NCBI GenBank assembly: GCA_945929875.1
Contig: CAMEOO010000002.1
Span: forward strand, 65,813 to 129,812
Reading direction: 5' to 3'
DNA length: 64,000 nucleotides
Origin: an uncultured Bacillales bacterium
GTDB taxonomy: Bacteria > Bacillota_I > Bacilli_A > RFN20 > CAG-449
Shown: piece after piece, positions 1-64,000 of the stretch
Position numbering within the stretch: the first letter of the stretch is position 1
Layout of the letters: each line of letters starts with the position of its first letter
Translations under genes and position numbers: made by a program
The notes under the pieces: generated by a model
Databases searched by the model: none
Told to the model about the DNA's origin: nothing
What the model saw: only the letters and a program-made list of their open reading frames with translations

Positions 1-1095
1 TTCCTCAATGTCAAAGAAGAAATCTCTATTCCTTTTGATAAACTAGTTAAGATCAAACCTAATTTTTTAGATGGAACAAAAGAAGTAGTTCTAGGTATTA
101 GAAGTGAAAACATCTCTTTAAAAAAATCTTCAAATAGTTTAAAAATGAAGGTTTCTCACGTAGAAGAATTAGGTAATGAAACTCTTGTTTATGGAGATCT
201 CGATCTAAACAATGATGCAATTGGAGATAGCCCAACTAAAGTTATTATTAAGATCCCTGGTTTTAAAGAAATTGAAGCAGGATCCATTGTAGATATATCT
301 TTAGACTTCTCCTTCCTACATTTATTTGATAAAGAAAGTGAAGAAAGCATCTTAAAGAGAGTGCCAGATAACAATTATGTCAATGTAGAAGTAAAAGATA
401 ATAAATTAGATTTATTTGGCTTAGAGTTTAATTTACCTAAAGCTATCTTACTACCTTCATCTTCTTATGAAGCATTAATTCCTCTTGAAGCGATTAAAGT
501 TAAAGAAGGAGACAAAGTTAAGGTAAAAGAAAATGAAGAAGTAGATGAAAAATATCTTTTAACATTAGATATCAACGAACACGTACTATTTGCTTTAAAT
601 GAAAAAAAATATCAAAGTGTAGATATTTCTATCGACATGTCTCAAATCACATTATTAAAAGATGGTAAAGAAGTAATTTGCCCTGTAGAAAGAAATAACG
701 TATTTGTTGGAGAATTTATCAATAAAAAGATAAAAGATGGAAAGATAAAATCTCATAATGAGTATTATTTAAAATTCTTAGATGAAGAATTTCCATCAAC
801 CGATTTAATTACAAAAAAGATGTGTCAAGCCTACGATGATCGAAGAGTTTTTCATGAAAAATTCAGTTTTTCCTTTAGACCTAGTTCAATAAAGATTAGT
901 GATTCTGGAGTCAAAGGAAAAGTAATTAAAGAGATGGACTATGGAAATAATAAAAAATACGTCACCTTAAAAGTTAAAGATCACGAGATTGTAGTTTTAG
1001 ACTCAAAAGCAAAAGTCGATGACGAAGTATATATAACTTTTAATATAGATGAAATCGGTGTAACAGAGATAGGAAGAGATATAAAGGTTATCTAG
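1..1095 (+). CDS. sugar ABC transporter ATP-binding protein (MalK/MsmX/UgpC family), 5'-truncated by the window edge, with ~240 aa of extra C-terminal sequence
   Basis: Frame 1 is open from nt 1 (FLNVKEEISIPFDKLV...), so the track ORF at 145 is only an internal Met. ...HVEELGNETLVYGDL...DISLDFSFLHLFDKESEE resembles the TOBE-like regulatory C-terminus of MalK-type ATPases. The ORF then runs ~240 aa further to the stop at 1093-1095. Confidence 0.75.
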   Translation, partial: FLNVKEEISIPFDKLVKIKPNFLDGTKEVVLGIRSENISLKKSSNSLKMKVSHVEELGNETLVYGDLDLNNDAIGDSPTKVIIKIPGFKEIEAGSIVDISLDFSFLHLFDKESEESILKRVPDNNYVNVEVKDNKLDLFGLEFNLPKAILLPSSSYEALIPLEAIKVKEGDKVKVKENEEVDEKYLLTLDINEHVLFALNEKKYQSVDISIDMSQITLLKDGKEVICPVERNNVFVGEFINKKIKDGKIKSHNEYYLKFLDEEFPSTDLITKKMCQAYDDRRVFHEKFSFSFRPSSIKISDSGVKGKVIKEMDYGNNKKYVTLKVKDHEIVVLDSKAKVDDEVYITFNIDEIGVTEIGRDIKVI

Positions 1096-1128
1096 TCTCC
1101 CAATAACTAATATATTTCTAATAGATTT

Positions 1129-1160
1129 ATGCGATGTGAAGATTCACATCGCATTTTGCT
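1129..1160 (+). terminator. intrinsic terminator after the ABC ATPase gene
   Basis: Perfect 11-bp stem ATGCGATGTGA / TCACATCGCAT, 4-nt loop, then TTTT. Confidence 0.8.
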
Positions 1161-1479
1161 ATAGAAGTTTTTATTGTTTTAATTAGTACCCTTACTTCTT
1201 AAAAAAAAGAAATTCTATTTTGGTTTCTAAAGGAAATACAAAGTAAATTATAAAAAAAGAGCGTAAATAAAAAAACCATCCCCACATTTATCAATGTAGG
1301 GATACCATCTGGTTGTTAACCAAGCAATTATATTTTAACGAATCAATTTTATTTGTCAATAAAAAAATGGATTGATTTAGTTTAATGATAGTAATACAAT
1401 AATACTGCTCATAGATAAGTCCACGAGCGAATTGTATATTTTTGAAGCATGATTAAAGCAATTTAAGGAGGAGTGGACT

Positions 1480-1713
1480 ATGAGCAAAACAATCAATTCG
1501 CAATTGATAGGTCAATCTATCAAAACCTTAAGGCTAAAAAATCACTTAACTCAAAGTGATTTAGCCGATTCTATCGGTTACAGTATAAGAACTATTCGAC
1601 GTATTGAAACTGATGGAACAACTAGTATTGAGACAATCAATACATTCGCTGTATATTTCGATGTATCAGCGCTAGACATCCTTTCGGGATGTTTTCTTTT
1701 TGCAATTTTATAA
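1480..1713 (+). CDS. XRE-family helix-turn-helix transcriptional regulator (77 aa)
   Basis: IKTLRLKNHLTQSDLADSIGYSIRTIRRIE is a typical Cro/C1 HTH. Strong RBS AAGGAGGAG sits upstream of the ATG. The last ~12 codons are encoded by a terminator hairpin. Confidence 0.75.
   Translation: MSKTINSQLIGQSIKTLRLKNHLTQSDLADSIGYSIRTIRRIETDGTTSIETINTFAVYFDVSALDILSGCFLFAIL
1676..1702 (+). terminator. intrinsic terminator overlapping the 3' end of the XRE ORF
   Basis: ACATCC-tttcg-GGATGT followed by TTTCTTTTT. Confidence 0.55.
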
Positions 1714-1727
1714 ATGTTTTATCTATA

Positions 1728-2066
1728 TTACTTGTCTAATATCTCTTTACAGTAGTCACATAAAATTACGATACTTTCTTTAGCGGTATTCCATACTATT
1801 TCTAAATCTATGGTATCATATCCGTGAACAATTCTATTTCTCATTCCTCTTATTTGCTTCCAAGGTACCTGATTATATGTTTTTAGAAATTCATCTGATA
1901 ATCCGTTTGCTAATTCTCCAATTTGAAATAAATTGAAACAAATAACTTCTTTTATGTCTTCATCTTTTCTAAAAAATTCTTGACTAATTTTATTGGTTTT
2001 TTCAATAATTCTATTACATCTTTTGATGATTTGGAAAATAATCCCTTTATCTCTTTTTTCTAGCAT
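1728..2066 (-). CDS. hepT: HepT-like (DUF86) toxin, HEPN ribonuclease of a type VII toxin-antitoxin pair
   Basis: RNRIVHGY matches the HEPN Rx4HxY motif. Size is 112 aa. The start codon overlaps the stop of the upstream MntA gene (ATGCTAG, 7-nt overlap). Confidence 0.85.
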   Translation of the reverse strand: MLEKRDKGIIFQIIKRCNRIIEKTNKISQEFFRKDEDIKEVICFNLFQIGELANGLSDEFLKTYNQVPWKQIRGMRNRIVHGYDTIDLEIVWNTAKESIVILCDYCKEILDK

Positions 2067-2515
2067 AGTTTAATCATATCCTCCGTTATTGATTCTTTGA
2101 AATAATCATCCATAATTGATGAATCAAAGATTATGTCAACTTTTTTGCTTAAAGCAGATTCTAATTCATCTTCTAATATACCTTGATCAATTAAAGTCTT
2201 TATATTTCCTTTACCACAATAGATATCTATATCACTAGATTCTTTTGCTTCTCCTCTTGCGTAAGAGCCAAATAAATAAATATCGGTTATTCCATATTTA
2301 TTTAGAATAGGTTTAATTATCTTTTTGATTTCTTTAATTGTATAGACACTCCTGCTGATATTTTCGTTAATTAGTGATAGGATATATTCATTTTTATTGC
2401 TGATTCTTCTAAGATGATCGATTACTTTAGTATTTGATTTTTTAACTCTAAATTGATACATTTTATAGTTATTCTTATTATAACTATCAATATATTTTAA
2501 TTGATTAAATGCCAT
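2060..2515 (-). CDS. mntA: MntA-like nucleotidyltransferase antitoxin with an N-terminal ribbon-helix-helix-like extension
   Basis: LFGSYARGEAKESSDIDI is the minimal nucleotidyltransferase GSx10DxD motif. I place the start at MAFNQL (2515), 3 nt after GAGGTGAT, not at the track start 2551. The first ~65 aa (YKMYQFRVKKSNTKVIDHLRRISNKNEYILSLINENI) look like a CopG/Arc-type RHH. Confidence 0.8.
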   Translation of the reverse strand: MAFNQLKYIDSYNKNNYKMYQFRVKKSNTKVIDHLRRISNKNEYILSLINENISRSVYTIKEIKKIIKPILNKYGITDIYLFGSYARGEAKESSDIDIYCGKGNIKTLIDQGILEDELESALSKKVDIIFDSSIMDDYFKESITEDMIKLC

Positions 2516-2580
2516 AGTATCACCTCTATATACATATGATATCATATGCAAAAATGATAAATCAATTAATAATTTTTATT

Positions 2581-2619
2581 AAAATAAAAAACATTGGCGA
2601 CCTTCGTCATACAATGTTT
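2581..2619 (-). terminator. intrinsic terminator on the minus strand (3' end of the ncRNA candidate)
   Basis: Minus strand reads AAACATTG-(15 nt containing GAC/GTC)-CAATGTTT followed by TTTATTTT. Confidence 0.7.
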
Positions 2620-3150
2620 ACTTCAGCAAGTTCTTCGCGCACGTTCACACCAGGTTGGGCAATAGGTTGCGATCCTACTACTTCTGGGATGGGGTAAACC
2701 GGACAACGAGATGAGTTTTACTAATATCATCTAACTTTCAGAGAGTTCAGAAAAGGAAAAGTTCTAAACCATGGTTTTTTTTCGGCATTCTCCTACTCAA
2801 ACCTACCAAAGTAGTTATATGTGATTACTCACTTTCAAGCCGCGCACTTCCTTGATAGCGGAGATATTAGGTTATCAAGCTAATATCTTATCGCGGGATA
2901 TATTTCTATAGAGCCTCTTGTCGTGCCTACTCGGGTAGTCGTTTACTATTTATGAAGCACATTGCACATTAACCAAAGCGGTAAATTAATACCGTAAACC
3001 AAATTGGTCTTGTCCTTAGCACGGTATCCCATACTAATTTCTTTTTTGGTTAATTCCCAGCCATCTAACTAAGATGACTTCACTGGGTTCCAATGTAATT
3101 CCATTATAATATAATAATTAGAATGGTGTGAGGACAAGAAATGGCCTATT
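2581..3150 (-). ncRNA. large (~570 nt) structured non-coding RNA candidate of unassigned family (the ROOL/GOLLD class of ornate large RNAs is one hypothesis); 5' boundary uncertain (3150-3240)
   Basis: No ORF of 60 aa or more on either strand between 2552 and 3448. Local G+C is far above the flanks (31/60 at 2641-2700 by my count). Many nested helices and a pseudoknot-capable hairpin are present (see findings). It ends in a minus-strand intrinsic terminator. Confidence 0.55.
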
Positions 3151-3448
3151 AATTGTGGCGTTGAAGTATGGTAAAAAGAAGATAAGTGCTTGGTTTTTTA
3201 TAAATATCGATGATTTATTAAATAATAACTCATTGATAGATTATATATTATTGATTTTTAGGAAATTAACTCCATTAAAATTTTTTGATTCTTAATAAAA
3301 AGACAATGAAGGTTCCAATATTTTCAGCATTGTACTTCCAACTTTCACGGCCAATAAAGAATTCTCACTTCTTTTTTTTCTTTAGAAAAGGAGGGCATTC
3401 CATTCTCTTTTTGCTATAATTAAAAGAAAATTGAGGAAGTGTTATTAA

Positions 3449-3703
3449 ATGTACGATATATATGAATATAATTACGTTGATAAAGAAAGTGGCTTAGGTA
3501 TGGTTATATGGGTTAGAACTGATGAAGTAGCCCAGCAAATTGCTGATATAAATAGCAAAGATAGTAGCATCAAATGGATTCCTAGAAAAAGAAAATTCAA
3601 AATACCAGTACATATAAATATACCACCTTATGAGTTAGAACAAGAGCAACTTGAAGAGTCTCGAAGTGAGCTAAAAATAAGACAATCAAAACATGCAAAA
3701 TAA
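3449..3703 (+). CDS. hypothetical protein (84 aa), no recognisable motif
   Basis: ORF preceded by TGcTATAAT-like -10 and GAGGAAG. Lys/Glu-rich C-terminus. Confidence 0.4.
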   Translation: MYDIYEYNYVDKESGLGMVIWVRTDEVAQQIADINSKDSSIKWIPRKRKFKIPVHINIPPYELEQEQLEESRSELKIRQSKHAK

Positions 3704-3901
3704 AAATGAAATAAGTGACAGAAAACTATTAAACTTAAATGGTGAAGAAAAGAAAACGTATATTCTTCAGCGGGATAATATTTGAAAAAAATATTAGATG
3801 TATAGATGTTCGTTTTAATATTACTAATGATATTGAATGATAATTTTTGAAAATTGAAAAATTAATTGAAGAACTAGACTCTTTAATGAGCTGGTTTTTA
3901 T

Positions 3902-3942
3902 TTTGCAAAGTTTTTTGCAAAGTTCAAAATCGCTTTGCAAAC
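3902..3942. repeat. three copies of TTTGCAAA(G/C) (half-palindromic) spaced 12 and 20 nt apart
   Basis: Copies at 3902-3910, 3914-3922 and 3934-3942 (the last is 8/9). Confidence 0.6.
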
Positions 3943-3974
3943 TCCCAATTTTCTGTATCAAAGTTGTATCAAAA

Positions 3975-4000
3975 TCAAAAAAACACGGAAATTTCCGTGT
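3975..4000 (-). terminator. intrinsic terminator downstream of tRNA-Thr
   Basis: Minus strand ACACGGAAATTTCCGTGT (self-complementary) followed by TTTTTTG. Confidence 0.75.
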
Positions 4001-4011
4001 AAATTTTATAA

Positions 4012-4087
4012 TGGTGCCGGCTAGAGGACTTGAACCCCCGACCCACTGATTACGATTCAGTTGCTCTACCAACTGAGCTAAGCCGGC
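4012..4087 (-). tRNA. tRNA-Thr (anticodon CGU), CCA encoded
   Basis: Minus strand GCCGGCTTAGCTCAGTTGGTAGAGCAACTGAATCGTAATCAGTGGGTCGGGGGTTCAAGTCCTCTAGCCGGCACCA. The 7-bp acceptor stem is perfect, with D arm GCTC/GAGC, anticodon loop AUCGUAA and T loop TTCAAGT. Confidence 0.95.
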
Positions 4088-4127
4088 TTCCATTTAATTA
4101 TAGTATAGTTTGTTTTTTTAGAAAAGT

Positions 4128-5399
4128 TTATTTTTCAATATTGAAGTAATAGTCAATTAAAAGAATTAATTGAGGAAAATAAGTGGTTACTGTCCAAATT
4201 GATAATCCTTTTATATTTTCATCGATAGCTAAGTTAATTTTTGCATTTATTGAGCAAGCATCGTCAAAATGAACGACGTGTAATTTGCCATCTTTTTTAT
4301 AATTGAAATATGGTGTTTGGCTTTGACTATCATATTTTATTTCGACATTATATTTTTTCGCTAGATTGATTGCGTCTACATTTGCAATACTTTCTGCTTT
4401 AGACCCTTTTTGATATGGAAGAGTCCAATCGTAACCATAATTGGGTACGCCCATAATAATTTTTGATTCATCTATCTTACTTTTAGCGTATCTAATAACT
4501 CTTCTTACTTGATCAAGAGGAGCAACTGGCATTGGCTCTCCAAATGTATATCCCCATTCGTAGGTCATTAATATTACATAATCTACAATTTTTCCAAGGC
4601 TAAAATAATCGTGCGCGGTATATAATAGGCCTTTTTGCTCATCGCTATTTTTAGGTGCTAGAGCGACAAATAATTTTTTATCTTTTATTCCTTCTTTAAC
4701 TTTTTTGATAAATTCTGTGTATAAATTCTTTTCATCTTCGTTGACATATTCAAAATCGATGCATAAAGCATGATAGTTTTTTTCTTTTATCGTGTTATTT
4801 ATATCATTTATTAATGTATTTATCGCATTTTGGCTATTTAATATCTTAGAAGCTAGAGAAGTAGAAAAGCCCCCACTTTCTTTGATGTTAGCGACTACAA
4901 GCATCGAATTAGTATCATGAATATTTGCTTTAGAAATAATTCTTTGATCATCAAGAGGAACTAGATTACCATTTTCTTTTAGTCGATAAGCAAAAGGAGA
5001 AATATAGGAAAGAGTAGGCAAAGTGCTATTTAATACCTTATTTGTTATTCCTTGATAGCAATATCCATTTATTAATCCATTTACTTTTTCTAAATTATCG
5101 TAATCAAGATGAATTCTTAATCCTGGTTTGATACTATTTTCATCTTTTAGCGAATTATCTTTTAAAATTTTTTCTTTAGTTATAGAAAACTTTTTGCTAA
5201 GAGTATCTAAAGAATCACTTTCTTTAACTATGTAAGATTTATTGCTTGGATTAATAATTAAGCATTCACCGATAAGAAGCTCGTAAGGCTCTTCAAGATT
5301 ATTATCTTGAATTATTTGATTTACTGGGACGTTATATTCTTTGCTAAGTTTATAAACTGAATCCCCCTTTTTTACAAAATGAAAAAACATTTGTTTCAC
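4128..5399 (-). CDS. LysM-LysM-GH18 peptidoglycan hydrolase (YaaH/SleL-like)
   Basis: Two N-terminal LysM repeats (VKKGDSVYKLSKEYNVPVNQIIQDNNL and VKESDSLDTLSKKFSITKEKILKDNSL). GH18 catalytic-type motif LCIDFEYV. RBS GAGGTG. The 423-aa length matches the YaaH architecture. Confidence 0.8.
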   Translation of the reverse strand: MKQMFFHFVKKGDSVYKLSKEYNVPVNQIIQDNNLEEPYELLIGECLIINPSNKSYIVKESDSLDTLSKKFSITKEKILKDNSLKDENSIKPGLRIHLDYDNLEKVNGLINGYCYQGITNKVLNSTLPTLSYISPFAYRLKENGNLVPLDDQRIISKANIHDTNSMLVVANIKESGGFSTSLASKILNSQNAINTLINDINNTIKEKNYHALCIDFEYVNEDEKNLYTEFIKKVKEGIKDKKLFVALAPKNSDEQKGLLYTAHDYFSLGKIVDYVILMTYEWGYTFGEPMPVAPLDQVRRVIRYAKSKIDESKIIMGVPNYGYDWTLPYQKGSKAESIANVDAINLAKKYNVEIKYDSQSQTPYFNYKKDGKLHVVHFDDACSINAKINLAIDENIKGLSIWTVTTYFPQLILLIDYYFNIEK

Positions 5400-5456
5400 C
5401 TCAAAATAATATATTCAATAGTTTGCATAAAAAGACTAAAGAAGAATAACATAAAA

Positions 5457-5483
5457 ATAGCACTCGACTATTGACAGTGCTAA
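5457..5483. promoter_or_regulatory. CIRCE-like HrcA operator 1 (ATAGCACTC-N9-CAGTGCTAA)
   Basis: One mismatch per arm to TTAGCACTC-N9-GAGTGCTAA. Overlaps the -35 of the clpB promoter. Confidence 0.7.
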
Positions 5484-5499
5484 AAAATAAGAATATACT
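5471..5499 (+). promoter_or_regulatory. sigma-A type promoter of clpB
   Basis: TTGACA (5471-5476), 17-nt spacer, TATACT (5494-5499). Confidence 0.7.
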
Positions 5500-5503
5500 A
5501 TGA

Positions 5504-5530
5504 TTAGCACTTGAAAGTTTAGAGTGCTAA
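5504..5530. promoter_or_regulatory. CIRCE HrcA operator 2 (TTAGCACTT-N9-GAGTGCTAA)
   Basis: 17/18 match to the CIRCE consensus. Lies between the -10 and the GGAGGT RBS of clpB. Confidence 0.85.
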
Positions 5531-5546
5531 ATGGAGGTGGATAGTT

Positions 5547-8105
5547 ATGGAAAACAATATGACTGAAAAAGTTATGAGTATTCTTTCTAGAAGTCAAGAA
5601 ATAGCAAAAGAAAACTTTTCTTGCGAGATTGATGTTCCTCATTTAGTTAAAGCGATGCTTGATGATCAAGATTCGATGCTAAAAAACGTTTTAAGAAAAA
5701 TTAACTGCAACGTTAATTTATTTTCTGATACGGTTGAAGGCTTTATTTCATCAAAAGCGAAAAGTCAAAGTATTGATAACATGTATATCTCTACAGATTT
5801 AAATAATCTACTAAAGAATGCTGAATCATATATGAAGGCTTATCAAGATAGCTTTATCAGCGTTGAACACTTAATTCTTGCTATTTTTGATACGAAGCAT
5901 TCTCTTCTAAATAAATTATTAAACATTTCTAATTTCACAAAAGCAAATGTAAAAAAAGCCATTGAAGAAATTAGAGGTGGAAATAAAGTGATTGATCAAA
6001 ATCCAGAGGAAAAATACGAAGTATTAAAAAAATATGGTAGAGATTTAACTAGCGAAGTCGCTAAAGGAAAAATCGATCCAGTAATTGGTAGAGATGAAGA
6101 GATTCGTCGAGTCATTCAAATTCTATCGAGAAAGACTAAAAATAATCCAGTTTTAATTGGTGAACCTGGTGTAGGTAAAACTGCAATTGTTGAAGGTCTA
6201 GCCTGGAGAATCTTTAAAAAAGATGTTCCTTTTTCATTGAAAGATAAAACGATTTTTGAACTCGATTTAGGTTCATTAATTGCAGGTGCAAAATATCGTG
6301 GTGAATTTGAAGAAAGACTTAAAGCAGTCCTAAATGAGATTACAAAATCAGAAGGAAAAATTATTCTTTTCATCGATGAAATTCATACCTTAATCGGTGC
6401 GGGAAAGACTGATGGAGCAATGGATGCGGCTAACTTGCTAAAACCAATGCTAGCCCGAGGTGATTTACACTGTATTGGCGCGACTACTCTTGATGAGTAT
6501 CGAAAATACATTGAAAAAGATCCTGCTTTTGAAAGAAGAATGCAAAAGGTTATCGTCAGTGAGCCTACTGTGAAAGATACTATTTCGATTTTAAGAGGAT
6601 TAAAGGAAAGATATGAAAACCATCATGGTGTTCAAATCATGGATTCTGCCTTAGTTTCTGCAGCGGTTTTGTCAAATAGATATATTTCTGATCGATATTT
6701 ACCAGATAAAGCAATCGACTTAGTCGATGAAGCTTGTGCAGCGGTGAGAATGCAAATTGACTCTTTACCAGTTGAACTAGATGAAATTAATCACAAGATT
6801 GCTCAACTTGAAATTGAAAGGATCTCTTTAAGTAAAGAGGATTCTGAAGTTAGTAAAAAAAGACTAGAGCAGCTAGATAAAGAAATGGCTTCTTTAAAAG
6901 AAGAACAAAATAAGTTTACTGCAAAATGGCAAAATGAAAAGAAAGAACTTTTAAAAGCAAAAAGTGCGAAAGAGGAACTAGAAAAAGCTAAACTAGATCT
7001 TGAAAAAGCGATGAATAATGCGGATTATCAAGAAGCTAGTAGACTTAAATTTTCAGTGATTCCAGATTTAGAAAAAACTATTGAAAATAGTAAGAATAAT
7101 AAAGACGAAGATAAGATGCTCGATGAAGTAGTTAAAGAAGATGACATTGCAAATGTAATTAGTAAATGGACGGGCATTCCTCTTAGTAAATTAAAACAAA
7201 GCGAATCAAGTAAACTATTGTCTTTAAAAGATAATCTAAGTCAAAGAGTAATTGGGCAAGATGAAGCTCTAGAGAAAGTTTGCGATGCAATTATTCGTTC
7301 TCGAGCCGGAATTAATGATGAAAATCGACCAATAGGTAGTTTCCTCTTCTTAGGGCCTACTGGTGTTGGTAAAACTGAAGTAGCTAAATCTCTTGCGTCA
7401 AATCTATTTGATTCAGAAACTCAAATGGTAAGAATCGATATGTCTGAATATATGGAGAAATTCTCTGTGTCGCGTCTTGTTGGTGCCCCACCAGGATATG
7501 TAGGTTACGAAGAAGGTGGACAACTTACTGAAGCGGTGAGAAGAAAACCTTACTGTATCGTACTACTAGATGAAATTGAAAAAGCTCATCCAGATGTGTT
7601 TAATATCTTACTTCAAGTCCTTGACGATGGAAGATTAACCGACTCTCAAGGTAGAGTGGTTGACTTTAAAAACACCATCATCATTATGACTAGTAATATT
7701 GGTAGTGACTACCTTCTTGAAGGAAATAGTGAAGCATCTAGAAAGAAAGTAGAAAACGAATTAAAGAATCACTTTAAACCAGAATTCTTAAATCGTATCG
7801 ATGATATCGTCTACTTTAATTCTCTTGATAATTCAGTAGCTAGTAAGATTGTCAAGAAGTTTATTAAAGAGTTAGAAGTTCGTTTACAAAAGAATGAGAT
7901 TACTATTTCTCTTTCTGATGAAGCGATGAATGTAATTATCGAGCAAGGATTTGATAAAATTTATGGGGCAAGACCATTAAAACGATACATTCAAAAGGAG
8001 ATAGAAACTCCTTTGGCGCGCGATATTATCGCTGGAAGAATTTCTTCAAAGTGCCACGTGAATGTCACTTATTCAAATGATCATTTCGTCTTTGAAAAAC
8101 AGTAA
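5547..8105 (+). CDS. clpB: ATP-dependent chaperone ClpB
   Basis: Two AAA+ modules (GEPGVGKT and GPTGVGKT Walker A; [13 protein letters not shown] Walker B) separated by a long coiled-coil M-domain. Clp N-domain present. 852 aa. Confidence 0.95.
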
Positions 8106-8114
8106 ATTATTATT

Positions 8115-8147
8115 AGAGTAACGTAAAAGTATGTTACTCTTTTTTCT
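8115..8147 (+). terminator. intrinsic terminator after clpB
   Basis: AGAGTAAC-loop-GTTACTCT then TTTTTT. Confidence 0.8.
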
Positions 8148-8212
8148 TTACATAATTATTTATGTAAAAATAATCTCTACTTTATGTTATCATTAACTTT
8201 AGAGGTGTTTAT

Positions 8213-9046
8213 ATGCTTAATATTGGTTGTCATGTTTCTAGTGGAAAAGGATATGTAAATATGTATAAAGATACTATTTACGTTGGAGGAAACACTTTTC
8301 AGTTTTTCACTAGGAATCCTCGTGGAGGAAGCGTAAAAGAAGTGGATATTGATGATTTAAATAAATTCATCGAACTTAGTCAAAAGGATAATTTTGCTTA
8401 TTTACTCGCTCATGCTCCATACACTTTAAACTGTGCATCTAAAGACCCTCACATAAGAGAATTTGCAATCAAAGTATTTAAAGAAGATTTAAAAGTTTTA
8501 AATTTACTTCCTAAAGTATATTACAACTTCCATCCAGGAAGTCATGTTGGCCAAGGGGAAGAAGAAGGAATATCCTTAATAATCGATGCTTTAAATAACG
8601 TTATTGAAGAAGATCAACCTACGATGATCCTCCTTGAAACTATGGCGGGAAAAGGTAGTGAAATCGGCTATACTTTTGAGCAAATTAGAAAAATTATGGA
8701 TGGAGTTACCTTTAAAGATAAAGTGGGAGTATGCTTAGATACCTGCCACGTTTCTGATGGAGGATATGATATCGTCAATGATTTAGATGGAGTTCTAAAT
8801 CACTTTGACCAAGTTATTGGACTTGATCATTTAAAAGCGATCCATTTAAATGATAGTAAAAATATTATGGGAGCAAGAAAGGATCGCCACGAAAAAATAG
8901 GTGAAGGTTATTTAGGAAGAGAAACATTTAGAAAGATAATCAATCATCCAAAATTAAAAGATTTGCCATTTATTTTAGAAACTCCAAATGAATTAGATGG
9001 CTATAAAGAAGAAATAGAGCTTTTAAAAGAAATGAAAGAAGATTAG
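8213..9046 (+). CDS. nfo: deoxyribonuclease IV (endonuclease IV)
   Basis: IGCHVS...[11 protein letters not shown]...ETMAGKGSE...CLDTCH...HLNDSK...DRHEKIGEG matches the Nfo TIM-barrel metal-ligand pattern. Confidence 0.9.
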
Positions 9047-9047
9047 T

Positions 9048-9761
9048 ATGCAAAGATATTTTGTCAATCAAATTAATAATGATAGAGTGATTCTAAATAA
9101 AGAGCAAGAACACCACATTTTAAAAGTGATGAGAATGAAAGAAAATGAAGAGATCACTTGCGTAAATGAAGGTAGAGTCTTTTTGTGTAAAATTACTTCT
9201 ACTAATCCTTTAGAAGTAGAAGTAACTAATCAATTAGAAGAAGATAATGAACTAAAGAATAAAGTAACTTTATTATATTGTTTACCTAAAGGAGATAAAT
9301 TAGATTTAGTGCTTCAAAAAGCTACTGAACTTGGAGTTTATGAAATCGTTTTGGTTCAGTCAGAAAGATGCGTCGCTAAAATTAAAAAAGAAGATGAAGA
9401 AAGAAAACTCGAAAGATTTAATAAAATAGTATTAGAGGCGAGCGAGCAATCTAAAAGAAGTGTGGTTCCTCTTGTCAATAAGATTATTTCTTTTAAAGAC
9501 ATCTCTAAGTATTCCTTTGATCATCAATTCATCGCTTATGAAAATGAGAAGGAAGATAGTTTTTATAGTGAACTAACTAAGGTAAATCCAGGTGAATCTA
9601 TTGGTATTTTAATTGGTAGTGAAGGAGGCTTTTCATTAAAAGAAGTTGACTTTGCTAAAGAAAATAATTATCATTCTATATCATTAGGAAAAAGAATATT
9701 AAGAAGTGAAACTGCAGTTTTCTATGCATTGAGTGCAATTGGCTTTTATTTGGAGAGATAG
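9048..9761 (+). CDS. rsmE: 16S rRNA (uracil1498-N3)-methyltransferase RsmE
   Basis: MQRYFV start, PUA-like N-terminus, C-terminal GSEGGF...LGKRILRSETA SPOUT motif. Sits upstream of mtaB, though a 277-aa ORF lies between them here. Confidence 0.85.
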   Translation: MQRYFVNQINNDRVILNKEQEHHILKVMRMKENEEITCVNEGRVFLCKITSTNPLEVEVTNQLEEDNELKNKVTLLYCLPKGDKLDLVLQKATELGVYEIVLVQSERCVAKIKKEDEERKLERFNKIVLEASEQSKRSVVPLVNKIISFKDISKYSFDHQFIAYENEKEDSFYSELTKVNPGESIGILIGSEGGFSLKEVDFAKENNYHSISLGKRILRSETAVFYALSAIGFYLER

Positions 9762-9763
9762 AT

Positions 9764-10597
9764 ATGATATATACTTTATTACAAAAAAGAAAAAGAAAAG
9801 TAAATATTCATCAAACTGACGATTATAAATTTTACGCTAAAAATGCGCCTATTTATGCGCAAATATTGGCTTTTTACCACTTTGGCTTAAGTGAAAACCA
9901 GCCTTTTAGAATCATTCAAGCAAACATCATTATTAAAGCGATGATGAATAAAGAGTTAATCGAATCTAAACTTGAAAGTTTTTCTTTAGAATCTACGCAA
10001 AACACACAAATCAAACAAGACGAATATATAAAAAATAAGGTATGGAAATTATTAGACGATAATAGCGCTCCTTATTTTCCTCAAGATAAGTCGAGAATCT
10101 ACGTTCCGATTTTTTCACGTTCATTGAATCTAATTTACAATGAAGAATGCTCGAAATTATTAGAGTATCCATACAATAATTTGATGGAAAAGCCTCAAAC
10201 TTCTTGTGTCGACTTGTTTGACACCTATGGAATTGATCTATATAATTCACCATTTACTTCTTTGATTTTGATTAGAAAAGATAAAACTTCATCCGCTTTC
10301 TATCATCACGATTTTGAAACTCTATATATCATTAATGATCAAGGAAGATTAGACTTAGAAATTCCTTTATACGACAAATATATTAAAAATCCTGACCAAC
10401 ATAAAATCATTAATAAAATTGAAGATGTGGTTGAGAAGTTTTATTCTAATGACTACTTTGAATTTGTTAGGTCCTTATATGTAAATCGTTTTATTTCTAG
10501 AAAAACATATAATAAGATCAGATATAAAATTTCTTTAAATTTCTTATGGAAAGAAAAAATTTTTAGAAAAGGAAAAAACAGCGATGAAGTATTATAA
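9764..10597 (+). CDS. hypothetical protein (277 aa)
   Basis: Tightly packed between rsmE and mtaB (2-nt gap, 14-nt overlap). RBS GGAGAG. No motif recognised. Confidence 0.5.
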   Translation: MIYTLLQKRKRKVNIHQTDDYKFYAKNAPIYAQILAFYHFGLSENQPFRIIQANIIIKAMMNKELIESKLESFSLESTQNTQIKQDEYIKNKVWKLLDDNSAPYFPQDKSRIYVPIFSRSLNLIYNEECSKLLEYPYNNLMEKPQTSCVDLFDTYGIDLYNSPFTSLILIRKDKTSSAFYHHDFETLYIINDQGRLDLEIPLYDKYIKNPDQHKIINKIEDVVEKFYSNDYFEFVRSLYVNRFISRKTYNKIRYKISLNFLWKEKIFRKGKNSDEVL

Positions 10598-11858
10598 AAC
10601 ATATACTCTTGGATGCAAAGTAAATACTTATGAGACGCAAGCAGTTTGCACTCTTTTAGAAAAAGAAGGATATCAAGAATCCAAAGACGATCGTTGCGAT
10701 TTAATAATTGTCAACACTTGTGCAGTGACGTTAACAAGCGAATCTAAATCTCGTCAAAAAATTAGATCTTTAAAAAAGCTTTACCCAAATGCAGTGATGT
10801 TTGTCATGGGTTGCTATAGTCAACTTCACCCTGAGCAAGTAGAAAAAATACAAGGGGTTGACATCGTAATAGGTACGAGTAAAAGGAATGAAATTGTTAA
10901 ACTAATTAATCAATATTTTAACGATAAAGAAAAAATTGTTGAAGTAGATAAGGAAAACCGCAACCAAAAATATGAGTGTTTAAACATTTCTTCTTACAAT
11001 GAAAACACTAGAGCGTTTTTAAAAATTCAAGATGGATGCAATAACTTTTGTTCATATTGCGTTATTCCTTATACTCGAGGAAATATTAGAAGTAGGCCAA
11101 AAGAAGAGATCATTTGCGAAGTTAAACGATTAGTTGATAACTCATATCAAGAAATTGTTTTAACTGGGATCGATATGGCTAGTTACGGTGTCGATTTTGA
11201 TAATTCGACTTCTTTAAACGATTTGATCGATGAAATATTAAGTAAAAATCCATCTTTAAAAAGACTGAGAATTTCTTCTTTAGAAGCTAGCCAAATTACG
11301 GATGAATTTATTTCTTTATTAATTAAATATCCTCAAATTGCTCGACATCTTCACATTCCTCTTCAATCTGGAAGTGAAGGGGTATTAAAAAGGATGAACC
11401 GTAAATACACTAAAGAACAATTTAGAGAAGATATTAGAAAAATTAGAAACGTTATCCCCGACATCGCTCTAGCTTGCGATGTAATCGTCGGTTTCCCTGG
11501 GGAAACTGAAGAAGAATTTATGGAAACATACAATTTTATCATCGATTGCGGTTTTGATTATCTTCACGTTTTCCCTTATTCTCCTCGACCTGGAACTTTA
11601 GCTAGTAAGATGGAAAATCAAATTCCAGAGTCAATAAAAAAGGAAAGAGTCACTCGATTAATTGAATTAGGAAAGAACTTAAAAGATAAATACGAGGATA
11701 CATTTGAAGGGAAGGAAGTAGAGGTTATTATTGAAACTTATGACCCTAAATTAAAAATGTATCATGGATATTCAAGTAATTACCTCGATGTTTACGTTAA
11801 AAGCGAAGAAAATATTAAAGGGAAACTTATTAAAGCGATTTACCATAAGATGAAATAA
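10584..11858 (+). CDS. mtaB: tRNA t6A37 methylthiotransferase MtaB (radical SAM)
   Basis: UPF0004 N-domain (TLGCKVN...NTCAVT), radical-SAM CNNFCSYC motif, C-terminal TRAM-like domain. Confidence 0.85.
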   Translation: MKYYKTYTLGCKVNTYETQAVCTLLEKEGYQESKDDRCDLIIVNTCAVTLTSESKSRQKIRSLKKLYPNAVMFVMGCYSQLHPEQVEKIQGVDIVIGTSKRNEIVKLINQYFNDKEKIVEVDKENRNQKYECLNISSYNENTRAFLKIQDGCNNFCSYCVIPYTRGNIRSRPKEEIICEVKRLVDNSYQEIVLTGIDMASYGVDFDNSTSLNDLIDEILSKNPSLKRLRISSLEASQITDEFISLLIKYPQIARHLHIPLQSGSEGVLKRMNRKYTKEQFREDIRKIRNVIPDIALACDVIVGFPGETEEEFMETYNFIIDCGFDYLHVFPYSPRPGTLASKMENQIPESIKKERVTRLIELGKNLKDKYEDTFEGKEVEVIIETYDPKLKMYHGYSSNYLDVYVKSEENIKGKLIKAIYHKMK

Positions 11859-11918
11859 ATAATATAAATTATTTATATCTATTACTATGCAATTATTTTA
11901 CAATAATTTGAATTTTTA

Positions 11919-11947
11919 TTGACACTTTAGTTTAATTAATATAAAAT
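11919..11947 (+). promoter_or_regulatory. sigma-A type promoter of rpmF
   Basis: TTGACA, 17 nt, TAAAAT. Confidence 0.55.
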
Positions 11948-11991
11948 TAACAACGTGTCGATTTGGAAAACGACTTAGGAGGTGTGTAAAA

Positions 11992-12174
11992 ATGGCAGTT
12001 CCATTTAGAAGAACATCTAAAACAACAAAAAGAATGCGTAGAACACATTTTAAGTTATCTGTTACTGGATTAACAAAATGTAGCAATTGTGGAGCAACAA
12101 TCGTTTCACACCGCGTTTGCCCAGAATGTGGTTATTATGATGGCAAACAAGTTGTTGATGTTAAAAGTAAATAA
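11992..12174 (+). CDS. rpmF: 50S ribosomal protein L32 (zinc-ribbon form)
   Basis: [19 protein letters not shown] plus CSNCG...CPECG. RBS TAGGAGGTG. Confidence 0.95.
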
Positions 12175-12184
12175 CTAAGAAAAT

Positions 12185-12209
12185 AGGCTCAAAAACGAGT
12201 CTTTTTTTG
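12185..12209 (+). terminator. intrinsic terminator after rpmF
   Basis: AGGCTC-aaaaac-GAGTCT (one G-U pair) then TTTTTTT. Confidence 0.7.
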
Positions 12210-12315
12210 TGCATAAAAATAACAACTTGTATAATAAAAAAAATTATTTTAAAATAAACATATCTTATTAGAAAGGATTCTAGATTCTTTTTTTCTAGAA
12301 TTTATAGGCATTAAT

Positions 12316-13251
12316 ATGTATTACGTAATAGCTTCTGGTAAAAAAAATACCAAATTATCAAAAGATACCATAAATAATTTAGAGACAAAACTAAAAGAAA
12401 GAAAAGTTGATTATCATCTTTTTGTTAGCCTCTATCCAGGACATGCTGAAGAATTAACTAAAGCTTGTTGCAAGGAAAAAGATTGCCAAGCGATCATTGC
12501 CGTTGGAGGAGATGGAACTTTTTATGAAGTATTAAACGGAATGGATACCTCAATTCCTATCGGATTTATCCCTGCTGGAACAGGAAATGATTTTGCTCGT
12601 AGTTTAGGTATTGGCGTGGACATAGATGAATGCTTAGATAATATCCTAAATAATGAACCTATATATCTTGATTATTTACAAGTAAACTCTCGAAGAGCTT
12701 TTAATGTAGTAGGAAGTGGATTTGATATTGAACTTTTGAAAAGAGAAGATCGAATTAGAAAGAAGATTCACTCTAGAAAGAGTTATTACATCGCTCTATT
12801 AATCACTTTGTTTAGAATTAAATTTTTCAAGATGACTTTTAAAGCCGATGATCAAGACAAGGTTACTACTTCTTTCTTCATGTTTGATTGTTGTAATGGC
12901 ATTTGGGGAGGAGGAATGCTTCCTCTTTGCGTAGACGCTTCCACTTATGATGGGTATATCGATTTTGTTTACATTACTACTTTTAATAAATTAAAATTAT
13001 TGCCATTATTATTAAAATTCCAAAAAGGAAAATTGGCTTCGACAAAGTATGTAAAAAGAATTAGATGTAAGTCAATCGACATCTCTGTTGAACAAAATAT
13101 CGAAGCTAATTTAGATGGAGAAATCTTACCTCTATTTCCAATACATGTAGAAGTAGTGCACAATCAACTTAAGTATTTCCCATCATCTAAACCACCTATC
13201 GATCCAATAGAATTACTAAATAATCGAAAATTAAAGAAAAAAGCTGTATAA
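12316..13251 (+). CDS. diacylglycerol-kinase-family lipid kinase (DagK/YegS-like)
   Basis: [14 protein letters not shown] and [13 protein letters not shown] motifs of the DAGK catalytic domain. Confidence 0.85.
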
Positions 13252-13274
13252 TTGATATTAAGGAGATAAAAAAT

Positions 13275-13922
13275 ATGGAATACAACAAGTTTATTGATCA
13301 CACATTATTAAAACCAGATGCAAGAGACGAACAGATAGTAAAATTATGCGATGAAGCATTAGAAAATCATTTCGCTTCAGTATGCGTAAATCCAGGATAC
13401 GTTAAATTATGCTATGAAAAATTAAAAGAATCTGACGTAAAAGTCTGTACTGTAGTTGGCTTTCCTCTTGGAGCTACTTCTACTGAATCTAAAGTATTTG
13501 AAACTAAGCAAGCTATCAAAGATGGAGCAAGTGAAATCGATATGGTAATCAATGTTTCTCGACTAAAGGAACATGATGATGAATATGTACTAAACGAAAT
13601 TAGAAAAATTAAAAGAGCATGCAAGAAGCTAGTTTTAAAGGTAATTATCGAGACTTGCTTATTAACTGATGAAGAAAAAGTTAGAGTTTGTAAACTCGCT
13701 AAAAAAGCAAAGGCTGACTTTGTTAAAACTTCTACTGGTTTTTCTACTGGTGGAGCCACTGCTAGCGATGTCAAACTTATGAGAAAAGCCGTTGGAAAAA
13801 AGATGGGGGTCAAAGCTAGCGGAGGAGTAAGAGATTCTATATCTTTCTTAGAGATGATTAAAGCTGGAGCAAATAGAATTGGTACTTCCAGCGGAATCAA
13901 AATCATGGAAGAATTAAAATAA
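13275..13922 (+). CDS. deoC: deoxyribose-phosphate aldolase
   Basis: [34 protein letters not shown] (Schiff-base Lys) and VKASGGVR motifs. Confidence 0.95.
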
Positions 13923-13935
13923 ATACATGTAAATA

Positions 13936-13971
13936 AGAGATCCATTTTAATCAAAATGGGCTCTTTTTTTG
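13936..13971 (+). terminator. intrinsic terminator after deoC
   Basis: AGAGATCCATTTT-aatc-AAAATGGGCTCT then TTTTTTT. Confidence 0.8.
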
Positions 13972-14107
13972 AATAAAATAGAGAATTTTGTAAATTATAT
14001 TGATTAGGTGATAATTCTTTCTAACATTTATTTATGTTACTAGTTTAAAAAAGAAAATTTATCGCCTGGCTTTCTTCTAGATATTTGAAAATGAAAGCGC
14101 ATGAAAA

Positions 14108-14136
14108 TTGACAATGAAAATATTTTCATTTATAAT
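14108..14136 (+). promoter_or_regulatory. consensus sigma-A promoter with a palindromic spacer
   Basis: TTGACA, 17 nt, TATAAT. The spacer contains the perfect 16-nt palindrome ATGAAAATATTTTCAT (14114-14129). Confidence 0.7.
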
Positions 14137-14178
14137 GAAATTGCGCTTGTAACCATTTTCATAAAGGGAGTGGTGAGA

Positions 14179-14466
14179 ATGCGAAAGATGATTTTATCCT
14201 TTTCGTTAGGTTCACTAATGGGTATGGTAGTGATGGCAACCTGCAAGGGGCTCCATTCGTGCCAAGATGAAATGATGGATCTAATTAAGACTAAATGTCA
14301 AAAGCTAAAAAATCAAATGCAATCTTCAATTGAAAACATCTCTTGTAACATCAAAGAGACAATCGATGAGGTAAAAGATTCTTTAGAATCGATAGATTTA
14401 GAAGAGTTACCTCCAAAAGTAAAAAGAACTATCAGTAAAGTTAAATCTTCACTAGGTAATTTATAA
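14179..14466 (+). CDS. small membrane-anchored coiled-coil protein (95 aa), function unknown
   Basis: I place the start at MRKMILSF (14179) after GGAGTGGTGAG. The track start 14101 lies inside the promoter. One N-terminal hydrophobic helix, then a charged helical region. Confidence 0.6.
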   Translation: MRKMILSFSLGSLMGMVVMATCKGLHSCQDEMMDLIKTKCQKLKNQMQSSIENISCNIKETIDEVKDSLESIDLEELPPKVKRTISKVKSSLGNL

Positions 14467-14485
14467 GAAGAAAGCATACTTTTGT

Positions 14486-14515
14486 AAAAAGCGCGAACTA
14501 GGCGCTTTTTGTTTT
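14486..14515 (+). terminator. intrinsic terminator
   Basis: AAAAAGCGC-gaactag-GCGCTTTTT then GTTTT. Confidence 0.85.
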
Positions 14516-14528
14516 AGGAGGAAGTAAA

Positions 14529-15527
14529 ATGGGAATTTACAAGGATCGAGTTACAATTTATGAAGTAGCAAAAGCTTCAGGAGTTAGTTTAGCTACTGTT
14601 AGTAGAGTTATTAACAATCAATCAAATGTTACTCCAGAAACTCGAAAAAAAGTAGAAGATACTATCGCTAGACTAGGCTATAAACCAAATGCTTTAGCCC
14701 AAGGCTTAGCGACTAATAGAACCACGAATATCGGTATTGTTATTCCTGATGTCAACTATGTTCACATTTCCAATTTGCTTTCTGGATTAATTGATATTGG
14801 TAAGATTTATGGATATCAAACTACTTTGTTCGTTACTAAACACTCTGTTCAAGATACTAAAGATGTAATTGCAAAATTAATTACTTCCCATGTAGATGGA
14901 GCAATCGTCTTTGATGACGAACTAGAAAAAAGCGATGTCGATAACATCATAAAATATAAGATTCCTTTAATTTTAATTGGAGGAAAATTCGACGTTTCTG
15001 GTGACAAAGTGGCTTGTATTTCCTTAAACTATTCTTCATGCTTAAAAGAAGTCATTTACAAACACATTCAAGAAGATAAAACAAAAGTTACCTTTATTCA
15101 TTCGACAAATGAAGGAAAGATGATTACCATCATCGAAAATGAAATCATGAGCGGACTTAGCCAAGATAAATTCGATACGATGGTAATTACCGATTCTTAT
15201 CATGAAACATATTATCAATTTATTGAGCATTTCAAGAAAGTGAAAAAGGGATATTATATTTGTCCAAGAGACTCTTTAGCCTGCGCAATTAGTAACGCCG
15301 CTTTAGATATGGGATTAAGAGTTCCAGAGGATGTTGAAGTTCTCTCTGCGATTGGAACGAAATATTCAGTGGTTTCAAGACCTACGATTTCTTCGTGTGA
15401 TTTGGATATGTATGAAGTTGGATCAATTGCAATGAGAATGATTACTAAGATTTTAAAAGATGAGCTCAAAGAAAAGAATTATGCTTTCAATGCTAGATTT
15501 AATTCTAGAGCATCTACAAAGGATTAA
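14529..15527 (+). CDS. LacI-family transcriptional regulator
   Basis: VTIYEVAKASGVSLATVSRVINN HTH followed by a periplasmic-binding-protein-like sugar-binding fold. 332 aa. Confidence 0.9.
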   Translation: MGIYKDRVTIYEVAKASGVSLATVSRVINNQSNVTPETRKKVEDTIARLGYKPNALAQGLATNRTTNIGIVIPDVNYVHISNLLSGLIDIGKIYGYQTTLFVTKHSVQDTKDVIAKLITSHVDGAIVFDDELEKSDVDNIIKYKIPLILIGGKFDVSGDKVACISLNYSSCLKEVIYKHIQEDKTKVTFIHSTNEGKMITIIENEIMSGLSQDKFDTMVITDSYHETYYQFIEHFKKVKKGYYICPRDSLACAISNAALDMGLRVPEDVEVLSAIGTKYSVVSRPTISSCDLDMYEVGSIAMRMITKILKDELKEKNYAFNARFNSRASTKD

Positions 15528-15529
15528 TT

Positions 15530-15826
15530 ATGTTATATAAATCTAAAGCAAAAATAGTATGGCTTGTCTTCTCAATTCTTTTTGCTCTTGCGGCAATTGT
15601 CTTTGTGATAATGAACCTTGCTACTTCAAAACCTTTATATTTAACAATTTCGATTGGACTAGCAACCATATTTTTTGTCTGTAAAGGAATAAGCGACTAT
15701 ATCGATAGCAAATATACTGCAAGAAAAGATCAAGCCTTTATGAGGCATATGGCCTATGGATTTTTTATCGGTGGAGGAATTTGTTTGATTATTTTTATCT
15801 TTCAACTAGTTTCTTCACTCATTTAA
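15530..15826 (+). CDS. small integral membrane protein (98 aa, 3-4 predicted TM helices)
   Basis: Hydrophobic segments. Starts 2 nt after the LacI stop. Confidence 0.55.
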   Translation: MLYKSKAKIVWLVFSILFALAAIVFVIMNLATSKPLYLTISIGLATIFFVCKGISDYIDSKYTARKDQAFMRHMAYGFFIGGGICLIIFIFQLVSSLI

Positions 15827-15846
15827 TTTTTTTTGAGGAATTGTCG

Positions 15847-18144
15847 ATGTTTGATTTAAAAATAATCGAGAATGATGTAATTATAGTTACTCCAAATAGT
15901 ATTAAGAAAGATCTTCTTCCTCATACTAATCTTTTAGATTACGATATTAAATTTATCTCTAAAGAAGAACTTAAGAAAAACAGTTTATTTGATTACGATG
16001 ATTTCTCTATCGCTTATTTAATTAAGAAAGGCTTTAGTTATTCCAATGCGAAAGAGATGATTGAAAATCTATATTTTTTAGATGAAACTAAAAAAGGAAT
16101 AAGTGAAAAAATCGATAGTTTATTAGATATTTATCATGAATTAATTGAAAATAAACTGTTATTTTTTTATCCAAACTACAAGTATTTATTTAGTAATAAA
16201 AAAGTAATCGTGTATGGTTATTCTAAATTTGATAAGGAATTAGTTAAATTATTAGAGCTTGTTAACGCTAATTATCTTTTTGTTTACGATGAAGAAAAAG
16301 AATATGAAAAAATCGTTTATAAATATGATGACATTGAAGATGAAGTTGATGAAGCATTTAATAATATTGCTCTACTAGTCACTTCAGGAGTCAATATAGA
16401 TAAAATTAAAATTTATTCATATTCAGAAGAATATGATTTAGTCATTAATAGATATAAAGAATATTATGATTTACCAATTAATTTTGAAAGTGAAATGAAT
16501 TTATCTTCATCTTTATATTTTAAAGAATTTCTTTCTTTGTATGAACAAAGTAATTTATTAGACGCTTTTAAGGACATTTGTGAAAAGATTAAAGTAGATA
16601 ATTATCATTTTATCGATAAATTAAAAAAAGTAATTATCGATGTTAATGGTTTATTTGATAATAAGCAAGAAGAAAGAAAATATCTAATAGAAAGCGCTAA
16701 AAATGTCAAATTAATAAACCCTAAGTATTTAAATGGTATCGATATAGTAGATTATCATGATATTAATGATGATTATATTTTTATTTTAGGTTTTGATTTA
16801 CTAAATTTTCCTTTCATTCATAAAGATAAATCATATTTAAGTGATAAAGATAAAAATATATTAGGAATAAATGACTCAACATCGTTAAATCTAATGGAAA
16901 AAGATTTACTAGTTAATTTTATTAAATCGCATTCTCATTTACATTTATCTTATAAAGATAAAATTGGTAAGGTAGTTTACTATCCTTCTTTATTAATAGA
17001 TGAATTACATCTTGAGGAAGTAAAAAATAAAATATCCTTAACTAGATATAGCGAAGTTTCTTTAAAGATGAAACTATGCAAAGAGTTAGATGTAAAAGAA
17101 AATTATGGAATTGAATCAAAATATGATATTCCCTTAGATATTCTTGACTATAAGACTTACGATCATAGTTTTAAAGGATTAACTTCTTATTTAGGGGTAA
17201 AGCATAATACGTTTTCCGTTTCAAAAATTGAATTATACAATAAATGTCCTTTTTCTTATTACGTGGATAATATTTTAAATCTCTCTTCTTTTACCTCCTC
17301 TTTTAATGCGACTCTAGGCACTTTTTATCACGCTATTTTAGAAAAAAGCGCTAAAGAGGAAGTAAACTTACAAGATTACTATTTGGAAATTGATTCCTTA
17401 TTTGATAACTTTAGTCGAAAGCATTTCGCTAAGAAATTATTACCTCAACTTAAGGACGTTATTAATTTTAATAATGATTTTCTAAAAGCAAATCCAAACT
17501 TAAAAGTAATGTGTGAAACTAGATTGAATTCATATCTAAACGACCAAGATAAATTATTTGGAATCGTCGATAAGATAATCTATTCTGATATTAGTAAAGC
17601 CTTAATCATCATCGATTATAAAACGGGTAATACTAGTTTTGAAGAAGAGAAGATTGAATATGGACTTTCACTTCAACTTCCAATATATTCTTATTTAGCT
17701 AATAAGAATTTTAAGGATTATCAAGTTGTGGGAATCTATATTCAAAATGTTCTAAAAGACACCTCTGAAAGTAGTAGTGATCTTAGATTAAATGGCATTA
17801 CTAAAAATGATCTTGAAGGAGTTAGTTCTATCGATTCTTCGTTAAATTACGTGATGAAAAGTACATATATTTATGGATTATCTTTAGATAAAAATCATAA
17901 GATCGAACAAAAAAAGAATATTCTTTCTGAAGAAAGATGGAATGAGGTTGTTAATAAAAGTTTAGATAGATTTAACGAATCTGTATCAAATATTAAAAAA
18001 GGAGAGTTTAGTATTTCTCCTCTTGACTTTATTGATGAGCAAACATCATGCTGCTCATATTGTAAACATAAAGATATATGTTTTAAAACTTACAAAGATG
18101 TAAGAAGAATTAACTTAAAGAAATCGGGTGAAGAAAGTGCCTAA
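15847..18144 (+). CDS. addB: helicase-nuclease subunit B (AddB/RexB-like), short form with an Fe-S-stapled PD-(D/E)XK nuclease
   Basis: I place the start at MFDLKII (15847) after GAGGAA. The C-terminal nuclease has YNKCPFSYY ... IIIDYKTG ... CCSYCKHKDIC (C...Cx2Cx5C). Lies immediately upstream of, and overlaps, addA. Confidence 0.8.
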   Translation: MFDLKIIENDVIIVTPNSIKKDLLPHTNLLDYDIKFISKEELKKNSLFDYDDFSIAYLIKKGFSYSNAKEMIENLYFLDETKKGISEKIDSLLDIYHELIENKLLFFYPNYKYLFSNKKVIVYGYSKFDKELVKLLELVNANYLFVYDEEKEYEKIVYKYDDIEDEVDEAFNNIALLVTSGVNIDKIKIYSYSEEYDLVINRYKEYYDLPINFESEMNLSSSLYFKEFLSLYEQSNLLDAFKDICEKIKVDNYHFIDKLKKVIIDVNGLFDNKQEERKYLIESAKNVKLINPKYLNGIDIVDYHDINDDYIFILGFDLLNFPFIHKDKSYLSDKDKNILGINDSTSLNLMEKDLLVNFIKSHSHLHLSYKDKIGKVVYYPSLLIDELHLEEVKNKISLTRYSEVSLKMKLCKELDVKENYGIESKYDIPLDILDYKTYDHSFKGLTSYLGVKHNTFSVSKIELYNKCPFSYYVDNILNLSSFTSSFNATLGTFYHAILEKSAKEEVNLQDYYLEIDSLFDNFSRKHFAKKLLPQLKDVINFNNDFLKANPNLKVMCETRLNSYLNDQDKLFGIVDKIIYSDISKALIIIDYKTGNTSFEEEKIEYGLSLQLPIYSYLANKNFKDYQVVGIYIQNVLKDTSESSSDLRLNGITKNDLEGVSSIDSSLNYVMKSTYIYGLSLDKNHKIEQKKNILSEERWNEVVNKSLDRFNESVSNIKKGEFSISPLDFIDEQTSCCSYCKHKDICFKTYKDVRRINLKKSGEESA

Positions 18145-21100
18145 TTTTACATTAGATCAACAAAGAGCCATTCAAGAAGAGGGTAATATTATCGTTTCCG
18201 CGGGCGCGGGAAGTGGTAAGACTGCAGTCTTAAGTGAAAGAGTATTATATTTTATTAAAGAAAAGAATTATTCAATTAGTGAATTCTTAATTCTTACTTT
18301 TACAAATCTTGCTGCTGGGGAAATGAAGAGTAGAATTAGACAAAAGTTAATAGATAACAATCTAAAGGATAAAGACTTTGTCGATGTCAGCGATATCACT
18401 ACCTTTGATGCTTTTAGTAATAAATTGGTAAAACAATATCACAATTTACTAGGGGTTGATAGTAATTTTACGCTTATTGATTCTAATATAATTCTAGTAC
18501 TTAAGCAGAAATATATCGATGAAGAGCTAGAAATATTATACCAGCAAGAAGATCCTTTATTCTTAGAATTTATCGATAAATATTGTTATAAAGATGATAA
18601 TGCTGTTAGAGCGTTAATTCTTCAAGTATTAAATCAGTTAGACTTATCTTTAAATAAAGAAGAATTTCTTTCTAATTTTTTAACTAAATATTTTTCAGAT
18701 AAAAACATTGAAGATATCTTTTCTTACGTTACAAAAAAATTAATCTATGAAAGAGATAAATGGTGTGAATCTATTACAGATGTACCTGATATTCTAGACA
18801 ATAAAGGCAATAGCTTGATTGAAGAATATCAAAAGCAAATTGATTATATTAGTCAATTTGATACATATGAAGAAGTACTTTCTTCCTTCATTAACCTTGA
18901 AACTATTAGAAGTCAAAACAAGTATAAAGATTTGATTAGTGAAGAAGAAAATAAAGCTTTTGATAGATTTAAGAAAAAAAGAACTAGTTTAAAATCTTAT
19001 TTTTCCTCTTTTCCTTCAAAAGAAGAAGGTAAAAAGATCATTTTACAAAGTGAAAAATATATAAAGTTAATTTTAAGTATCGTTAAAAAAATCGATGAAA
19101 GGATAAGAGAATACAAGTTTTCTCATCAATCTTTTGAGTTCTCTGATATTGGTAACTTCGCTTTAAAATTAGTAAGAGAAAATAAAAATATTCAAGAAGA
19201 ATTAAAAAGTAAATATAAAATGATCATGATCGATGAATACCAAGATACTAGCGAACTTCAAGAAATCTTTATCTCTTATATCCAAAATAATAATGTCTAT
19301 TGCGTTGGTGACATCAAACAATCAATCTATGGTTTTAGAAATGCTAGATGCGACATCTTTAAAAATAAGTATGATCTATATCAAAATAATACATGTGGAA
19401 AAGCCATCGACTTAAAACATAACTTTAGATCAAGAAGAGAAGTCCTAGATAATATTAATTTAATTTTTAAAAATATTATGAGCGATTCTTTAGGCGGGGC
19501 AAATTATTTAAAAGATCACATTATCGAATATGGAAATAAATTATATTTAGAAGAAGTTAATCCTTTACAAGATAATAATTTAGAAATATATAGTTATAAT
19601 GATAAAAACGATGAAGAAAAGGAGATTAGAATTATCGCTTTAGATATCATTTCTAAAATTAATTCTAAATATCAAGTGTGTGAAATGAAAAATGATCATG
19701 GCTTTTTAAGGCCATGCGAGTTTAAAGATTTTGCCATTATTATCGACCGGGGTAATTCTTTTGATAATTTCATTAAAATATTTAATGAATACCAAATCCC
19801 TCTTTATGTTGAAAGAGATGAAGATATTAAAGATAATGACCTAGTAAATATATTGAAAAATTTATTTATAATTATTAAATACTTAAGGAACAACTTAGAA
19901 ATCGATGGCGTATTTAAACATGCTTACGTCAGCGTTATTCGCTCTTTTGTATTTAATTATACTGACCAAGATATTTATTCTTTATGCCAAAATAACGACT
20001 TTATTAATGACAAAGTTTATCTACAAATAAAAGAAGTTATTAATGATAATTACGACTCTTCTGATTATGTGTTAGTAAATCGGATAATTAATGATATTTT
20101 AATCTATCAAAAAGTTTCTAGAATTGGAAATATCGAGATTAATCAAAGTTATCTCGATTCATTTATTTCTACTTTTAAACAGATGAATGAGCTAGATTTC
20201 TCTCTTGATGATTTTATTACCTATCTAGATAATATCAATGAATATGAAGGATTAAAACTTAATTTATCTAGTAAAGGAACTTCTATTAATTCGGTTAGAT
20301 TAATTAATATTCATAAATCTAAAGGGTTGGAATTTAACATTGTATATTTCCCTTACCTTTATAAGAATTTCCCTTCTAAAGAAGAAAAAATCTCCTTAGG
20401 ATATTCAAAAGACTTTGGAATCTTCCTTAAAGAAGAAGGAATGTTAATTAAAACTAGTTATCTATATAAGAATAGAATTGAAACTCTTTCAGAAAAAATT
20501 AGATTATTATATGTAGCATTAACTAGAGCAAGAGAAAAGATGATTCTCATTATGCCAAAGATTCCAGATTATAAAGAATTAAAGGTAATCGATTCTAAGT
20601 CGTTCTATGATCTAATCTACCCATTAAAGCACTTCTTTAAAAATGTAAATTGCAATAATATTAGCGATCAATATTTAGTTAAGAATTTAAAACCAGTTGA
20701 AAAAGAAAAATTTTCCATAAAAAAGATTATCTTTGATAAGACGCTAAAAGAGCAAGTAAAAAGAGCAAGTAAAGAAATATCATTAGAAATCAATAAAGAA
20801 GCTTTAAGATTTGGTAATGCACTTCACTTCGCTTTAGAGATTACCGATTTTAAAAATCCAGATTATTCTCTTATTTCAAATGGTTACGTAAGAGAAAAAG
20901 TAAAAAGCTTTTTATCAAGTCCTTTAATGGAAGACATCAACAATGCAAAAATCTATAAAGAATATGAGTTTATCGATAGTAAAAATAATACAAATGGCAT
21001 AATCGACTTACTACTTGTTTACCAAGACAAAGTGGTAATCATCGATTATAAAACTAAAAATATCGATGATGAGAAATATAATAAGCAATTAGAAGTATAT

Positions 21101-21190
21101 AAAGATTTTGTAAAGCAAAAATACGACTTACCAATCTATACTTACTTATATTCTATCGTTTCAAGCACGTCAAAAGAAGTGGCAGTATAA
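18128..21190 (+). CDS. addA: helicase-nuclease subunit A (AddA, UvrD/PcrA-like helicase with a C-terminal RecB-type nuclease)
   Basis: GAGSGKTAVLSERV Walker A, MIDEYQDTS (DExx), VGDIKQSIYGFR, and C-terminal IIDLLL...VIIDYKT nuclease motif. GTG start overlaps the addB end. Confidence 0.9.
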   Translation: MKKVPNFTLDQQRAIQEEGNIIVSAGAGSGKTAVLSERVLYFIKEKNYSISEFLILTFTNLAAGEMKSRIRQKLIDNNLKDKDFVDVSDITTFDAFSNKLVKQYHNLLGVDSNFTLIDSNIILVLKQKYIDEELEILYQQEDPLFLEFIDKYCYKDDNAVRALILQVLNQLDLSLNKEEFLSNFLTKYFSDKNIEDIFSYVTKKLIYERDKWCESITDVPDILDNKGNSLIEEYQKQIDYISQFDTYEEVLSSFINLETIRSQNKYKDLISEEENKAFDRFKKKRTSLKSYFSSFPSKEEGKKIILQSEKYIKLILSIVKKIDERIREYKFSHQSFEFSDIGNFALKLVRENKNIQEELKSKYKMIMIDEYQDTSELQEIFISYIQNNNVYCVGDIKQSIYGFRNARCDIFKNKYDLYQNNTCGKAIDLKHNFRSRREVLDNINLIFKNIMSDSLGGANYLKDHIIEYGNKLYLEEVNPLQDNNLEIYSYNDKNDEEKEIRIIALDIISKINSKYQVCEMKNDHGFLRPCEFKDFAIIIDRGNSFDNFIKIFNEYQIPLYVERDEDIKDNDLVNILKNLFIIIKYLRNNLEIDGVFKHAYVSVIRSFVFNYTDQDIYSLCQNNDFINDKVYLQIKEVINDNYDSSDYVLVNRIINDILIYQKVSRIGNIEINQSYLDSFISTFKQMNELDFSLDDFITYLDNINEYEGLKLNLSSKGTSINSVRLINIHKSKGLEFNIVYFPYLYKNFPSKEEKISLGYSKDFGIFLKEEGMLIKTSYLYKNRIETLSEKIRLLYVALTRAREKMILIMPKIPDYKELKVIDSKSFYDLIYPLKHFFKNVNCNNISDQYLVKNLKPVEKEKFSIKKIIFDKTLKEQVKRASKEISLEINKEALRFGNALHFALEITDFKNPDYSLISNGYVREKVKSFLSSPLMEDINNAKIYKEYEFIDSKNNTNGIIDLLLVYQDKVVIIDYKTKNIDDEKYNKQLEVYKDFVKQKYDLPIYTYLYSIVSSTSKEVAV

Positions 21191-21252
21191 ATTGATTTTT
21201 AGTAAAAATATTTCTATAATTTTATTAATTGAAACGTTTGGAGAAACACATT

Positions 21253-22266
21253 ATGAAAAAACATAATGGATTAAAAATATTTGGAATAATATTAGGAGTT
21301 ATCGCTATTTTTATGGTGACAATTAATATAATTCCACCTAAAAAGGTTCTGGAAGATAATCCGTTTATTAGTAAAGAAAAACTTCCAATGATCGCCGCGC
21401 ATAGAGGAGGATCAATCACAAATCCAGAGAATACTTTAAAAGCATATAAAACGGCAGTAAATGAGTATAAAATCGATATTGTCGAAAGTGATTTATGGTT
21501 AACTAAGGATAATCATTTAGTTTATAATCACGATGGATACATTGATAGAACTAGCAACGTAAATGGCAATCTACCTCTTGAAGAAGTGATGACGTTATGC
21601 GAAAAAAAAGAAAATCGCCACTATATTTCTGATTACACTTTAGAGGAATTAAAACAGTTTAATTTTGGCTATTACTTCACGGATGAAAATAATAATCGTC
21701 CTTATAAAGATTTAACTAAAGAGCAAGTTGTCGAAGAAAACTTACAAATACTTGCATTAAATGATTTATTTGAAGCTTTCTATGAAACTAATCCAGAGCT
21801 ACTATTTATCGTTGAAATCAAAGACCCAGGAGAAAGAGGATTCGAAAGTGCAAATCAATTAGATTTTTCTTTAACTAATCTTTATCCTAAATATAAGAAT
21901 CATGTAGTAATCGGTACTTTCCATGATGAGATTGAAAATGATTTAAAGTTTAATCATCCTTCTTTACTTAGAGGAGCTTCAACTGGAGCCGCGGCTAAAT
22001 TTGTTATTACCGAATTATTAAAAGTCAATATATTTGATGATGGTAGTTTTGCTTGTTTACAAATTCCTACTAGTTACAATCTTGGAATTACTTTCCATCT
22101 AGATAAGAAACAATATATTAAAAGAGCTCATAAAAGAAATATCGCCGTGCAGTATTGGACTATCAATGATGAAAAAACCATGAGAGAATTGATTGATCTT
22201 GGTTGTGATGCAATCATGACAGATAATCCAGTGCTACTTAGACAAGTTCTCGACTCATACAAATAA
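21253..22266 (+). CDS. membrane-anchored glycerophosphodiester phosphodiesterase (GDPD family)
   Basis: AAHRGGS...PENTL...ESDLWLTKDNHLVYNHD motifs. N-terminal TM helix. I place the start at MKKHNG (21253) after GGAGAAA. Confidence 0.85.
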   Translation: MKKHNGLKIFGIILGVIAIFMVTINIIPPKKVLEDNPFISKEKLPMIAAHRGGSITNPENTLKAYKTAVNEYKIDIVESDLWLTKDNHLVYNHDGYIDRTSNVNGNLPLEEVMTLCEKKENRHYISDYTLEELKQFNFGYYFTDENNNRPYKDLTKEQVVEENLQILALNDLFEAFYETNPELLFIVEIKDPGERGFESANQLDFSLTNLYPKYKNHVVIGTFHDEIENDLKFNHPSLLRGASTGAAAKFVITELLKVNIFDDGSFACLQIPTSYNLGITFHLDKKQYIKRAHKRNIAVQYWTINDEKTMRELIDLGCDAIMTDNPVLLRQVLDSYK

Positions 22267-22274
22267 GAATCTAG

Positions 22275-22307
22275 CCTAATGAATATCTTCCTCATTAGGT
22301 TTTTTTA
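22275..22307 (+). terminator. intrinsic terminator
   Basis: CCTAATGA-loop-TCATTAGG then TTTTTTT. Confidence 0.85.
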
Positions 22308-22551
22308 TATTGGCCATGATGCTTAGTGAATATGTTGGAATTGAAGTTAAAAAGTTAGGTAACAAAGATGAATCAATTCTAATAAAGAGACTAAATGTAA
22401 GTAAAATCCTTTTAACGATCAAATATGATATTTGATGATTATCTAATAAAGCGTTTTCATATATTTATTAATAAAAAAGTATTTTATTGATAAAAAAATA
22501 TCGATATAATTTTATCGGTTGATGGATATTTCTATCAAGAAAGGATTATTT

Positions 22552-25173
22552 ATGGAAGAAAAAATTATTACCCCCCAAGAAGAGGTCAACTCATTAGTGG
22601 AAAAAGCATTGAAATGTTTAGATGAATATGCTTCTTTTACGCAAGAAAAAATCGATTATATCGTCGCTAAAGCTTCAGTTGCGGCTTTAGATCAACATGG
22701 TAATTTAGCAAAACTTGCTATCGAAGAAACTAAAAGAGGAGTATTTGAAGATAAAGCGACGAAAAATTTATTTGCTTGTGAATATGTAGTTAATCACATG
22801 CGTCACTTAAAAACAGTAGGAGTTATTTCTGAAGATGAAGTCACTGGTATTACTGAACTTGCTGAACCAGTTGGTGTAGTTGCAGGTATCACACCAGTTA
22901 CTAACCCTACTTCAACGGCAATTTTTAAATCATTAATTTGTTTAAAGACAAGAAACCCAATCATTTTTGCTTTCCACCCAAACGCACAAAAATGTTCTGT
23001 TGCAGCGGCTAAAGTGGTTTATGAGGCAGCTGTAGAAGCAGGAGCGCCTAAAGATTGCATTCAATGGATTGAGAATCCATCAATGGACGCTACTAGCGCC
23101 CTTATGAATCATCCAGGAGTTTCCACAATTCTTGCAACTGGTGGTAATGCGATGGTTAAAGCGGCTTATTCTTGTGGTAAACCTGCTTTAGGTGTTGGCG
23201 CAGGAAACGTTCCAGCATATATGGAAAAATCATGTAAAGTAAAACAAGCGGTAAATGATATCGTCATGTCTAAATCTTTTGATAATGGTATGGTTTGCGC
23301 TTCTGAACAAGCAGTCATCATCGATCAAGAAATTTACGATGAAGCTTTAGAAGAATTTAAATCTTTTGGCTGTTATCTAGTTAATAAAGAAGAAAAGAAA
23401 ATGCTAGAAAAATACATGTTTGGCGTCTCTTCTAAAGAAGATTATCCTAATGCTAAGCTTAATCCAGTAGTAGTTGGTAAATCCGCTAGATGGATTGCAA
23501 GTCAAGCAGGCTTTGAAGTACCAGAGAAAACTGTTATTTTACTAGCTAAATGTTCTACTGTTGGAGTAAATGAACCTTTAACTAGAGAAAAGTTATCTCC
23601 AGTTCTTGCTGTATTAAAATCTTCTTCTCAAGAAGAAGGAATCCAACTATCTAGAAAGATGGTTGAATTTAATGGACTAGGTCACTCAGCTTCAATTCAT
23701 ACTCAAGATAAAAAATTAGCTACTCACTTTGGTGATGTCATACCAGCGATTAGAGTGATTTGGAATTCTCCTTCTACTTTTGGTGGAATTGGTAATGTTT
23801 ATAACTCATTTACACCTTCTTTAACTCTTGGATGTGGTAGTTATGGACACAATTCAGTAGGTGACAACGTATCCGCAATTAATCTATTAAATATTAAAAA
23901 GGTAGGAAGAAGAAGAAACAATATGCAATGGTTTAAGATTCCAAGTAAGATCTATTTTGAAAGAGATTCAATAGAATATTTACATCAAATGAAAGAGATG
24001 AAGAAGGTAATGATCGTCACCGATCGTTCAATGGTTGATCTTGGTTATGTTGATCGTGTTACTAATCAATTGAAACTTAGAAGAGACCCAGTTCAATATC
24101 AATTATTCTGCGACGTTGAACCAGATCCTTCGATTCAAACAGTCTTAAAAGGAGTTCAATTAATGAGATCATTTGAGCCTGATACAATTATCGCATTAGG
24201 TGGAGGATCACCAATTGATGCCGCGAAAGGGATGTGGTTATATTATGAGCATCCTGAAGTTAACTTTAACGATTTAAAACAAAAGTTTATGGATATTAGA
24301 AAACGAGCTTTCCGTTATCCTGAGCTTGGAAAGAAAGCGCAATTAGTTTGTATTCCAACTACCTCTGGTACTGGATCAGAAGTTACTCCTTTTGCGGTCA
24401 TCACCGATAAAGAAGAGAATAAGAAATACCCATTAACTGATTATTCATTAACTCCTAATGTGGCGATTATTGATCCATCTTTAACTTTATCTCTACCTCC
24501 AAAAATTACCGCAGATACTGGAATGGACGTCTTAACTCACGCGATTGAAGCTTACGTTTCTGTACTAGCTAGTGACTTTACTGATGGACTTGCTCTTCAA
24601 GCAGTAAAAATGGTCTTTAAATATCTTGAAAGATCATATAAGAATGGGAGAAATGATCCAGAAGCAAGAGAGAAGATGCATAATGCTTCCGCTTTAGCGG
24701 GTATGGCTTTCGCTAATGCTTTCTTAGGTATGAATCACTCGATGGCTCACAAGATTGGTGGTGTCTTCCATGTACCTCATGGAAGAGCTAATGCCATTTT
24801 ACTTCCATATACAATTAGATATAATGGAACAAAACCTCAAAAATTATCTACTTGGCCAAAGTACAACTACTATTGCGCTGATGAAAGATATGCTGAACTT
24901 GCTAGAGCAATCGGTTTAAAATTTGATACTACCGAAGAAGGAGTAGAAGCTTTTGCAAAAGCATGTGGTGATTTAGGAAGAAGAGTTGGCATTGCAATGA
25001 ACTTTAAATCTCAAGGAATCGATAGAGAAGAATGGATGAGTCAAATGGATAAACTTAGCTATTTGGCTTACGAAGATCAATGCTCTCCAGCTAATCCAAG
25101 AGTTCCTCTTGTCGAAGATATGAAGAAAATCATGATCGATAGTTACGACAATGAAGAATTTTTAGATAAATAG
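22552..25173 (+). CDS. adhE: bifunctional acetaldehyde-CoA/alcohol dehydrogenase
   Basis: N-terminal ALDH domain (catalytic VCASEQ) fused to an Fe-ADH domain (GGGSPIDAAK, HxxxH metal ligands). I place the start at MEEKII (22552). Confidence 0.95.
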   Translation: MEEKIITPQEEVNSLVEKALKCLDEYASFTQEKIDYIVAKASVAALDQHGNLAKLAIEETKRGVFEDKATKNLFACEYVVNHMRHLKTVGVISEDEVTGITELAEPVGVVAGITPVTNPTSTAIFKSLICLKTRNPIIFAFHPNAQKCSVAAAKVVYEAAVEAGAPKDCIQWIENPSMDATSALMNHPGVSTILATGGNAMVKAAYSCGKPALGVGAGNVPAYMEKSCKVKQAVNDIVMSKSFDNGMVCASEQAVIIDQEIYDEALEEFKSFGCYLVNKEEKKMLEKYMFGVSSKEDYPNAKLNPVVVGKSARWIASQAGFEVPEKTVILLAKCSTVGVNEPLTREKLSPVLAVLKSSSQEEGIQLSRKMVEFNGLGHSASIHTQDKKLATHFGDVIPAIRVIWNSPSTFGGIGNVYNSFTPSLTLGCGSYGHNSVGDNVSAINLLNIKKVGRRRNNMQWFKIPSKIYFERDSIEYLHQMKEMKKVMIVTDRSMVDLGYVDRVTNQLKLRRDPVQYQLFCDVEPDPSIQTVLKGVQLMRSFEPDTIIALGGGSPIDAAKGMWLYYEHPEVNFNDLKQKFMDIRKRAFRYPELGKKAQLVCIPTTSGTGSEVTPFAVITDKEENKKYPLTDYSLTPNVAIIDPSLTLSLPPKITADTGMDVLTHAIEAYVSVLASDFTDGLALQAVKMVFKYLERSYKNGRNDPEAREKMHNASALAGMAFANAFLGMNHSMAHKIGGVFHVPHGRANAILLPYTIRYNGTKPQKLSTWPKYNYYCADERYAELARAIGLKFDTTEEGVEAFAKACGDLGRRVGIAMNFKSQGIDREEWMSQMDKLSYLAYEDQCSPANPRVPLVEDMKKIMIDSYDNEEFLDK

Positions 25174-25187
25174 TAATTATATTTATT

Positions 25188-25221
25188 ACCCTAGTAGGAT
25201 TATCTATTAGGGTTTTATTTT
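25188..25221 (+). terminator. probable intrinsic terminator after adhE
   Basis: ACCCTA-14 nt-TAGGGT then TTTATTTT. Confidence 0.5.
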
Positions 25222-25267
25222 GGAAATAATTATTAATTATTAGGTAAATGTATGATAGAATTTAGGC

Positions 25268-26602
25268 ATGATTGACTTAAAACATTTTAAAAATAAGTAT
25301 CCATTGATGGAAATCCAAGATATTATCAAGCTTTATTTACAAGCTTATTTAGGCCCTGCTCACTTAATGCCTAATAAAGATCGATTGAAACAAAATTTAC
25401 TTATAGAATATGAGGAGTGTAAGAATTTAAATTATCAATATGATTTATTTGAAGATATAGGAGATATTTATACTAGAGTATATATAAAGCCATATTTTGA
25501 GAAAATGAAATCATTTGATAAGTTGATTGAAGCCTTTGAAAAATCTATTGAAACAAACTTAAATTTCGATAATTATAAAAAAGAAATAAGAAAGTTAATT
25601 AATGAAGATAATAAAGAATTTATCAATGAATATTTAAATAGTTCAAGCGTACTTATATCACATTCGTCAAGATATAGAGAGAATTATTTTCCACACTATC
25701 TAGTAATAAAAAGAAAGTATAAAAATGAGGTAATGAAGATGAAAAGTAAGGTATATTTTAGTTCGAAAATAACTAAAGAATCAGTGCTGAATTTATATAA
25801 GATTTTAGGGGTAAAATTAGAAGGTAATGTCGCAATTAAAGTTCACTCTGGTGAACCAGGTAATCAAAATTTCTTAAGACCTGATTTTTGGAAAGATATC
25901 ATCAAGGAAGTGAATGGTACAGTCGTCGAGTGTAATACTGCGTATGAAGGAAGAAGAAACACTACGAAAAAGCATTTAGAAACTTTTAAAGAGCATGGAT
26001 GGAATGCTTTTCCTATCGACTTATTAGATGCTGAAGGACCAGATTTAGTGTTAGATATTCCAAATGGAAAAGTAATAAAAAAGAATTATGTTGGTAAAGA
26101 CATAACAAAATATGATTCGATGCTAGTTTTATCTCATTTTAAAGGCCATCCGATGGGTGGATATGGAGGTGCGATTAAGCAACTTTCAATCGGATTAGCT
26201 TCTTCTTATGGAAAGGCTTATATTCATGGGGCTGGCGAAGTAGAAAAAATCTGGACTAGTGATCACGACCTCTTTCTTAAATCTATGGCGGATGCCGCTA
26301 GTTCGATAGTGGAATACTTTAAAGGGAATATCGTTTATATCAACGTAATGAAAAATATGTCGGTAGATTGTGATTGTTGCGCTGTAGCGGAAGACCCATG
26401 TATCAAGGATATTGGAATATTAATTTCAACCGATCCAGTTGCTATTGACCAAGCTTGTATCGATTTAGTCTATTCTTGCGACGATGAAAAAAAAGATCAC
26501 CTTATCCAACGGATAGAATCAAGAAATGGTATACTAACTATAAAAGCCAGCGCGGAACTTGGTTTTGGTAGTAGAGAATACGAACTAATCAAAGTAGATT
26601 AG
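25268..26602 (+). CDS. DUF362-domain protein with an unassigned ~157-aa N-terminal domain (in-frame fusion)
   Basis: Residues ~160-444 (MKSKVYFSS...KVHSGEPGN...SHFKGHPMGGYGGAIKQLSIG...CDCC) match DUF362. The upstream 157 codons are open in the same frame. Confidence 0.7.
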   Translation: MIDLKHFKNKYPLMEIQDIIKLYLQAYLGPAHLMPNKDRLKQNLLIEYEECKNLNYQYDLFEDIGDIYTRVYIKPYFEKMKSFDKLIEAFEKSIETNLNFDNYKKEIRKLINEDNKEFINEYLNSSSVLISHSSRYRENYFPHYLVIKRKYKNEVMKMKSKVYFSSKITKESVLNLYKILGVKLEGNVAIKVHSGEPGNQNFLRPDFWKDIIKEVNGTVVECNTAYEGRRNTTKKHLETFKEHGWNAFPIDLLDAEGPDLVLDIPNGKVIKKNYVGKDITKYDSMLVLSHFKGHPMGGYGGAIKQLSIGLASSYGKAYIHGAGEVEKIWTSDHDLFLKSMADAASSIVEYFKGNIVYINVMKNMSVDCDCCAVAEDPCIKDIGILISTDPVAIDQACIDLVYSCDDEKKDHLIQRIESRNGILTIKASAELGFGSREYELIKVD

Positions 26603-26627
26603 TAGATTTATATAATTTAAATAACAT

Positions 26628-26666
26628 TAAAAGAGTTGATTTTTAGTATGAAATCACCTCTTTTTA
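26628..26666. terminator. bidirectional intrinsic terminator between convergent genes
   Basis: AAAAGAGTTGATTT-loop-AAATCACCTCTTTTT (one mismatch), with an A-run and a T-run flanking. Confidence 0.7.
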
Positions 26667-26692
26667 TAAACGACTAAATAATAACTAATTAT

Positions 26693-27715
26693 TTATATAG
26701 ATAATTCTATATATTTACTGGTTACTAATTTTTCGTAAGGAACTTTGATAGATTCATTTAGTTCACCTGCAAGAACAACTATGTCTATTAGTTTATCAAA
26801 GCTTGATTTAGTAAACTCCATAGTGCTAGGCCATGCTTTTATTTGAAGATAGTTAGTGATAACTTTAGTTAATTCTTCATCATCAGAAGAAGAAAAATCT
26901 TGTTTTAAATAAGGGATGATATCTTCAATTTTATTTTCATTTATGTAAGAAAGTCCTTTTTTGATTGCTCTAGTAAATTTAATGAGTTTATCTTCGTTAT
27001 TATTCATATAGGATTTTAAAGAAGAGAAACAAGTATAAGGGACGTTTTCATTTAACAATTCACCTACAGAGGTAATGATATATCCTTTCTTTGCTTTTTC
27101 AATTTGTGTTCCTACTGGTTCAAAAGCAGTTGCATAATCACTTTCTCCGGCAATAAAAACCCCAGTCACCGCATCAAAACTTACATCGGTTCTAATTCTT
27201 ACATCAACCTCTTTATTAGATACATCTTGAGAAATAGTTAATCTAGCTTTTTTTAATACGTATTCTAAAGTCATCTCTGGCATTCCACCTTTTCTTCCTC
27301 CAATTATTGTGGATCCTTTAAGTAAGTCGTAAGAGAATTTTTCTATTTTTTCTCTTCCTAGTAAAAATGAACCATCTTTTTGAGTTAATTGAGCAAAATT
27401 AATCGCGTAGTCTTTATTTCCATTGACATAGTTATAAACGCTTGCTTCTGGTCCCATAAGACCAATATCTGCTTCTTTAGATATTAATGCCGCCATAACT
27501 TTATCTGCTCCTGGTGTAGTAATTATCTCTACATTTAAGCCTTCATCATCAAAGAACCCTTTTTCTTTAGCTAAATACATTGGTGCGTAGAATAATGAGT
27601 GAGTAACTTCAGCAATGGTAATTTTGTTATCATCTTTTTTTGTACAACTAAATAAAGGCGATAAACTAAATAATAAAGTAATCATTAAAAATATTTTTAA
27701 AAAGTATTTTTTCAT
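26693..27715 (-). CDS. ABC transporter substrate-binding lipoprotein (NMT1/THI5-like, SsuA/TauA class)
   Basis: Lipobox LFSC. ITIAEVTHSLFYAPMYLAKEKGFFDDEGLNVEI is typical of NMT1-family binding proteins. I place the start at MKKYF (27715). Confidence 0.8.
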   Translation of the reverse strand: MKKYFLKIFLMITLLFSLSPLFSCTKKDDNKITIAEVTHSLFYAPMYLAKEKGFFDDEGLNVEIITTPGADKVMAALISKEADIGLMGPEASVYNYVNGNKDYAINFAQLTQKDGSFLLGREKIEKFSYDLLKGSTIIGGRKGGMPEMTLEYVLKKARLTISQDVSNKEVDVRIRTDVSFDAVTGVFIAGESDYATAFEPVGTQIEKAKKGYIITSVGELLNENVPYTCFSSLKSYMNNNEDKLIKFTRAIKKGLSYINENKIEDIIPYLKQDFSSSDDEELTKVITNYLQIKAWPSTMEFTKSSFDKLIDIVVLAGELNESIKVPYEKLVTSKYIELSI

Positions 27716-27914
27716 AATCGTATCCTTTTCTTTCAAAATAGTATATGAAAAAGAAGAATATGTGTTAATGGGATGATATATATTCCAATAATATAAAAAT
27801 AGTTTGATAAACTAAAGAATCTTATTTATTGATTCTAAATTACCATAAAAATGTCACTTTTTCAAGACTAGTAATTTTCATTAAACTAGTGTATTAAATA
27901 CTAGAGGTGATTTT

Positions 27915-28826
27915 ATGAGTGAGAAAAATTTAACCGCTTTAGTGGCTCTTTTTGCAAGAAGTTATCATTATGAGAATAATAAAATTAGAATATTTAGCGA
28001 TACTTTTGCAAAAAAGATTCTAAGTGAAGAAGAATATAAATCTATTTCAGAAAATATGATAAGAGGAATTAATTTCTTTTATCCAGGTTTTAAAGGAACT
28101 GATGAGATGGCTCTAAAAATGATAGTGGATAACTATCTATCTCCATCAATACTAGCTAGATCCATTTTTTGCGAAGATATGTTAGATTCTGCTATAAATA
28201 ATGGCTGTAAACAATATCTAATCTTTGCTTCTGGATACGATACTTATGCTTATAGAAAAAATAATGATATTAAATTATTTGAAATTGATAAGAAAGAGAT
28301 GATTAATGATAAAATAAAACGATTGGAAAAAAATAATATTGAACATTCTCATGTTTCTTTTATCAATTGTGATTTTACAAAAGATAATTGGATTAATAAC
28401 ATATTATTAAGTGATTACCTAACTAATAAACTTTCATTTAGTAGTTTACTGGGTATTATATATTACTTACCAAAGGCGGAATTTAAGAAGATGATTCATA
28501 ATATATCTAATATTGTTTCTAAAGATAGTTATATTTTGTTTGATTATCCTACTTATGAAGAAAGTAAAGAAACTAGTATAACTTCTAAATTAGCTAAAGG
28601 AGCAAATGAAAAGATGAAAGCTAAATATTCATATGGAGAAATTGAAAATATCTTATTAGAAAATGGCTTTATAGTTTGTAAACATTTAGATTATAAACAA
28701 ATGAGCGATCTCTATTTCTATAAATATAATAGTGTTAATCCTGATAATCAAATATTTGCTCCTAAGGGAGTTAACTATTGTTTAGCGATGAAAAAATTGA
28801 AATTATTTGACACCTTTTTTGAATAA
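27915..28826 (+). CDS. class I SAM-dependent methyltransferase (leucine carboxyl/O-methyltransferase-like family)
   Basis: N-terminal TALVALFARSYH...FSDTFAKKIL and ILFASGYDTYAYR pattern. Confidence 0.65.
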   Translation: MSEKNLTALVALFARSYHYENNKIRIFSDTFAKKILSEEEYKSISENMIRGINFFYPGFKGTDEMALKMIVDNYLSPSILARSIFCEDMLDSAINNGCKQYLIFASGYDTYAYRKNNDIKLFEIDKKEMINDKIKRLEKNNIEHSHVSFINCDFTKDNWINNILLSDYLTNKLSFSSLLGIIYYLPKAEFKKMIHNISNIVSKDSYILFDYPTYEESKETSITSKLAKGANEKMKAKYSYGEIENILLENGFIVCKHLDYKQMSDLYFYKYNSVNPDNQIFAPKGVNYCLAMKKLKLFDTFFE

Positions 28827-28842
28827 TGTTAATATAATTTCA

Positions 28843-28950
28843 CTAAGGGAGTAGTCGACGATATACTCGTAGTTAAATCAACAACCGATATCAATCTGGT
28901 TTAACTTTAAATGACAAGACTTATGCATTTGATTGTATAGGTCTTTTTTT
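28843..28950 (+). promoter_or_regulatory. probable yybP-ykoY (Mn2+) riboswitch with terminator expression platform
   Basis: 5' UAAGGGAGUAG (compare conserved GGGGAGUAG) and 3' AUGACAAGACUU (compare AGCAAGACC). Internal hairpins are present. The 3' element overlaps the terminator AGACTTATGCA-loop-TGTATAGGTCT plus T7. Lies directly upstream of a P-type ATPase. Confidence 0.5.
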
Positions 28951-28978
28951 ACAATCATTTGAAGAAAGGATAATTTTT

Positions 28979-31585
28979 ATGAAAAAAGAAGAAATAATTA
29001 GTAAATATCAAGTTGATGTTGAAAAAGGTTTAAGTGAAAGTCAAGTTGATGAATTAAGAAAGATTTATGGCCCAAACAAACTTAAAGAGAAGAAAAAGAA
29101 AAGTTGGTTTATTAAGTTTCTAGAGCAATTTAAAGATGTGATGATATTGATATTAATTGCGGCCGCGATAGTGTCATTTGTCATCGCTATCATCAATAAA
29201 GAGCCAAGTGATTTCTTTGAACCTATCTTAATTTTAATAATCGTAATAATGAATGCCTTGATGGGCGTATTTCAAGAAGCTAAAGCAGAAAGAGCTCTTG
29301 ATGCTTTAAAGAGTTTATCTTCTCCTCACGCTAGAGTGATTAGAGATGGAGTAGAGAAAATTATTAAATCTGAAGAATTAGTTCCAGGAGATATCATTAA
29401 ATTTGAAGCGGGTGATTTTATCCCTGCAGATGGTTTACTTATTGAAAGCGCAAGTTTAAAAAGTGATGAATCAATGCTTACTGGAGAGTCGCTACCTTCA
29501 GAAAAAGATGCAAAAAGAGAAGTTAAAGATGATGCTGCTTTAGGTGATCAAACCAATAAAGTGTTCTCTGGATGTTCCATTACTTATGGAGGTGGTAAAG
29601 CGATTGTCGTTTCCACTGGCATGAATACGGAAATTGGTAAAATCGCAAATTTATTAGATGAAGATAATTCTAATGAAACTCCACTTCAAAAAAAATTAGC
29701 CCAGCTCGGCAAATATTTAGGTATTTTAGCTTTGGTGTGCTGTGCAATTATCTTTGTAGTGGGTTTAGTAAGTGGAACTGATCCGTTAGATATCTTTATG
29801 ATTTCCGTTTCTCTCGCCGTCAGCGCAATTCCTGAAGGCTTACCAGTTATCGTTACTATCGTGTTATCAATTGGCGTTCAAAGAATGGCAAAAAAGAATG
29901 CGTTGATTAGAAAACTTCCTGCGGTGGAAACCTTAGGTAGCGCTTCAATTATCTGTTCGGATAAAACTGGTACACTTACTCAAAATAGAATGACTTTAGT
30001 TAAAGCTTATGTAGATGGTAGTAATAAATTAGAAGATATTTCTTCAAATAATAGTGAAGAAGTAAGAAGATTGTTAAATTTTGCAACTCTTTGTTCAGAT
30101 GGATCAATCGTTGTAAATGAAGATGATGTATCTTTTATTGGAGATCCAACTGAAACATCAATCATCTATGCCTCTTATAAAAATGGGTTTAAGCAAGAAG
30201 ACTTAAATAAAAAATATTCTCGTCAAGGAGAAATTCCTTTTGATTCCGATCGTAAGCTAATGACTTCAATCAACAAAATAGATGGGAAAAATATCGTAAT
30301 TGTTAAAGGGGCTTTTGACATTATGATGTCAAGATGCGTTGAAGGCGATTTAGAATATGCGAAAAAGATCAATGATCAAATGAGCGAGAATGCTTTAAGA
30401 GTACTAGCGCTTTCCTATAAGGAAATTGATGATGTTCCAAGCGTTTTAATTCCAGAAGAAATTGAAAAAGATTTAATCTTCTTAGGATTAGTAGGAATGA
30501 TTGACCCTCCAAGAGAAGAAGTAAAAGAATCGGTTAAATTATGTAAAAAAGCTGGTATTAAACCTATCATGATTACTGGTGATCACGTCGTTACCGCAAG
30601 AGCTATTGCAATGGAACTAGGTATCTTTAATGAAGGAGATAAAGCCATTACTGGTAAAGAACTAGATCAAATGAATGACTCAGAGTTAGATGAAGAACTA
30701 ACTAAAATTTCAGTATATGCGAGAGTTTCTCCTGAAAATAAAATAAGAATAGTTAAAGCATGGCAAAGAAAAAATCAAGTTGTAGCGATGACTGGCGATG
30801 GAGTAAATGACGCTCCAGCATTAAAAGCGGCAGATATTGGATGCGCTATGGGAATTACTGGAACTGATGTTGCTAAAAAAGCTTCAGCAATGACTTTAAC
30901 TGATGATAATTTCTCAACTATCGTCGACGCAGTTAAAGAAGGAAGAGGTATTTATTCTAACATTAAGAAAGTAATTGGCTTCTTATTAAGCACGAACATT
31001 GGCGAAGTTATCACTGTCTTCTTAGCGATGATTATTTGGCAAACTTCTCCACTTCTTTCAATGCAATTACTATGGGTAAATCTAGTTACTGATAGTTTAC
31101 CTGCTATCGCTTTAGGTATGGAGCCTATTGAAAAAGATATCATGGATCAAAAACCTCGCCCTAAAAACGAAGGAATTTTCGCTAATGGACTTGGAATTAG
31201 AATTGCTCTACAAGGTGTTATGATTGCTTCTTTAACTTTAGTGGGATTTAAAATTGGAGAAATCATGGGTGGAAGTTTAATGGCAGGTCAAACTTTAGCC
31301 TTTATGGTATTAGCTCTTTCTCAAGTAGTTCATTCTTACAACATGCGCTCGGAGAAATCATTATTTGAAATTGGCTTCTTTAAGAATAAAAAATTAAATT
31401 TAGCTTCTCTTGCTTCTATTTTACTAATGGCATTAGTTTTATTTAGCCCACTTAGAATTCCTTTTGGACTTGTTATTCTTCCTTGGGAATTATACTTAAT
31501 TGGCTTAGGACTAATCATTACACCATTTATAATTATGGAACTTGCAAAGCTAATTATTAAGCTATTTAAAAGGAAAAAGAAATAG
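28979..31585 (+). CDS. cation-transporting P-type ATPase (P2-type, Ca2+/Mn2+ class)
   Basis: TGES, CSDKTGTLTQN (phospho-Asp), MITGDH and GDGVNDAPALK motifs. About 10 TM segments. 868 aa. Confidence 0.9.
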   Translation: MKKEEIISKYQVDVEKGLSESQVDELRKIYGPNKLKEKKKKSWFIKFLEQFKDVMILILIAAAIVSFVIAIINKEPSDFFEPILILIIVIMNALMGVFQEAKAERALDALKSLSSPHARVIRDGVEKIIKSEELVPGDIIKFEAGDFIPADGLLIESASLKSDESMLTGESLPSEKDAKREVKDDAALGDQTNKVFSGCSITYGGGKAIVVSTGMNTEIGKIANLLDEDNSNETPLQKKLAQLGKYLGILALVCCAIIFVVGLVSGTDPLDIFMISVSLAVSAIPEGLPVIVTIVLSIGVQRMAKKNALIRKLPAVETLGSASIICSDKTGTLTQNRMTLVKAYVDGSNKLEDISSNNSEEVRRLLNFATLCSDGSIVVNEDDVSFIGDPTETSIIYASYKNGFKQEDLNKKYSRQGEIPFDSDRKLMTSINKIDGKNIVIVKGAFDIMMSRCVEGDLEYAKKINDQMSENALRVLALSYKEIDDVPSVLIPEEIEKDLIFLGLVGMIDPPREEVKESVKLCKKAGIKPIMITGDHVVTARAIAMELGIFNEGDKAITGKELDQMNDSELDEELTKISVYARVSPENKIRIVKAWQRKNQVVAMTGDGVNDAPALKAADIGCAMGITGTDVAKKASAMTLTDDNFSTIVDAVKEGRGIYSNIKKVIGFLLSTNIGEVITVFLAMIIWQTSPLLSMQLLWVNLVTDSLPAIALGMEPIEKDIMDQKPRPKNEGIFANGLGIRIALQGVMIASLTLVGFKIGEIMGGSLMAGQTLAFMVLALSQVVHSYNMRSEKSLFEIGFFKNKKLNLASLASILLMALVLFSPLRIPFGLVILPWELYLIGLGLIITPFIIMELAKLIIKLFKRKKK

Positions 31586-31591
31586 ATATCG

Positions 31592-31628
31592 TTGAGCTTT
31601 AGATTATTCTAGAGCTCAATTTTTATTT
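31592..31628 (+). terminator. intrinsic terminator
   Basis: TTGAGCTTTAGA-loop-TCTAGAGCTCAA then TTTTTATTTT. Confidence 0.8.
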
Positions 31629-31690
31629 TCAAGTTTTTTTTGTTTATATTTTTATTTTTCACCTTTATTATTTATTTATTGGTGAAGCAT

Positions 31691-32431
31691 ATGAGAAGAG
31701 AAGTAATTGATCAATATAGTTATACATTAAATAGAAATATGAAAGTGAGAATCTATGGTCACTATGGCGATACATTTTTATTTTTTCCTAGTCAAGATCA
31801 TCAATCAGACGACTATGAAAATTTTGGGGTGATATCTTCTTTATCCGATTTTATTGAGCAAGGAAAAATTAAAATAGTCTGCATCGATGGAATTGACTAC
31901 GAATCATTTTCTTCAAATGCAAGTTATGAACATCGAGCATATATGCAAGAACAATATTATCATTATGTAATTAATGAAGTACTACCTTTAATATATTCGG
32001 ATAATCATGGATTTTGCTTACCTTATGTTTCCGGATGTAGCATGGGGGCTACTCAAGCTGCCATCTTCTTTTTTAGAAGACCAGATTTATTTAAAGGCGT
32101 ACTAGCTCTTTCTGGAATCTATGATGTATCTTACTTTTTTTCTTCTTGGTGCAACTTAGATGTCTATAATAATTCACCTACTCGCTTTTTAAAAAATATG
32201 CCTTGGAATCATCCATATATTTCTTTATATAATCAAAGAGATATCATCTTTTGCGTAGGGCAAGGCGATTATGAATATCTTGTCGATTGGTCCTTTTATG
32301 AATTAAGAAATGTCCTTTCAGAAAAAGGGATTAACGCTTGGATGGATGTATGGGGAACAGACTCTGCCCATCACTGGTATTGGTGGATTAAACAATATCG
32401 ATATTTTATTCCTCACTTAATTAACAGATAG
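31691..32431 (+). CDS. esterase-family alpha/beta hydrolase
   Basis: GCSMGA nucleophile elbow (GxSxG). I place the start at MRREVI (31691) after GGTGAAG, because the track start (TTG 31640) is hydrophobic read-through. Confidence 0.65.
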   Translation: MRREVIDQYSYTLNRNMKVRIYGHYGDTFLFFPSQDHQSDDYENFGVISSLSDFIEQGKIKIVCIDGIDYESFSSNASYEHRAYMQEQYYHYVINEVLPLIYSDNHGFCLPYVSGCSMGATQAAIFFFRRPDLFKGVLALSGIYDVSYFFSSWCNLDVYNNSPTRFLKNMPWNHPYISLYNQRDIIFCVGQGDYEYLVDWSFYELRNVLSEKGINAWMDVWGTDSAHHWYWWIKQYRYFIPHLINR

Positions 32432-32444
32432 AATGATATTATCA

Positions 32445-32469
32445 TTCTACTATCAGTAGAATTTTTTTC
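32445..32469 (+). terminator. intrinsic terminator
   Basis: TTCTACT-atc-AGTAGAA then TTTTTTT. Confidence 0.75.
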
Positions 32470-32563
32470 TTTACTCTACTTTTATAGTTTTTATCTATAG
32501 AATTATTTCTTCATCTTGTTTTACTATTTCGTGATAGACTATTTCCAAGTTGAGGTGTTTATT

Positions 32564-33385
32564 ATGAAGTACAAGATTATTTTAGATAGTTCTAGCGATA
32601 TGAACATAGATTTTATAAATGATGAAGAAGTGGGATTAGAGATTGTTCCTTTAACTATAAATGTGAAGGATAAAGAATTTGTTGATGATGATAAATTAGA
32701 TATCGACAAGATGTTAAAAGAAATGCATTCTTACTCTGGTAAATCGACTTCTTCTTGCCCTTCTCCTTATAAATATATTGAGGCCTGCTCAGGAGAATAT
32801 AACTTTATCATTACTATTTCTTCTAAACTCTCAGGTTCATATAATTCAGCTTGTTTAGCTTCATCTATGATTAAAGATAAAAAAATATTTGTCATCGATT
32901 CAAAACTTACTTCAGGAGCAATGATTTTGATAGCTAAAAAAATATATTCATTAATCAAAGAAGGAAAAGATTACCAAACTATATGTCAAGATATTGAAAA
33001 ATATAGAGATGAAAGAAACTTATTATTCGTCTTGGATAATTTTGAAAACTTAATTAAAAATGGAAGAATGAGTAAGTTTACCGCGACGATTGCTAAACTA
33101 TTAATGATTAAACCACTTTGTATAGGTGAAGAAGGAGAAATCAAGATATATAAAAAAGTGAGAACAAGAAAACTTGCAATTTTAAGATTGATATCTGAAA
33201 TAAAAGAAAAAGTAGGAGAAACTTATAAAGAAAAAGAATGCATCATCACACATTGCTATGACAATGAGACTGGATTATTGATTAGAGATTCTTTAAAAGA
33301 TTATTTTAAAGAAGTGATTCTCTTACCTATGAAAGGGTTATGTTCGTTCTATGCACTAGAAAAAGGAATAATTGTATCATTTTAA
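32564..33385 (+). CDS. DegV-family fatty-acid-binding protein
   Basis: MKYKIILDSSSD start, TSCPSP, SSKLSGSYNSA motifs. I place the start at 32564 after GAGGTG. Confidence 0.85.
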   Translation: MKYKIILDSSSDMNIDFINDEEVGLEIVPLTINVKDKEFVDDDKLDIDKMLKEMHSYSGKSTSSCPSPYKYIEACSGEYNFIITISSKLSGSYNSACLASSMIKDKKIFVIDSKLTSGAMILIAKKIYSLIKEGKDYQTICQDIEKYRDERNLLFVLDNFENLIKNGRMSKFTATIAKLLMIKPLCIGEEGEIKIYKKVRTRKLAILRLISEIKEKVGETYKEKECIITHCYDNETGLLIRDSLKDYFKEVILLPMKGLCSFYALEKGIIVSF

Positions 33386-33435
33386 TTTATAATTTATTTT
33401 TTTTACTATAAAATAACTTTGAAAGAGGTGCGTTT

Positions 33436-35055
33436 ATGATTAAAAAATGGTGGCATGACAAAATTGTATATCAAATATATCCTAAAAGTTTTAAAGACTC
33501 AAATAATGATGGAATAGGAGATATTCCAGGAATTATTTCAAAATTAGATTATTTGAAAGATTTAGGAGTAGATATTATTTGGATTACTCCTTTTTTCTCT
33601 TCTCCAATGGTTGATAATGGTTACGATGTTTCAGATTTCTGTAATATCAATCCGCTTTTTGGAACGATGGACGATATGGACAAGTTAATTGAAGAATGCA
33701 ATAAGAGAAACATGTATATCATGATCGACATTGTAGCCAATCATACTTCTAACCAACATAAATGGTTTAAAGAGGCAATTAAAAGTAAAGATAATCCATA
33801 TCACGATTATTATATTTTTAAAGACCAACCAATCAATGAACATCATCGTTCATGTTTTGGAGGACCTTCTTGGGAATATGTTCCAAGTCTTAATCAATAT
33901 TATTTCCATGAGTTTGCTGTTGAGCAACCTGATTTAAATTATCAAAATCCAAAGGTTAGAGAAGAAATGGCTAACGCAATTAATTTTTGGATGAAAAAGG
34001 GAATCAAAGGGATTAGATTTGACGTAATTCATTTAATTGGAAAAGAAGTAGAGAAAGATATTTATGGCTATGGGCCTACTCTTCATCAAAAGGTTCAAGA
34101 ACTTTATGAAAAATCTTATGGAAAATATGATATTGTCACTGTAGGTGAAGCTTGGGGGAACTTAGAGCAAGCTAAGGACTTTACATTGCCAGAAAGAAAA
34201 GAACTAAATATGGTTTTCCAATTTGAATGTACTAGTTCCACAAACGATCATTCTAGATGTGGGAAATTTACTCCAAAACCTATCGATATGTTCTTCGTAA
34301 AAAATACTCTATCTAAATATCAGTATGGATTAAATTCTTGCTCTTGGAATGCTTTATTTGTTGAAAATCACGATTTAGGAAGATGTATTAACCGCTTTGG
34401 TGATTTAAATTATAGAAATGAATCCGCGAAAGCCATCGCTTTGATGAATTATTGTTTAAAAGGAACTCCTTTTATTTATCAAGGTCAAGAAATTGGGATG
34501 ACTAATATCAAGATGGAACTTGAAGAATATCAAGATGTAGAAGTGATTAATTCTTATAAAGATTTTGTTCTAGAAAGAAAGATGCTTTCAAAAGAAGAGT
34601 TTTTAGAAGGTTGTTATCAGGAAGCTCGGGATAACAATCGAACTCCTTTCCAATGGGATAACTCTGTTAATGCTGGATTTAATAATGGACATAAGCCATG
34701 GATTAAAATTAATGAAAACTATTTAGATATCAATGTAAAAAAAGAGGAAAAAGATGATAATTCTATTTTGTCATTCTATAAGAAGTTGTTAAATATTAGA
34801 AAAAACAGCAAATATGCTCCTACTTTAGTTTATGGGGAATTCAAATCTTATTTAGATGATGACAAGAATGTTTTTGTTTACACTAGAAGCGATGAAAATA
34901 ATTCCTTGATGGTTGCAACTAATATGACTAATCAAGAAATTGAAGTGAGCTTGCCATTTGATGTAAAAGAAATAGTTTTATCTAATTATCAAAATAATCA
35001 CAAAGATAATAAAGTAAAATTAAAACCTTTCGAATCGTTCTTAAGTAGAATTTAG
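33436..35055 (+). CDS. GH13 alpha-glucosidase (oligo-1,6-glucosidase / trehalose-6-P hydrolase subfamily)
   Basis: WWHDKIVYQIYPKSFKDSNNDGIGD, DIVANHTS, GIRFDVIHLI, GEAW and VENHD conserved regions. Confidence 0.9.
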   Translation: MIKKWWHDKIVYQIYPKSFKDSNNDGIGDIPGIISKLDYLKDLGVDIIWITPFFSSPMVDNGYDVSDFCNINPLFGTMDDMDKLIEECNKRNMYIMIDIVANHTSNQHKWFKEAIKSKDNPYHDYYIFKDQPINEHHRSCFGGPSWEYVPSLNQYYFHEFAVEQPDLNYQNPKVREEMANAINFWMKKGIKGIRFDVIHLIGKEVEKDIYGYGPTLHQKVQELYEKSYGKYDIVTVGEAWGNLEQAKDFTLPERKELNMVFQFECTSSTNDHSRCGKFTPKPIDMFFVKNTLSKYQYGLNSCSWNALFVENHDLGRCINRFGDLNYRNESAKAIALMNYCLKGTPFIYQGQEIGMTNIKMELEEYQDVEVINSYKDFVLERKMLSKEEFLEGCYQEARDNNRTPFQWDNSVNAGFNNGHKPWIKINENYLDINVKKEEKDDNSILSFYKKLLNIRKNSKYAPTLVYGEFKSYLDDDKNVFVYTRSDENNSLMVATNMTNQEIEVSLPFDVKEIVLSNYQNNHKDNKVKLKPFESFLSRI

Positions 35056-35631
35056 TTAAAAAAGTTTAATGATATAGTCATCTTTATAGATGACTTTTTT
35101 TCTTATTAATTCCGATAATAATCTAGATAAGGTTTCTCTTCTTAAATTTAACGTTCTAGCTAATGAAGAAACTGATTGATATTTAATTTCGTTGTCATTT
35201 ATTGATAAGTAAAACATTAATTTTTCTAATGCATTATCAAAAGATAGTATTTTAATTTGATTGTTTAAGTTCAAAGTGTTTTCGGCTTCTTTCTTTAAAT
35301 ATTCTTCTAAAAGTGAAGGGTTAGACGAAAGCAATTTAATAAAATTATCTTTTGTGATAAATCCGATTGTAGATTTAGTTCTAGCAATTACATTTCCTTT
35401 ATATCTAGGATTAGTAGAAAAAATTAAGTGATCACCAAAGATATCACCACTTTTTAATTTAGCATAAGCTATTTCATTACCTTTAAATGAGTAAGAAACA
35501 ATATTTAATTCTCCAGAAAGAATAATTCCGACTTTTTTACATATTTCATTTTCTTTAAATAGAATTTTTTTAGAAGGAAGAGAAATTACTTCCATAATAT
35601 TTATATTATCTTCAATAAATTTACTAAACAT
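35056..35631 (-). CDS. Crp/Fnr-family transcriptional regulator
   Basis: N-terminal cNMP-binding-like beta-roll (GDIFGD...). C-terminal HTH (SVSSLARTLNLRRETLSRLLSEL). No FNR-type Cys cluster. Confidence 0.85.
   Translation of the reverse strand: MFSKFIEDNINIMEVISLPSKKILFKENEICKKVGIILSGELNIVSYSFKGNEIAYAKLKSGDIFGDHLIFSTNPRYKGNVIARTKSTIGFITKDNFIKLLSSNPSLLEEYLKKEAENTLNLNNQIKILSFDNALEKLMFYLSINDNEIKYQSVSSLARTLNLRRETLSRLLSELIRKKVIYKDDYIIKLF
35076..35102 (+). terminator. intrinsic terminator for the GH13 gene, embedded in the 3' coding end of the convergent crp-like gene
   Basis: AGTCATCT-ttat-AGATGACT then TTTTTTT on the + strand. Confidence 0.65.
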
Positions 35632-35640
35632 ATATTCACC

Positions 35641-35656
35641 TGTGATTTAAATCACA
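35641..35656. promoter_or_regulatory. perfect CRP-type palindrome TGTGA-TTTAAA-TCACA
   Basis: Lies in the divergent intergenic region. It abuts the RBS of the crp-like gene. It is centred 29.5 nt upstream of a TATGAT -10 candidate (35678-35683) for the + strand operon. Confidence 0.65.
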
Positions 35657-35704
35657 TATTATTTTAAAATAATCTAGTATGATTTTCAATAGGTGGTAAA
35701 TTAT

Positions 35705-36694
35705 ATGAATATGAAATTAAAAACATTGTTATGTGTAGGGGTATTACTCCTTTGCTCTTGCAGCGGAAAAAATAAAAATTCTAGTGAAGATACTTCAAGT
35801 CAAGTCATCGATACTAGCGTATTAAAAATTGTTTGTCCAACTGGGGCACCTGCTGTTGCTTTTTACAATCAAGCGGAAAATCCAAATTTTGAAACAAACT
35901 CAACTCCTTCTAATATCGTTGCAATGATGAATGAAAGTTCAAATAAAGATATCGTAGTCATCGATACCGTATCAGGAATTAGAGCAATCAATTCTGGTGC
36001 TCCTTATAAGATGGCGGCAAATATTACTTTAGGAAACTTTTATATTGCTTCAACTGGAAATGACAAAGATGGTGTGATGAGCCCAGGAGATAAGATCGTT
36101 CTTTTTGGTCAAAATCAAACTCCAGATAAAATTTTCCATTATCTTTATGGAAATATTTATAATGAAACTATTCAATATGTAACTAATGTTCAAGATGCTT
36201 CTAAATGTTTAGCTAGTGGAAAAAACCTAGTCACTCAGCAAGATGTCGATTACGTTTTTATTGCTCAACCTGCTTTATTTGCAACAATAAATAATAAAGA
36301 TTCCACAACATATGGAAGAAGTAGCGTATATGTAAATATTCAAGAAGAATATAAGAAAAAATCTAACAATCTATCTTTAATTCAAGCTTCTGTGTTTGTT
36401 AAAAATACCTCTGATAAAACTATTGTCGATAGCTTTTTATCTAACTTAGAAAAAGATATTAATGATTGTTTAGAAAATCCTTCTTTAATTACTGAAGGAA
36501 TGGGTAAGATTTCTTCTGAAGAAAGCTTGGCCTTATATGGAATTAACTCTAATGTTGCAAAAAAAGTTGTAGAAGATAATAACTCTTTAGGGCTAGGTTA
36601 TGTAAATGCTTATTCTAATAAACAAGCTATAGATAGTTTTATTAACTTATTTGAGGTAAGTGCAACTAATGAAGAAATTTACTATAAACAGTAA
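35705..36694 (+). CDS. lipoprotein, probable ABC-transporter solute-binding protein
   Basis: Lipobox LLCSC. I place the start at MNMKLK (35705) after AGGTGG. Overlaps the downstream permease gene. Confidence 0.55.
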   Translation: MNMKLKTLLCVGVLLLCSCSGKNKNSSEDTSSQVIDTSVLKIVCPTGAPAVAFYNQAENPNFETNSTPSNIVAMMNESSNKDIVVIDTVSGIRAINSGAPYKMAANITLGNFYIASTGNDKDGVMSPGDKIVLFGQNQTPDKIFHYLYGNIYNETIQYVTNVQDASKCLASGKNLVTQQDVDYVFIAQPALFATINNKDSTTYGRSSVYVNIQEEYKKKSNNLSLIQASVFVKNTSDKTIVDSFLSNLEKDINDCLENPSLITEGMGKISSEESLALYGINSNVAKKVVEDNNSLGLGYVNAYSNKQAIDSFINLFEVSATNEEIYYKQ

Positions 36695-37433
36695 AACTGG
36701 TTATTTAATTGGTGTAGTTCTTTTCATTGGAATCTGGTTTCTTCTTTCTTTAGTAATTGATGAAAGAAGAATGATTTTTCCTGATCCTATTTCTACCATA
36801 AAACAAACTATTACTATTCTTTCTTCTTCTTATGTTTATAAATGTATGTGGAAGAGCATTTCTAAATTATTGATTGGTTTTTTTATATCTTTTCTACTAG
36901 CTTTATTTTTTGGGGTGATTGGAGGAAATAGTTCAACATTAAAAAAAGTATTTTATCCAACTATTTCAGCATTAAAATCAATTCCTACCGCTTCTTTAGT
37001 TTTTTTGTTTTTAGTATTAGTAGGCGCTAAAAATGCTCCGATATTGATGGTGATATTGATCTCTTTTCCAATACTTTATGAAGCAGTTGTTGGTGGAATA
37101 GAAAACATGGATCAAGATGTAGTCAATGCGATGAAACTTGATAGTGGGAATAAACTTAGAAATGTAATTTTTGTTCAAATCCCTTTAATGTTTCCTTATT
37201 TACTAGTAGGATTAGCTAGTAGTTTCTCTCTTTCTTTTAAAATCGAGATCATGGCGGAAATATTAACTGGAGATACAAGAGGAGGACTAGGAAGTGCCAT
37301 TTTAGCAGCGCAAAAAAACGATCCAACTAATATGATTCCTATTTTTTCCTATTCGTTAATCGCTATCCTTTTAGCGCTTTTAATTACTATCATTTTTAAA
37401 ATATTAAAGAAAAAATTAATCAAAAAAATCTAA
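36669..37433 (+). CDS. ABC transporter permease (TauC/SsuC-like BPD_transp_1 type)
   Basis: About six TM segments with a cytoplasmic loop AVVGGIENMDQDVVNAMKLDSG (EAA-like). Confidence 0.7.
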   Translation: MKKFTINSKTGYLIGVVLFIGIWFLLSLVIDERRMIFPDPISTIKQTITILSSSYVYKCMWKSISKLLIGFFISFLLALFFGVIGGNSSTLKKVFYPTISALKSIPTASLVFLFLVLVGAKNAPILMVILISFPILYEAVVGGIENMDQDVVNAMKLDSGNKLRNVIFVQIPLMFPYLLVGLASSFSLSFKIEIMAEILTGDTRGGLGSAILAAQKNDPTNMIPIFSYSLIAILLALLITIIFKILKKKLIKKI

Positions 37434-37515
37434 TTATTTATAAATCAATTATTAAAACAACAAAGAAATCACTTAATTGCTGATGTCTTTGTTTTTTTTA
37501 TTGCAATAAAAATTA

Positions 37516-37544
37516 TTGTCTAAATTGATCCTTATGGATATAAT
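37516..37544 (+). promoter_or_regulatory. promoter of the abiE pair
   Basis: TTGTCT, 17 nt, TATAAT. The -35 lies inside one of two ~18-nt repeats (AAAATT(A)TTGTCTAA(A/T)TTGA at ~37511-37528 and ~37580-37596). Confidence 0.5.
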
Positions 37545-37611
37545 ATTAGTGATAAGATAATTTTGAAATAAAAAAGTTCAAAATTGTCTAATTTGAAATG
37601 GAGATGAGATT

Positions 37612-38238
37612 ATGTTAATTAATAGACTAAAAAAACGCTTTGGATACGACTATCCAATATTTACAACTGATATTTTTGATTGTATGAAAGGATATTCTTA
37701 TCAAAGAATTTACCAAATGATTAATGAAGCAATTAAAAGTGGATTTCTTGTTCGATTTGATGAAGGGGTATATTATTTGCCTACCGAAACAGAATTTGGA
37801 AAATCTATAATAACGGTAAATGATGTTGTAAATAGAAAGTATATTATGGACAAAGGTAAAGTATTTGGAATATATGGAAGATATGTTATTGATTTAAACT
37901 TTCTGGTAAGCTATCAGGTACCAAATGTGATAGAAGTAATTACGAATAATGAGTCTCGGAAAGTAAGAGAAATTGAAATTAGAGGAAGAAAAGTAGTTCT
38001 TAGAAAATCTAGATTACCTATTACTAATGAAAATGAAGGAGCTTATACTCTTATGGAACTATTTAATAATTTAAATATGAAACAATACGAAGAAGAAAAG
38101 CAAATAAGAGATTCAGTAAAGGAATATATTAAAGAAAAGAAGATTACTAGAAGTGAAATTATGAGTGTAGCTAATGCTTTTCCTGCAAAAGCAATGAAAA
38201 ATTTAGCTATAAGTGGGGTGCTTTATGAACTTGCATAA
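37612..38238 (+). CDS. abiEi: AbiEi-family antitoxin / transcriptional regulator (type IV TA, abortive infection)
   Basis: N-terminal wHTH pattern ...IFTTDIF...IYQMINEAIKSGFLVRFDEGVYYLP. Overlaps the downstream AbiEii gene by 14 nt. Confidence 0.75.
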   Translation: MLINRLKKRFGYDYPIFTTDIFDCMKGYSYQRIYQMINEAIKSGFLVRFDEGVYYLPTETEFGKSIITVNDVVNRKYIMDKGKVFGIYGRYVIDLNFLVSYQVPNVIEVITNNESRKVREIEIRGRKVVLRKSRLPITNENEGAYTLMELFNNLNMKQYEEEKQIRDSVKEYIKEKKITRSEIMSVANAFPAKAMKNLAISGVLYELA

Positions 38239-39130
38239 TAATGAAAAAGATTTTATTAGTTTAATTAGAATAGTAAGTGAATATTATAAAATTGATCCTG
38301 CTTTTGTAGAAAAGGATTATTTTGTAACTCTTTTATTGAAAGAATTATCTCAAAGAGTACCTACTCTTATTTTTAAAGGTGGGACATCATTATCAAAATG
38401 CCATAAATTAATAGATAGGTTTTCAGAAGATATCGACTTGACTTTAGATGAAAATCATCAGCCTCAGGGTCAAAAAAAGATGATGAAAGCTCAGCTAGTT
38501 AAATCTTGTGAAGTTCTTGATTTGAATCTTTTAAACTATGAAGAAATAAGAAGTAGAAGAGATTATAACTGCTATAAGATAGAATATCCAATCCAATTCC
38601 ACTCATTAGGAATAAAACCTACATTACTAGTAGAAACTACTTATATAACTAAAGCATATCCTAGTGAAATCAAAAATGTTACCTCAATAATTTACGATTA
38701 TTTATTTGAAACTAAAAATGTAGCGGCAATTGAAAAATATGATTTGAAGCCATTTGAGATAAGAGTGCAAACACTTGATAGAACTTTAGTGGATAAAGTA
38801 TTTGCTATTTGCGATTATTTTAAAAGAGATAAGATAGAAAGAAATTCTAGACATATTTATGATCTATATTATTTGTCCTCAAAGGTGAAATTAGATGAAA
38901 AATTAAAAGAATTAGTAAATGAAGTTCGCTCTGAAAGAAAAGAAAACCCTCTTTGTATTTCTGCACAAGATGGAGTAAATGTCTCTTCGATGTTACTAGA
39001 TATCATTAAAACAAATGCATATAAAAGTGATTATGAAAAAATCACTAAAACTATGATGCACACACAATTGCCTTATGAAGATGCGATAAACGCTATAAAA
39101 ATTATCAGCGAAAGTGGAGTATTCGATTAA
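38225..39130 (+). CDS. abiEii: AbiEii/AbiGii-family nucleotidyltransferase toxin
   Basis: EKDYFVT...LIFKGGTSLSKCHKLIDRFSEDIDLT is the DUF1814 signature. I place the start at MNLHNN (38225) after GGGGTG. Confidence 0.85.
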   Translation: MNLHNNEKDFISLIRIVSEYYKIDPAFVEKDYFVTLLLKELSQRVPTLIFKGGTSLSKCHKLIDRFSEDIDLTLDENHQPQGQKKMMKAQLVKSCEVLDLNLLNYEEIRSRRDYNCYKIEYPIQFHSLGIKPTLLVETTYITKAYPSEIKNVTSIIYDYLFETKNVAAIEKYDLKPFEIRVQTLDRTLVDKVFAICDYFKRDKIERNSRHIYDLYYLSSKVKLDEKLKELVNEVRSERKENPLCISAQDGVNVSSMLLDIIKTNAYKSDYEKITKTMMHTQLPYEDAINAIKIISESGVFD

Positions 39131-39148
39131 TTAATTACTATTTAATTT

Positions 39149-39173
39149 GAGTGGGTAACCACTCATTTTTTTT
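39149..39173 (+). terminator. intrinsic terminator after abiEii
   Basis: GAGTGG-gtaa-CCACTC, then A and TTTTTTTT. Confidence 0.85.
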
Positions 39174-39299
39174 AATAAATAAAACGATGAAAAAATAATA
39201 ATTGATATTATTTTATCGAATATTATTAAATATTATTAAAAAAGGAAAAAAAATAAATTATAATTTAAATAATTTATAGCTCATAGAGAGGAAGTATAT

Positions 39300-39545
39300 A
39301 TGAAAGTAGTTATCTGTGTTGGCTCATCTTGCCACTTAAAAGGAAGTCATGAAGTATTAGTTAGACTTCAAGAATTAATTAGTGAAAATAAAGTTGAAGA
39401 TAAAGTTGAATTAGCGGCTTCGTTTTGCCTAGGACAATGCGCGCAAGGGGTGTCGATGATAATCGATGGAAAGTTAGTGACTAACGCAAATAAGGATACG
39501 ATTGATTCAATTTTTAATGAACAAATTTTGCCTTATGCAAAATAG
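39300..39545 (+). CDS. small thioredoxin-like [2Fe-2S] ferredoxin-domain protein
   Basis: VICVGSSCHLKGS ... FCLGQCAQG cysteine pattern. 81 aa. First gene of the sensory-hydrogenase module. Confidence 0.7.
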   Translation: MKVVICVGSSCHLKGSHEVLVRLQELISENKVEDKVELAASFCLGQCAQGVSMIIDGKLVTNANKDTIDSIFNEQILPYAK

Positions 39546-39554
39546 AGGTGAGTT

Positions 39555-41225
39555 ATGGGATATTTAAAATTTATTATTGATAACTGCAAAGATTGCTATT
39601 CGTGTTTAAGAAGCTGTCCAGTTAAAGCAATTAAATTTGAAAATAATAAAGCGGTAATTTTAGAAGATAGCTGCATACTATGTGGGCATTGTGTCAACGT
39701 GTGCCCTCACGATGCGAAAAACGTCATCTCTTCCATTGAGAAAGTCAAAGAATTAATTAAAGATAAGAATAATAAAGTAATTCTAAGTGTGGCTCCAAGT
39801 TTTATTGCCAATTTTCCGGTAAACAATTTTTCTTCGTTTAAAGAAGCGTGTAAAGAACTAGGATTTTACGATGTTGAAGAAACCGCAATAGGAGCAAGAA
39901 TGGTGACTGAAGAATATTTAAAGATAATAAAGAAAAACACCATGAGCGCGATTATTTCTACTTCTTGTCCAGCGGCTAATGATTACGTTAGAAAGAATTA
40001 CCCTAATGCTATTAAATATTTAGCTCCGGTAGTTTCACCGATGGTGGCTCATGCAAAATTAATTAGAGAAAAGTATAAAAATGAATGCAAAGTAGTATTT
40101 GTTGGACCATGCATTGCAAAAAAGAAAGAAGCGGATATTTCTAAAGAAATCGATAGTGTGCTCACTTTCGAAGAATTATTGCAAATGCTAGAGGAAAAAA
40201 ACATCAGTTTTAAGGAAACAGATGATCAAAATGATATTAATTTAGTGAGTAGGTATTATCCTATTAATCGTGGTATCATTAAGTCATTTTCTAGAACTGC
40301 TCCAACTGAATACGACTACATCTCCATTGATGGAAGCGATGAACTAGATGATATCTTAGAAAACATCGATAGTTTTGACCACGTATTTATCGAGATGAAT
40401 ATGTGTAAAGGTGGATGTGTCAATGGACCTTGTAGATTATCTAAAAACTCGGCGATGAAGGATGTTACTATCGTTAGAAACTTCGTAAAGAAAAAAGAAG
40501 TAGTTACTAAAAGCATAGACCACGATTTAGATTTATCTAAAACATTTACTCCTTTAGCAAATAATTTTAAAGTTCCAACAGAAGAAGAAATCAACCATAT
40601 ACTGATGCAACTTTCAAAATTTAAAAGGGAAGATGAAATTAACTGCGGTGCTTGCGGATTTAAAACTTGTCGCGAAAAAGCAATTTCAATTTTTAATGGA
40701 TTGACCGATCCAGAATTTTGTATGCCATATTTAAAAAATAAAGCCGAATCAATTTCTAATGAAATTATGGAACATACTCCAAATGGAATTATCACAGTAG
40801 ATAAAGAAGGAAGATTGATCGATATCAATAAAAGGGCATATGATTATTTAGATTTATCTAAAGATGCAATAGGTCATTTCTATTCAGAATATGTTGAATT
40901 ACCTGAACTAATGGAACAGATTGATAAAGAGGAAAATCTAGATTCTCTAATTGTTTATAACGATAAGAAAAATATGTATTTTGACGTCTCCATTACTTAT
41001 GTAAAAGATCATAATGTCGCTTTTGCTATCTATAAAGATGTCACTCAAGAAACGTTAAACGAAGAAAATATGAAAAAGCTTAGAAACGAGATGATCGATG
41101 TAACTAATCAAGTTATTAACAAGCAAATGGCGGCTGTTCAAGAAATTGCTTCTCTACTTGGTGAATCTACCGCGGAAGCAAAAATAGCGTTGATTAACTT
41201 TAAAAATAGCTTAAAGGATGAATAG
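39555..41225 (+). CDS. hydS: putative sensory [FeFe]-hydrogenase (HydS/HfsB-like, group C) with a C-terminal PAS domain
   Basis: N-terminal 2x[4Fe-4S] (CKDCYSCLRSCP, CILCGHCVNVCP). H-domain with altered motifs TSCPA, GPCIAKKKE and MCKGGCVNGP. Cys364-x2-Cys-x4-Cys-x16-Cys389 (40644-40721), then a PAS-like region (NGIITVDKEGRLIDINKRAYDYL). Confidence 0.8.
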   Translation: MGYLKFIIDNCKDCYSCLRSCPVKAIKFENNKAVILEDSCILCGHCVNVCPHDAKNVISSIEKVKELIKDKNNKVILSVAPSFIANFPVNNFSSFKEACKELGFYDVEETAIGARMVTEEYLKIIKKNTMSAIISTSCPAANDYVRKNYPNAIKYLAPVVSPMVAHAKLIREKYKNECKVVFVGPCIAKKKEADISKEIDSVLTFEELLQMLEEKNISFKETDDQNDINLVSRYYPINRGIIKSFSRTAPTEYDYISIDGSDELDDILENIDSFDHVFIEMNMCKGGCVNGPCRLSKNSAMKDVTIVRNFVKKKEVVTKSIDHDLDLSKTFTPLANNFKVPTEEEINHILMQLSKFKREDEINCGACGFKTCREKAISIFNGLTDPEFCMPYLKNKAESISNEIMEHTPNGIITVDKEGRLIDINKRAYDYLDLSKDAIGHFYSEYVELPELMEQIDKEENLDSLIVYNDKKNMYFDVSITYVKDHNVAFAIYKDVTQETLNEENMKKLRNEMIDVTNQVINKQMAAVQEIASLLGESTAEAKIALINFKNSLKDE

Positions 41226-41226
41226 T

Positions 41227-42387
41227 ATGAAATACTTTATTGACGATGGCTATGTTTCATTAAACCACATAGGAGAAGAACTTTGTGGAGACAAAGTTGA
41301 AGTCGTAAGAAAAAAAGAAGGGACGACGATCGTTTTAGCCGATGGCTTAGGCTCGGGCGTTAAAGCGAATATTTTAGCAACTTTAACTTCTAAACTTTTG
41401 TGCTTGATGATTGCAAACGGGGCAGATATTGAAGAGTGTATTTCTTCAGTAATTTCTACTTTACCAGTTTGCCAAGTTAGAAAAGTTGCTTATTCCACTT
41501 TTACGGTAATTCATTTAGATCACGAAGGAAAAGGTTATATTTTTGAATTTGACAATCCTCCTTTGATTTATATTAGAGATGGAAAAAGGTTATCTCTTCA
41601 AAGAGAAAAAAGAGTAATTATGGATAAAACCGTCTATTTTTCTTCCATCGACGCATTAGAAAATGATTGCATCATCTTTTGTAGTGATGGAGCTCCTCAT
41701 GCTGGAATTGGTAAGACTATGAACTTAGGATGGTCGATGGATGATATATCTAATTATGTACTTGCAAATTATTCCAAAGATAAATCGGCGATGGAGATTG
41801 CTTCTTTAGTGGGCGAAGCTTGCAATTCACTATATATGAATGAACCAGGAGATGACACTACAATCGCTGCTTTAAGAATTGTAAAGCCAGTGACGGTTAA
41901 CCTTTTAGTGGGCCCTCCTATGAAAGAAGAAGATGACTTTATAGTTGCAGAAAAGTTCATGAATCAAGAAGGGATTAAAATCGTCTGCGGTGGCACTACC
42001 TCAAAAATTATGTCTAAGTATCTAAATAAAGAAATAAGACCTTCTTTAAATTATTTATCTCCTGATGTCCCTCCAATAGCTACCATCGACGGCTTAGATT
42101 TAGTTACTGAAGGAGTAATCACTTTAGGGAAAGTTTTAGAAGTAACTCAACATTATTTAGACAATAAAGATGTATATAATAAGTCTCTTAAGGAAAAAGA
42201 TGGCGCAACTTTATTAGCTAACTACATACTAAAAAGAGCTAGTCACATCAATCTTTTTGTTGGTACTACATTAAATCCTGCACATAAAGATTTGCCAATC
42301 GATCTTTCCATGAAGATGAAAATTGTAGAAAATCTTAAAAAATCTTTAGAGGATTGTGGGAAAATAGTTACCATTCAATATCATTAA
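41227..42387 (+). CDS. PP2C/SpoIIE-family serine phosphatase
   Basis: GEELCGDKVEVV...VLADGLGSGVKANILA...SDGAPHAG...GDDTTIAALR motifs. I place the start at MKYFID (41227), 10 nt after AAGGA. Confidence 0.8.
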   Translation: MKYFIDDGYVSLNHIGEELCGDKVEVVRKKEGTTIVLADGLGSGVKANILATLTSKLLCLMIANGADIEECISSVISTLPVCQVRKVAYSTFTVIHLDHEGKGYIFEFDNPPLIYIRDGKRLSLQREKRVIMDKTVYFSSIDALENDCIIFCSDGAPHAGIGKTMNLGWSMDDISNYVLANYSKDKSAMEIASLVGEACNSLYMNEPGDDTTIAALRIVKPVTVNLLVGPPMKEEDDFIVAEKFMNQEGIKIVCGGTTSKIMSKYLNKEIRPSLNYLSPDVPPIATIDGLDLVTEGVITLGKVLEVTQHYLDNKDVYNKSLKEKDGATLLANYILKRASHINLFVGTTLNPAHKDLPIDLSMKMKIVENLKKSLEDCGKIVTIQYH

Positions 42388-42503
42388 GGGATACTTAACT
42401 AATTAATATAATTAATAATTAAAAAACAATAGATTTATTTATAAGCATTATGATAAAATCAAACCGATAAAAAATTATCGAATAATGAAAGGGAATATAA
42501 TAA

Positions 42504-42968
42504 ATGAAGACAAATGAAGAAATGTTCAAAGAATTAGATGACTTTATAGACTCATTAAATTCTGATCCAAAAGAATTAATTGCTATTCTCCATCGCGCTC
42601 AAGATATTTTTGGTTATCTTCCAATGGTAGTTCAAACTCACATTGCAAGAAAACTAAATATCAATGTTTCTAAAGTTTATGGTGTAGTATCATTCTATTC
42701 TTTCTTCTCAATGAAACCAAAAGGTGAAAATGTTATTGCAATTTGCCTTGGTACTGCTTGCTTTGTAAGAGGATCAGGCAAAATCTTAGAAAGAGTGGAA
42801 GAACTTTTAGGAATTAAAAATGGTGAAACTACTCCTGATGGCAAGTTTACTATTACCACTTTAAGGTGCGTCGGAGCTTGTGGACTTGCTCCAGTTATGC
42901 AAATCAATGACAAAACTTATGGAAATATTACTCCAGAAGATGTCGAAAGCATTTTGGCAAATTATTAA
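42504..42968 (+). CDS. hydC: NuoE-like [2Fe-2S] subunit of bifurcating-type [FeFe]-hydrogenase (HydC)
   Basis: ICLGTACFVRGS ... LRCVGACGLAPV cysteine motif. 154 aa. Confidence 0.9.
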   Translation: MKTNEEMFKELDDFIDSLNSDPKELIAILHRAQDIFGYLPMVVQTHIARKLNINVSKVYGVVSFYSFFSMKPKGENVIAICLGTACFVRGSGKILERVEELLGIKNGETTPDGKFTITTLRCVGACGLAPVMQINDKTYGNITPEDVESILANY

Positions 42969-42985
42969 GAGGGAGGAGTTTTGTT

Positions 42986-44887
42986 ATGTGTAAAAAAATT
43001 AACTCAAAAGAAGAATTATTAGCCCTTTACGATAATGTTAAGGATTTATTGGAATTAAGAACGACAGTCAATGAGAATCCAGAAAAATATCATATTTCCG
43101 TATGTGGAGGAACTGGATGTAGCTCATCAAATTCTCTTAAGATCGTCGAAGCGTTAAAACATTGGGCAAAAGAATATAAAGTCGAAGATAAAGTTGAGAT
43201 TTCTATTACTGGATGTTTCGGATTCTGTGAAAGAGGACCAATTGTTAAAATATTCCCTGATCATGTCTTCTATACTAAAGTTAATGAAGAAGAAGCTGAA
43301 AGAATTATTCGTCGCCATATCTGTAATCACGATATCATTCATCACCTTTTATATAAGAATGAACAAGGTGAAAGAGTATTTACTCAAGAAAACATCAATT
43401 TCTATAAAAAGCAAGAGAGAATCGCTTTAAGAAATTGTGGACTTATCAATCCGGAAGTCATCGCGGAAACTATCGCAGCAAAAGGTTATCAAGCTCTTGC
43501 AAAAGCATTAACTGAAATGACTCCTGATGAAGTAATCGATGTCATCTCTAAATCTGGACTAAGAGGAAGAGGGGGAGCAGGTTTTCCAACCGGATTAAAA
43601 TGGAAATTAGCCAAAGCTTCTCTTGGAAAAGAAAAATATGTAATTTGTAACGCTGATGAAGGTGATCCAGGTGCATTTATGGATCGTTCAATATTAGAAG
43701 GGGACCCTCATTCAGTACTAGAATCTATGGCCATTTGTGGTTATGCAATCGGAGCAAATGAAGGAGAAATCTATATTCGTGCTGAGTATCCTCTTGCAGT
43801 CAAACGTTTGCAAATTGCAATTGAACAAGCAACCGAAATGGGTTTATTAGGAGATCATATCTTAGGCACTGATTTTTCTTTCCACATCAATATTAAATAT
43901 GGTGCTGGCGCTTTCGTCTGCGGTGAAGAAACTGCTTTAATTCATTCAATTGAAGGTAAAAGAGGAGAACCTACCTTAAAACCTCCTTTCCCAGCGGTAA
44001 AAGGTTTGTATGGTAAGCCAACAAACGTCAATAACGTTGAAACGTGGGCAAATGTTCCATATATTATCTTAAATGGAGCAGAAGCTTTTGCTTCAATGGG
44101 AACTGAAAAGTCTAAAGGAACAAAAGTATTTGCTTTAGCGGGTAAGATTAATAACGTCGGTTTAGTTGAAGTTCCAATGGGAACAACCTTGCGAGAAATC
44201 ATCTATGAGATTGGTGGCGGTATTAAAAATGGAAAGAAGTTTAAAGCGGTTCAAACTGGTGGACCTAGTGGAGGGTGCTTATCTGAAAAAGATTTAGATA
44301 CCCCAATCGATTACGACAATTTAGTTGAAAAAGGTTCAATGATGGGAAGTGGAGGAATGATCGTCCTCGATGAAGATGACTGTATGGTCAACATTGCTAA
44401 ATTCTACCTTGAATTCACCGTTGAAGAATCTTGTGGAAAATGTACTCCTTGCCGAATTGGCAATATGAGAATGCTTGAAATCTTAAATAAGATTACCGAT
44501 GGTGAAGGAACGTTGGAAGATCTTGAAAAATTAGAAAACTTAGCCGCGACGATTAAAGATGGTTCTTTATGCGCCTTAGGTCAATCTGCGCCAAACCCAG
44601 TATTATCGACGCTAAAGGAATTTAGAGATGAATATATCGCTCACATCGTCGATAAGAAGTGTCCTGCTGGTTCATGTAAGAACTTAGTCAACTTTGAAAT
44701 TATCACTGAAAACTGCTTAGGATGTGGTATGTGTGCAAGAAACTGCCCAGTTGGGGCAATTTATAAAACTGATAAATTTGGAAAGAATCCTCGACTCAAT
44801 GCTTATGCAATCGATTCAGCCAAATGTATTAAGTGTGGAACTTGTATTGGCAAGTGTCCAGCTAAACCAAAAGCAATTAAAAAGTAG
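42986..44887 (+). CDS. hydB: NuoF-like NAD(P)H/FMN-binding subunit (HydB)
   Basis: GLRGRGGAGFPTGLKW, ICNADEGDPGAFMDR, ESCGKCTPCR and two C-terminal CxxCxxCxxxCP ferredoxin motifs. N-terminal 2Fe-2S domain. Confidence 0.9.
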   Translation: MCKKINSKEELLALYDNVKDLLELRTTVNENPEKYHISVCGGTGCSSSNSLKIVEALKHWAKEYKVEDKVEISITGCFGFCERGPIVKIFPDHVFYTKVNEEEAERIIRRHICNHDIIHHLLYKNEQGERVFTQENINFYKKQERIALRNCGLINPEVIAETIAAKGYQALAKALTEMTPDEVIDVISKSGLRGRGGAGFPTGLKWKLAKASLGKEKYVICNADEGDPGAFMDRSILEGDPHSVLESMAICGYAIGANEGEIYIRAEYPLAVKRLQIAIEQATEMGLLGDHILGTDFSFHINIKYGAGAFVCGEETALIHSIEGKRGEPTLKPPFPAVKGLYGKPTNVNNVETWANVPYIILNGAEAFASMGTEKSKGTKVFALAGKINNVGLVEVPMGTTLREIIYEIGGGIKNGKKFKAVQTGGPSGGCLSEKDLDTPIDYDNLVEKGSMMGSGGMIVLDEDDCMVNIAKFYLEFTVEESCGKCTPCRIGNMRMLEILNKITDGEGTLEDLEKLENLAATIKDGSLCALGQSAPNPVLSTLKEFRDEYIAHIVDKKCPAGSCKNLVNFEIITENCLGCGMCARNCPVGAIYKTDKFGKNPRLNAYAIDSAKCIKCGTCIGKCPAKPKAIKK

Positions 44888-44898
44888 GAGGATTAGTA

Positions 44899-46623
44899 AT
44901 GTTAGCCCATATTAAGATTAATAATATCGAGTTTTTAGAAGAAACTTCACTTACGATATTACAAGTAGCAAAAAAACATGGTATTAAAATTCCTACTTTG
45001 TGTTACTTAAAAAAAGAAGAAGCAAATTTTGAGCATAAACCTGCTTCTTGTAGAGTTTGTTTAGTAGAAATTAAAGGGCGTAGAACTTTAGCTCCTGCTT
45101 GCGCTACTTATATTACTGATGGAATGGAAATTTTCACCAATAATAAGAGAGTTAGAAGAGAAAGAAGAATAATCGTTGAACTTCTTTTGTCAAATCACCC
45201 TCACGATTGTTTAATCTGTGAAAAGAATGGAAAATGCGAGCTTCAAGATTTAGCATATGAGCTTGGAATCAAGCAAATTGCTTTCACTGGCCCTTTATCG
45301 CAAGAAAATAAATATGTAGAGGGAAGAACAATAAAAAGAAACGCAAGCAAGTGCGTATTATGTAATAGATGTACCGCTATATGTGAAAAAGTTCAATCCG
45401 TCGGAGCAATTTCTGCTTCTTTAAGAGGATATAAAACAGTTATTTCGGAAGCATTTGACTGCGTTCAATGTGGTCAATGCGTTCAAGTGTGTCCTACTGG
45501 CGCTTTACTTCAAATTGATGATGTCACTAACGTTGAAAGAGTGTTGAATGATCCAAATAAATACGTTGTCGTTCACACCGCTCCAGCAGTAAGGGTATCT
45601 CTTGGAGAAGAGTTTGGCTTAAAGCCAGGTACTGATGTTACTGGAAAAATGATTACCGCATTAAGAATGTTAGGATTTAAAAAAGTATTTGACACCAATT
45701 TTGGGGCAGACTTAACTATTATGGAAGAAGCAACTGAACTTGTTCATCGCTTAAAGGAAAATAAAAATCTTCCATTAATTACTTCTTGTTGCCCAGGATG
45801 GATTAACTTTATTGAGACTCAATATCCTGAATTATTAAATCTACCTTCTTCATGTAAGTCTCCTCAAGAGATGTTTGGGGCAGTTTGTAAAACTTACTTT
45901 GCTGAAAAAGAAGGAATTAAGAAAGAAGATTTAGTTGTAGTTTCATTAATGCCATGCATCGCTAAAAAACAAGAAGCAAAACGTGAAGTTATGAAATTAG
46001 ATGACACTAATTTTGAAACTGACTATTCAATGTCGGCCAAAGAATTTGCGGGAATGTTAAGAAGATTTGGAATTGATTTATCGACTTTAGAAGATGGAGA
46101 ATTTGACTCTCCACTTGGTGAATCAACTGGTGCGGCCACTATCTTTGGTAACTCTGGAGGAGTTATGGAAGCGGCAGTTAGAACTGCTTCTCTTTGGGTA
46201 AATGGCGAGGCAAAGGATAAATTAGAATTCCATGGAGTATTTGGACAACCTAACACTAAAGAAACCTTTGTCACCTTAGGAGAACAAACTTTACATCTAT
46301 GTGTAGTTTCTGGTTTAGCAAATGCTAGAAAAGTATTAGAAGATATAAAAGCTGGTAAAAATTCTTATGATGCAATCGAAGTGATGGCTTGTCCAGGCGG
46401 ATGTGTAAATGGTGGAGGTCAACCTATCGATAAAAATAATAATTCTGCTGAAGTCGTCGCTTTAAGAAAAGAAGGCCTAAGAACAATCGATAGAAATAAA
46501 TCAATTCGTATTTCTTGCGAAAATGAATCTATTAAAAAACTATATGATGAATATTTAGGAGAACCAGGTTCTGAAAAGGCCCATCATTTATTACATACTA
46601 CATATCGAAATAGAAGAGATTAA
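44899..46623 (+). CDS. hydA: catalytic [FeFe]-hydrogenase subunit (HydA, group A)
   Basis: N-terminal 2Fe-2S and His-ligated/4Fe-4S domains. H-cluster motifs TSCCPGW, MPCIAKKQEA and EVMACPGGCVNGGGQP. Confidence 0.95.
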   Translation: MLAHIKINNIEFLEETSLTILQVAKKHGIKIPTLCYLKKEEANFEHKPASCRVCLVEIKGRRTLAPACATYITDGMEIFTNNKRVRRERRIIVELLLSNHPHDCLICEKNGKCELQDLAYELGIKQIAFTGPLSQENKYVEGRTIKRNASKCVLCNRCTAICEKVQSVGAISASLRGYKTVISEAFDCVQCGQCVQVCPTGALLQIDDVTNVERVLNDPNKYVVVHTAPAVRVSLGEEFGLKPGTDVTGKMITALRMLGFKKVFDTNFGADLTIMEEATELVHRLKENKNLPLITSCCPGWINFIETQYPELLNLPSSCKSPQEMFGAVCKTYFAEKEGIKKEDLVVVSLMPCIAKKQEAKREVMKLDDTNFETDYSMSAKEFAGMLRRFGIDLSTLEDGEFDSPLGESTGAATIFGNSGGVMEAAVRTASLWVNGEAKDKLEFHGVFGQPNTKETFVTLGEQTLHLCVVSGLANARKVLEDIKAGKNSYDAIEVMACPGGCVNGGGQPIDKNNNSAEVVALRKEGLRTIDRNKSIRISCENESIKKLYDEYLGEPGSEKAHHLLHTTYRNRRD

Positions 46624-46634
46624 TTAGAACTTAC

Positions 46635-46664
46635 AGGATGGTGTTTACCATCCTTTATTTTTTA
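46635..46664 (+). terminator. intrinsic terminator after hydA
   Basis: AGGATGGT-gttt-ACCATCCT then TTATTTTTT. Confidence 0.85.
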
Positions 46665-46749
46665 TAAAAAAATATTATCTTTTTTTTGTTGTTTATCTTT
46701 GATAAATGTTTTAAAGTAAATAAGTGAAAATAGAAAGGCATTAAGTTAT

Positions 46750-64000: not shown

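Follow-up and report, generated by a model that had tools for sequence, protein, structure and literature searches.

Evidence for a chromosomal ROOL RNA gene with a conserved upstream palindrome in an uncultured Bacillales bacterium

The genes of the investigated locus are listed below. The window denotes the whole 64-kb stretch of DNA that was analysed.

1480 to 1713, plus strand: XRE-family HTH gene (77 aa; HTH_3, E 5.1e-10), convergent with the ROOL gene
1728 to 2515, minus strand: MntA and HepT toxin-antitoxin cassette, between the XRE gene and ROOL
2578 to 3111, minus strand: ROOL RNA gene as spanned by the Rfam match (RF03087), 534 nt; the transcript is likely shorter
4012 to 4087, minus strand: tRNA-Thr (CGU; ARAGORN; Rfam tRNA, 66.1 bits), about 900 nt upstream of ROOL

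The toxin-antitoxin cassette and the tRNA-Thr agree with a first-pass annotation that had been made from the sequence alone, and every sequence string quoted there lies where it had been placed. The HepT/MntA module comprises hepT (1728-2066; HepT-like, E 3.7e-23) and the gene of an MntA-type nucleotidyltransferase (2063-2515; NTP_transf_2, E 2.4e-13), both on the minus strand, and the nearby tRNA-Thr was recovered by ARAGORN at 4087 to 4012 on the same strand. The flanks of ROOL consist of housekeeping genes for ClpB, an AP endonuclease, an RsmE-type methyltransferase, AddAB-like proteins and AdhE, and do not represent a prophage. No att-like repeat was found around the ROOL locus. The scenario of an island integrated at tRNA-Thr was rejected, because neither a direct repeat of the tRNA 3' end nor an integrase was found.

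Both strands are free of open reading frames of 60 aa or more between positions 2552 and 3448, as previously noted, and the longest ones (55 aa and 53 aa) lack a Pfam match. The G+C content of the ROOL stretch (38.8% vs 30.7% in the window) ranks in the top 1.4% of 534-nt windows. A recount for positions 2641 to 2700 confirmed the earlier value of 31/60; the statement that this is the most G+C-rich stretch of the window is wrong, because richer ones are located near 22.8 kb and at 43.4-44.3 kb. The minus strand was correctly proposed to be the structured one: its minimum free energy is -145.2 kcal/mol (z = -3.81), a value for which none of 100 shuffles was as good, and the fold of the plus strand has z = -1.71.

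The covariance model search with Rfam retrieved ROOL (RF03087) from 3111 to 2578 on the minus strand with 185.8 bits against a gathering score of 99.1 (E 3.8e-40). The match takes in model positions 1-574 of 574, is not truncated and represents the sole non-tRNA Rfam match in the 64-kb window, and the characteristic ROOL motifs are all present in the correct order. With permissive filters and E <= 1, no Rfam match to GOLLD, OLE, HEARO, raiA, RNase P, tmRNA or group II was obtained in the region 1100-4300; GOLLD also gave no match at its gathering threshold and ARAGORN did not find a tmRNA. At E <= 1, the matches besides ROOL and tRNA are two sub-threshold chance matches to Plastid-ycf2 (antisense to the tRNA) and IBV_D-RNA. 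The earlier idea that the minus strand encodes a large and ornate non-coding RNA of the kind of ROOL or GOLLD is hence supported, with ROOL and not GOLLD as the family retrieved, and its fallback of a new large RNA class is refuted by the full-length match. We regard the locus with high confidence as a ROOL RNA gene. The probability that the RNA merely resembles ROOL or GOLLD and represents a new large structured class is negligible: the sequence is far from phage ROOLs at the level of nucleotides (blastn against 50,697 phage records returned nothing), and the subgroup has its own promoter/operator architecture and XRE neighbour, but the full-length match at almost twice the gathering score, the right order of the motifs, the scores of the relatives (214-219 bits) and the family-specific covariation of a loop-flank contact all speak for ROOL. 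The RNA of the window is one more member of an established family and adds no new principle; the lesson for annotation is that Rfam settles findings of this type at once.

Our comparison includes 13 relatives of 67-79% identity from MAGs of Anaeroplasmatales/Bacilli and from gut or rumen metagenomes. The locus itself is also contained in the sequencing runs SRR35032000, SRR30884448 and SRR35032041. The relatives L047 and L051 score as ROOL in Rfam with 214 and 219 bits, other members reach 143-363 bits, and the score of the window lies in the lower half of the ROOL matches obtained here. A truncated ROOL copy (L059), which was found by blastn, stays below the Rfam threshold. Covariation was investigated in an alignment of 14 sequences (A2) on the basis of a 127-pair structure, with 500 shuffles and slid-register controls. 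In this alignment, 97.0% of the cells are paired, compared with 88.6% after shuffling and 35-42% in the slid registers, and 62 of the 127 pairs are changed on both sides, compared with 25.4 in the shuffled alignments, none of which (0/500) reached a count as high. An independent RNAalifold run yielded 113 pairs, and compensatory changes occur in 56 of these. The ROOL helices are kept by compensatory changes in the 13 relatives, and the covariation in homologs that the first-pass annotation had proposed as a check is present in this 14-sequence alignment. Regarding the consensus of Rfam, 108 of 142 aligned pairs are canonical in the window, and the 34 non-canonical ones are partly register errors in the AU-rich helix P1.

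These data leave virtually no room for a decayed protein-coding gene or for non-functional intergenic DNA with chance hairpins. The AT-rich surroundings do yield many chance short helices, and three of those in the first-pass annotation belong to this category, but the missing coding capacity described above, the compensatory changes at 62 base pairs, the occurrence of indels that are not multiples of three and the identity of 67-79% across relatives whose flanks differ completely argue for a functional RNA.

The distribution of the family was surveyed by sequence searches and patterns. The RNA had no match when it was compared with 50,697 phage genomes by blastn in 'distant' mode; ROOLs diverge too far for this program. 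The motif pattern AACCCNGTGAAG..GCNGGGA proved too loose on viral contigs and was rejected, as its 40 loci are mostly chance matches; among five of these loose-pattern loci that were put through Rfam, L011, L029 and L036 are ROOLs. Extension of the pattern by GGATAC on genome contigs provided a usable set of 16 loci, six of which are ROOLs in Rfam. A subgroup-specific pattern had no match in viral contigs, and the presence of the ROOL subgroup of the window on phages was rejected on this ground.

The elements of the RNA that are referred to in the following are listed in the direction of transcription.

3090 to 3096, minus strand: 5' strand of the closing helix P1 (ACAUUGG), which pairs with 2591-2597
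3056 to 3087, minus strand: ROOL hairpin most conserved in sequence (AACCCAGUGAAG ... GCUGGGA, inner CAUCU/AGAUG; model 23-58)
2862 to 2888, minus strand: 9-bp hairpin carrying the putative kissing loop (AGAUAUUAG / CUAAUAUCU; helix 13)
2873 to 2879, minus strand: hairpin loop CUUGAUA, partner of the loop-flank contact (helix 14 covariation)
2851 to 2857, minus strand: 3' flank UAUCAAG, other partner of the loop-flank contact (helix 14 covariation)
2746 to 2787, minus strand: variable linker loop (unstructured model positions ~350-405)
2581 to 2597, minus strand: 3' strand of P1 (CCAAUGU, 2597-2591), then the U-run UUUUUAUUUU (2590-2581), the 3' end with the presumed terminator

About half of the helices that had been traced by eye are real, and the rest are either not conserved or not RNA. 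The nested hairpin CCCAG/CTGGG with the inner CATCT/AGATG, the pairing CGGTA/TACCG (2979-2983/2990-2994), the 9-bp hairpin at 2862-2888 and the loop-flank "pseudoknot" TATCAAG/CTTGATA are all backed by the Rfam consensus and by covariation. All pairs of the hairpin at 3056-3087 (5/5 and 5/5) are canonical, and helix 2 is paired in 100% of the cells; helix 13 reaches 99.1% with compensatory changes in seven of eight pairs. P1 (helix 1) is paired in 89.6% of the cells with compensatory changes in three of seven pairs, its variants being ACAUUG/CAAUGU in the window, GUAUUG/CAAUAC in L047 and GCAUUG/CAAUGC in most others. The linker (alignment columns ~371-413) varies freely in length and sequence.

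The pairings GTTTAC/GTAAAC (2941-46/2994-99) and CCGCG/CGCGG (2840-44/2892-96) are not conserved in the 13 relatives and lack covariation; with 69% and 74% paired and no compensatory change, they are indistinguishable from shuffles and were discarded. The same lack of conservation and covariation in the 13 relatives applies to the stem of the proposed terminator, AAACATTG/CAATGTTT. Its local hairpin AAACAUUG x CAAUGUUU was rejected as the native fold, since it has no covariation of its own and competes with the covarying P1 and with the helix AUGU..CUUC x GAAG..ACAU (helices 1 and 6). One arm of the long-range helix CTTGTCCT/AGGACAAG would lie in DNA that is not transcribed, ahead of the -10 box; this arm, at 3131-3138, is half of a conserved DNA palindrome and not RNA. 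At the opposite end, each of the 13 sequences that extend far enough has CAAUG(C/U) and then 5-8 consecutive T residues, which suggests that the RNA terminates at the U-run 2590-2581, immediately behind the 3' strand of P1.

Upstream of P1, two further elements were located.

3103 to 3108, minus strand: -10 box TATAAT (promoter scan, 10/12 matches; paired with CTCACA 3132-3127)
3132 to 3146, no strand assigned: 15-bp palindrome GGACA-N5-TGTCC (GGACAAGAAATGGCC on the plus strand), overlapping the -35-like CTCACA 3127-3132

In each of the 12 loci whose upstream sequence is available, a TAnnnT box (TATAAT, TATACT, TAAACT or TAAAAT) has the same spacing to P1. The -10 box of the window precedes the first nucleotide of P1 by 6 nt, hence the predicted transcription start near A3096, and the arrangement points to a sigma-70-type promoter with a weak -35 element overlapped by the palindrome. 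The transcript probably extends from ~3096 to ~2583 (~514 nt), and both of its ends appear to coincide exactly with the closing helix P1. The earlier extension of the RNA up to 3150 was wrong, because 3097-3151 corresponds to promoter and putative operator DNA.

All 11 loci whose upstream sequence is available have the palindrome at a distance of 35-36 nt ahead of P1. Its arms hardly vary, the spacer is constant in length but not in sequence, and one arm is degenerate in the window (GGCCA). Each ROOL locus of the subgroup contains a single copy, compared with 0.03 expected per shuffled 64 kb, and the palindrome is absent upstream of seven ROOLs from other subgroups. From this conservation we infer that it serves as operator for a dimeric DNA-binding protein.

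A small XRE-family gene is located at the 3' end of ROOL in 10 of the 13 related loci. Homologues of 57-68% identity were found by tblastn in nine related ROOL loci, in most of which the gene directly adjoins the 3' end of ROOL or is at most ~200 nt away. The XRE and ROOL matches directly abut in L062, L063, L066 and L069, which identifies ~1713-2573 of the window as extra sequence. The MntA/HepT cassette is an insertion between XRE and ROOL outside the conserved module, and in L068 a RelB/Fic pair is found at the same junction on the other strand. This comparison also bears on the question of whether the RNA is a cis-acting leader or an RNA component of the downstream MntA/HepT genes, such as a regulatory or antitoxin-like RNA released by processing. 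ROOL, mntA and hepT are co-directional, and the distance of ~63 nt between the U-run and the mntA start makes read-through into mntA possible. However, at least nine relatives are devoid of MntA/HepT after ROOL and have the adjoining XRE gene instead, the RelB/Fic genes of L068 are unrelated and in the other orientation, ROOL owns a conserved U-run terminator, and a separate promoter-like site precedes mntA. We consider the leader explanation very improbable.

The ROOL gene of this lineage appears to be under switchable transcriptional control, possibly via the linked XRE-family protein. A tentative scenario, which we regard as possible although rather less than probable, is a portable regulated ROOL module: a dimeric HTH protein, most plausibly the linked XRE protein, would bind the palindrome centred ~43 nt upstream of the start and switch ROOL on or off, and the XRE-ROOL junction would act as a landing site for toxin-antitoxin genes. 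The degenerate arm of the window copy and the presence of the palindrome in L064, where no XRE gene lies within 5 kb, count against such regulation. Autoregulation of the XRE gene via the same palindrome was rejected, as neither a palindrome copy nor half-sites were found upstream of this gene. If the scenario is true, ROOL production would be conditional, for example on stress or phage, and would offer the first regulatory handle on cage function. The operator-like palindrome and the linked XRE gene suggest regulated expression and thereby a practical entry point to the question of when cells make cages.

ROOL is one of the few natural RNAs that are known to form a closed RNA-only cage larger than the ribosome, and for the role of this cage encapsulation or scaffolding has been suggested. 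The published assemblies are octameric or hexameric RNA-only cages with the linker disordered inside (PMC12286853, PMC12990946). The covarying L8 x J6/8 contact has been described by cryo-EM as a quaternary kissing loop between ROOL subunits, namely bridge B4 of Kretsch et al. or J11/9 x L11' in the Wang/Su nomenclature (PMC12286853, PMC12990946), and assembly is reported to involve a strand exchange creating the quaternary kissing loop (PMC12515178, on the work of Ling et al.). The core pairs of the loop-flank contact are UGAUA/UAUCA in the window, UGAGA/UCUCA in most relatives and UAGGA/UCCUA in L060 and L065, and distant ROOLs exhibit GGAGU/ACUCC, UGGUG/CACCA and UGAACAA/UUGUUCA. At least seven different complementary sequence pairs occupy these positions in near and distant ROOLs, and clear compensatory changes maintain the kissing loop between subunits even among close relatives. 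The best reading of the pseudoknot of the first-pass annotation is a contact that links different molecules once the cage has assembled.

By homology to the structures of Efa, Lsa, env-120 and ROOLFirm, the RNA would fold into a flat multi-junction ROOL protomer, and protomers are expected to self-assemble, with no protein involved, into a hollow cage of dihedral symmetry, either a homo-hexamer or a homo-octamer. In such a cage, the loop CUUGAUA (2879-2873) would pair with UAUCAAG (2857-2851) of the adjoining subunit and form one bridge, one of the ~7 inter-subunit bridges having been mapped onto the window sequence, and the variable linker 2787-2746 would point into the cavity. The window counterpart of the stoichiometry-setting element is a 4-bp hairpin with a GAAA loop, for which reason hexamer and octamer are not predictable from it.

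Cage formation by the window ROOL is suggested by homology and by the kept complementarity of the kissing loop. It is unlikely, yet deserves consideration, that this genuine ROOL exists without an RNA-only cage, as a monomer, a tetramer or a protein- or tRNA-bound particle. The Efa ROOL also occurs as monomer and tetramer in vitro (PMC12990946), cage function is unproven in vivo, the apical element differs among members and alters the stoichiometry, and ROOLs reside beside tRNA genes (tRNA-Thr here, tRNA arrays in L036, L011, L049 and L029). On the other hand, the window retains, and even extends to 7 bp, the covarying loop-flank contact that links subunits in all solved cages, four different ROOLs with less than 50% similarity all form cages (10.1101/2025.04.15.649049), and ROOL cages persist at 12.5 nM (PMC12286853).

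Among the known large RNAs, OLE, raiA and HEARO share with the RNA of the window that they are large structured bacterial non-coding RNAs from comparative genomics; OLE forms dimers together with protein partners, raiA is a monomer and HEARO depends on IsrB (PMC12286853). GOLLD is likewise large, ornate and non-coding, is frequently located near tRNAs and in phages, and also forms an RNA-only cage, a 14-mer (PMC12286853), but it differs in sequence and secondary structure and is larger (>800 nt). ROOLs comprise ~581 nt, are often located near tRNAs and occur inside and outside of prophages (PMC5737381). With the solved representatives from Enterococcus faecalis, Ligilactobacillus salivarius, env-120 and Firmicutes CAG:227, the window RNA has in common the order of motifs and helices with a full-length model match, the variable internal linker, the covarying loop-flank contact and the general setting of a non-coding RNA of ~0.5 kb near a tRNA in a low-G+C genome of the Firmicutes/Mycoplasmatota type. 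It deviates from them in being shorter (~514-534 nt vs a family mean of 581 nt), in the strongly reduced hairpin at model positions 110-135, in the apical hairpin, a 4-bp GNRA stem-loop, and in the kissing-loop complementarity of 7 nt compared with 3 bp in Efa. The palindromic operator, as we interpret it, and the linked XRE gene of the subgroup were found neither in seven other ROOL loci nor in the cited ROOL papers. The gene of the window is chromosomal and lies among housekeeping genes, not on a prophage or megaplasmid. This context equals the non-prophage ROOL situation described in PMC5737381 and documents a chromosomal, non-prophage ROOL subgroup in Anaeroplasmatales-like bacteria of the gut.

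The RNA encoded on the minus strand belongs to a known family that is recognised by a routine Rfam scan. The whole window was searched against Rfam 15 at the gathering thresholds, which returned two matches, namely, a tRNA (4087..4015, minus strand) and the ROOL RNA (RF03087; 3111..2578, minus strand), the latter at 185.8 bits, where the gathering score is 99.1 (E 3.8e-40), and covering positions 1-574 of the 574-position model without truncation. The first-pass annotation had proposed a ROOL- or GOLLD-type RNA and was right about the kind, which is ROOL. The GOLLD alternative lacks a model match: a permissive scan of region 1100-4300 (E <= 1) found no GOLLD, OLE, HEARO, raiA, RNase P, tmRNA or group II intron, the last three of which had rightly been discounted by eye, and its only extra matches were two chance ones below threshold. 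ARAGORN reported solely a tRNA-Thr(CGU). When the Rfam consensus structure is projected on the window, 108 of the 142 aligned pairs are canonical, with perfect pairing in the core hairpins and a poorly registered alignment of the AU-rich closing helix. At the sequence level, the score above threshold, length, non-coding status, helices, covariation, loop-junction contact, linker and context all agree with ROOL; for GOLLD and the other large RNAs the model tests are negative.

All sequence strings quoted in the first-pass annotation are present where it had placed them, and no ORF of 60 aa or more exists on either strand of 2552-3448, as it had claimed. The longest ORFs in this interval comprise 55 aa (3128-3295, plus strand) and 53 aa (2536-2697, plus strand), neither of which has a Pfam match. 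The stretch is enriched in G+C (38.8% vs 30.7% for the window; top 1.4% among 534-nt windows). It had been supposed to be the richest part, yet values are higher at 43.4-44.3 kb and in parts of an adhE-like gene around 22.8 kb. The minus strand was rightly taken for the structured one: folded alone it reaches -145.2 kcal/mol (z = -3.81, no shuffle being as good), compared with z = -1.71 for the plus strand.

A blastn search of the RNA against phage genomes found nothing, and homologues were retrieved by pattern scans built on ROOL motifs. The window locus itself recurs at 99.9-100% identity in assemblies of public sequencing runs, on three short contigs, and 13 relatives share 67-79% identity with the window RNA.

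Close relatives of the window RNA
L047: uncultured Anaeroplasmatales MAG, 75.5% identity, 214 bits to ROOL
L059: Anaeroplasmataceae MAG, 79% identity over the first 279 nt
L051: Bacilli bacterium SUG353, 219 bits to ROOL
L060-L069: contigs from gut and rumen metagenomes

The ROOL of L059 (3903-4334) resembles that of the window (~79%) for its first ~280 nt and continues beyond GGCUUGAU with unrelated AT-rich sequence; it scores below the Rfam threshold. Either this copy has been truncated or disrupted, or the assembly is chimeric.

RNAalifold predicted 113 pairs for the alignment of all 14 sequences, and 56 of these show compensatory double changes. With the closing helix P1 and the loop-flank contact added, the resulting 127-pair structure has 97.0% of its alignment cells paired, compared with 88.6% after shuffling, and 62 of the 127 pairs (25.4 in shuffles) changed on both sides; none of 500 shuffles matched these values. 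With the 3' partners shifted by 1-3 columns, the pairing falls to 35-42%. This covariation, for which the first-pass annotation had recommended a homologue comparison, indicates that the RNA structure is real and under selection.

The helices traced by eye fared differently. The hairpin CCCAG/CTGGG with its inner CATCT/AGATG is the most conserved ROOL hairpin, CGGTA/TACCG was likewise confirmed, and the 9-bp hairpin AGATATTAG/CTAATATCT covaries in seven of eight pairs. Three others pair in the relatives no better than shuffles, namely, GTTTAC/GTAAAC (69%), CCGCG/CGCGG (74%) and the terminator stem AAACATTG/CAATGTTT (88%), with one compensatory pair among all three. The strands of the rejected terminator stem serve two covarying helices instead, P1 and AUGU..CUUC x GAAG..ACAU, the second of which reads AUAC..CUCU x AGAG..GUAU in relatives. 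The “8-bp long-range helix” (3009-3016/3131-3138) was dismissed; it joins the RNA to DNA upstream of the promoter -10 box.

The complementarity between the loop (CUUGAUA) and the 3' flank (UAUCAAG) of the 9-bp hairpin is real and has been kept through different sequence pairs: UGAUA/UAUCA in the window, UGAGA/UCUCA in most relatives, UAGGA/UCCUA in L060 and L065, and GGAGU/ACUCC, UGGUG/CACCA, UGAACAA/UUGUUCA or UGGC/GCCA in distant ROOLs. It is probably not a pseudoknot in cis. The ROOLs of E. faecalis and env-120 form protein-free D4 octameric cages ~28 nm across, as seen by cryo-EM, that of L. salivarius is a hexamer, and a short apical stem sets the stoichiometry (PMC12286853, PMC12990946, 10.1101/2025.04.15.649049). 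In these cages the loop-junction pseudoknot suggested by covariation is a kissing loop between neighbouring subunits, designated B4, L8 x J6/8, or J11/9 x L11' (PMC12286853, PMC12990946), and strand exchange during assembly creates the contact (PMC12515178, on Ling et al.). A cis contact would require a 4-nt connector (CCGC) to span the 9-bp stem, which we judge from general pseudoknot geometry to be strained, and this fits pairing in trans. By homology, the window RNA would assemble into a cage like the solved ROOLs, whose variable linker is disordered within the cage cavity, and the loop-flank contact would be the bridge between its subunits.

The ends of the transcript are suggested by conservation. 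In 12 of 12 loci with upstream sequence, the first P1 nucleotide is preceded, 6 nt away, by a TAnnnT box, and this fixed distance places the inferred transcription start near A3096; the first 15 nt of the Rfam match (3111-3097) would accordingly be promoter DNA, not RNA. The closing helix together with the U-run would act as terminator.

Promoter and predicted transcript ends (minus strand)
3146-3132, within 3127-3151: palindrome, one arm GGCCA in the window
3132-3127: weak -35-like box CTCACA, overlapped by the palindrome
3108-3103: -10 box TATAAT
3096-3090: P1 5' strand ACAUUGG, predicted RNA start
2597-2591: P1 3' strand CCAAUGU, near the predicted RNA end
2590-2581: UUUUUAUUUU, directly following P1

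The palindrome GGACA-N5-TGTCC, followed by TCAC, is located 35-36 nt upstream of P1 in all 11 loci with enough sequence (window, L051, L059, L060, L062-L066, L068, L069), one copy per locus vs 0.03 expected per shuffled 64 kb. Its arms are near-invariant, without compensatory change, and its spacer is fixed in length and variable in sequence. Seven ROOLs of other subgroups lack it upstream and have ordinary TTGACA-17-TATAAT promoters instead. The palindrome looks like a putative operator of a dimeric DNA-binding regulator. A perfect TTGACA is found 19-24 nt upstream of P1 in L062, L063, L064, L066, L068 and L069, where just 6 nt separate it from the -10 box, too few for it to act as the -35 box; the window, L059, L060, L065 and L051 have no TTGACA near the -10 box.

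A gene for an XRE-family HTH protein accompanies the RNA. Its homologues (57-68% identity) are convergent to ROOL in nine related loci, where they adjoin the ROOL 3' end or lie at most ~200 nt away, with the exception of L068.

XRE-family genes beside ROOL
window, 1480-1713, plus strand: XRE-family HTH gene, 77 aa
L051, 2585-2806: XRE homologue
L060, 3-134: XRE homologue
L061, 783-1010: XRE homologue
L062, 131-352: XRE homologue
L063, 7173-7394: XRE homologue
L065, 1223-1447: XRE homologue
L066, 647-856: XRE homologue
L068, 451-675: XRE homologue
L069, 767-994: XRE homologue

The gene is linked in 10 of the 13 loci having a 3' flank, the window counted, and the outer flanks of XRE-ROOL loci are wholly different. 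The gene may be functionally linked to ROOL, e.g., as its putative regulator. The XRE reading frame of L063 extends ~50 nt into the ROOL 3' end.

The XRE-ROOL junction has acquired different toxin-antitoxin-type cassettes across genomes. In the window (1713-2573) it holds an insertion of ~860 nt with MntA and HepT on the ROOL strand, and in L068 (710-2444) a RelB antitoxin, a Fic/DOC protein and a 217-aa membrane ORF. This difference indicates that the HepT/MntA module is an accessory insertion and no partner of the RNA. Promoter-like sites occur between the ROOL U-run and the mntA start (2536-2582, minus strand), one being TTGATT-18-TATCAT with an extended TG. The cassette is probably transcribed from a promoter of its own, and read-through from ROOL may also occur.

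On the other side, an 84-aa ORF (3449-3703, plus strand) diverges from ROOL; GAGGAAG, located 9 nt before it, makes a good ribosome-binding site. The ORF matches no Pfam family, and its only other occurrence found is on the near-identical contig L001. The equivalent position in L068 is occupied by a divergent gene for a second HTH_3 protein (3079-3381). ROOLs often occur near tRNAs, inside and outside prophages (PMC5737381), and the tRNA-Thr pointed out in the first-pass annotation is indeed present ~900 nt upstream, with no att-like repeat or integrase found near it or ROOL. The next 20 kb are of housekeeping character (GH18/LysM protein, ClpB, AP endonuclease, RsmE-type methyltransferase, radical-SAM enzyme, DeoC, LacI-type regulator, AddAB-like nuclease and helicase, AdhE). 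The locus lies on the chromosome and cannot be recognised as a prophage; the pattern specific to the subgroup had no matches in viral contigs. Other ROOLs, on viral contigs and a Clostridia MAG (L036 at 2763-6871 and 7648-8229, L011, L029, L049), lie directly beside tRNA genes or long tRNA arrays; L036 carries at least 17 tRNAs, one of which shares 91% identity over 55 nt with the window tRNA-Thr.

It is conceivable, if rather doubtful, that the linked XRE-type regulator switches ROOL transcription and that both belong to a small portable unit in which toxin-antitoxin cassettes accumulate as well. Compared with described ROOLs, the window RNA is shorter with one hairpin reduced, and it has a 4-bp GNRA hairpin as its apical stem-loop and a kissing complementarity of 7 nt; it further differs in its chromosomal, non-phage location and in belonging to a subgroup with its own putative operator and a linked XRE gene.
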